Assembly: GCA_964016885.1 (NCBI GenBank)
Contig: OZ024747.1
Location: 55,118,001-55,182,000 of the forward strand
Length of the DNA stretch: 64,000 nt
Direction: 5' to 3'
DNA from: Eledone cirrhosa
Taxonomy: Eukaryota
The notes under the pieces were generated by a model that saw only the letters and a list, made by a program, of their open reading frames with translations, did not search any database and was not told where the DNA came from. Numbering within the stretch: the stretch's first letter is position 1; every line of letters begins with the position of its first letter. The translations under genes and the position numbers were made by a program. Positions 1 through 64,000 of this stretch are shown here, one piece after another.

Positions 1-185
1 TTACTTTTGGCACGAGGCCTACAATAACCCCAGTGTATTACTGTTGCTTTTTATTTTATCGACCCCGTAATGATGAAAGGCAAAGTTAACCTCGGCGGGA
101 TTTCAACTCAGAACGTAAAGAGCCATAGCTCCATGCTGCAAAGTGTGGTGTCTGACGCCCTACCGATACTGCCAATCCGCCGCCC
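1..185 (-). mobile_element. tRNA-derived SINE, family A (~190 bp); a further 3' fragment follows at ~193-287
   Basis: Reverse complement matches the repeat at 30064, 31349, 56702 and 58981: A-box-like TGGCAGTATCGGT, B-box GAGTT(C/G)AAATCCC, core GCCTTTCATCCTTACGGGGTCGATAAAATAAAGTACCAGT (resembles the Meta/MESC SINE central domain, from memory). Confidence 0.85.
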
Positions 186-381
186 ATATAATAATTGTTT
201 CTACATTTGGTACAAGGCCAGAAATAAACCAGTGTATTACTGGTACTTTATTTTATCTACCCTGTAAGGATGAAAGGCAAAGTTAACATATAATAATGAT
301 GTTAATAGTGTTGGTGTTGAAACGTTTCTCAAAATGTTTTCTCATACACTCACCATTAGTAGTAGTAGTATTAGTAGTAGC

Positions 382-452
<71 letters not shown>

Positions 453-1385
453 ATGACTGTATTCCTTACCCTGTAATTTCTTTTTTATAAATATTATATA
501 TAATGCGCCCTGTAAAAATAATTTTATTTTAAAGAATATACCTCACATTCATTCATTTTCTGTAAATATACACTAGGTCAGGAGTAGATGATATCATAGG
601 ACGGGGCTCAGTTTTAATTGGGTATTTTACCCCTTAACCTAATAAACACTCACACACCTCCATCTTCTAATTCTCGTTTCAAGTTAAACTCCTCTTTTCT
701 TCCTCATATGATGTTTATCTCATCAAACTCTTCTGTACTACTACATCCCAGAATACTTAACCTAGTTCAAATATTTCATATTGAAGTTTAAAAAGCGCAA
801 ACATGAGCGTGTGATTAATAAATTCGTTTCGAAGTCTTGAATTTCCATGTTTGATTCCACTGTGAGGCACCGCCGTAAGATGTCTTCTCCCATAAGCTGA
901 AGCTGAGCTTACACATGCCTACTGATAGAAAGAGTGAGGAAATTAGTTGGACAAACAATATATGTCCACGCGCCCTCAAAGGGTTTTAAACACTCCCACC
1001 TGGTTACTGTGGGCATTTAGCAGAGTCAATTTTATGAAATGCATTTTAAAAAATGTCTTTCCATATATCTCTTTGACTAAGTAAAACATAAAGACAGTCA
1101 GGTATCCTTAATACTTGTATGGCGACGGATTGCAAAACCCGTCGGAGGGTTTATTAACATCTTGAGTGTTTTTTCCGGCTCCTTGCACCTTGAGTTCAAA
1201 TCTCATTGAGAACATATCTGCCTTTCAATGATTTGATTGTTGATTAAAAAAATATTAGTTAAGCGGGCGGTGGACTGGTGGAATTTTAAAAGCGGTAGAA
1301 TTATTTGCGGTTTCTAATCCGGCACTCTCTGCTCTAAATAAAAGTCCGGTCAGCTATTGCCAACAATTTCATCCCGCAGATAATA

Positions 1386-1574
1386 ACTGTTTCTACGTTA
1401 GGCACAAGACCAGCAATTACCCAGTGCATTACTGGTACTTTATGTTATCGACCCCGTAAGGATGAAAGGCAAAGTTAACCTTGGCGGGATTTGAACTCAG
1501 AATGGCAAGGGCCGTAACTCCATACGTCAAAGCATGGCGTCCGACCCTCTACCAATACTGCCAATCCACCGCCC
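1386..1574 (-). mobile_element. SINE family A, full length, 3' half of a 5S-SINE chimera
   Basis: Same consensus as the other copies; lies inside the target-site duplication shared with the 5S fragment. Confidence 0.9.
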
Positions 1575-1595
1575 TCATTTTTTTAAATTTTTTTT

Positions 1596-1691
1596 CAGCG
1601 CTCACCCATCTAACTACTAACTAGGCTCGACGTTGCTTAACTTCGGTGATGGGACGAGAACCGGTGTTTTCAGCGTGATATGGCCGTAAAC
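1596..1691 (-). pseudogene. 5S rRNA-derived sequence, 3'-truncated (~96 of ~120 nt)
   Basis: Minus strand GTTTACGGCCATATCACGCTGAAAACACCGGTTCTCGTCCCATCACCGAAGTTAAGCAACGTCGAGCCTAGTTAGTAGTTAGATGGGTGAGCGCTG matches metazoan/molluscan 5S rRNA from its first base; the terminal helix I partner is missing. Confidence 0.9.
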
Positions 1692-2913
1692 ATCCCGCAG
1701 ATAATATACAGCATTGAAGATATGATTTCCATGGTCCACTTTGATGAAAGTCTCCCATCCCTTTTCGCGAAATATCAATTTAAATTTTCTACAATACAAC
1801 TCAATACAGGGGTGGTATCACAATACACAATTCGTAATTAATTATGTAATCTAAGAGTTGCTGGAATAAGCCGCACTTCATTTACGTATCGATCAATGTT
1901 AGAAGGAGTTGCGGAAACATACCTTTAAGTAACTAGCAGCTTATTGCAAGATGAGGGTCGCATATCAAATGCAAAATGCAGAACGGCTGGACGAATGCAC
2001 AAGAGGGTAAAGCATGCCATTGTTCGGAATGAATTTAGATTTACATCATATGCACCTACATTTAAATCTTTTATACTGTATATATTTACCAATGAAATTT
2101 TAATGACATTTTAATGTTAAGATTTTAATGAGAAACGTAAATTGAGATAATACCGTTATAAAGGCAAAACCCTGCTATTTATATGTATATTTATATGAAT
2201 ACAAACACAGATATCAATATATATAAATGTGTGTGTGTGTGTGTGTGTGTGTGTATCTGCGTGTGTATCTGTGTGTGTATCTGTGTGTGCTGAGGCTAAT
2301 TCTGGAAGTACACAATACATATTAATGTAGAAATTAGATGTAATTATGATGACTCAAGTATACATCAACATTATATAGAAACACATACATACACATTTAT
2401 ATATATGTGAATATTATATATATAAATGTGTATGTGTGTGTTTGTGTGAATATATATATATATGTACACACCCACACATATGTGTGTGTATCTGTATGTG
2501 TATATGTTCAACAACGAAAAGTAAATAAAAAGTAATCATAAATATGTAAAAAAAAAAGACTGCACTGTCACGCGTGGAGCGCCTTTGATCGTAGATCTGC
2601 TTAATCAGGGTTTACCTAAGGCTATGTTACGACAATATATCTACACTGACTTCTCCAATATATTACTATATATCAAGTCTTCCTAATAAGAATAAAGTTG
2701 ATGAAAATGGCGTTTCGCTTATTTTCCATCTTATATTTCATTACAGAGAGATTTGTGTGTTTCTTATTTTTTTACCTTTTATTACGTTTTGTTAAATTTT
2801 TATATTATTTTCTTTATAATTATATTTTATTTGTATTTTCTTTTGTACTTTTTAATCGCATTTCTTGTTCGTTAGATTTACTTTGCATTCATACATACAC
2901 GCAATCGTACATA

Positions 2914-2944
<31 letters not shown>

Positions 2945-2984
2945 GTGTGTAAGTATGTGTGTGTCTGTGCGTCGGTGAGAGTGC

Positions 2985-4760
<1,776 letters not shown>

Positions 4761-4916
4761 TGAATGCGTGTATGTGTGTGTGTATAGCCTAGGAGAAATA
4801 TGCTGGAGTTTAGAAGAAAGAGTGGTTTACTGAGATGATTTCTCTTAATTTAGCACTTACGTACTGATTGCAGATCAGGGCCACCTCTCCACCCACACCG
4901 CAACAAGCCACCTTAG

Positions 4917-4976
<60 letters not shown>

Positions 4977-5416
4977 AACACAATTGCTAAAACTTTCATA
5001 TTATTTATATTCACTTAATGATTTTTGCTTTATAAACTGCACTTTACATTTTCTTCTGTTCACTGAGACATCCTGGAGCGATTTATTCAAGGATATGTTC
5101 TTGGAAATAGATATATGCATATAAACACATTGAAAAACACATTCATTAACACACAGACTCCCACACACTCATACATATAATGACACGCATGCATACACTC
5201 ACACTCGTTCACAAACACTTACTTATATATTTATATATATATATGTACATATCCATGTGTGAAAGTGTACGTTTTCTTGTGTGTGAGCGTGTGTCATATA
5301 TATATATATATACTTACAATCACAGATATACGTCGAATATATATTTATTTTCATGATTACCCACAAAATCAATGTATTTAAGCTTATCTCTATATATATG
5401 AATAATTGTGTGTGTG

Positions 5417-5453
<37 letters not shown>

Positions 5454-6826
5454 ATACCACAGTTGACATACATATTGTCGTGCATGTTCCTATATCTATA
5501 TGTATATGCATATGTAAATCTATTTGTGTATCAACTGCGACTATCCTTGAAATTTCTAGATCGAATCTCCCAATAAGGTTATTGAGATAATAGGAAGCAA
5601 GCAAAGGCAGGTGGCTTGAACACACAAAACACTAAACTACACAACTTTACGACCAGGTTATATAATACCCGGCTAAATATGTACACTATGTATGCTAAAT
5701 TATCTGCATACAACCAAATGTTTTTCGACATATTTGCTTCAACAGCGATCATATTCCTATTCTGGCTACTCGATTTGACATTACATAAAATAAAATCTGT
5801 TCTTTTAATATTAAACTACCAAAACTAGTAACTTCTACTCGTCAGTTGTATTGACAACCATCATCTATATGAGAAAAACAAATAAACAACGGGGCAAAAA
5901 AAAAGTTCCATTCAAACAGCGTTTTAAAATATTATCTCATCATTTTGACAATATTTACTACTCATCGATTGTCAAAACGCATCCATAGATAGAGTCTGCC
6001 TACATAGCACTGCAAGGGATTAGGAGAAAGCTCATTGAAAATTATTTCGTGATTGATTTACCAAAGACGCACACCATATGAGTTGCACCACTTGTAGGTG
6101 ACCATGCATGAGATTAAAGTGTCCCTGCCAATCTGGAGGACTTCAAGGAAAGCTATGTTATTAGAAAATTTCATATTAACTCTATCATGAACAGAAATGC
6201 CAGAGTAATAAGAAAGTTACTGACATCAAAACAGAAATGAAAGGAGCCGATTCTCAGATCGGAGCAAGTAAACAAGTTCGCCATTATTTTGTTCATTGTT
6301 AATACTATCTCTTGGTCACAATGACTGACATAAGTAGACAGGATGGGAAATTATTAGTCACGAAACGGGATTAGATACTAAACATCACGTTGTCCAACAA
6401 ATAACAGACCATAGACTGGTAATATTTTTTAACTCGGAAGGCTGAGCGGCAATGACACACTACACTCCGATTGTAATTTCAAATTTCTACCTGTGAATCT
6501 TGATTATGTACTTAAGTGGTGCAGCACCACTTGTCAGGAATTGTGTTTCTCTATACAAGAAAGCACGCTTTAAGAAATTACAGTAAAATGAAATGTTAGA
6601 TTAACTGTGGTTACAAGCATGTATATTTAAGCATAGATACATATGAATATATATACATAGACAAGCCAACCTTCACGGATTCTACGCAAGTAGAATCATA
6701 TATATATATATATATATATATATGATTTTTATTTGTGCATGTCCGTATATATATATATATATATATATATGATTCTACTTGCGTAGAATACGCGAAGGTT
6801 GTCTCTTTGGTAAATCAATCATGAAA

Positions 6827-6868
<42 letters not shown>

Positions 6869-7011
6869 GGGGGGGGGGGCGGGTACGTGAGATTGTGCGT
6901 GCCTACGTATACATAAATCTAAATACATATAAGATACATATGCATTCATGTGCTTGTACATCTATCCATCCATCCATCCATCCAAACATGTAGGCATATC
7001 CATGTATACAT

Positions 7012-7183
7012 GGTGGCTGCCAACTCGTTTTCGAGTACGGCCACTACTTTATATCCATGTAGGAGAACCCCTACTGATGCGCTGAACGAGTGTGACTTTT
7101 TATTCCAGCCAGCGACTTGAAAACTCTGGTACAAACACTACACTTGTGACAATTATTGACTCGTAGTGCTGGGCCCATGGTGC
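7012..7183 (-). mobile_element. 5'-truncated copy of non-autonomous RTE-derived element
   Basis: Matches the 3' end of 51247-51804, including the C2H2 remnant CSVCTRVFKSLAGIKSHTRSAH; embedded in (CATA)n. Confidence 0.85.
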
Positions 7184-7187
7184 ATAT

Positions 7188-7218
<31 letters not shown>

Positions 7219-8602
7219 GGCATGCATACATCCATACATACATTCATACATACAAACATACATACATACATTCATACAGATATGCCTACATAAATTCTTA
7301 CATACATATATACAGGCATATATACATATATACAGGCATACATACACATACATAAGTTCACACATACATAGTACATGCATACAAACATTCATACATACAT
7401 ACATACATACATATATACATATATTCATATACATCCAAACATACATACATACATAAATTCATACTTACATACATACATATATAAAATTCATACATACATA
7501 CATACAATTTGCAAAACATTCTTGCGATTCAAGGGATGACAATTTCTTTTCTTTTACAACCTTGCCACCAGGAAGGTGGCCGGTCAAAAATATATACTCG
7601 AAATTAAGAGAAAGAGATAACATACATACATACATACATACACACATACATACATACATACATACATACATACATACATACACATATCCTTATCCATAAT
7701 AAATCTCTTTATATTTCACATTCCCAACAAAACCATTTTCCTCCTCTCTATTCTGTGAAATCGTCCCAAATAAATTGTGATAGCAGCATCAATTTTTGCA
7801 ACATTAGTAGACAATTGTATATCATCAAAAATTTATTACAAAGACATTATTCCATTCCAATGTTTAATGGCTCTTCCTTCAGATGATGATGATGATGATG
7901 CTTTAAACGAAACATTCTCTCTTGTTGAATTTGTTTTGTTTATTGTTCTTATTGTTGTTATTTTTTGTATATTTATATATTTATATTTTGATCAAGCCAC
8001 CACCTTACCACTCGTTTCCTTCCTGCAGCAAATTTTAGTTGTATTAGAATTTCTTTCAGGTTAATGTATACACACATATATACGTTTTTTTTTTTAATTG
8101 ACAATAATGCTCTATAAGTATCGATTTTTCTATTCTAAATTGACCTTCTTATTTTAGTAGTTGTTATCATTGTCGTCATTGCTGCCTCCATTAATAAACT
8201 TGTTGTTGTCGTGGCTGTTTGGTTAGATGTCTTTGCCTTTGTTGTTGCCGTGGTGTTTCAATTTTTGAGTTGTCATTTTGTATACCCAATTGCATGTTTA
8301 TAATACATTTCGTGTTTTCTTTCAAAATGTTATTTGATTGCTTATTTCTTTTCTTCCTTTTCTATCCTTCTTTCTTACTTTTTTTCGTTCTTTCTTTTGT
8401 CTTTCTTTCTTTCACTACTCCCATGTGTGTCAGTTTAAACCTGTATTTGTCACCCTATCTATCTGTCTCACTTTCTCACCCTCCCGCATTTTCTGCATTG
8501 TTTCTTATCTACCTTCCAACCAACTAACTATTGATGTATCTCTCTACTTAGATATTTATATGCAGCACTCCTCACTCTCTATATTTATCCCCCCCCCTCT
8601 CG

Positions 8603-8680
<78 letters not shown>

Positions 8681-8699
8681 CTTTCTCTCTATATATAGA

Positions 8700-8910
8700 G
8701 TCGATCGACTTTCGTCAAATCGGACCGAGGAAGCAATGTTTCCATTGGTCTTTCCAATTGCGAATACAAGCTATCGGTCGCAACTCCAGGTAGAAGGAGC
8801 AACGTGAAATAAAGTGTCTTGCTCAAGGAAATAATGCATCGAAGGGCCCCGGAATCGAACTCACAACTTCACCATTGTGAATCCAATTCTCTAACTACTC
8901 GGGCACACCT
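8700..8910 (-). mobile_element. Second tRNA-derived SINE family (family B), diverged; related copies at ~11885-12190(+), 14510-14650(-), 52490-52745(-), 53150-53425(-)
   Basis: B-box GAGTTCGATTCC followed by CCTTGAGCAAGACACTTTATTTCAC on the minus strand; the motif recurs in the listed copies. Confidence 0.65.
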
Positions 8911-8912
8911 TT

Positions 8913-8965
<53 letters not shown>

Positions 8966-8971
8966 TTGTGT

Positions 8972-10340
8972 AAGAGATAAACAGAAATAACAACACAATC
9001 GGTGCAGAGTATGGAAAGAGTATATTAGTTTAACACTTGATATAGCAGGCGGAACTGCTTAACGTTTCGGGCGCTAGTCCTTCCTCAGAAGAAAGAATGA
9101 GAAATTAGAAAGATTGAAGGGACGGGCAGGGTAGAATCGGAAAAAATATTTTTAGAGAAAAATACCAGGTCCATTCATGTTGTCATGTCTTGGAAAACTG
9201 TTGATGCTGGCGTTTTGTGTATGATATACTTTTTTTTTTTTAGAAAAGTGGATGATGGTGCACGTCTATGAGAAATGGAAAAAAAAACGTTTTATATATA
9301 GAGCTATACGTGTGCGCGTGCGTATGAGTTTGCATGTATGTGTGTGAGTTTGCATGTGTGTGTGTGTGTGCGTATTTTGTTGGTCTGTATCACCTGTGAG
9401 AGTATATGTTTCTGACCATAAGCGAGCCATAGGAATCTAAGTGTAAATGTACAAGCGCGTAAGTGATAATGGATGGTGTAAAGGTGACGGGGGCAAAGGG
9501 TAGAGAAGAAAGTACGAATGTATATTTGTAATATTAAAGTAATTGCGGAGGGGAGTTGAGTGCACGAGGGAAACAAGACCCCAGCTGGTAAACCAGACTC
9601 TGTTCAGTCCTAGTGCGTGACGTCTGTGATCCGTGATGGAAAAGGACACCAATGACTGAGACATAGAGGGAAGAGTGACCAGGGCAACGGAAATGACAGG
9701 TGACGGGAATATCCATACAGAGTCGTATGTCTCTCAAATATTCGGCAAAACGGTCCGCCAAACGGCGTCCCGTGTGTCCGATGTATAAGGATACGCAAAG
9801 GGAACACCGGAGTGCATAGACAACGTGGGTGGGTGTACAGGTGAATGAGTGCCGGATACAGGATGAACCGTTTGTGTTTGTGAGAATGGTGAGGTTGGAA
9901 ATGAAAGGACAAGTGTAACAGTGGGGACGAGAACAAGAATGAGAGCCTGGTGGAGTCGTAGGGAAGGACGAGAAGGAACTGCGTACCAGGAGGTCATGCA
10001 TATTACGGGCGCACTTAAATGCATTGATAGGCCGGTTAGGAAAAAAACGTGAAGTGACGGGGTAGGAAGAGAGGGAGAGGAAGGAACGGAGCATATGTCG
10101 CCGGTGATGGGGTGGTTGGTGAGAGGGAAAGGAAGGCGGGTGTTGGGAGGGTGCTGGTGAGGTGAGAGGGCTGTGGTACGGTCGGTTTCACGGGCGATGG
10201 TGAGGGCAGCTTGGATCAAGGTGGGGAGGATATCCACGCTGGATGAAGCGGGAGGCCATGTGAAGGGAATACGTCTCGAATTCCTGGTCCGTGCTACAGA
10301 GCCGAATAGGACGGAGGAATTGGGAGTAGAGTAGAATATG
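8972..10340 (-). mobile_element. 5'-truncated Penelope-like element: RT thumb/linker, Cys-rich linker, GIY-YIG endonuclease, 3' UTR with hammerhead
   Basis: ORF 9534..10094 has C-x4-C-x2-C, then FTCTPTHVVYALRCSLCVSLYIGHTGRRLADRFAEY (VY...YIG.T.R.L..R..E), typical of PLE GIY-YIG domains; frameshifted upstream. Confidence 0.9.
9059..9092 (-). ncRNA. Minimal hammerhead ribozyme motif in PLE 3' end
   Basis: Minus strand CTGAGGA-AGGACTAGCGCCC-GAAA-CGTTA; palindromic stem III (AACGTT). The first stem II pair is mismatched and stem I is not obvious. Confidence 0.6.
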
Positions 10341-11110
10341 GAGAGCTTGGTGTGTGTTGGAGAGACAGCATCACAATAGAGCTGCTGTCAGCCTCTCAGC
10401 TTTATGACATATCTAACCTCCACCCTACACACTTCATCTATATATGTATCTGAACATATATATCTAACCCACATTTACACCCTACACATTTCATCTTCAT
10501 ATTTGAATATACATGTGTTATCATCTTAATTTGTATTCTACAAAATTCATATGCACTTGTTTTTAAAATTAACGTTCCTTTCCTTAAGGGATGTGGATTG
10601 GTAGAATCGTTAGTCACGTGCAAATATTTTGTTCTAGCTTTTTACATTCTCGGTTCAACTCTCACCGAAGTCAATGTTGCCCTTTATTCTTCCAAGGACG
10701 ATAAACTATAATCACGTGATGCAGTCAATATCATTGCCATTCTCTTCCCTGAAAAGTGTTGGCCTTCTGTCTAAATTAGTAAGCATCATTGATACACTCC
10801 AGTGGTTGGCACCATTGGTAGAATGCGGGACGAAATATTTAATACATATAAGGCGTGGAAATGGCGACTCAGATGTCCGAGCTTCGGATATAATGAATCT
10901 CTTGCGGAATTCGCTTCAGTTCTTTGCAATAAGAGCTCAAATGTTGATGAGATCAACTTTCTTTTCGTAATCGATAAATAAAGTACTAGTCAAGCATTAA
11001 TGCCGATTTTTCACATGATATCTATCTATCTATATATATATATATATATATGAAAAACAAGGGGAGAAGAATACTGCATGGTTGCACATGGATTACATAT
11101 TATAAAATTA

Positions 11111-11212
11111 GTCCCTCATCAGTGATTTGCCAACCATCATTGGTATTTCATCGCATTAAAAATCAGATACCTCAGGTTGGTGCGAGCAATAACTAAAATA
11201 AGCTATTGGGAC
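11111..11212 (-). ncRNA. Putative reversed-order, kink-turn-containing hammerhead ribozyme, copy 1 (in a TA-flanked element 11051-11310)
   Basis: GTCC-CAATAGC..GTTATTG-C-TCGCA-CCAACC-TGA-GGTAT-C-TGATTT-TTAA-TGCGA-T-GAAA-TACC-AATGAT-GGTTGG-C-AAATCA-CTGATGA-GGGAC; all helices pair and covary with copy 2. Confidence 0.65.
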
Positions 11213-11319
11213 AAGTGAAACGCGTAAAGCGAGTGAGACAAGTAAACAACAGAAGGAAAAGCAAACCGAAGGTTGGAAAACAGCAAGCCACATGATAGTT
11301 ATCCGATCAGCATAAGCTG

Positions 11320-11384
<65 letters not shown>

Positions 11385-12874
11385 TTGTATATGTATATAT
11401 ATATTTATACATATGTATATATATTTGTGTATGTGTGTGTGCATGTATCTATATATATATATATATATATATATACCCATACATATTTCTCCCTCTTTCT
11501 CTATCATGCACCGTTTCTCTTCCACAGTTTGTTGCGCTGAGCATGGTGTTAAAGCCCACCACTGTGTTCCTCATAGAACAGTAGAGAGGAACACCAACTG
11601 ACAGAATTCAGAAATCTCCTGACTCTACCCACTTCTGAGCTTTCTATATTCTAGAACTCTCAGAAGTGTCACATGCAATCCATGGGTTTGTGGATGTAGA
11701 TGAACATTGCCTCATACGTTTGATCTCCAAAACCTGTAGGATAATTTAATGTAAGATCAGAAATGTTCTGATTGCTTTATATGCCAACAACACTATATGA
11801 ATATTGAAAGAAAGGAGACTATAATAAATGCCTACAGTCTCGTAGGATAAAAGTACATGTGTATATGCATGTGTATAGAACAGGGTGAAGGTGCGTGCAT
11901 TAGCTGTAAAGATGTTCAGCTAACTATCATAGGGTCTTGCGTTCAATTTCTGGCAGTACACTTTCTAATTGATCAAGGCACTTTATTTCACATTGCTTGA
12001 GTCCACGCAAGCTGGATTCAATGAGTCGTACCTCTAATTCAAGTGACCAGCCTTGTCACAGTCTATGGCGCGTTGTACATCCCTGATAAGGAAGTTAGTG
12101 GTATACATGCTTCTGTTAAATGTTCAGTTACTTTATTGCCGGTTGCAACTCCACCCCTCACCGTAGAACAGACGTGTGACCAGCAGTATTTAACAAGATG
12201 TATATACTACCGTTTTATATTATAAATATAGCATTGTAAGTGAGCTAAAATTTGATATAAGTTTAAGCAGTGAGTTCAATAAATGGACTGAATATAAATA
12301 TTTAAAAAATATGCATTCGTGAGTGAATGATAATAATTATACAATAATACTCTGAGTTCAAATCCCGCCGAGGTTAACTTTGCCTTTCATCCTCACCGGG
12401 TCGATAAAATAAAGTACCAGTCACGCACTGGGGTCGATTTAATCTACTTTCCCCTCCTCCAAAATCACTGGCCTTGTGCCTATATAAGAAACCAATAATT
12501 ATACAACAATACTATTAATATTCGATTGGTTTGCAAGCACACGGCCTCATAAAAACTATTTTTTTAAATGTAAAGAAATAATATGAATTTGCATAAATTT
12601 CAATATGTAAGAGCTTAACCGACTTTATAAAGAAAAACTTAGTGAAGAACTGATATCTTCCAGAAAGAAAAATTATTTCAATGAAATATGTATAGATAAT
12701 ATTTTTCCTTAAATTATTGCCTTGTTTGGTCATTACATTAGTTTTGTTGAACATATCCTCACACAGAACCTTTTTTTCAAGTCTGGTAGTCATTTTATCA
12801 ATTTTGAGGAATATCTGAATTATGAGAGGTGTACACAAACACGAAGGTAAACGAAAAACTGGGACACACTTATG

Positions 12875-12905
<31 letters not shown>

Positions 12906-13132
12906 ACACGCGCGTGCGTGCACGCACACATTCACTCATTCACTCAGTGCTTCTGCAAACTCAATTGAAGTTGCTTGCTGAAGATGGGTCGGAGAGGTGA
13001 AGGTGGACTGAAAACCACGTGGTTGAGAAATGAACTCAGCAGAGTTAGGTACGTGCAAACATACACACACTTTCAAACACATATATACATATATGTCTAT
13101 CTGTGTCTGTGTTTGCGTGCGCGTATATAAAT

Positions 13133-13168
<36 letters not shown>

Positions 13169-13454
13169 AGAGAGAGAGATGGAGAGAGAGACAGACAGAC
13201 AGATATAGAGAGAGAGACTGAAAGGGAGAGAGAAAGACAGAGTGGGTAATAGAAAGAAAAGAACAGCGACAGAAAGTGAGAGAGAGAGAGAGAAAAGAAA
13301 GACCGGTTGAGAGAGAATCACAGAGACATGGATACTAATACACACATATGTACACAGTAATACACGTGTGTATTTGTGCTTTAGTATTCTTCTATTTACT
13401 TGTGTGTCTGTATGTATGGCATGTATGTAAATATATATTTATATATATATGTTA

Positions 13455-13776
13455 AAATACAAATATTAATAAAATATTCGTTCTTTTTATCAATTACATT
13501 TTATTATACATATTTCGGATGTACAACAGTACGTCCTCATCAGACAAAATATAATGATATATGACATACCCTATCATTATATTTTGTCTGATGAGGACGT
13601 ACTGTTGTACATCCGAAATATGTATAATAAAATGTAATTGATAAAAAGAACTTCTATTTTATTAATATTTGTATTTCAATATTAATAACTCTGGAAAATT
13701 ATTTTCTATAGAGTGCTTCCAATCTACTGTAAAACTCATTCTATGATATACTCATTGAATCTTGTTTAACTCTTTA

Positions 13777-13778
<2 letters not shown>
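13455..13778 (+). mobile_element. Fold-back hammerhead element A (IR arms 13455-13559 / 13572-13676 plus ~100 bp unique tail); probably an extremely 5'-truncated PLE with inverted pseudo-LTR
   Basis: Near-perfect 105-bp inverted repeat; hammerhead core CTGATGA at 13588-13594 and GAAA at 13615-13618, mirrored on the minus strand; flanked by (TA)n. Confidence 0.85.
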
Positions 13779-13817
<39 letters not shown>

Positions 13818-14195
13818 GACGTATGAAAATATAACTAAATACAAGTTTGTGAATAATGATCCACTAATAAAGCGTATAGATTTAATGACTTTGAAGAATT
13901 ATCTGGACAATGGTTGACAAGTGGTAAATGAGAGAATATATTAGAAATCAGACTGGAAAACAAAACGGTATATAATACGGAGGCGACAAAGCGACAAAGC
14001 GAAAAAGTACCGAAAGTGGACGTCGGTAAATTTTAAATAATGTTTATTGGCAGAGCAAGACAGTATCAAATAAACCAGAAACGGAAGAAGGAAAAAATGG
14101 CGTTTGATGTTAAATAGAAAGAGAAATGAAACTATTAATAAATATCTGAATAAAATTAAGGGAGAGAGAGAGGGGGGGGGGCGAGAGAGAGAGAG

Positions 14196-14243
<48 letters not shown>

Positions 14244-14323
14244 ATATAGATGAAATGGTGTGTAAACTAATATGTACCTTCGTATTTATGAAATGTATGT
14301 ATATGTATACGCACATATATACA

Positions 14324-14369
<46 letters not shown>

Positions 14370-14933
14370 TATACATATATGTATATATATATGTGTGTGT
14401 ATGTATGTGTGTGTACATAGAGAGAGAGAAAGAGAGATAGTAGGTGTGTGTTTATTTGTGTGTATGCGTGAAAGAAATATATATTTGCGAGCGAGAGGGT
14501 GCATCAAAAATAGGAGCAGTATTGACGACAGGAAGTTGCAGCTCGTTTCTACAGAGTGAACGGGAACAACATGAAAATAGTGTCTTGCTCAAGGACACAA
14601 CGCATCACCCACTCTGGGAATCGAACTCACATCCTCTCAATTGCAAGCCTAACGTTATATATGTGTGTATGTGTGTACATGCAGACGCACACGCATATAT
14701 ATAATATGTATGTATGTTCATGTTTTGTAACCAAGCAGATCATTCAAATATGTATTTAATGAATGAAATCACTAAAAGAATGAAATAATGCACTTTTGTC
14801 TCCTCCTCCTGCTCCTCCTCCTCCTCCTCTTCCTTCTTCTTCTTCTTCTTCTTCTTCTTCTTCTTCTTCTTCTTCTTCTTCTTCTTCTTCTTCTTCTTCT
14901 TCTTCTTCTTCTATACCTGTTTGTGTGCTTAAT

Positions 14934-14971
<38 letters not shown>

Positions 14972-14974
<3 letters not shown>

Positions 14975-15125
14975 CGAAGGAAATGTGGTAAGGAACCAGG
15001 TGGATCATAACGCACCAAAGTACTCAATACTTAGGGTAGTAGAGTGGGTAATAGGAACGAGTAGGACCCCGACGGCTGAGCTCAAGCCGTTTCGACGGCT
15101 AATTCTGGACTATACATCTGATGCT
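14972..15125 (-). repeat. TA-adjacent repeat with half-hammerhead (GAAA-stem III-GUC); homologous to 24853-24910 and 24954-25058
   Basis: Shared AGGACCCCGACGGCTGAGCTC..GCCGTTTCGAC.GCTA and shared GTGGTAA..AACCAGGTGG..CATAAC.CACCAAAG tail. Confidence 0.7.
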
Positions 15126-15189
15126 TACCTTTTATTATAAGTAATAAAGAACCAACGGTGACGTGAGGTTGCGATCTATTGTGTGGCGA

Positions 15190-16195
15190 TTACTGCTGTT
15201 TCGTTCTCACAAGGCATTAGATGGAGAATTCCTCTTTATTTCGCAGAGACATCTTAAATTCTAGCATCTTTACCACGTTCTTTTCGTTACGCTGAAAGAT
15301 AAATGGTGTCTATTGACGGAAACATGTAGAAAGTGACGTCTACCATCCAGGTCATCTAAGATTTGCCAAATCCTCTGACATTTTCAGTCATCTATTTTAC
15401 TGTTTTACTGTGGCTAGCTTATAGTGTCTTCCATCATTACAAAACTTTATCTTGCTCTTCACCTTTACATCTGATATCTCACAGTGTTTTTTCATCATCT
15501 CCACCTTCTCTTCCAGTACGCAACCTAGTTATGCCATCATATGCATCTGTTCTTTTAGGGCTAGTAGGCAATTGGATGGTACAAGCCACTCACTTCTACT
15601 TCCTAACGATTTAGGCTTGTGCAACAAGGATGCATGTCATAGACGGAGCGAACCTGAAACCTGGTGCGGCTGGTTCCCATGACGACAATTCCTTCCATCC
15701 GATCCACTTCTCTCTCAAGCACAAACTCCTTCCTAGACATACACTCTCCCTTTCGAGAACAATACACCAAGACCGTATGGCGACATTTCACACCCTACCT
15801 TTTCACCAGGTTGACTACTGTGTCCCTAATCTCCTTCTGATTACGTTCTGAATTGAAAATTTCCAATGCCCTGTTTTTGTGATGCGCAGGATCTAGTAAA
15901 TCCTCATAACTTAAAGAGGCCATGAAGTACTCCGTTGAATTTGATGCCGTCAATTTTCTTCCAATCATGCGCACCGGTAGTGAGGAGCACATGACATGAG
16001 CATTTGAACGTCGCAGTCTCAACACGGTCTACACCATACCACATTTGTATTGTTCGACTACTGATTTGATAGGTAATTCTACTGTATCACCATTCATGTA
16101 CAGAGTCGCGCCTTCAAACGTCCGGGGCAATACTGGCCACTTGCTTAGATAGATTTTGCTTTTTCGCTTAATGGTCTCCACGCGTGTTTGTGCGA
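15190..16195 (-). mobile_element. Degenerate RLE-type non-LTR retrotransposon C-terminal fragment (HERO-like)
   Basis: RTRFQVRSVYDMHPCCTSLNR resembles the RI.F..RSVYD.LP...NL.RW motif preceding the CCHC/RLE region of HERO-clade ORFs; heavily frameshifted. Confidence 0.5.
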
Positions 16196-16396
16196 CGTCA
16201 TAAAATATCGGTGACTCTGATGAAGATGACGGTGATGATGATGATGCTGACGATGATAATGAAGATGGTGATGTCTATTATGATGTGTTTGATGATGATG
16301 ATGATGATGAGGAGGAGGAGGAGGAGGAGGAGGCGGAGGTGGAGGGGGGGGTGAGGATTATGAGGATTACGATGGGTATGATTATGATGATGATGG

Positions 16397-16449
<53 letters not shown>

Positions 16450-17119
16450 TTGGTGCTGATAAAATCCGTGGTAAATTTTGAATTCTATTAGATTGTATTT
16501 CATACCAGAATTTCAGTTTAGCGTATTAAGTGAAAAAGTAGATGAAGTTGTTGAACTGAGTGATGGAATAGGAAATAGAAAGAGAACCGGAAGTAAGGTT
16601 AGATGAAGAAAATTATGGGATGAGGGAACTAAATTGAAGTAAGGAAAAAGGGGAGTTAAGGCAAAAAAAAAAGAGAAGCAGTGAAATTCGATAGAAAGTG
16701 TAAAAGTCTGGAATGGAAGAGAAAGGTTAATGAAAGATTGTTTATGGGGGTGGAGAGAGGGATGAGGGAGAGAAGTGGTTGATGGGATGAGAGAGGGAAA
16801 GTGGGAGGAGGGACAATAAAATGATGAGTGTTTAAAGATTTAGAAGAATTTCAGATATTTTTGTAAACTATCCTTAACCATCACAATCATCACAAAATCC
16901 TCATTATTATGGTTGTTATCAGCCTCGTCGGCACCACCATCAATACCAGCAATAAAAACATCATCACAAACAACATCACCACCACTACTACAGCCAACAC
17001 TACTATCACCATCGACACCATCACCACCACCACCACAATCATCATCATCACCATCATCATATAATCATCATCATTATTGTTTTTATCAGGTTCGTCGACA
17101 CAATCTCCACCAACACCAC

Positions 17120-17151
<32 letters not shown>

Positions 17152-17430
17152 GTACCATAACCCCATCATCCAAATGCTAAATATGTCAATACATAAACAT
17201 ATATACATATATATACGCATATCGGCATAACTGCATGCATAAATACATATATAGTTACAAACATACACACGCAAACATACACATATAAATTCATACATAC
17301 ACACTTACAGGCATGTATGCATGTCTTCATACATAATTACATACATGCATACATACATATATATACTCAAAGATACATACATATATATACTCAAAGATAC
17401 ATACATACATACATACAAACATATATACAT

Positions 17431-17724
17431 GGTAGCTGCCAACTCGTTTTCGAGTACGGCCACTACATTATATCCATGTAGAAGAACCCCCACCGATGCG
17501 CTGAACGAGTGTGACTTTTTAATCCAGCCAGCGACTTGAAAACTCTGGTACAAAAACTACACCTGTGACAATTATTGACACATAGAGCTGGGCCCATGGT
17601 TCCATGTGACGACAAGTGCAGAGAGATCTCCAGATATAAAGCAATGCCTGTGGCGTGAAGCTTTTATAGTGAGCAAAGGCACTGCACAAAGCCAGTCCCA
17701 CTCTCTTAACCAAGACGATATTTA
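17431..17724 (-). mobile_element. 5'-truncated non-autonomous RTE-derived element
   Basis: Reverse-complement match to 51510-51804; flanked by (CATA)n. Confidence 0.9.
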
Positions 17725-17773
17725 CGACATACATACATACATTCATACATACATACATACATACATACATACA

Positions 17774-17804
<31 letters not shown>

Positions 17805-17929
17805 GGGCACATTTCGAAATAAATATAACCAATCTTCATGCTTGCACAATTGCCTTAAAAATCCACATACATGTAGATGCATAAATACTATGCACCCGCA
17901 TACACTCACGTATACAAGCATAAAGTTGT

Positions 17930-18416
17930 GTCTCATGGTCGGGTCGTTGGCGACTAAACTGGCAACCCCACCAAGGTTTCTTGGTGAGGAGGGTGACTTT
18001 GGACATCCTGCAGGACTAAAAACAAAACCTGTCAAAGGGCAAAGGAGCTCTTAAGAGTCAATGGCCATCCAAAATCACCGGGAGAGATGACCCCTTAGCC
18101 TTTGCCAAGGCAGAATTCAAGGAAAATATCATCTTGGTTAAGAGAGTGGGACTGGCTTTGTGCAGTGCCTTTGCTCACTATAAAAGCTTTACGGCACAGG
18201 CATTGCTTTATATCTGGAGATCTCTCTGCACTTGTCATCACATAGTAGCATGGGCCCAGCAATATGTGTCAATAATTGTCACAAGTGCAGTGTTTGTACC
18301 AGAGTTTTCAAGTCGCTGGCGGGACTAAAAAGTCACACTCGCTCAGCGCATCAGTAGGGGTTCTCCTACATGGATATGAAGTAGTGGCCGTACTCGAAAA
18401 CGAGTTGGCAGCCACC
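17930..18416 (+). mobile_element. Non-autonomous RTE-derived element with ~75 bp internal deletion
   Basis: Colinear with 51247-51804 except for a deletion after GCAGAATTC.AGGA. Confidence 0.9.
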
Positions 18417-18466
18417 ATATAAAAGATATATCTGCACCATTTCTTATATGTGTAGGTTGGCGCGTG

Positions 18467-18548
<82 letters not shown>

Positions 18549-18639
18549 TCACTCTCTTTCTCTCTCTCTCTTTCTCTCTCTCTCTCTAAGTTTCTCTCAA
18601 GATGTGTGTGTTTGTGGGGTTTTTTCGTGTATATATATG

Positions 18640-18872
18640 TTTGTATGAATGTACGTATGTATGTGTGTTTTCAATTTACGTATATATGAATATTTGTAGA
18701 CTTGTATGTACGTATGTATGTGTGCGTTTTCGAATTTACGTATATATGTATGTTTGTAGGTTTGTATGAATGTATGTACGTAAATGTTTTTGAATTTACG
18801 TATGAATATATGTACGTGTGTGTTTTGGAATTTACGCCTTTATGTAAGTATATGTGTATTTTTGAATTTATG
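18640..18872. repeat. Degenerate minisatellite built around TTTT(C/G)GAATTTACGTAT within TG/TA-rich sequence
   Basis: AATTTA(C/T)G recurs about 5 times at irregular 35-65 bp spacing. Confidence 0.6.
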
Positions 18873-19536
18873 TATATATATATATATATATGTCTGTGTG
18901 TATATGTGAGTATATATGTGCAAATATATATAACGTAATGTGTACAAAGTGATGATAAAACGTTGTAAAATATATTTTACATTTCCTTTTAAAACATGAT
19001 GAAAGAACAACAACAATGCAAACAACAACATCAGCAACAAAAACAAATATAAAAACAAAAGCTTGATATATCAACAACTAAATGATAAGGAAGAGCAATT
19101 AGCTTTTAACAAACTAAAAGACTACATCTACGACGACAAAATTTTATAATTATTTAAATATGAAATTTTAATAAGATCTGAAATGAATCTCGATACATCC
19201 CATTAAGACTGCATAACTACGATAACAACAATAAAAACAATAAAATATATTGCAGTACAGAAACAAATAAAATAACAACGCAACTTTTTAAAGCTGGTTT
19301 TAGACATTTTATGTATTTTTATCGATTTGTTGACGTCTTGAAGTCTGCGCTAATTCCATATTTTCAGAAAGTATTTTCGTTAGGATTTTAGAAAATCCTT
19401 TAGAATTCAACTATTCGTAAATGAATGTGGTGGAAAGTCTACTAAATGGCAATCGACTACGAATATATAAATTATTTACATACAAAGACAAAAATACATG
19501 CAGGCATACACACAAATACTCACCCACCCCCACCCA

Positions 19537-19588
<52 letters not shown>

Positions 19589-19642
19589 ATACATATGTGT
19601 GTGCATGTATATATATGGCGCCGCGGTCGGGATGTATCATAT

Positions 19643-19725
<83 letters not shown>

Positions 19726-19747
19726 TAGATAGATAGATAGATAGATA

Positions 19748-20174
19748 TGGCCAAAGATTAATATGGTTCATTGATTACTCAATGAATATAGTTTTACAAT
19801 AGATTAAAAGCACTCTACAAACACGTTTCTGGAGTTATTAATATTATTCAGAATATTAATAAATGAAGACATTCACATAATCAAAATATATGTTTTATTA
19901 TATATATTTCGAATGTACTGTGCTGTTTTTTCAGTACGTCCTCGTCAGATAAATTACATGAATTGATGTATGACATACCTCAACGATCTTGATGGTTCAA
20001 TTCCAATACTGGATTTGAACCATCAAGACCGTTGAAGTATGTCATACACCAATTCATGTATTTTATCTGACGAGGACGTACTGAACAAACATCGCAGTAC
20101 CTTCGAAATATATATAATAAAACTTATAGTTTGATTATGTGAATGTCTTCATTTATTAATATTCTGAATAATAT
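19748..20174 (-). mobile_element. Fold-back hammerhead element B (arms 19841-20005 / 20010-20174, tail 19748-19840)
   Basis: ~165-bp imperfect inverted repeat; CTGACGA 20067-20073 and GAAA 20105-20108, mirrored on the minus strand; tail homologous to the tail of element A. Confidence 0.85.
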
Positions 20175-20204
20175 ATATAGAGAGATAGATATATAGATAC
20201 ATTT

Positions 20205-23200
20205 CTATTTATTGCCAGGAGGGCACAACAGAAGGGGACAAATACAACGGGGGGGGGGGTTACATACAATAAATCGAGTACAAAAATATAACAAATAAAA
20301 TAAAACAATCGAAGTCCTCAATAAGGGTGGGGGCGTTTTGGAGTCGCACACCCTCCCGAAAAGATGTGCAACCATTCTCCTCGGTAGCACAAAGAGAGGG
20401 CGCTCCCTTCTTCCTCTACCTTTTTCACCTACACGCTGATATAGAGAGAAGGCCCATTCACACGGGCCATTCTCGCCACTTTCACCCACCTTTCATAAAA
20501 ACGGCTGGGGTGCAGCACCTCTCTCTCCATCCTGATCCTTCTTCCGAAATGGTATCGGATTAAGAGGACCAGTTGTTGGCGGGAGAGAAAGGTGTCCGAC
20601 CTCAGCCCTTTCAATCGCGTCCATCATATAACCTCTTTCACCATGGCTATTACGCCCAGAAACACCACCTCTCCTTCATTTTTGAAGAGGGGAGGCGGCA
20701 TGATCGTTACAATGGACTCGGTGGTCAACCGGATTGGTCCCACCCGTGACAGCAGTCGTTCGACATAGCCCCACAGTTCGGCGGCTCCCGGGCATTGTAC
20801 CAATGCGTGCGCAACAGTTTCCTTGTCGCGCACGCATCTGGGACAGGTCTTTTTCGAGGGGTTCCTACCAGGGCGCCCGTGCCTGTAGAGCTTTTCTCGA
20901 ACGGGCTGAGCCCCTCGGTAGCACTGCCAGGACAAGGACCTCTGGAAGTTATCCATAGGTCCCGGGCCAGATGTCCTACCGAACAGGCTGGCAGTTCATC
21001 TTACTCCATGCCTAGGGCTTCTCCAAGTGCGTCGTCGTAACTGCTGCGCACCAGCCCTCTATAGAATGTCGAGGTGGAGTCTCGATTGACAGCCGGGTCC
21101 GCCTTCCAAAGAGCCGTGAGCGTCTGGGCACACACGGTGTGCTAGGCGCCCAGTTTTCTCGTCTTTGCTTGACCCAGGATTGCAGTTCGGTCATTGAGAC
21201 GTTCTCGCAAAGGTTCGTCTCACAAACGGGGCCCACAACGGTTGACCGGTGAGGAATACCTGGAGGTGCCGTAGCCTTAATGCGTGTTTACGCATCATTA
21301 GCCACAGCATCGCCAGCCCTCCTTTCGAAGGGTGTTGACAGCAGATGAATCTCCTCACCAAAGGTGCCCGCCACGACGGTCAGGGGGTTGTAGATGACGG
21401 ACGCTATATAAGTGTTCGCCACCTTCGCCCGACCTTTCAGAGATAGTTTGCACTCGGCCCACTTCTGGGTCAGTGCTAACACCCTGTTCGATACATCACC
21501 CCAGTTCTTCTCCACCTGGAGGTCTGGTCCAAACCAGACCCCAAGCAACTTCACCGGGCCCTCCATCCAGCGTCCGGCGACGCCATCGGAGGCCATCGGT
21601 TTGCCCCTCCACGTGCCGAGTTGCAAACCGGTCGATTTGTCCCGGTTCAGCTTAGCCCCTGTAAACCTTTCATACTCCTCCAGTAAGATGCCGAACTCCC
21701 CGATTTCCGAGGTGGTCGACACCATTACTGTTACGTCATCGGCGTAGGCCGACACCGCTTTCCGCAATCCCGGTTCCAAAGGGATGCCCTGCAACAACTC
21801 CAACTTCCGCAGCAGTGGCTCGAGGGCCAATATATACAGAAGGGAGGAGAGAGGGCAACCCTGTCGGATGGACTGCGTGATATCGAACGGCTCCGAGAGG
21901 TAGCCGTTCACCTTGACTCTAGAGCAGATGCGGCTGCTGTGTATGGCAGTGATCCAGCCCTTGAAAACGGGTCCGAAACCTGCCGCCGCTAGCACCGCAT
22001 CCAGGTAAACATGGTCGACCCTATCGAACGCCTTAGACTGATCCAAGTTGATCAGGGCCTTACCAAAGCCGGGTTTATTCCATACCCTCTCTATGATGTA
22101 TCGCGTGAGGCGAAGGTTGTCGTGAATAGACCTGGACGGGATAGCACATGTCTGCGCATCTCCCACCAGGTTGCCCACGACAAGCGCCAACTTATTTGCT
22201 AATACCTTGGCCAAAATCTTTAATTCTGCATTTAGCAAAGTTATGGGCCTAAAATTGCTAATCTCATCCCCCCCTGTTCTTCCTCACTAGCGAGACTACG
22301 CCCTTGGTCACAGAACAGGGAATACTCCCGTTCTGTTGCAAGTTAAAGTAGACCGCCTCGAGGAGATCGGAGAACAGGTCCTGCATAGCTAAATAAAGTT
22401 CGTATGGAAGACTATCGAGACCCGGGGATTTGCGTTTGCCGCATTGGCTCAGCACGTTCCCTATTTCAGCAGCTCAAATCGGCCTCTCGCAGGACTTCGC
22501 CTCCTCGTCCAAAGGACGCGCTAGGCCGTCGAGGTATGGCCCGACGTTCACACCCCCATCCGACCCCCAACCCCTCCCGAACAATCGGGCAAAGTGCCTT
22601 TGAATGGCCTCACACATCTGCTTAGGTTCAAGGATCACCCGTCCATCCTGGTCTCGCAAAGACTGGATAGTGGATCTAATCCCTCTATGGCTTCTGTCAC
22701 GCGGGCCCAGCTAACAGCTTTGGTCCCCTCGTTTCCAAGAGCACGTATTTTGCTTCGGATAACGCAGCCTTCGTGCTTCGTGTCAAAGAACTGGCCCAAG
22801 GCCGTTCTCGACGCTAGCATTCTGGCCACGTCGCCACTTCTAATTGCCTCTTCTACTCTATCTACCAACTCTCTTTCCTTCCTATTTCTATCTGAGGCTA
22901 ACTCCTTATTAACTCCTATTGAAACTACTCTAATCTCTCTTTTCAGGTGTACCGTCTGTGTGGCGAGACCCAGATGTTTTTGCAGCAGAACGACAACCCC
23001 ACCCCCACCTCGGGCTGACAGAGAGATGCGTGCATCTCAAAGTCGTCAAAGGTGGGGGTTAGCTGGCGCACGCTGCTGATCCGGGCCTTGCAAATGACCA
23101 TCCCATTTATATAGCGTGACCTGAGATCATTTAGAAGTTTTACTTGCTTCCAATAGCGGCCCCACGTCCTCTTTAAAATTGTCCTTTAAAGTTTTGTATA

Positions 23201-24838
23201 TGTCCCTTGGGACTTTTATCATTTTCAGGTGGGGAAATCCCCTGCCTGGGTGAAGTTAGGCCCTTCGGTTTTTACCAAATTGTTATTATAAATAATGTTC
23301 GACAGTTTTTTGTTTCTTGTGTTTATGTATGTGTATGCATATTTTGGTTTTTGTGTGGTGTTTTTTGTTTGCTGTTGTTGTGTGTTCTTTTGTGTTGATG
23401 TCTGTGTTATGTTTTGGGGAGGGGTTGTTTATATTTGTGTGTTTTATATTTGTATAGGGGTGTTTTATTTTATTTCTTTTAACTTTTTGGAAATGCTCCC
23501 ACTTGTCTGACGACGAACGGGGGTCGTCTTCCCTGTTGGAGGGGAGGGGTAAATTTTCGGATAGTGCATGCGGTGTGGGTGTTTTGGAAATTGTTTTTTG
23601 AGTGTTTTTGTAGTGGTGGTGATTGTGTTCGTTGTGTAGTTGGTGGTGTGGGCAGAATTAGAGTTTTCTTTTTAAGTTGCGGACAGACAGCCCTCAGGTG
23701 ACCTCTGGTTCCACAGAGGTAACACGAGGCCCGCCTACCCTCAACGGTAATGTTTATTTGAACTAAAATTCGAGGCCTGTTCCACTGAACGCGTCATCCG
23801 TTGCATTTCCCATGGATATCAATATGTCATCGTTCAGGTCAAGAAAACCTGTTAACACCCACCATATGTCCATAATTGGAAGAATGGTGTGTATTTTTAT
23901 TTTCTGTGACCTACCCATGTACGTAGGCTAGAAGGTGTATGCGGTGGATTTAATAGGTTTTACCGAAAGATTTTTTGCCGTGTCCTGGTCCTTCATGAGA
24001 ATGGATAGACTCCTATAGAGTCTATCTTTTTGTATGAACAGAATGTCTTTCATTACATCTTTTAAGACCAGCTCTATATCACTCTATGATGGTTGAGGTG
24101 GTTTTTCGTTTTATTTAACACTGTCCTAAACATCACTGTGTTTAGGACTCTCTGACGTTTTAGTTCGGGGGTGTGGGTGTGTGTGTGTGTGTGTGTGGGG
24201 GGGGGGATCGAAAAGTATCCATTTTCCCCGTATACTATGTATTTTTTGGCTTCTGCCAGTAGCTCGTTAGCGTTGCTTATGTCTACTGGCAGGTATTCAA
24301 GGTTTTTTTTCGCAGTTTGGGCAAAAGAAATCTTTACATTATCCTTGTACCCGTTGTTTTCTTTTTCGTTGCTTTTTTCTATTTTTCCTGTCTTTTCTTT
24401 GTCCATGTTGATGTTGTTTTGCAGTTTTGTGTGTTTGTGTCGTTTGTATTTTCATACAATTTCATGTTAACATCTTTTTGTGTTTTTACCCACATTTTCA
24501 CAATTTACAGTAGAAACATTGTGCATAATCGTATTTGAAAGTGAGAGGGGGAAGTTTCAATTACATTCATTTGTTGTTCCTTTCTCTCACTTTCGTCAGG
24601 GGGCGTGGCAGAGTTGTTGTTCATGGCGTCCATTATTGACATATACGTCAACAAAAATGTTTAAAAGGTAGTTTTTACCCCCAAAAGGGGTAAAAATAAA
24701 TTTACCTCCCCGTCTACAAACTTAGGCGGGAGGTTAATTCACACGGGGACACAACATACAATCAAACACTTACTGTTAACACGTAAAATATTCCAAAAAG
24801 GCAGGAGCTGAAGTTACCTATGTCTATACCATCCGAGG
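20205..24838 (-). mobile_element. Near full-length degenerate Tx1/L1-clade LINE (ORF1 with CCHC knuckle; ORF2 with partly deleted APE, RT, C-terminal Cys motif)
   Basis: RT motifs LDQSKAFDRVDH, RQGCPLSSLLY and AYADD (21288..22238); CPRC..ETVAHALVQC; ORF1 VEGRRASCYLCGTRGHLRAVCP near 23680-23745; AATAAA at the 3' end; GATA-type repeats on both sides. Confidence 0.92.
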
Positions 24839-25052
24839 ATAGATAGATAGATTAAAAAATTCAGGACCCCGACGGCTGAGCTCCGGCCGTTTCGACAGCT
24901 AGATCTGAACATTACGTTATATCTATATTTGCACATATATACACACATACATACAGCCATCGAGGTCCTGAATTTTTTCACATTACCCACTCTATTACCC
25001 CAAGTAACGATTACTTTGGTGGGTTATGGACCACCTGGTTTTTACCACACAC

Positions 25053-25307
<255 letters not shown>

Positions 25308-25458
25308 TGTATATATAGTGTATTTTGCAATACACTGTCACTATTTTAAAATAATAGCGTAAGCTCTTCAAAATGATTTTAATTAAGTATATAGTGTATT
25401 GCAAAATACACTATATATACATTCATATATATATCGCTATTTCAGAGCACCAATTCTA

Positions 25459-25579
<121 letters not shown>

Positions 25580-25606
25580 TATATATATATATTTATATAT
25601 ATATAT

Positions 25607-27892
25607 ATTGTTATGCTTTGGGAGGGTCATGTTGCCAATAAGAAACGCACGCTGATCATACGCCCCATCATTGAAATGTCCCCAGATATATGTGACAACA
25701 CGGAGCACCTCCTCGGCAGGATCAGCGAAAGTAACCGATCTAGGGACCTAACAAACTGTATAATAGGTAGTATGGATATTGTATCCTTATATCCATCCAT
25801 TGGCGTGGATTTTACTGTGGAGAAATGCGAAGAAATAATCAGTGAGAGCAATGTTGAATTCTGTGGGATTGATACCAGTGAGCTGGGACTCCTACTTAAA
25901 CTTAGCTATAGTAATGATTATCTAGATACATATGACCTTAGCAACCTGTGTCCTACAAGACCAGCAAGAGGCAGACCACCTACCATTACCTCAATGGCCA
26001 AGAAAACCCACACAGATAGATGGAGCGGGTGGACCAGAGCGATACGGACCCCCGAAAGTCACGATGATCTAAATAAAATGATTGCACATGCGGTGGGGGC
26101 CAGTATAAAATTAACCCTTCAGGAACATATGTTCAAATTTAATGGAAAAACATATGCCCAAGAGGAGGGAGCAGCCATTGGTGTTAGCATTGCAGGTGAC
26201 ATAGCTAACCTATTCATGGTATGGTGGGACAATAGACTTAAACTTAAACTTAAAGAACAATTAGAAGACAGCAACCTCTTAACCCTGATAATGCACTCCC
26301 GCTACGTTGGTGATATAAACATCGTAGTAAAAAAAAACCCCATTAGAGAACAATCAGGAATTAGAGAAAAAAAACATGGAAAGCGTCCAGCAAATAGCTA
26401 AATCCATCCACCAGAGTATTAGAGTTACTATAGACTACGCAACCAAACACCCCAACCATCGATTACCTGTACTAGTCACAGAGCTCTGGTTACAAACCAT
26501 TAATAACAAAAATCAAATCCTTTATGCCAAACCCATGACTTCCAAATATCTAATCCACCGAAACTCAGCTGTTTCGGACCACACAAAAATCAACATACTG
26601 ATTGCGGATTTGTTACGGGTTATGAAAAACGTGTCCCGCATGTGCAACCCCAAAGAACTAGAGAGACACATACAACACTTCATCCACCGTATGCAGTTCT
26701 CTGGTTACAATCAAAGAGATAAAATCAGACTAAATAAAGGAGCCAGAACCAAATGGGAAAAAATGGTAAATAATGATACAAATGGGACCTGCCCTTTGTA
26801 TAGGAGCAAATTTTGGAATAGAATAGAAAGAACTAGGAATAAGGTTAATAGAATAAACTCATGGTATGATAGCAATAAATACCAGAGTATAATGTTCATC
26901 AATACAACCCCTAGTAGTGAATTAGCTTAAAAATGTAGAAGGGCCCTAGATAAACATAAACTCAATATTAAGATAGTAGAAAGACCAGGTACCACGATAA
27001 AAACACTTATTAGCAATACATACCCTTTTCAAAGACTCCCCTGTATAGATAAGAAATGTATAATCTATAAACTAAGACCCCATATTAACTGTAAAACAAG
27101 AAATGTAGTATATAGCATAAGATGTACTGAAGGACAATGTAGAGATAAGAAGATAGTGTACATAGGTGAGACAGCTCGTAGTATAGGAGCACGGATAAAT
27201 GAACACTGGCGAGAACTTCAAGATAGAAAAGAATCATCTGTACTCCACCAACATGCTAAAATAGAACATAAGGGTAAATTAGAGAATATAGAAATAAAAA
27301 TAGAATCTACACACAGAAAAGCTGCAATGTTTAGACAAATCACAAAGGCAATAAACATAAATCAACTCCAACCAAAATTAAATAGAAAACATGAATGGAA
27401 TAGCAACATCACAATTTACAATTAAGGACAAAATGAAAACACACACACACACATAGAACAAACAACCAACCAGTAACATGTAAATAAATAAATAAATAAA
27501 TAAACAAATATAAACACACACAGACACCCGGAGGTAACACATGCGCAAACTAAGCACACAACTCACACAAAAACAAGATGGCGTAGGACAGAACAAAGGA
27601 GAGGCACAAAAACAAAGAAAAGAATCCCCAGTCTCTGAAGAGGTCACCAAATATGTGACGAAAGAAATTTGACAATATATGAACAACCGCCCGGTTGTGG
27701 AACCAGCCAACCAACCGGAAATTTATAAACTCTTCAATTTATAAATTTAATTTATAGTAAATTGGAGTGAAAGCAACTGGTGCGTGTGTTTCTTATTGGC
27801 AACATGACCCTCCCAAAGCATAACAATATCGGCCTCATCATACGTTTTCAGATAAAGAATCTTGCTAAACAAATTCAGAAACAAAATATATA

Positions 27893-27895
<3 letters not shown>
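25607..27895 (+). mobile_element. 5'-truncated Penelope-like element (RT + GIY-YIG) with an inverted terminal copy of its 3' region
   Basis: GSMDIVSLYPSI, QEEGAAIG..IANLFM and RYVGDIN (degenerate YVDD); VVYSIRC...YIGETARSIGARINEH; 25607-25652 is an inverted copy of 27782-27828; flanked by (TA)n. Confidence 0.92.
27628..27675 (+). ncRNA. Hammerhead ribozyme motif in PLE pseudo-LTR (slightly degenerate)
   Basis: CTGAAGA-G-GTCAC-CAAATAT-GTGAC-GAAA, ~210 bp after the GIY-YIG stop codon; stems I and III are imperfect. Confidence 0.65.
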
Positions 27896-27943
<48 letters not shown>

Positions 27944-30063
27944 TTCCATGTTCGTTTCCTGACCACGACATCTCAAGCGACTGTCTTCTTCCATGTGTTT
28001 AATGGTTTTATAATGTCCTATAAAATGTTTTGCTCTAATTGATCCAGTTATGCCTGCTGAATTCAAATACTAGTCAAGTAAACATCACCATAATTTCAGG
28101 GCGTTGGATCGTTGTAGAACAGTTTAGCTATTTGTTCAAATTCTGCCCAGGTTAGCTTTGCCTCCATCCTTACGTGGTCGATAAAATAAAGTATGGGGTT
28201 ATTTTAATCAACTTTACCCTCCCCCAAATTGTTGGCCTTGTGCCTAAATCAGAAATCATTTTTATTATTGTTGTTCTGGTTATAATGGAGGAAACGTTAG
28301 AATGTTGGATTCTACTCTTTAGATTCTCTGGATGCTGATGTCAATTTTACTTTTACTTCTTCTGGTGTAGATTAAATAAGACACCAGTCAAAGACTGGTC
28401 TTTATATGGCCGACATTCAGATTCCCCCTATTTTCTGGCCTTTTTCAAATGATATAAATAATTATTCTACTCTGCATCGTTCTCGCCGTGTCTGAAGACT
28501 GTGTATTTGGATTTTTCATGCAAATTTCCTGAAAATAGAATATGCTAACTCTATTATAAAAGACGTCCAGCAGTGTAAGTAAACTTTTGTAATACAGAAT
28601 AATTACTTTCTTTTCTCTGGGCATATGTACATAATGTTACTGTGAGTTATCAATTAGCACGGGTAAACTAATTTGTGTTCATACCTCACCCAGAAGCAAG
28701 GAATCAATTGGTAAATATGGGCAGCAGAAAATTGCTATAGAACAAAATTTATAGCTAGAATACTACAAGAATAAATTTATCCAACTTTTGAGACAAATTA
28801 TTTAAAAGAATCTCATTTTCTTTGTGATTCCCCGGGAAGACGAATTTAAATAGGAGAACTGGAGCGAGATAAGTGTCATAAGAAGCTATTGCATTATTCT
28901 ATCAGGCCAACAGAATGAAACAAACCTATTTTTCCCAATAGGATTTGAACTCATGACATATAAAAAGGACACTAATGCCATTATGCACTTAGTGTGTCTG
29001 TTTCTTGCCTCTTCCACCTCCATCAAATTCCTCTTTTACACGAGTTTATGATATGCTTTATAAGAAAGTTATTTCTAATCCTGGCCCATTTTAGTTAGCT
29101 ACTGAAGGAATGAAGACAACAGCTATAATAGATTCAACAACACATATATCAGTAACAATAACACGAACAATAACAATATATTGCTCATTTAGATACTTTC
29201 TCGGTGAATCTTTGATCAAAGGTGATTGATTTTAATTAGATGATTTCGGCCAATTTAATTCTAGCTATGTTTTGTAATTGTAAGTCTTGCAAGAAACAAA
29301 GGTTTTACCATGTCATCGTTTTCTCGCAAGAAACAACATTTCATCTCAACGGTCAACCGGTATTTCACACACCATTTAAAGATTTTTCAGATTTTAGCTA
29401 GAACCTAAACAGAGACTTATTCCACTTTACCGCTCGGCTGACACACAAGGAATCCAGCCACTTGAAACAATGTTGCTATGCATCATTGGGAATTTCTCCT
29501 CTTCTTTTATACTTAACACTTTGAATAATTCGAGCCTATCTCTTGACCACATATTTCCCAAGTGATGTCCAAATTGTTCAGACTTTTCAAGCAAAAATTG
29601 GTCTTAGAAAGAAGAACTAAACTTTCAGGCGATAATAATGACGTCTGGATCCACCCCCCCCCCCCCTCACACACACACACATTTCTCTTCGTTCAATGGT
29701 TTCAATCATTTGGTTGCCGCCATGCTAGGACAATGTTTTCATGTAATAACATTGAAAAACCCATATTTTTATCTGTAGTTATTTTCTTCCTTCCAATTAG
29801 ATTTTATTTTATATTCACTTGATTATTTATGCAGAATATCATCTGACCGACATATAAAGATGTGATAAATAAAATTGTAAATATATAGTGACCAGTTCAT
29901 ATCTCGTCATTGGTGTTTGATCTGTTCAAGACGTGGCAGTGGTAAAATCGTTTTTTAAATTTATTTTATGATTGAATGCAATTATGAAAAAAGGAAGAAT
30001 GGAAGAAACATAAATATATAATACATACATGTATCATCATCATCATCATTATTATTTTTAAAT

Positions 30064-30255
30064 AGGGGCGGTGGATTGGCAATATCGGAAGAGGGTCGGA
30101 CGCCATGCTTTGACGCATAGAATTACGGCCCTTGACATTCTGAGTTTAAATCCCGCCGAGGTTAACTTTGCCTTTCATCCTTACGGGGTCAATAAAATAA
30201 AGTACCAGTAATGCACTGGATAATTGCTGGCCTTGAGCCAAGAGTAGAAACAATT
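30064..30255 (+). mobile_element. SINE family A, full length
   Basis: Full consensus from GGGGCGGTGGATTGGC to GTAGAAACAATTATTATT. Confidence 0.9.
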
Positions 30256-30364
30256 ATTATTAAATATTATCTTCATCATTGCACAGTGTTGATGTTAACT
30301 ACCGATATATTTCTTCTTACCACCAAGCTTCATCTCGGATCCTAAGATGATAGGATTTGCTTTT

Positions 30365-30900
30365 TACTCTTCTAATTATTCTGGCAGAGCCAAGTAGGCA
30401 TTCTTTATGTACAGGCTCTATACCAAGATCAAATCAATTTGTTGTAAATATTTTCTAAGATTGTCTGTTACACATCTTTCTGTTACACATCCCAGAGATC
30501 CTATAATTATTGGTACCAATATTATCTTATTTACTTCACCCCCTCCATACTTTCAGAACTTCATATTTGAGATGGTTCTAGTAGTTTTTCTTTTCTTTTT
30601 CTTTATCTGTTATTTTCCTCTCAAAAGGTCCAGATCAATAATAAAAAAATTATTTTCTATCTTGAATATCAGTTCTATGTCTATTTTATTTGTGTTCAAT
30701 CTTTGTTTCCGTCTGTATTGTACTACCCCACTGAATTTTGGCATCATCATTTTGCAGCACTTTCATCTCTACACTGTCGTGATGCGATCACCTTGTCTAC
30801 TTTAACTTTGATCCAATTAGTTCTTATTGCCTGGTCCTGCGCTGCCATAATCAAACCCTCTGTCTCTCTTTTCAAGTGACCTTACGTACCCATGTCCAAG
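30365..30900 (-). mobile_element. Degenerate 3' fragment of an R4/Dong-clade RLE LINE
   Basis: Minus-strand translation gives GHLKRETEGLIMAAQDQAIRTNWIK and, at the C-terminus, VHKECLLGSARIIRR, typical R4/Dong motifs. Confidence 0.75.
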
Positions 30901-30905
30901 CGTCA

Positions 30906-31540
30906 TTCCCGTCGAGGTTAACTTTGCTTTCATCCTTACAAGGTCGATAAAATAAAGTACCAGTAATGTACTGGGTAATTGCTGGCCTTGTGCCTAAAGT
31001 AGAAACAATTATATTTTCTTACAGCCCTTGTGTTTACTTAATAGGCTGAATGTAATGATTTCGCTTCAAATATGGCTTTGCCGTCTGTAGATTGGAATAA
31101 TCGATAGAGCGTCCAACAACATGCTTTGCGACATAAAGGTACATCCCTTTACGTTATGAGTTCAATTCCTGCGGAGTTAGCTTTGCTTTTCATCCTTACG
31201 GGGTCGATAAATAAAGCACCAGTAATGCTCGGGTTTCGATTTAACTGCTTTCAAATTGCTGGCCTTGTGCTATAGTAGAAATCATCATCATCATCATCAT
31301 CATCCTTATTATTATTATTATTATTGAAGGTTTTTTTTATTATTATTAAGGGCGGTGGGTTGGCAGTATCGGTAGAGGGTCGGACGCCATGTTTTGCAGC
31401 GTAGAGTTACGGCCCTTTTAATCTGGATTCAAATCCCACAGATGTTAACTTTGCCATTCATCCTTACGAGGTCGATAAAATAAAGTACCAGTAATGTACT
31501 GGATAATTGCTGGCCTTGTGCCCAAAGTAGAAACAATTAT
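30906..31540 (+). mobile_element. Cluster of three SINE family A copies (30906-31010 partial, ~31083-31285, 31349-31540)
   Basis: Each carries the TTTGC(C)TTTCATCCTTAC.GGGTCGATAAA core and the GGCCTTGTGC..AAAGTAGAAA end. Confidence 0.88.
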
Positions 31541-31672
31541 TATTGAAAGGATAAGACGTTACAAATCCGCGAGAGAAAAGGTTCGTAATTTTAAGTTGTT
31601 TTAAAGTGTTATTTTGTGGGTAGTCATCGGTGGGCGGCGGGGTGCTAATGACCGGGCATAAGGTACCCTACA

Positions 31673-31838
31673 ACCACTGTTACCACCACTGCCACTACCA
31701 CCACCTACAACCACTGTCACCACCACTGCCACTACCACCACCTCCAACCACTGCCACCACCACTGTCGCTACCACCACATCCAACCACTGTCACCACCAC
31801 TGTCGCTACCACCACCTACAACCACTGTCACCACCACA
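31673..31838. repeat. 37-bp minisatellite, ~4.5 copies (ACCACTGTCACCACCACTGCCACTACCACCACCTACA)
   Basis: Unit starts at 31673, 31710, 31747, 31784 and 31821. Confidence 0.85.
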
Positions 31839-31959
31839 ACAACAAGTGAGGAAAACAACAATGACAACATCAACAGCCTTAATATAAATATTAATAACAA
31901 TAGCAACGGCAACAACAAACAAAACAATAATAACAACGACGGCAATACCAACAACAGCT

Positions 31960-34900
31960 GCAATAATTACAACAACAGCGAGAACAACTAACTGCAAGAA
32001 CACCAACAACAAGAACAACAGTGAGAGCAGCCAAAAGAACATTCGGTGGCTGCGAAAACAAAACGATTTTTCAACATCGGTATCACAAACAAGGAACAAC
32101 GGTTGGCCTAGGCTCGGAATTTAATTACATGCGAGAAATCCTGGCCCATCTCCGGCGACACATTAGCCGCAATCCAGAGGAGAACTTTACATTTTCGATG
32201 TATTTCGGTGCAGACTTGCAAGGTGCATAATCACCAGCGAGGCAGAGGTCAAGGCTGCTTTGGAATGCATCAAAGATGATATTTAATACAAAACAAGGGC
32301 CAGACAGTTCGGCACCTTCTCGGTGCTGTTCAAAACCGAGGCCCTTGCTATTAAGCTCTCCATGGCCCCCTGCAGTACGCAACGCATCATTATGCACCCG
32401 TCCTACATGTGCAAAAGAACAGCGAAGGTCAGGATTCCTAGGTATGTGTGATCGAGGAGAATACCGACACTGCCCTCATAGATATCAGAAAGACTGACAG
32501 AGAGGACTGGTCCGGGAGGGCTTTTGAGATTCTTCACCAAATAAAATCAGTAGAGCAACTTTGTCCACTTGCAGGACGGGTCAACGATTCAGTTGATTAC
32601 TGACGCAAGAAGGCCGCACTGCTTCGTCTGCGGTGAAGCAACGCATCTGCGAGCCTTCTACCCTCAGCTCAAAAATGCAGGAGGCCGGAAACCTCCTTTG
32701 CTGCCGACGCCAGTGCCGGGACGGAAAGCTCCACCAGCACTGACACCAGCAGCCCCCTCCAACATCAAAAACAGTCGAACCACCACCAACACCTAAACCA
32801 ACCCAATGGGAAAATAAAGAAAGCTCTCCCATTCCCCTCCGCCTCAAAATATATGCATAGACAAAAACACAAACGCACACACAGATACACTTCCAGCCAC
32901 TGAACAACATCTTCCAGTAGTGAAGATGAGAAAAGACCCGAATCCACCAAAAAGTAAAAAAGAAAATATACAAAGCACAACAAAAACACTAAAAAATATG
33001 CAAACACCACCCACGGAAACACTTCCCCAACAACACCAACACCACTAAAACCACCATCCCCCAATTCCCCAAACGCAAACAACCTAAATAGATACAAGAA
33101 CAAATAAACACACAGACACCTGAAATTGCAGACACCACCCCTACAAGAAACACAAACACAACCGAAACAACACCAACAAAACCATCAACACCGCAGTCAC
33201 CCAAACGAAAACAAATAAAATCGCACCAGCAAAACATAAAAACATTTGTACTTGTCAGAAGGGCCAACAAGAAATTGATGGCCCTCGTAGTCAGAAGTGA
33301 AGAAATTCAAACAAAGGGGGAGATTTTTAAATTGAGCACATTTTGCGTGCCAAAAGATTTGTTTCCGGTACGAAAGTCACTCGATTCCTACAAAGGAATT
33401 CAAGAGAACTTTTCTCGAGACGTGGGAACACCAACGTGGACCCACATCGAGACTTTTAAAGGGGTTTCCAATGGAAACCTCACCAACAATAGAGGTCAAA
33501 CCACTCGACCTCCACAAGACAGCGGGAGATAAGTAAACCTTTCCTCTCTCTTTAGCCTGCCAGCATGGCCATATTAAGAGTAGGTTGTTTAAATGTTCTT
33601 GGCATGGGTTCAACCTGAAACAGGTTCGTCTGCTCAAAGAGCTCAACGACCTCAGCAATACCAAGATTTCCGACACGCGCGCACTATCCCCCATTTTCGA
33701 CGACTATCAGATCTTCGCATCTGTCAGTCGGCCGGGAATGAGAGGTGGGGTGGCAGCGCTGTTTAGAAAATGTGTGGATCTCGAGGTAAGTTCGATCTCC
33801 CGGGACCCGGACGGTAAGTTGGTGGTCCTGGTCGTGAACAATAGCGAAGGTGGTGCCTTTAGACTGGTGGCCGTCTACGCCCCTACAGGGGCAAGACGAC
33901 CGGACTTCTTTAGACGCCTGGAAACCTTTCTGTGTACGTCTCGCCCTTTACTGTTAGCAGGTGACTGGAACGGCATCTTAGACGCACGCTGGGACTGTGT
34001 GGGAGTATGCGATAGGAGTAGGGGTTGCAAAAGCTTCAAGTACCTGATCAGTCAGTTCCATCTCTCTGACAGGTACATACTACATTTCCCTAATGTGCCA
34101 GTATGGATCTGGACCAAACGAATAGGGTCATCTAGACCGTATATAGACAGGATATTGTTTAGGAAAATAGATAAAAATAGTGTAAGCTGTCCACGTTTTA
34201 AAACTGTCGGCTATTCAGATCAAAAGCTTGTGAGCTGAATGATCGAACTAGATACAACGTGTAGGTTAGGGCCTGGTTACTGGAAGCTGGACATGTAATT
34301 TCAGGCATGTAAGGCTTATAAGGACCGGGTCAACAATTTAGTTAGGCAAAAGTTAACAGGGAGAGTCGTCAATAACAGATAATGAGGGGACACACAAAAG
34401 ACAGGTTAGAGTAATTTAGATAGGGTTTAGCAAAGAAGTAGCATTTGAGAAAAATAGAAAGGAGGGGGAGCTGGTAGATAAGTTAGACGAAGCTATTTGT
34501 AGTGGCATTGCAACTGGCGTGCTAGCGGCGAGAATGGCATTAGACAGGTTCTTCAATGCGAAAGACGAAGGTTGCATTGTCAGAGCTAAGTCACGTGCTC
34601 TGAGAAACAAGGGAACCAAAGCTGTTTGGTAGGCCTTAGTGGCGGAGACGAAGCATGGTAATGAAACCACAATTCGGTCTTTGACGGACCAAGACGGACA
34701 CGATCTGAGCTATTCCAGGCGGAAGTGTGAGGCCTTTCGCCAGCATTTTGCTCGGTTGTTCGGGGGAAGTGGCGGGTCAGAGACCGTGGTGAACTTCAGT
34801 TGCTACCTCGATGGCTTGCCGCAAATCTCAACGGCCGATAACTTCAGCCGAAGTTCAGGACGCCCTTGTCGGCTGCACAAGGCGCCAATCATCCGCCTTG

Positions 34901-35975
34901 GATGGTCTGCCTTACGAGCTGTACGTAAATATGCCAGACATGTTCTCCGATCTCTTCGAAGCGCTCGACTGCAACTGGGAGCAGAACGGGAGTATTCCCA
35001 GAACTGTGAGCTGGGGCGTAGTGACGTTGATAAGGAAAGACAAGAACAAGAGGGATACATTAAATAATTTCAGGCCCATTACTCTGCTCAACACAGAGTG
35101 TAAGATTCTGGCCAAGGTGTTAGGGAAGAGGTTGGCGCTTCTCTTTGAGGATTTGGTTGAGGAGATGTAAACCTGGCTTTGGTGGGTCTCTGATCCATTT
35201 AGATCAATCGAAATCATTCGATAGGGTCGATCATCGGTACCTGGAGGCTGTCCTCAAGGCAGCTGGCTTCGGCCCCGTCTTCAGAAGCTGGATCACTGCA
35301 AAGCACAGCGGCATCTGCTCGGTGGTCAAAGTTAATGGCTACCTCTCGGAACCTTTTCAGATCGCCCGATCGGTCCGTCAAGGGTGCCCTCTCTCTTCTC
35401 TTCTGTACGTATTAACTCTCGAACCTTTACTGCTGAAGCTGGAGCTGTTGCAGGACCTCCCGCTCGAATCAGGATGCGGAAATGCTGTGTTGGCTTATGC
35501 GGATGGCATCACCGTGATGGCGTTAGACCTCTCGGAAATCGAGGTGGTCTGCAACTTATTGGAGAAATATGAAAGGTTGACGGGAGCGAAACTTAACCCG
35601 TAAAGTCGGTTGGCTTCACGTACATCACGTCCCCTCATCTACTACCACCTGACTGTCGTGCCTTGCCCCCGTCCGCGCCAAGCCAACTTGGAACGGCTTC
35701 TCTTCAAATTCTTGTGGAGGGGACAGGTTCCGTTGATGAGGCGATACTTCTGCTGCCAGCACCCTCTCCCTGGGGGGAAGGGCATGCTGTGGCTAATGAT
35801 GCGCAGACATGCGCTAAGGCTGCGTCATCTCCAAATATTCTGACTAAACGATGAACAGGTGTGGTCGCCGTTTGTCAGACAGGCCTTCCGCAGCTCGTCT
35901 CTTTGACTGAGCTGCAGTCCTGGGTCAAAAAGAGACCGAGACTGGGTCACTGGCATCTGGAATGTTGCCAGGCAC
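31960..35975 (+). mobile_element. Degenerate Tx1/L1-clade LINE, second subfamily (ORF1, APE, RT; 3' end lost)
   Basis: ORF1 RRPHCFVCGEATHLRA; APE FRLVAVYAP, LLAGDWN, IDRILF, SDQKLV (33585..34238); RT FRPITLLN, LDQSKSFDRVDH, RQGCPLS, AYADG. The 5' boundary is approximate. Confidence 0.9.
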
Positions 35976-36024
35976 ACACACATATATATATATATATGTG
36001 TGTGTATTTATATATATCCAAATA

Positions 36025-36736
36025 GCTGACACACGTAATGGATGTTTGTAGTTGATTTTGAAATCTCGGAACAATTTGATGAGGTGTTTACGGACTCGGT
36101 CCGGACAGTTACCACTCACTAATTAGGAACAGCATTACCTCAACTGAAAAAAATCCAAACCTTCTATGATCAACGAGATAAATACAGAGGGACAACATAT
36201 CACCTCTAGACTCAGAATATCCGATCGAACGGAGCCTATCGACCAACGTACTCCTTATTTTACCCTTAAGGATCATAAACATGAGTTACACCGTAAATCA
36301 ACCATCAGGCTTATAAACTCGACGAATAGGATACAGGGAAGATAAATAAAAAGATCCTGGAATCGTATTATACCCAAAGTCAGGCGATGCTTAGCCTATG
36401 GATTAGTACTCAAGAAGTCATCTCCTGGTTCAAAAAATATCTAGAATAAATGGAATACCACTTTTATCCAGTTCGATATCGTGAACTACTCATCGACAAC
36501 CCAAACACTCCTTTTGGCTACTTTAGATCATGCCAAAACAATTATCCGATTACCGACCAAGAAATTTAAATCATATTCCTCGCTCGGAAGCCGCATTGCC
36601 CTTCAATAATTCCACCTGGGTGAAAAGAGCCCCATACTCACTGTACGACGTTAGTATGGGTTCTACTGACTCGGGCAAGGTAACCTCACAGGGTACAACC
36701 CAAATAGTACAGACCGGGTCCGTAAACACCTCATCA

Positions 36737-36740
<4 letters not shown>
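36025..36740 (+). mobile_element. Degenerate PLE reverse transcriptase fragment (Naiad-like) with an inverted segment
   Basis: FTLKDHK, IRLINS, VISWFK, FIQFDIVNY, YDVSMGSTDSG and DRVRKHLIK across frameshifts; 36072-36101 is an inverted copy of 36711-36740. Confidence 0.75.
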
Positions 36741-36799
<59 letters not shown>

Positions 36800-36818
36800 C
36801 CCTCTCTCTCTCTCTCTC

Positions 36819-36902
<84 letters not shown>

Positions 36903-37023
36903 AAAGAATAGAGGTGTAAAACCACAACTGAATACTAACCCATACAATCACTAATACTCTTTTATTCCTAATTAAACCATTTTTCAACTGTGAACAATTT
37001 GTCAGCATTTTCTATTCCGCTTA

Positions 37024-37079
<56 letters not shown>

Positions 37080-37469
37080 ATCATTCACCAGTCATACGTA
37101 GAATTATAAAAGTCAACTAATTTTCAAATGTCATAATTCCTCCTTGCATATTGCAAAGAACTACGTCTGTGCGTTAACAGAACGCACAATTCCATTAGAA
37201 ACTAATATTAAATACTGCTACTCATCATTTACACTTCCATGTTACCAGTCCTCTCACCAATAAGGTCGTACAAAGTACTGATCGAAATATGTCATTCTCT
37301 GAAATTCTAAATCTTAACAAATATAACGAAAAGGATTTAACTTTTAATACGGTTACTAGATGCGATTCTAATGTACACGTATATGAGTGTACATGACAAA
37401 TACACTATATACATTGATAGAGGGTCAGTTCGATAAGTATATAGTCAGATGGATACTTAGGTAGATAGG

Positions 37470-37539
<70 letters not shown>

Positions 37540-37540
37540 T

Positions 37541-39414
37541 GTTTCTTTTATTTGCCACTAGGGCATCAAAAGTGGGACAAGTACAAAGGGGGGAGTTTAC
37601 ACAAAAAGGCGTCCTCAATAAGGAGGAGGCAATAACAAAATATAAAAATAAAATAAGATATAACAAAAAATAAAATTTTTAACAAAATCCTCAATAGAGA
37701 GGAGGCGCCTTGGGGGGTCGCACACACCCCCGAAAAAAGTGTGCAACCCTTCTCCTCAGGAGCACAGAGAAGGGGTGCTCCCTTGGTCTTTCATCTTCCT
37801 CACCTATAGTCTGATGTAGAGTGAAGGCCCATTCACACGGGCCATTCTCGCCACTTTCACCCATCTTTCATAGAAACGGCTGGGGTGCAGCACCTCTCTC
37901 TCCATCCTGATCCTTCTTCCGAAATGATATCGGAAGAAACGGACCAGTTGTTGGCCAGAGAGAAAGGTGCCTGACCTCAGTCCTTTCAGACGCGTCCACC
38001 ATACAACCTCTTTCGCCATGGCTATTACGCACAGAAACACCGCCTCTGCTTCATCTTTGAAGGGGGGAGGCGGCTTGATCATTACAATAGACTCGGTGGT
38101 CAACCGGAACGGTCCCACCCTTGACAGCAGTTGTTCGACATAGCCCCACAGATCGGCTACGCCCGAGCAGTGTACCAATGCGTGTGCAACGGTTTCCTCG
38201 TCGCACACGCATCTGGGACAGATCTTTTTGGCGGGGTCCCTACCCGGGCGCCCGTGTCTGTAGAGCCTTTCTCGAACGGGTAAAGCCCCTCGGTAGCACT
38301 GCCAGGCCAGGGACTTCTGGAAGTTGTCCATAGGTCCCGGGCTGAATGTCCTACCGAACAGGCTGGCCAGTTCGTCCTCCTCCATGTCTAGGGCTTCTCC
38401 GAGGGCGTCGTCGCACCTGCTGCGTACCAGCCCTCTATAGAATGTTGCGGTGGAGTCTCCACTGATAACCGGATCCGCCTGCCAGAGGGCGGTGAGCGCC
38501 TGGGCACACTCAGTGTGCCAGGCGCCCAGTTTTCTCGGTCTTTGCTTGACCCAGGATTGCAGCTCGGTGAGTGAGACGAGTCTGGGAAAGGTTCGTCTTA
38601 CAAACGAGGCCCACACCGGTTGTCCGGTGAGGAATACGTAGAGGTGCCGTAGCCTTAATGCGTGTCTACGCATCATTAGCCACGGCATCCCCAGCCCTCC
38701 TTTCGAAGGGTGTTGACAGCAGATGGATCTCCTCACCATAGGAGCCCGCCTCTTCCAAAGGAATTGGAAGAGCGCGCGCTCCATCTTGGTGAGGGTTTCC
38801 CTTGGGCAGGGCACTACGGTCAGGCGGTAGTAGATGACGGACGCTATGTAGGTGTTCGCCACCTCCGCCCGACCTTTCAGGGATAGTTTGCAACTGGCCC
38901 ACTTCTGGGTCAGTGCAAACACCCTGTTCGTAACCTCCGCCCAGTTTTTCTCCACCTGGAGGTCCGGTCCGAACCAGACCCCGAGCAACTTCACCGGGCC
39001 CTCCGTCCAGCGTCCGACGACGCCATCGGAGGGCATCGGTCTGCCCCTCCACGTGCCGAGTTGCAAACCGATCGACTTGTCCCGGTTCAGCTTAGCCCCT
39101 GTGAACTTTTCGTACTCCTCCAGTAAGGTGCCGACCGCCTCGATTTCGGAGGCCGTCGACACCATTACTGTCACGTCATCGGCGTAGGCCGACACCGCTT
39201 TCCGCAATCCCGGTTCCAAAGGGATGCCCTGCAACAACTCCAACTTCCGCAGTAGTGGCTCTAGAGTCAACACATACAGAAGGGAGGAGAGAGGGCACCC
39301 TTGTCGGATGGACCGCGCGATTTTGAACGGCTCCGAGAGGTAGCCGTTCACCTTGACCCTAGAGCAGATGCGGCTGCTGTGCATAGCAGTGATCCAGCCC
39401 CTGAAAACGGGTCC

Positions 39415-39415
<1 letters not shown>
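37541..39415 (-). mobile_element. 5'-truncated, young Tx1/L1-clade LINE; ORF2 is open over the whole retained part (37804-39415)
   Basis: Uninterrupted ~535 aa with RQGCPLSSLLY, AYADD and CPRC..ETVAHALVHC; highly similar to 20435-21975; both ends abut pure (GATA)n. Confidence 0.95.
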
Positions 39416-39448
<33 letters not shown>

Positions 39449-39482
39449 AAGGAAGAGAGTGATGGGTATATATATATATATG

Positions 39483-39929
39483 TAGAAGTTCTATTTAAAT
39501 TGTTGGGATACAACAAGCAAATATTTTTATAAATGATATAAAGCACTCAACAAATTATTGGAGTAAAAATACGATATATTAACAAATGGAAACGATATTT
39601 ATAAAACCATATTTATTTCATTATACATATTTCAAGGACACCAAGTTAAATTATGGTGTGCTTTCATCAGATGAAATATAATATAGATCAGTTTATAAAT
39701 ATTGACATACCATTAAAGAATGTGACCATTTCTGTTGGAAGCTTGTGGGAGCTTCCAACAGAAATGGTCGCATTCTTTAAGGGTATGTCAATATTTATTT
39801 ATAAAACTGATCTATATTATATTTTATCTGATGAAAGCACACCATAATTTAACTTGGTGTCCTTGAAATATGTATAATGAAATAAATATGGTTTTATAAA
39901 TATAGTTTCCATTTGTTAATATATCGTAT
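39483..39929 (-). mobile_element. Fold-back hammerhead element C (arms 39569-39743 / 39750-39929, tail 39483-39568)
   Basis: ~175-bp inverted repeat; CTGATGA 39828-39834 and GAAA 39865-39868, mirrored on the minus strand; flanked by (TA)n. Confidence 0.85.
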
Positions 39930-40009
39930 ATATATATATATATATATATATATGTAAATATGATAATAATGGAGCTGCGGCGCTGCAAATGGGTTACATA
40001 TGAATAAGT

Positions 40010-40115
40010 GTGTCCTCATCAGTGGCCATCCAACCGTCGTAGGCATTTCGTCGCATTAAAGGCCATATACCTCAGGTTGGTGCGAGCAACGGCTAAACAA
40101 AAGTCGTTGGAACAC
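40010..40115 (-). ncRNA. Putative reversed-order, kink-turn-containing hammerhead ribozyme, copy 2 (in a TA-flanked element 39953-40381)
   Basis: GTGTTC-CAACGAC..GCCGTTG-C-TCGCA-CCAACC-TGA-GGTAT-A-TGGCC-TTTAA-TGCGA-C-GAAA-TGCC-TACGAC-GGTTGG-AT-GGCCA-CTGATGA-GGACAC. Confidence 0.65.
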
Positions 40116-40377
40116 GTAAATAAAGGGGACGCTAGGGTAAACAAACAAAATGGTTTAAGCAGCAGAAAGTGATGAAGAAGGAAACAAGTTCCAGATTTCT
40201 ATGAATATAAATTCGGTGGAACGAGAGAATAAAGTCCATCAAACCTGGTTGAAATGTGAGCAAGGAAGGAATTTCGCACAGGTCTAACGGGAGGAAGAAG
40301 GGGTCTGATCTGCGAATTCGGTAAACATAAGTTCTGAGAAGTCGCAGACGAGAGAGAGAGAGAAAAAAAATTCATAC

Positions 40378-40461
<84 letters not shown>

Positions 40462-41241
40462 AGATTGATGGATAGATAGATATGTAGATAGATTATAGGA
40501 AGTTAGGTAGGTAGATAGGCAACGTGAGAGGGAGACTTAAACAGATGGATTGACAGATCGCTAAACAAATAAATAAGTAGGTTGATAGAGAGGCATACAT
40601 AAGTAGTTAAACAGGTATATGAACAAAGACGTGGAGTGAGATAAACACCCACATTAGGAGAGACAGACAGGGATATCACTATTTGGAAGCAAGGGAGAGG
40701 GGAATATAACTCATCAATAGAAGAGTTTAAATGTTTAAAATGCTCTAAATGATTTTGATAAAATCACAAAACGTGTTAATATTTCAATACAATTCGACTT
40801 TATCTATCCTAAGTAATATATCCGAAGTAAAAGTGACCTTTAGGTATTAAATATCAACAATAAAGTCTGTCATAATACTCTATAATATATCCTAAAACAA
40901 AATCTCATGATGGCTCACTCGCTAATGTATAATTAAGATCCTAACGAAAATTTCAAAATTCAGCCATATTAAGTAATGGGTCAGAAGGCGAATTAAACCC
41001 AGAAGCTTTTCATAAGAAACATACAATGTCACTCTTTCTTAATCTAATGGATTGATTCATACACTGAATATTATGAATAAAATATAAGATTTTACGCTAA
41101 TCGTTAAGGTTTTGATCAGAAGTAATATTAAACCTTACATTTTCTAAATATCAAGAGCGTGCACATACACATACATACAATACATAGATACATACAAATA
41201 TAAATAGATGTATTCCCACATTCATGTATACACAAAACCGA

Positions 41242-41333
<92 letters not shown>

Positions 41334-41992
41334 AAATACACAATAATATATATATATATATAAATGTATACAGGGCTGTAATTTGGTTACTAAACAAGTT
41401 GTACTCAACATTCTTTGTAAAATATATATAATTTGTTTAAATGTCATTACACATGGTGTTTATGAACCGTGTAGTAAAGAAGAAACAGAGAAATATATCA
41501 CAGCTTAATCGGATGTATAAATGAGAATTAACATCAAAGAATATTCATAAATTATGAAGTAACAGTAGAGATTTTGATATAAAAAAGTAATTATGAAACG
41601 TTAAACATTTGTAAATATCAAATTTAGGTGGAAATATACAACAAATAAACTGTTATATATTCTTATATATGTATTTATAGAAGAAAAACAATATATATAT
41701 AACATACATACATTCATATATACACATACATGGACATACGTATACAGAAACGTATACATCGGTGTATTTTTATACGCATATACATATATACATTTTCCTA
41801 ATTTGGTTATAAAAAAGGGTGCACAGAACATTGTTTCATAAAATATATATCGGTTGTTTAAATTTCATTATACATGATGTTTATAACCCCGTGTAAAATG
41901 TAATGACGAAAACGTTAAGCTAGTAAGGAGGTTGCAGCAAGTAAATAAATAAATATGCATATTTGTGTGAGTGTTAGTGTGTATGTATGCCA

Positions 41993-42050
<58 letters not shown>

Positions 42051-42068
42051 TTGTGTGTGTATATATAC

Positions 42069-42102
<34 letters not shown>

Positions 42103-42182
42103 GCATCTATATATATATATATGCTATATATATATATATATATACAATATACCTGTATATGTGTGTATATATATATAATATG

Positions 42183-42244
<62 letters not shown>

Positions 42245-42701
42245 CTTCAACTTTTACCATTCTTTATACTACACCAACAACTCGTTTCACACATTCATTT
42301 TATGAGATTAAATATCGATGCCATAAAACAATATCAATTGCGAAAGAACACCAATATGAAACAAAGAAAATACAGTTTACATTACACATATTTAGAATAA
42401 TATATATTGAATTATGTTTCTTCAAAAAGTTTACAACTTTCTCTTCTATGCTACAGCAAAAAGACAAATAAAATGTAATAAATATAAAAAAATCTGAAAT
42501 AAAAAAAAATTAAGAACTATAAACATTACAATAAATAAAGTACAAGAGTACATGAAACGAATCGGAATCGAAGCAGAAAATATAAAAAAAAATATAATTA
42601 TAGTAAACTAAATAAATAGATAAAAAAGCCCTGACGCAAATGTTACCAAAAAAATATTCACACGAAGATAACACGCTAACATATTCATAATCGTACTTCT
42701 A

Positions 42702-42770
<69 letters not shown>

Positions 42771-42926
42771 TAGATACATATGCATAAGTTCTTATTAAAT
42801 ACCAGTAGTAATTTATGTTCTTTTGTATATATATGTATATATATATATATGTTTATATGCATACATATATGTATGTATATATATATATATATAATATATA
42901 TATATATATACTTATACATATAATTA

Positions 42927-43016
<90 letters not shown>

Positions 43017-43025
43017 TATATATAA

Positions 43026-43072
<47 letters not shown>

Positions 43073-43195
43073 GAGAGAGAGAGATATTAACTATCATATA
43101 TTTTAATATATTTTGTTAAAGTATTTCATTTGTTTTGTTCTTTTAGCTTATATCAGGAGTATCTTTCGTGAACTAAAAATAATAAAATCAATAAA

Positions 43196-43196
<1 letters not shown>

Positions 43197-43255
<59 letters not shown>

Positions 43256-43360
43256 GGTGCTGCTGCTGCTGCTACTACTATTGCTGCTGCTGCTGTTTCT
43301 GCTACTGCTGCTGCTACTACTACTGCTACTACCACCACCACCACCACCACCACCACCACC

Positions 43361-43439
<79 letters not shown>

Positions 43440-43625
43440 ATGACAATAATAATAATAATAATAATAATAATCAGAAGAAGAAGAAGAAGAATGATAATGG
43501 CAATAAAAGCAATAATAGAAACAACAACAGTAGCATTATAAATGATAATAATAATAATGACAATAATAACAACATCAGTAACAACAATATTGATACTAAA
43601 TAATAATAATAATGATGATAATAAT
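43197..43625. repeat. Compound trinucleotide array (CTA/CTG/CCA/ATA); (GAA)n arrays at 14830-14911 (as TTC) and 44342-44482
   Basis: Direct inspection. Confidence 0.95.
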
Positions 43626-43915
43626 ATTCCAATGTAAAACAAAAAGGAAAGAAAATGGAGAATTATTGTAAAATTGTTTATTTTTTATGTAAGCTTTATT
43701 TGCTTGGCGTAAGTTTTACGTTTATCTCAACATGACAGGTGTCTTTTACAACTTTTCTAAGCATATTTTTTACTACCCCCTACATATATATTTTTATTGT
43801 ATAATTATTTATACAGTTGAGTTTGAAATTATGTATATATATATATATATATACTTATAAATTTATTCTTACACATACATCACAGTGATGGACACACTCA
43901 CACACACACACACAC

Positions 43916-43952
<37 letters not shown>

Positions 43953-44008
43953 TCCGTGTGTGTGTGTATATATATACATACTTACGTACACACACACACA
44001 CACACACA

Positions 44009-44127
<119 letters not shown>

Positions 44128-44854
44128 ATGCATGCTCGAAAACACATATTATCCTCGTGCACATTATTTTACAGATATACACACAAGTATATACAGCTAA
44201 AACAGTATTGAAATAAAATGAAATAATGAAATAAGCCTGAGAAAAATATCGCAATAATAATAATGATAATAATGATGATGATGATAATGATGATGATGAT
44301 GATGATGAGTATAGCCACACCATCAGCAATAACGAGGGTGTGAAGAAGAAGAAGAAGAAGAAGAAGAAGAAGAAGAAGAAGAAGAAGAAGAAGAAGAAGA
44401 AGAAGAAGAAGAAGAAGAAGAAGAAGAAGAAGAAGAAGAAGAAGAAGAAGAAGAAGAAGAAGAAGAAGAAGAAGAAGAAGAAAGAAAATGCATATAAACA
44501 ATAAAATAAATGTATCGATATTGACGTGAAAGTAAAATTATAAAAATCATGCTTCATATATTTAAGTTCAAAATGGCTGCTACCTGACAGATAAGAGAAA
44601 AATAGGAAACATAGCTTCCTTCTCCAATAAATCGCCCACACCTTCCATAGCTGTGACTTACCTATCTCCGTTAAAGTATCTCATGATATCAGTAAGGCAG
44701 GGGTTTCAATATTAACGGTTACCAACATAAATCTTTGTCGATCAAGCGAAGTACGTAGCAAATGTTTTTATCATCAACATGGCTGGTGCTCGCACTCTTC
44801 ACATTTTTCTAAATTTATTTTACATTTCTTCATCGACAACAATACTAACATAAC

Positions 44855-45740
44855 GACCACCACTGTTGTAACCCCTAATAAAACCACCACTACCACCAAC
44901 GCCGCCACAAAATCCACCAAGATACCATCGTCACCAGCACCCCCACAATGAAACAACCTCTACCAACCACCACCATCACCACCACGATCACTACCACCCC
45001 CAATTCCACCAAAACAGCCACCAATATACCACGTCACTTACAATCACACAACCACTACCAACCAACAACAAAATCCTCAACCACCACCCCACCAGCATCA
45101 CCACTCTCAACGCCAGCACCGCCACAACAGCCATCAATATCCCACCTTCAACAGACTTCCACAATCACACAAATGCTACCAACCATCACCACCACCACCG
45201 ACGCCGCTACAACAGCCACCAAGTCATCTCCGTCAACAGCACCTCCTCAACCCCACAACCACTGCTAACCAACAACAACCCTACCATCACCACCACCGCC
45301 AATGCCACCACAACAGCCACAAACTTACCAACGTCACCAGCACCTCCCCATCCCCACGACCACTACCATCCAACACCGCCATCAACAACGCTGCCACAAC
45401 AGCCACCAAGCTACTTCCGTCAATAGCACCACAATAAAACAACCCCTACTAACCAAGAGCACCACCACCGCCGCCAACACCGCCACAACATCCACCAACA
45501 GCCGTCAAGAGCACCTCTCCAACCCCACAACCACTGCTAACTAATAACACCACCACCATCACCACCACCGCCAACGCCACTACAACCGCCACCAAAATAC
45601 CACCGTCACCAGCACCTCAACAATAACGCAACCACTACCAATCATCAACACCACCACCATCACCACCACCAGTACCTCTACAATCATACAATTACTATCA
45701 CCACCACCATCAACTCAACGACTACTAACAACAGCAAGAA
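44855..45740. repeat. Degenerate ~90-100 bp ACC-rich minisatellite
   Basis: Recurrent CCACCGCCAACGCC.CCACAACAGCCACCAA...CGTCA(C/A)CAGCACC near 44895, 45195, 45292, 45385, 45465 and 45565. Confidence 0.7.
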
Positions 45741-46449
45741 TAAAAACAAAACCAACGACAGTAACATCAAGAGATACAGGGAAACATGACCACTAATACA
45801 ATAGAGACACAACAAAACTTGAGGTATTCTTTGAGGATAATTGCTAAGATATTGTTAGGTCAGGTTACTTTGTTGGTTTGAATATATTCGACGTTATTGA
45901 ACACTTGTCGTATTTGAGTAAGGGACTATAACTCTTATGTATTGGGAATGTTTAGGTCAGGATTAAATAGACAAATTACAGGAGAAATTTCATTGCCATA
46001 TGATATAGGCTGCCCTCTTTTGACCGCAGTTTTAATTCAATAGATGACGAATTATTTCATGACAAAGATAGTAACTTAAATTATGGTTTATATAGAAGAT
46101 ATTGTCGGTAGATGCAAATTTTATTTTTAAAATGTGAGGTCCTCTTTCTTAGAAGTAGAGTCGGTCTAGACCGGATTGGTATGAAATTGATTAGAATTGT
46201 CAAACTTAAAATGGTCATAACAACGAAAATCGTTGCTTTCATAATTCTCGATATATATTTTTTCGATATTTAAGCACGTTCTCGTCTTTTCTATGCACAA
46301 ATTATTCAACGAATAAATAATAGCAAACATGCCCCCACCCCAGCACCACCACCACTCACAAACACATATACTTGTATGTATGTATGTATTTATGTATGTA
46401 TGTCAGCTCGCTCTCGAGTGCTACTAGTAACATGTAACCCACTACAACC

Positions 46450-46920
46450 TGTCTCATGGTCAGGTCATCAGCGACTAAACCTGCAACCCCACCAAGCTTG
46501 CTTGGTTAGGAAGGTAATATTTGGACACCCTGTAGGATGAAATACAAGACCCTGCAAAGGGCGGAGGAACTCAGCAGAGTCAACGCCATCCAAATAGTAC
46601 TTTTTTTTCACCTGGGAGTGAAAGGCCCCAGTTGTTGTTACAACACCTTTCTAGGAGAGGGAAACTCTGGAAAAAAACCTGCGGCTTCGGAAGCATCCGA
46701 TGATGTTGACCAGTTCTCCTTTTCGGGTAGTGTCTTCGATGCTCAGAGAGTGGGATTGGTCAATGCAAGGCCTTTTCCCACTTAAAAAAATATTCAAAGC
46801 ACAGGTATTGCTTTTTCAGGTTATGTTTCAGGTTTGTGTGACTGGCCGTAGCCCAAAAGTGCACCAAACTCTATAATCCTCCAAGCAATTGCAGTACTCT
46901 TAGCAGAGTTTGCAGCCAGC
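46450..46920 (+). mobile_element. Diverged relative of the non-autonomous RTE-derived element
   Basis: TCTCATGGTC.GGTC...GCGACTAAAC..GCAACCCCACCAAG, CTAGGAGAGGGAAACTCTG and GAGAGTGGGA, ending GAGTTTGCAGCCAGC-(ATGT)n. Confidence 0.75.
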
Positions 46921-46931
46921 ATGTATGTATG

Positions 46932-49900
46932 TTCTGGTTATATAATTTCACAAATGTTTGCCGATAGAGAGAGAGTCGGTTTCTAACATCGATACAAGAC
47001 TCTCTGATTGGAATTTGCACAACATCAACTAGGTAGGTATGTATGCATGTCTGTATGCATGCATGCATGTGTGTGCAGGTCTGGATGTTATTGTATGTGT
47101 GGATGTAGATGTTTTGAGTTATATCTGTGCATGTGCATATGCTTTGCATCTATACATGTTTATATGCAGTTATTACATGTAGAATTTTTTGAATGTTTTG
47201 TATATGTTTACAGTTCCATTAATGGATTGTACTTGTAATTTCCTAACTAGTCGTGTTCTTTCATTTTCTGTGAAGCCTAGGTTCTCAAGAATTGTACTCA
47301 GGCAGTTACTAACATATCCCATAGCCCCAATAATCACAGGTATAAATGTGGAGTTATAGTCAGGGTGGAGTACCTGTAGCTTTCTCATTGGCTCTGCATA
47401 GATATTCTCCTTTTCACTAATCTTTAATATTATATTGGTATCTGCTGGGCAGCTAACTTCCACTACTGTGCATGCCTTGTTTTCGCTGTCCCATATCATT
47501 ATATCTGCTCTGTTATGCCTGCATTTTATTGGGATTTTGACTAGAACATTCCACCAGTACCCTTTCATATTATTTATGTGTATGTCTTCCACATTGCAGT
47601 AGTTTTTAATGTGTTTATTGCGGGGGCTATCTTTTCTACAGATTGCATTGTACAGTGGTTTGGCCACTACATCCTGTCTCATAGGTAGATAGTAACGTGA
47701 TAACATCTTTGGAAAGCTACTTTTGATACGTGTGACATCTTCGATGTTAATTCTGCAGAGTCTGCACTTGTTGTCACATCTAGGGGTTTTGCCTGCATCC
47801 CTATCTCTTTTGTGAATCAGGTATGTTGTTTTGATTTCCTGTTCTTGGATTGCGACATCGTATTCTTTAAAGTAAGAGCCAATATAGCGGTTGTTGGTCC
47901 AATATGGAATACTTTGCTTATCAATATTATCCCGCCGAGGTTGACTTTGCCTTTCATCCTTACGGGGTCGATAAAATAAAGTACCAGTAATGCACTGGGT
48001 AATTGCTGGCCTTGTGCCAAAAGTAGAAACAATATTACTCACACTCTGGAGCTTCCTGGCAACATATCCATGCATGGATATTTTCGGATAAGCATGCAGT
48101 TTTTCATCCAAGGATTCACTGCGGTAATGCTGGGCAATTTCCCTGGGTGTGAGTTTTTGATTATCATGATCTTATCTGTCTCATACAGAGAGACTTGCTC
48201 AAAATCTGGGCTCCCACGCTTCGAGGTTCGTAAATGTTGTCGGAGGGATATGATCCGACACTCAAACGTTGTTTCAAGTAGAGAATTTCTATGTCACTGT
48301 TGATGTGGAAGTTTCCGGTGTTGTTTAGAATTTTTCGAGTTTTAACATCGATTGCACGGATTTCGTCTATCGTCCAATCGAGTATTCCAAACGTAGGTGT
48401 TAGGACAGGCACAGCAAACACATTGTGAGCCACTGTTTTATTGTGCGCAGAGAGTCCCGGTGACCATATTTTTATTAATCGGGTGTAATATTCTCTGGTT
48501 GCGTTCATTATTACAAATACCATTATAGGATATGTTCTCATCTGTCCCAAGGTATCTGTAGCAGTCCTCGTCAGATATTGGTGAAACAGTTAGGCCATTG
48601 ATAATAATCTTGCTACATTGGGTTGTAATTTTTCCTCATTTTACAGTCATATATGAACATTTATCTTGGCTTAACTCCATTCCTATCTCCTTTGAGAATG
48701 TTCATCCACAAAGAAAGTATGGGTTAAGTCCGTATTACTGTCGTCCTGTGAGCCAATGATGTATTCTTCACATTTCTTGAGCAGAAAGGACAAGGGATTT
48801 AATGACAGGATAAATAGTAGCGCAGAGAGACTGTCTCCCTGAAATATACCCTGTGATATTCTATTATATCAGTGAAAATAGAGAACTTCTCTGTTTTTAA
48901 CTCTATGATAGTAGCCCAAGAAGAAAACGGTTTCTCTACGGCTCTGATAATAATGTCTGGGGCTTTAGCAAGTCAGAGGGCCTCTATCATCCAAGAGTGG
49001 GGAACAGAATCAAATGCTTTCCTGTAGTCCAGCCAGACTGTAGCCATATTCCCCCTAAGTTGTCGCACCTCTGATATCGCGGTTTTGTTCAGTATACCCC
49101 CAAACACCTTTCTTTCCAGCTGCTTATTTATCTGTGATTATGTTATCATTTTCACAGTGATCTTGGAGAAATAGGTTCAGGCAGGCTGTATACATCTTAT
49201 ACATCAGGTTCTGGCATGCGATGGGTCGGTAGTTTTTTGGCAGGTGGGTGTCTTTGTTCTGGGGACCAGTATTGTTTGTACTAATGTCAACCATTCTGGT
49301 ATATGTGTATCTCCCTTGATAACTTGTTGGTAGAGGTCGATAAAATACATCCGATAGAATGTACCAGTAGCCGACACTCAAGTCTATTCCTGGTGGTTTC
49401 TTATCTTGGAGTTTTCGTATCACAGTCTCAAGGGTATCCTCATTTATTTCGTATGATTTTGTTGTAGTGTAGGAGCAATAGTTCTTTTGGATTTCTTTCA
49501 GCCGCACTGCATCTTGGTTGGAATACTTCTTTTCACGACAAATGTTTCTCCAGAAGGAATGGGGCCTCAGTGACATTTATTACTTTGCCCTTCATATCTC
49601 TATAGACTGATGTTTGGTTTCATCTGAATCTTTTATTAAATAATTTTCTTTCATCTACCCTCTTCAGTTATCGACGTCTCTCGCTGACAGCTCTCAATTC
49701 TTGTTTGAAGGTGTGTCTACAAACATCGTTTCTATTTTATTGTTCATTCTTTGTTGGTGAGGAGTGAAGTTTTTTTTTGTTTTTGTTTGCATGTAAGGAG
49801 CATTGTCACATATCCTATAGTTTTTCGTAGGTCAGCAATTTTTTTTTATTTTAGTTATATATGATGGTATTTTTTTTCGTGTTTTGTACTTGTCAATATC

Positions 49901-50656
49901 TCTGCTCTCACCAAGATAATGCTTCACTGTCGTTGCTATGTCATATAATCAGGCGTTGCCTTGCCAAAATGTGGGAGTTTTAATTGGTCGTCAATATCGA
50001 TCCCCTATTTCGTCAATAGTAGTAAGATTTCATTATTTGATCTTATTTTATTTAGTATTGTTGTTTTACTACGTTGAGCAAGTGAAATGTTTATACATGA
50101 AGTAATTTCGCTCTGGAAGATTTCGTTGAGTTGAAATTTCAATTTCAAACGATAGCGTTTTCCACAATAGTCGAAGCAGATTCAGATGGTACACGTGGTG
50201 TCAAATTTCTTCCCAGTATTTGTGTTTCAAGGCACTGTTCGGCCTGGCTGCTAGGATGTTTAGTAGCATGGCGACCTGTAGCACGTGTTGATTCCATATT
50301 TTTTCTGGGGTACTTACAATTATTAATATTTATCTTATTTTCACATTCAGCAAACATCACTTGCTGGCGTAATTGTTTGACTGTGAAGTGATTTAGCTCT
50401 GGGTGTATTTCGTCCCAGTGTAGCTTCATTCTGTTCATATAGCCAAAGGAGGGATTTTTTTTCGCCTTTTCATAACAATTATATAAATCATCATTAAGTT
50501 CGTAGCTCCAAGAGAAATGTGATTTATAATTTCGGTCTCTTCTCTAGCTAGACTTAAATAACTTTAGTTTACCTTTCTAATTGATTTTCTCACTGATTTT
50601 CTTCGGTAAATTGTTTTCGTTCCTCGTGTTCGGTAAATTGTTATTGTTGATGTCGA
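46932..50656 (-). mobile_element. Near full-length degenerate R4/Dong-clade LINE (single ORF: RT, CCHC, RLE)
   Basis: NYRPIACQNLMYK, WLDYRKAFDSVPHSW, GIFQGDSLSALLF; C-terminus CRLC..EDVT, HNRADIMIWD..VVEVSCP.D..K..EK..IY, PVIIGAMG; (TGTA)n at both ends. Confidence 0.9.
47930..48037 (+). mobile_element. 5'-truncated SINE family A inserted in the R4-like ORF
   Basis: Starts TCCCGCCGAGG, ends GTAGAAAC; 8-bp TSD CAATATTA at 47922-47929 and 48030-48037. Confidence 0.92.
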
Positions 50657-50726
50657 TGTAAATGTGTATGTATGTATGTATGTACGTATGTATGTATGTA
50701 TGTATGTATGTATGTATGTATGTATG

Positions 50727-51205
50727 TTCTTCTGGTTTTATAATTTCACAAAGTTTTACCAATAGAGAGAGAGTCGGTTTCTAACATAAACACAAGACTC
50801 ACTCATTGGAATTTACACATCAACTAGGTAGATATGTATGTATGCATGCATGTGTAGATATGGATGTTATTGTATGTGTGGATGTGGATGTTTTGAGTTG
50901 TATGTGTGCATGTGTATATGCTTTGTATCTGTACATGTGTATATGCAGTTATTAGATGCAACATTTTTGGAATGTTTTACATATTTTTACTGTTCCATTA
51001 ATGGATTGTACCTGTAATTTCCTAACTAGTTGTGTTCTTTCTGTTCCCGTGAAGCCTAGCTTCTCAAGATTTGTATTGAGGCAGTTACTAACATATCCCA
51101 GTGCCCCAATAATCACAGGCATAAATCTGAAGGTGTAATCAGGGTGGAGTATCTGCAGATTTCTCATCAGTTCTGCATAAATATTCTCCTTTTCACTAAT
51201 CTTTG
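50727..51205 (-). mobile_element. Short 5'-truncated copy of the same R4/Dong-like family
   Basis: ORF 50952..51167 (PVIIGALGYV...LQVQSINGTVKICK) and 3' UTR match 46932-47425; (TGTA)n on both sides. Confidence 0.92.
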
Positions 51206-51246
51206 ATGTATGTATGTCTGTATGTATGTATGTATGTATGTATGTA

Positions 51247-51804
51247 TCTCATTGTCGGGTCGTTGGCGACTAAACTAGCAACCCCACCAAAGTTTCTTGG
51301 TGAGGAGGGTGACTTTGGGCATCCTGCAGGACTAAAAACAAAACCTGCCAAAGGGCAAAGAAGCTCTTAAGAGTCAATGGCCATCCAAAATCACCGGGAG
51401 AGATGACCCCTTAGCCTTTATCAAGGCAGAATTCTAGGAGAAGGAAAACTCTGATATAACACCTGCAACCCTGATGGTATCCAATGATGTTGACTTGTTC
51501 TTCTTTTTGGTAAATATCATCTTGGTTAAGAGAGTGGGACTGGCTTTGTGCAGTGCCTTTGCTCACTATAAAAGCTTCACGGCACAGGCATTGCTTTATA
51601 TCTGGAGATATCTCTGCACTTGTCGTCACATGGTACCATGGGCCCAGCACTATGTGTCAATAATTGTCACAAGTGTAGTGTTTGTACCAGAGTTTTCAAG
51701 TCGCTGGCTGGACTAAAAAGTCACTCTCGTTCAGCCCATTGGTAGGGGTTCGCCTACATGGATATAAAGTAGTGGCCGTACTCGAAAACGAGTTGGCAGC
51801 CACC
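51247..51804 (+). mobile_element. Non-autonomous bipartite RTE-derived element (RTE-like 5' UTR joined to ORF C-terminus and 3' UTR), ~560 bp, (ATGT)n tail
   Basis: Five copies in the window; C2H2 remnant CSVCTRVFKSLAGLKSHSRSAH just before a short 3' UTR with the CTCG-AAAA-CGAG hairpin; no RT and no Pol III boxes recognised. The RTE assignment rests on remembered family features. Confidence 0.7.
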
Positions 51805-53955
51805 ATGTATGTATGTATGTATGTATGTATGTTTGTTTGTATCTTAGAATGTATATATGTATATATGTATGAATACATGTATGTATGTATGTATGTATGT
51901 ATGTATGTATGTATGTATGTATATGTATATGTATATTTGTGTGTGCGTGGGTGGGCGTTTTTATGTGTGTGCGTGGGTGTGTGTTTTTACGTGTGTGCGT
52001 GTGAGTGAGAAAGAGGGAGGGAATGAATTCACATGGCGAGGTTTGTTTGCCTGTGTGAAGTCTAAATAACGTTACAATAGAAATACAAGTTTATAAATTC
52101 TATCTAGTTTGAGAAAGTCATGAGAATTACAATTGAGAGCTGAAATAGATGTGTGGATAGTCTGAAGTGGAAGATCAAACGTATGTGGAGTAGAGAGATA
52201 GATGACTTTGATCAACTGATTAAGAATCTTTCCGTATATATCTTTTCATTATCTCCCTTGACTGCTCCTCCCAGTCTGCCAGAAAAGCGGACATCTATAA
52301 GAATATAGAGACGCTGACACACAAACAGATTATTGAATTATAACACATGAATATTTCAAAGAATATATACTTTATTAAGGAGATACTTTTGGATCAGGCA
52401 CGCATATACGGGCACATACACATGGTCGCATACGTTGTTGATGTAGGTCCATAATCGGCCTCGATGACTAGCTTACCTAATGTGATAATCTATATCCTAT
52501 TCAAGAATTTAATGCGTTAGTGAGAGAGAATTTTGCACAGAGGTATACCGTTAACATAGTTCGCAGGGAGAGTCAGCGTGACCGTGCGTGACAACCTCAG
52601 CCTTTGAATCTCAGCCTTTGAATTATATATCATGACTAGAGCAACGTGCAATAAATTGCTCAAAGACAAAAAGCGCCACCAGCAATCGATCTCAGGATCT
52701 TCCAATCGTGAGTCGAAAACCTTAAACAAGAAATCATGCACCTTTACCAACAACTAATAACACAGTAGACACATACACCTCCACATATGTGTCATTACTG
52801 CTTCTGCCCACACAGGCATCATAGCTGAAAAAATAAAGTCCCATCGACTGATTGATATAAAAACACCAGTAAATATACTGCTACCATTGTTTAAGGTTCG
52901 CTCTGTGTCCTTACGGTATTACAACAATATCTGTTCCTGAAAAGCTACTTCTAGCATGCTATGCTCTACTCAGCCTATCTCATCATTCACAGTGATCCTA
53001 TATCTGCAGCAATCATCAGAGCCATTTCTCGCACACTTTCTCTCTTCGGAAAACATCTTAAATTCTTTATCTGATACTATTAGATGACTCTCATTTTTTC
53101 TCTGTAATAGCTGATATTAACTGAGTACAAGATAAAGAATTCAATTTGATCAACGGAATAACTGACTCGTGAAATTAACATGCAAGTGGCCGAATATTCC
53201 ACAGATATATGCGAACTTAACAGATCTTTTATGTGAATTCAGTGTCATACTATGCGACAATGTCTAATATTTTAATTAGTGGCACAAATAATTATTTCCC
53301 TGAGAATTAACAACATTACCCGCAAATATAATATCCTACTCAAGAGACTACGCGTCACCGTGAATCGAACACGGCGTTACAACCCTGAGTTGAATACCCT
53401 AACTATTAAGCCACGTGCCTTCACTTAACTCGGATACATTATTTCTAAAAATAAAAATAACAAAAAAAGGTAATGACATAACTGAAATGGATTTGGTTAT
53501 AAATCCGTGGGATCAAAGAGAGATTTGCGGTTCAACAGAACCAAACAACAACAACAACAATAGCAAAAATGAAATTAAACGCGGCATTGAAAATGCTAGC
53601 AAAAGACTCATTCATTAAAGAGTAGTCCCACTGGTGGTGTAGCTAGAGCGATGAACAACCCAGAGCTATCAGCTAAAAGCCACACGTCATTTGATCCGGT
53701 TAGCACAGTCACTCGCTCCACGTGTGTTATAATAATTTTCACTCAGATATATTAAATGTAAAAGAGATTTTCGTTACCTGTCCATGGCCCATAGCATAAC
53801 TGTAGACACAGCTATTCAATTCATACATCTCATGATCAATACATTCGAAGATGGTGAGAAAATCTACCATAACATTATTGCTTTTGCTAAATCATTATTT
53901 TCAATACCTTCATACGTAAACACAGTCATATATCTACCTCTATATATATATATAT

Positions 53956-54001
<46 letters not shown>

Positions 54002-54193
54002 CAGGTATATAGAAAGGGAAAAAGAGAGATGGATATATTGATAGATAGATGGAAAGACAGTTAGATAGTTCGAGGAAGAGAGATAAACTAATGAATATAT
54101 CTAAGTATATGTTTAGATATTTTTAAGGTGATAGTAATGGATTCATAGAAAGGTAGGTAGGAAAAAGAGATAGATATATATGAATGTGGATTT

Positions 54194-54263
<70 letters not shown>

Positions 54264-54833
54264 GTAGATAGATAGATACATAGTTAGATACATTGGTAGA
54301 TAGGTGAACAGATAGATACATAGGTAGAAAAATAGATAGAGAAATAGATAGATAGATTGATAGATAGTGATATTATTACTTTTATATAGCGACAGAATGC
54401 TCTTGTCAATTTTGGTATATTGAAACATTACCGCAATATAAGAGAGTCCATGCAATGTGTCAATGTTGCAGTGAACAAGGGGGTGTCGATCACATAGATT
54501 TCTTCCTTCATTGACCATTAATTTACATCAGGGTGCTAAGTTAATGCTATTTGTCATAAATTTCTTATCTCTTGTATCCAGAAAACCATCAAAACTCACC
54601 ATCTTAAAACCATGGTGAAATTAGGGAACTTATTTTGATATTTGATTCAAATTGATATCTGTTGCTCCCGTGAGACTAACACCAGAATCATTGTGATGAA
54701 TATTTCAAGGTCTGATTGAGATAAAAGTTTCCGAAAACTAGAAACCATAATTGCTGTCTTGGGGAATCTTTTTCTATTTTCTATTTCTCTTATTTCTATC
54801 CCCGCCTTTCTCTTTCCCTCTCCCTCTCTCATA

Positions 54834-54870
<37 letters not shown>

Positions 54871-55015
54871 TGACGTTGGTGGCTTAATATATATATATAT
54901 GTATGTTTAATATGTATATATATATATATATATATTCCCATATATATGTATATATACATGTATATATATATATGTATATATATATGTATATATATTTATA
55001 TATATATATATATAC

Positions 55016-55092
<77 letters not shown>

Positions 55093-55126
55093 CATATATA
55101 TAATATAAATACATATATATATATAC

Positions 55127-55173
<47 letters not shown>

Positions 55174-55182
55174 TATAAATAC

Positions 55183-55264
<82 letters not shown>

Positions 55265-55267
55265 TAC

Positions 55268-55351
<84 letters not shown>

Positions 55352-55365
55352 TATATATATAATAT

Positions 55366-55430
<65 letters not shown>

Positions 55431-55794
55431 TATATATGTGGACGCGTTTACGTGTAGAAGGACTGATAGAGACTCTGAGAAGAGAGACAGAGAGAAACGT
55501 TGGCGAAACATTCGTTTATATGTTTGGTATTGGAGGGGAATATTTTCTAAGGATAATATCACGGTTTTAACCGTTGGTTGATAATTCTTAAATGCAACTT
55601 TCAAAATGAAATACTAATAAAGGAGAGTTAGTCAGAAAAACTATAACTGTAACGGCTCTAAAAAGCTCTGTATTTTCAGTAATATAATTTATAACTCTTT
55701 TGGGTATGTTATAATATATACTTACTGATTGCAGTGTAAAAGGAATAAAATATTTGGTTTATTATTTATGATTTTTATTTTGTTGTTTTTTTAG

Positions 55795-55827
<33 letters not shown>

Positions 55828-56413
55828 TTGAATACATGTATGTATGTGTATATATGTATATATATATATGTATATATATAAATACACACATACACACACA
55901 CACATACATACATACATACATACATAATACATACATACATACCTACACACTTACATATATAAATATATGTGTATGTGTGTATATATATATATATATTAAT
56001 TTTCTTTTATATTTAGAATTCCCATATCATTATATTTTCCGAAGCCAAAATGGATTACATTCACAATTAATATTGTTATATAGTTGGCATCAATAGAGAA
56101 CGATTATGTTTTGAGACAATCTGAAATATCGTTAATAGTGTTGTAACTTTTTGCAGATTTCTCAAGGGACTTCAACATATTTCAGAGGGTTTAGCAAAAA
56201 TTTCCTAATCATTCTTATGTCCAACGCACATAGATTTTTGACGATATAATAACCGTTTCAACATAACCGGTTTATCCACGATTGAAAAACTTTCTGTGAG
56301 TTGTGATTTTTAGTGTATAACTTGGAGAATTTCACATAACCAGTCTATTAAGTTTACGATAAATTGGATTATATGATTGAATATCTATATATATATCTAT
56401 ATCTATATCTAAA

Positions 56414-56487
<74 letters not shown>

Positions 56488-56519
56488 CGTGTGTGTGTGT
56501 ATATATATATATATATATT

Positions 56520-56552
<33 letters not shown>

Positions 56553-56655
56553 CTATCTATCTATATATATATGTATATATATATATATATCTATCTATAT
56601 ATATGTGTGTGTGTGTGTGTATAGAAAGAAAGAGAGTGAGAATTAGATACATAGA

Positions 56656-56698
<43 letters not shown>

Positions 56699-56701
56699 AT
56701 A

Positions 56702-57010
56702 GGGGCGGTTAATTGGCAGTATCGGTAGAGGGTCGGACGCCAAGACTTGATGCATAGAGTTACGATCCTTGCCATTCTGAGTTCAAATCCCGCCGAAGTT
56801 AACTTTGCCTTTCATCCTTACGGGGGTTGATAAATTAAAGGAGCACACGCGCACTGGGTTCGATTTAATCGACTTTCCCCTAGACTAAAATTGTTGTCTT
56901 TGTGCCTAAATCAGAAACCATGATAAATCCCGCCGAGGTTGACTTTGCCTTTATAGTACCAGTAATGCACTGGGTAATTGCTGGCCTTGTGCCTAAAGTA
57001 GAAACAATTA
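56702..57010 (+). mobile_element. SINE family A (long-tail variant, 56702-56920) followed by a truncated, internally deleted copy (56926-57010)
   Basis: Consensus match; the long 3' variant (GGGT.CGATTTAATC.ACTTTCCCC) is also seen at 12350-12495. Confidence 0.85.
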
Positions 57011-57715
57011 TTTATTTTAAGGATGCTGGACAAACATGGCTGCAGAGACCCAAGTGGATTTAACTTCACAGTTTACAAGGTAAACCATTTGATCCGGCGA
57101 TCTACAGATTGTATATTATCAGAGCAAATATCTACAGATCTGATCGAAGAATAATCTACATATCTGACAGAAGATATTCCAGTTAGGGCCATCACATCTA
57201 AGACTACATTACCTGTACCCTTGCTGATTTACGAAGAAAGACAGAGATGTGAGTAAGATAGAGAGAGTATGGTTGCGATAAATACGCGATTGTTTGGCCT
57301 GGGCTCTCCACAGTTACAAGAATGCTTGAGATTATACCCCATGTTCACCTGATTTAAATGATGCTGTTTTGTAGCATTTCTTCCAAAGAACTTTTTAAAA
57401 CAGGTGCGCGAATACTTGATTTCGATTCATTCCAGCTATGAAGACTCTTGGGCAAAACGTTTACAATTCCATAGACTAAATTCGAATAATGTGTGTTGAG
57501 CACACTTTCAAAATCTGCGGAGGTACATTGAATGAACCGTCAGTTATTCATAAGTCGTGGTCTTAAATCGTCGCCCTGTTAAACACTGCTAGATATTTGA
57601 ATGGAATTGACCGTGGTGTAAGTATTTAGGGTGGGATTCTGATGATTGGGAAAAAAACCTGTCCTCTTTCTAACACCTCAGAATAATATATATATATATG
57701 TACACACACACACAA

Positions 57716-57770
<55 letters not shown>

Positions 57771-58282
57771 ATATATATATGGAAACATTATCTACTTAGT
57801 TTAGTTTTGTGGACGTGTGACCAGTCTAGCAATTATAGTAGAGTTGGCAACTTCGCTCTTATCTCTTTAAATTATAAATTATATATGTGACACCGATGAC
57901 TCTAACAGTTCTGGGGGTGGCGTTGGTAGTAGTAAGTGTGTGGGTGGTGGCGTTGGAGGAGATTGCGGTGGTAGTGTTGGTGCAGGTGGTGGTGTTGGTG
58001 GAGATGGCTGTGGTAGTGGTAGTTTTGGTGGGAGAGGCAATAGATCTGCATCACAAGATGCTTAACTTTCATATTTTTTTGTAATATACAATTAGTGATC
58101 ATACATTTCCTCACTAGAAGAATAATACATATGCCAGTGTACAATAATGATATACATATATATATATATACACACACAGACATATACTACCTCGTGGACT
58201 TGTATCTGTGCGTACGTGTTTATATAAAGATAGATAGAAAGATAAATAGATAGAGAGAAGAGAGAGAGAGAGAGAGTGAGAC

Positions 58283-58321
<39 letters not shown>

Positions 58322-58397
58322 TATATGGATGTATATATTTATATATACTTATGTATATATCCGATGAATGTGTAGGTGGATGTGGGTTTATAATATG

Positions 58398-58500
<103 letters not shown>

Positions 58501-58980
58501 ATAATGAAATTACAAGTATAGTACTGATAGTATAGATGGGTTTCTAAGGAATTCGGTTTACAGATACGTGGACTTTGGTTCAGTCCCACAGCATATTACC
58601 TTTGAAAAACTGTCTTCTAATAGAGTGTCGGGTTACCCAATAAAGAGACAATGACATTTCGGGGTTAGAAACCGCTCGAATATGTACTATAACTTGGTGT
58701 TCATCACCAACAAATCGATTTATTAATTACCAAAATAACTGGTTAAAATCCATTCAAAAATGACCATAGGCATCACTGCAGCCTAAAATCTATCTTTAAT
58801 GTAATATTAAAATAATCAGAATGCATACATCAAATAGATGATCGGATTCATATACGAACTTGATGATCCTTAAACAACAGTGAAGCAAACAACTGCACAT
58901 CCAACATGTTAACATTGGTACTAGATAAAGGATCGTTTGGTAACAGCTTACGATTGATTAACATTACTTACTAACACGAA

Positions 58981-59165
58981 GGGGGGTGGATTGGCAGTAT
59001 CGGTAGAGGGTCGGACGCCATGCTTTCCAGCATAGTTACGTCCCTTTACGATCTAAGTTCAAATCCGGCCGAGGTTGACTTTGCCTTTCATCCTTACGGG
59101 GTCGATAAAATAAAGTACCAGTAATGCACTGGGTAATTGCTGGCCTTGTGCCTAAAGTAGAAACA
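58981..59165 (+). mobile_element. SINE family A, full length, with 18-bp TSD
   Basis: ATTACTTACTAACACGAA at 58963-58980 and 59166-59183. Confidence 0.93.
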
Positions 59166-59222
59166 ATTACTTACTAACACGAACAAATACATATAGACCT
59201 CCCATACATGTGTGTGTATATA

Positions 59223-59253
<31 letters not shown>

Positions 59254-59547
59254 TTATTCAGTAATTAGGAGTATTCCAAAGCTTGGTAGAACAAGTTGTG
59301 AGGAAAGTTTTCAACATACGTTAGGGTGACTCAACAGGTTGGTAGAGATTCAGTAGTGGAAACACGAACAAACGAGGAGTGTAATCAAAGAAGAGAGAAA
59401 TAGGACGAAGGTAAACAGTTACAAAAGAATTTAATCCACGTATTAACAATTGTTGCATCAGAATTTCAGTCCATTATTGCTACACTATGTAATAATAGGC
59501 AATCAAGAAAGATACTGTAGCATCCGAATTTTCAAAATACAAAGTTG

Positions 59548-59588
<41 letters not shown>

Positions 59589-59645
59589 CATGTATGGGAG
59601 GTCTATATGTATTTGTTTATATATATGCAAGCCTGTGTAAGCATC

Positions 59646-59710
<65 letters not shown>

Positions 59711-59822
59711 AATACATAATTGAATGCATTTACATTCTAAAGTAGAAAGTAGCACTATGGTGTTCAGTACATCGTTTGCGGCTCGTAACAAGCAACAGAT
59801 GTATCTATGTATGCATACATGC

Positions 59823-59934
<112 letters not shown>

Positions 59935-60043
59935 TTATATATATATATATACACATATATATATATATACACACATATATATATACATAAACATATATAT
60001 ATATATACACATATATATATATATACACACACATATATATATA

Positions 60044-60183
<140 letters not shown>

Positions 60184-60203
60184 CATATATATGCATATAT
60201 ATG

Positions 60204-60234
<31 letters not shown>

Positions 60235-60540
60235 GTATATATATATGCAACTTCGTCAGAAGGACATGTCTCTTACATTTCTGATTGATTATAATACCTA
60301 TGATACTTTGCAATGTCCATCTATAAAATCAGAGAGAGCGGGGAGGGGGAGAAAGGAGAGAGGTAGATTAAACACACCCCACCATCTACATACATTTATT
60401 CATGTTGTTGTCTATGAGGAAAATGATGATCCTGTTGAAAAATACTTTTCTTTTTGGTATTATGTTTTTTTATGTTTATTATTATTTTAAGTTTTATCTT
60501 TGGTGGTGATTTTTTTGTCATTTTAATTGTTCACACACAA

Positions 60541-60589
<49 letters not shown>

Positions 60590-60775
60590 TATGTGTGTGT
60601 GTGTTAGCTATATATATATATATATGTATAAAGAGAGAGACCGAGAAAATATCTGTGTGTATGTATTTATGTATATATCTAGTATGAATGATGTATCTCT
60701 GTATCTATCTATGTATGTATATATATGCATATACGTATGTATTTATATATGAATGTGGTTATGTATCCAAACATC

Positions 60776-60903
<128 letters not shown>

Positions 60904-60904
60904 A

Positions 60905-60993
<89 letters not shown>

Positions 60994-61318
60994 TATATAT
61001 ATAAGTATGTACGTATTTATGTATATATATAATTATTTCTATTTTATTTTGTGCGTTATTATAGTTTATATGAATCACACTCTACAATGAAAGACCCTGT
61101 CAGAAGCCACGGCCATTAGATAAAACTCCGGCTCGCTTAGACGTTAACAAGAAGCACTTGTCAAATAACGTTTAATCTTTTTTGACCATTACGACTGGAC
61201 ATCTCCTGCAAAATGAGAACATCTATTTTGTTAGATTTCAGTTTTTCTTTTTCATCTTTAGTGGCTTCTTTTTCATTATTATTGCTGCGATTTGGTTTTT
61301 ATGGCATTTTTTGTTTAG

Positions 61319-61446
<128 letters not shown>

Positions 61447-61459
61447 CCCGTGTATATAA

Positions 61460-61493
<34 letters not shown>

Positions 61494-61532
61494 ATGTTAT
61501 ACATATATATATATATATATACATATATATAA

Positions 61533-61609
<77 letters not shown>

Positions 61610-62031
61610 TACATATACATGTACACATGCGCATGCACACTCACACCCATATATACTTGTATATATATGTACACATATATATATATATCTTTATGTGTAT
61701 GTACATACACTGTATCTATAATTGTTGATTTTTTTCCTGGTCGATTTGCTTAATTTATATTTATATTATTTGTGTTGGATAGTTTGGTTTCTGTTATTTT
61801 TTTACCTATGAGATCCATTTCGCCTTCATGTTTATTTACTTTTTTTCCGTATCACTATTTTTTAAATAAGGGCCATAAATTAGAGGTGTTTTTTTTTTTC
61901 CACTTACTAATAAGATATGGAATATTAGATCTTTCCCTATTTTCAATCCCACGCCATTATCAGCCCAACCCAATACTTGCCCTTATTTCTCATCATATTA
62001 TATGTATGTGTGTATATAAATATAAATATAA

Positions 62032-62090
<59 letters not shown>

Positions 62091-62159
62091 TATGTATACA
62101 TCAAATGTATGTGTGTGTGTGCGTTTGTGTGTATGCTCGTATAAACACGTATATGTGTA

Positions 62160-62219
<60 letters not shown>

Positions 62220-62559
62220 CATACTCATTTATATATATACATGTATGTATATATGATATAGAAAACACTAAATAAATTGATGGTCATCTCTATGCGGAAT
62301 TATGTCATCAGTGAGAATTGAAAGCTCAGCCGCTTTCCTCTGATCTATTCTGAATGTTGTCAAATTACCGACCAGCCTTTGAGGTCGGCCTATGCTATAA
62401 TTTAAATTGATTCTATCAATTTGTTGCAGAGAAAGTTTGGAGTGCGGCTTAATGTGCTTATATATTTGACTAAAACATTTCACGAGACTCAACCATTTCT
62501 GTGAGAAATTAATACTTTTGACGTTGTCCTGCTTGGCTATGTAGAACTCCTCCCATAAG

Positions 62560-63382
62560 GTGAAAATTGGCCGTGGATTTAGAGCGTCAGTTGAAGCGCC
62601 TTGCCGTATGTATCTCGTCTCAGAGTGTTTTGTGTTCAAATTCCTCGCCGGTTAAATGTGCTTTTTTATCTTTCCTCGGTCACTAAATAAAGTACCAATC
62701 CAGTATTTTGCATCAACTGATTCATTACATCCGATTGCTATGCTATGCTGAATATGTTCTCTGTCTCTTGGTTCTGTGTTCATATCTCACGTTGTGTCAG
62801 CGGGAAAATAATGACTTCATTTGAAATGGTCTTCTATTTTTATAACTACCACAACTCGTAAGAGAGGCAATATCATAAGAAGTCGGCGAATCCTACATAG
62901 ATGTGAGCCGTAATAACAATAGCAACATGATATTGGTATGTTTGTGACAAGTAAAATGTGTTCACTATCACAGACCTAAATAATATATAGAAATAAAGGA
63001 CAAATAAATAAATAAAACCGAGGATGCTCATAGTTAATTCTCCTACCCTAACGGAATGATGACTTTTAATCTAAGCATTAGGCCTGCATCGATTATATCT
63101 ACCCAGTATTTTACAGTTACGTTAATCAATTTGACCCTGGAATAATGAATGGCAAAGTTGACCTCGGCAGGACTTGCACTCAGCACACAAAGAGCTGGAA
63201 CAAATGCCTCATATTATATTGTCCGATATGATAACGATTCTGCCAAAGTTCTGTCCTTAAATCTTTGAATGATGAAAGTGAACGTTGACCTCGTCATGAC
63301 ACCAGAATGTAAAGGATAGGAATAAATACCATAAAAGGTTTTATTCGATACTCTAACGATTGTCCCAATCCACCACCCTCAC
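62560..63382. mobile_element. Old diverged SINE family A copies (~62560-62720 +; ~63065-63250 and 63265-63382 -)
   Basis: Residual GAATGGCAAAGTTGACCTCGGC, GTTCAAATTCC and AATAAAGTACCA motifs. Confidence 0.6.
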
Positions 63383-63419
63383 ACCAATCAAAGTAACAAC
63401 AAATTAAGCGATAATGTTT

Positions 63420-64000
63420 TAAAATATTGTATTTTCAAATACTATAGATTCAGACGGAACAACTGCTTCGAATAAATAGTGAAGCTCCCAGCTCAACATG
63501 TTGGTATGTAGGTCTTCACCCAATAGACATACTTCATATAATTTACATATTTTGAAATTCGACGTAGTCCACCAAGTCATAGATCTACATAATCATGTGC
63601 ACTAACGTAGCTGTGTTCCAATCTTTAATAATTGGAATACTGACACTGGTGTTGGTTATTACAGCAAAAAACATATTAGAAACGGTAGGGTAGTCTTTCA
63701 TGTACATATCCATTGTTAATCAATTCATCCAATCACATAAATAATTATATAAACTCCAAGGAGGAATTTATAGGGACAATGCCATTCTACTAGCTAAAAA
63801 CATAAATAAACAGAACCCAGAAAGTTTACGGAAGACCATTAGGGTCTTCTTTATTGGACTGGGCCTCAAAATTACATTCTAACCTAACTTTTAAAAAGCT
63901 AATTTCTTATATGTACCACTTAACTTAAACACGGGATCAATAGAACATTTTCATAAAAATAATGAAAACCTAGCGTACATTAACAATCAATCTAACTATC
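63420..64000 (+). mobile_element. Highly degenerate PLE (Naiad-like) RT fragment
   Basis: 63760-63930 translates to GGIYRDNAILLAKNINKQNPESLRKTIRVFFIGLGLKITF*PNF*KANFLYVPLNL, resembling GLYRDDGL...ERLRK.I...F...GLKIT...VNFLDVTLNL; KFDVV lies upstream. Confidence 0.65.

Follow-up and report, generated by a model that had tools for sequence, protein, structure and literature searches.

In the window (the whole stretch of 64,000 nucleotides of the Eledone cirrhosa contig OZ024747.1 that was analyzed), reading of the sequence places a hammerhead core on the minus strand at 40115-40010, with its conserved blocks in S-G-C order, that is, site, GAAA and CUGAUGA. The question is what a core of this order is, what kind of unit carries it and from which element it derives. 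The explanation which, taken as a whole, appears probable is an S-G-C hammerhead of Naiad ancestry, located in a non-coding tandem retroposon and cutting its own RNA at 40066/40065.

Two copies and their predicted architecture

The core is found twice in the window, both times on the minus strand and with an offset of 28,900 nt (CTGATGA at 40016-40022 and at 11116-11122). The second ribozyme copy lies at about 11215-11110, and its core spacing is identical to that of the 40-kb copy. Both are parts of truncated non-coding units, as follows.

39952..40381, minus strand: 5'-truncated copy (430 bp) of a ~620-bp non-coding unit of subfamily A, flanked by two (TA)n tracts
39952..40009, minus strand: 3' end of the 40-kb copy, long terminus (Penelope-type tail)
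39927..39961, no strand: (TA)n tract at the 3' end of the 40-kb copy, likely the insertion target
40382..40422, no strand: (AT)n tract at the 5' end of the 40-kb copy
11050..11321, minus strand: sister copy of subfamily B (~530-bp unit), 5'-truncated, predicted cut 11166/11165

An earlier note on this DNA had described a reversed-order hammerhead in two copies 28.9 kb apart with the same core spacing, and the alignment of both copies confirms it. The differences that it listed are all present in the alignment: the change of stem I from UGAUU/AAUCA to UGGCC/GGCCA, two compensated pairs and one A-C mismatch in the 5' hairpin, a U-G wobble in stem III, C to A at H17, G-U to G-C at 10.1-11.1 and AAU to UAC in the K-turn bulge; the blocks given as invariant are so. 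The K-turn 3b position shows an additional change (U to C) between the copies. The shared ATATGTAAYCCATKTGCA, followed by (TA)n, was recovered about 60-65 nt after the core in both copies, and the predicted cut, placed by analogy with hammerheads, stays between 40066 and 40065. The flanks, said to diverge strongly, do differ, but the upstream parts of both units are partly related (79% over 61 nt).

One helix had been overlooked. In detail, GUGUU at the 5' end (40115-40111) pairs with GACAC at the 3' end (40014-40010), which closes the RNA and turns stem II into a junction. The complete architecture, read along the minus strand, comprises the following parts.

40111..40115, minus strand: first half of the splint strand (GUGUU), closing the ribozyme by pairing with 40014-40010; covarying helix 1
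40087..40109, minus strand: hairpin within the splint, forming the third junction arm; covarying helix 2
40081..40085, minus strand: second half of the splint strand (UCGCA), pairs with 40055-40051 and replaces distal stem II; covarying helix 3
40075..40080, minus strand: 5' strand (CCAACC) of the 6-bp helix beyond the K-turn, pairs with 40035-40030; covarying helix 4
40072..40074, minus strand: non-bulged K-turn strand (UGA), its G and its A each kept in 74 of 76 copies, unforced by the search pattern
40065..40071, minus strand: block S, with the stem III strand GGUAU, U16.1 at 40067 and H17 as A40066; predicted cut 40066/40065
40061..40065, minus strand: stem I strand 3' of the predicted cut (UGGCC), pairs with 40027-40023; covarying helix 6
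40042..40055, minus strand: block G, with UGCGA, C11.1 (40050), GAAA (40049-40046) and a stem III strand
40030..40041, minus strand: bulged K-turn strand (UAC-GA-C, 40041-36) and 3' strand of the helix beyond
40010..40027, minus strand: block C, with the stem I strand GGCCA, CUGAUGA (40022-40016), G10.1 (40015) and the splint-pairing strand

Every nucleotide of the hammerhead core is present (C3 U4 G5 A6 N7 G8 A9, G12 A13 A14, A15.1-U16.1 and H17). Stem III is formed by 40071-67 with 40046-42 and stem I by 40065-61 with 40027-23. Between blocks G and C an ordinary stem II is absent, and G40015 with C40050 (10.1 and 11.1) is the sole direct pair. As shown by covariation, the 5' splint pairs with both halves of stem II, and the predicted form is a four-way junction around the single 10.1-11.1 pair. 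Stems I, II and III flank the core with covariation, stem II being composed of this pair and the junction. Compared with its sister subfamilies, subfamily A lacks one nucleotide after CUGAUGA and, because of this, has an alternative register for the G-C pair.

In a K-turn, two helices are separated by a 3-nt bulge, after which come tandem G-A and A-G pairs; this arrangement is found at the locus. A snoRNA reading of the box C/D-like strands was rejected; it has no support from Rfam, and the boxes sit inside hammerhead stems. At the locus Rfam gave three weak unrelated matches and no hammerhead, an expected outcome for a strand order missing from its models. Over the whole window no hammerhead appeared among the matches listed (150 of 252), and the repeat search was dominated by microsatellites.

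The minimum-energy fold of subfamily A (-29.3 kcal/mol) is a competing long helix which disrupts both the hairpin and the helix of the K-turn. For the nested pairs of the proposed fold the value is -15.8 kcal/mol, not counting the two pseudoknot helices. The predicted fold of the 11-kb copy, unlike that of the 40-kb copy, is already the nested part of the model.

Covariation and genome-wide copies

Pair counts were used in place of a covariance model, because such a model cannot hold pseudoknots. They were made on 20 copies hand-picked from 82 to cover the subfamilies; the closing helix is out of register in both rows of subfamily A, and the 5' end of the oldest subfamily is poorly aligned. 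In this set 88.5% of 654 cells are paired and 25 of the 33 pairs changed on both sides, as opposed to 26-47% paired in slid controls, which are generous, since these related sequences also served to derive the structure. The earlier note had named random, non-compensated substitutions in further copies as evidence against the structure; what the further copies show is covariation in all seven helices across subfamilies. The pair counts back the fold but yield no probability, and part of the invariance can reflect common descent.

A second, position-ordered set contains 90 distinct copies, 76 of them with an intact 5' half. In these 76, U16.1 is present without exception, H17 is restricted to A (55) or C (21), and 10.1-11.1 is paired in 74 as A-U, G-U, G-C or U-A; the search forced none of these positions, and they follow the hammerhead pattern. 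When GAAA and CUGANGA were left free, both were intact in 92 of the first 100 of 10,878 matches, counted by eye; the other eight carry single changes, each of them different. N7 is, in this search, the sole recurrently variable position (C in 11 of the 100 matches listed, also by eye).

Exact matches to the core pattern number 12,847 in the genome (3.0 Gb), as opposed to none for its reversed version. The same holds for two other versions of the pattern, with 2,545 and 10,878 exact matches, each against 0 for the reversed one. A 21-mer of subfamily A occurs 975 times, and 14 loci of this subfamily, chosen by position, are 95-98% identical to one unit. DNA searches with the two copies gave 1,341 and 1,999 candidates, of which 40 were scored for each. 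With a looser pattern the matches were 75, as opposed to 9 in the control, and they included older subfamilies with different stems. One older subfamily (L086, L091, L094 and L095) keeps the S-G-C core, the K-turn and the splint, while its hairpin arm is seemingly absent.

In subfamily A (~620 bp) and subfamily B (~530 bp) the units are arranged head to tail, with the ribozyme close to their 3' end. Over all intervals seen, the tandem units measure 502-706 bp and contain one hammerhead each. Nine ribozyme-bearing units about 750 bp apart form a tandem array at one further locus (L265, C1:43918174-43924210). Neither unit A nor unit B has an ATG-initiated ORF above 74 aa. The carriers are ORF-less, retrozyme-like tandem units and not the ends of coding elements. 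The earlier note had placed the hammerhead in the pseudo-LTRs of a Penelope-like element; the Penelope-type setting stands, but the copies here belong to these ORF-less units and not to pseudo-LTRs of a coding element.

The insertions sit in (TA)n, are variably truncated at the 5' end, often have an inverted 5' piece and carry a tail at one end only. There are two alternative 3' termini, about 45 nt apart and both ending in ATAT, and inverted insertions often carry one of them at each end. Flanks of (TA)n, partial tandems, inversions and a one-sided tail are described for Penelope-like elements in the available text of PMC8557442. These features are not diagnostic of Naiads, because other Penelope-like clades share them.

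An intact ribozyme is kept 60-110 nt inside the 3' end of the copies; therefore, the copied RNA spanned the cut site. With an active ribozyme, a template that spans the cut would have been either circular or incompletely cut. Read-through of the predicted cut site is seen in many genomic copies. In the map of 5' ends, 7 of 75 boundaries fall within 8 nt of the predicted cut and 15 of 75 in another stretch of 47 nt; one junction is located exactly at the predicted cut, and one inverted arm ends there.

By analogy, the RNA most likely acts like the hammerhead of a retrozyme, with cleavage predicted between 40066 and 40065. The K-turn motif beyond stem III would bend the chain back, and one helix would tie stems I and II together at their far ends, replacing the usual loop-loop contact. 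Head-to-tail transcripts would be cleaved into RNAs of unit length, which likely circularize. The circles would then be copied into nicked (TA)n by a borrowed reverse transcriptase and endonuclease of Penelope type, and the insertion anatomy suggests priming at the ATAT ends and copying that often proceeds more than once round the unit.

The window contains several other elements. At 39600-39930 there is an inverted pair of the minimal type I hammerhead (CTGATGA at 39664-39670, minus strand, and at 39828-39834, plus strand), a separate Penelope-type remnant which adjoins the ribozyme copy in the same (TA)n tract. Minimal type I hammerheads of the usual order form two further inverted pairs, at 13537-13594 and 19942-20073. 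Broken Penelope-like elements with a C-terminal GIY-YIG are found at 25460-27700 (plus strand) and 9082-10387 (minus strand), and the 3' end of both includes a hammerhead-like core in the usual order (27635 and 9088). Fragments of LINE-type endonuclease and reverse transcriptase are located at 37804-39546 (minus strand, with an open frame of 580 aa), 21288-23036 (minus strand) and 33537-35603 (plus strand). A piece derived from 5S rRNA (1563-1691, minus strand; Rfam 56 bits, above the cut-off) has a diverged 3' half and is joined to a common repeat, possibly as a 5S-derived SINE or a pseudogene.

Catalysis, parentage and the mobilizing enzyme

That the motif is a conserved coding segment or a chance resemblance is scarcely credible. 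The folding z-scores of only -1.2 and -1.3 and the lack of an Rfam hammerhead match at the locus would agree with it, but neither the z-score tool nor Rfam models pseudoknots or the S-G-C strand order. The covariation of seven helices, the lack of any ORF above 74 aa, the 12,847 matches against 0 and the search with the free core contradict it. It is improbable, too, that the fold is real and the RNA cuts poorly or not at all when alone, needing an L7Ae-family protein on the K-turn or the pairing of two units. Such a dependence on a helper would suit the U-U found at 3b-3n in 22 of 76 copies, U-U at this place being the box C/D type of K-turn, which is protein-dependent; other copies have C-U, U-G, A-G, A-A or C-C there. 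The competing fold of subfamily A also points in this direction, whereas all the stems are able to form in cis. The many genomic copies which read through the cut site are in line with poor cutting, but a circular template predicts read-through equally. The slow cleavage of published type-SGC RNAs (0.007-0.19 per min in PMC10085705) adds to the case for a helper.

We give little credence to the reading in which the structure is kept as a handle for a borrowed reverse transcriptase and catalysis has been lost. A distance of 60-110 nt from the 3' end is the usual place of such handles, and the 5' ends form no clear pile-up at the cut. On the other hand, ten catalytic positions are free of change at the level of subfamilies, while N7, the bulge and the stems vary, which is the pattern expected of catalysis. 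A self-cutting hammerhead remains the preferred reading, and its parentage is considered next.

Among published elements, Naiad_Obim and Naiad_Ovul come closest. In their consensus sequences (PMC8557442), compared by eye, the sense-strand ends 3' of the ORF share the splint, the hairpin loop, the K-turn and the spacing; the distance to CUGAUGA is 14 nt as here, and the hairpin loop is that of subfamilies B and C. In the Naiad part of this consensus file, the splinted S-G-C fold was recognized by eye at 7 of 19 CTGATGA places, a count that covers the letters CTGATGA within unbroken lines and N7 = T alone. The seven places belong to Naiad_Obim, Naiad_Ovul, three near-identical Acropora elements and two further elements, and the five other than Naiad_Obim and Naiad_Ovul have the splinted fold without that K-turn. 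In these published Naiads 10.1 and 11.1 appear, by eye, to pair with the splint and not with each other. Two other CTGATGA places in the consensus sequences show the usual core order.

In the genome of E. cirrhosa the first Naiad reverse transcriptase (RT) motif had no match, and the second had 12 matches, all decayed. A 70-aa Naiad RT query gave 62 matches among 84 candidates, none of them with an open frame longer than 233 aa. Over the RT region, the similarity among the Naiad remnants is about 64-85%. The parent ORF that the earlier note expected upstream of the ribozyme was not found joined to it at any of 32 Naiad-remnant loci; the three SGC copies at Naiad-remnant loci are separate insertions, and the GIY-YIG loci likewise show only separately inserted copies. 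CUGANGA is absent from the majority line of the 3' region of one Naiad remnant family (19 of 30 loci). The 3' region of this decayed family (L389-L418) has a box C/D-like strand pair without a recognizable hammerhead core. One decayed ribozyme copy (L160, a match of L069) has a block G like that of the Naiad_Obim and Naiad_Ovul ends, with no RT seen upstream.

Judged from these sequences, the 3' end of a Naiad is the likely ancestor of the ribozyme. As for the Penelope-like parent proposed in the earlier note, a link to Naiads can be drawn by eye through the published consensus ends, but no joined element exists among the genomic loci seen.

The search for GIY-YIG returned 10,597 candidates, of which 150 were scored and 20 top plus 20 long-frame loci were examined; every long frame shown among these has a C-terminal endonuclease. 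The young elements of this kind are 94-99% alike, with ORFs of up to 1096 aa, and are called Neptune-like here by their cysteine motif and without a tree. It is nearly an even chance, though somewhat less, that the recent bursts used these elements in trans and not a Naiad, a reading which differs in the mobilizer only. The similarity within subfamily A (95-98%) is near that of the young elements and above that of the Naiad remnants. Against this, units A and B share no sequence with the Neptune-like elements beyond separately inserted copies, and a divergent or unassembled active Naiad may have escaped detection, because two short motifs and a single query of 70 aa were all that the searches relied on.

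A wider proposal is that Naiad-type retroelements and their non-coding parasites share a new S-G-C architecture (splint and four-way junction, with the K-turn here), and that the parasites outlived their Naiad parent through a switch to a different enzyme of Penelope type. It is tentative, and we regard it as rather unlikely. If it is true, the about 20 base pairs that hold both cut ends could let the ribozyme ligate RNA into circles.

Comparison with known systems

The S-G-C block order itself is already published. In the available text of Eckert et al. (2023, PMC10085705), type-SGC RNAs (HRIMA-1, SGC variant) with the order site, GAAA, CUGAnGA cleave in vitro, and they derive from metatranscriptomes only, none being from the genome of a known organism. 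The type-SGC order, previously reported from environmental RNA of unknown hosts only, now has more than 12,000 copies in the genome of an animal, and the subfamilies are a natural series that supplies covariation. Surveys of animal genomes limited to types I-III would miss the S-G-C class. The splinted form is undescribed in the titles and abstracts listed on type-SGC, K-turn hammerheads and Naiad ribozymes, among which subscription journals are thinly covered. In metagenomes, 120 loci were sampled out of about 780, and in none of them did stems I and III both reach 4 pairs; the strict stem score passed only 1 of 30 genome loci found with the loose pattern, all selected for a change next to GAAA, which makes them an unfair positive control.

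For Naiads, the available text of Craig et al. (2021, PMC8557442) reports no canonical hammerhead and only 'core' and 'half core' marks. The splinted form offers a candidate answer to how Naiads spread without canonical hammerheads, in that some may carry a form invisible to standard descriptors. The units resemble the Naiads of that paper in the (TA)n target, the partial tandems, the inverted 5' pieces and the tail at one end, whereas the ORF with N-terminal GIY-YIG and C-terminal RT is missing from units A and B.

In animals, non-LTR retrozymes are defined by hammerheads of type I; their RNAs measure about 170-400 nt, and circular RNA has been shown for them (Cervera and de la Pena 2020, PMC7229834; Li et al. 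2026, 10.64898/2026.07.22.740005). They share with the units of E. cirrhosa a non-coding tandem structure with a single hammerhead per unit, dispersal at high copy number and a tie to Penelope-like elements. On the contrary, their hammerhead is of type I, and here it is of type SGC in units of 500-700 bp.

With type SGC, as presented in PMC10085705, the ribozyme shares the block order, all core nucleotides, a 5-bp stem I and a short linker between stems I and II. In type SGC, stems I and II are tied by an extra helix; here the covarying helix 4 is equivalently placed, but it is wired from the 5' side. Stem II pairs blocks G and C directly in type SGC, as can be seen in the sequences of the SGC variant, whereas here it consists of one pair and a splinted four-way junction. 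Here stem III is connected to helix 4 through a K-turn motif, and the word 'kink' is absent from the main text of that paper. This link bears on the geometric question of Eckert et al. (PMC10085705), namely, how the end of stem III can be joined to the helix between stems I and II. The splinted S-G-C hammerhead has the order of type SGC, and it departs from the direct stem II of that type and from the type I hammerhead of retrozymes.
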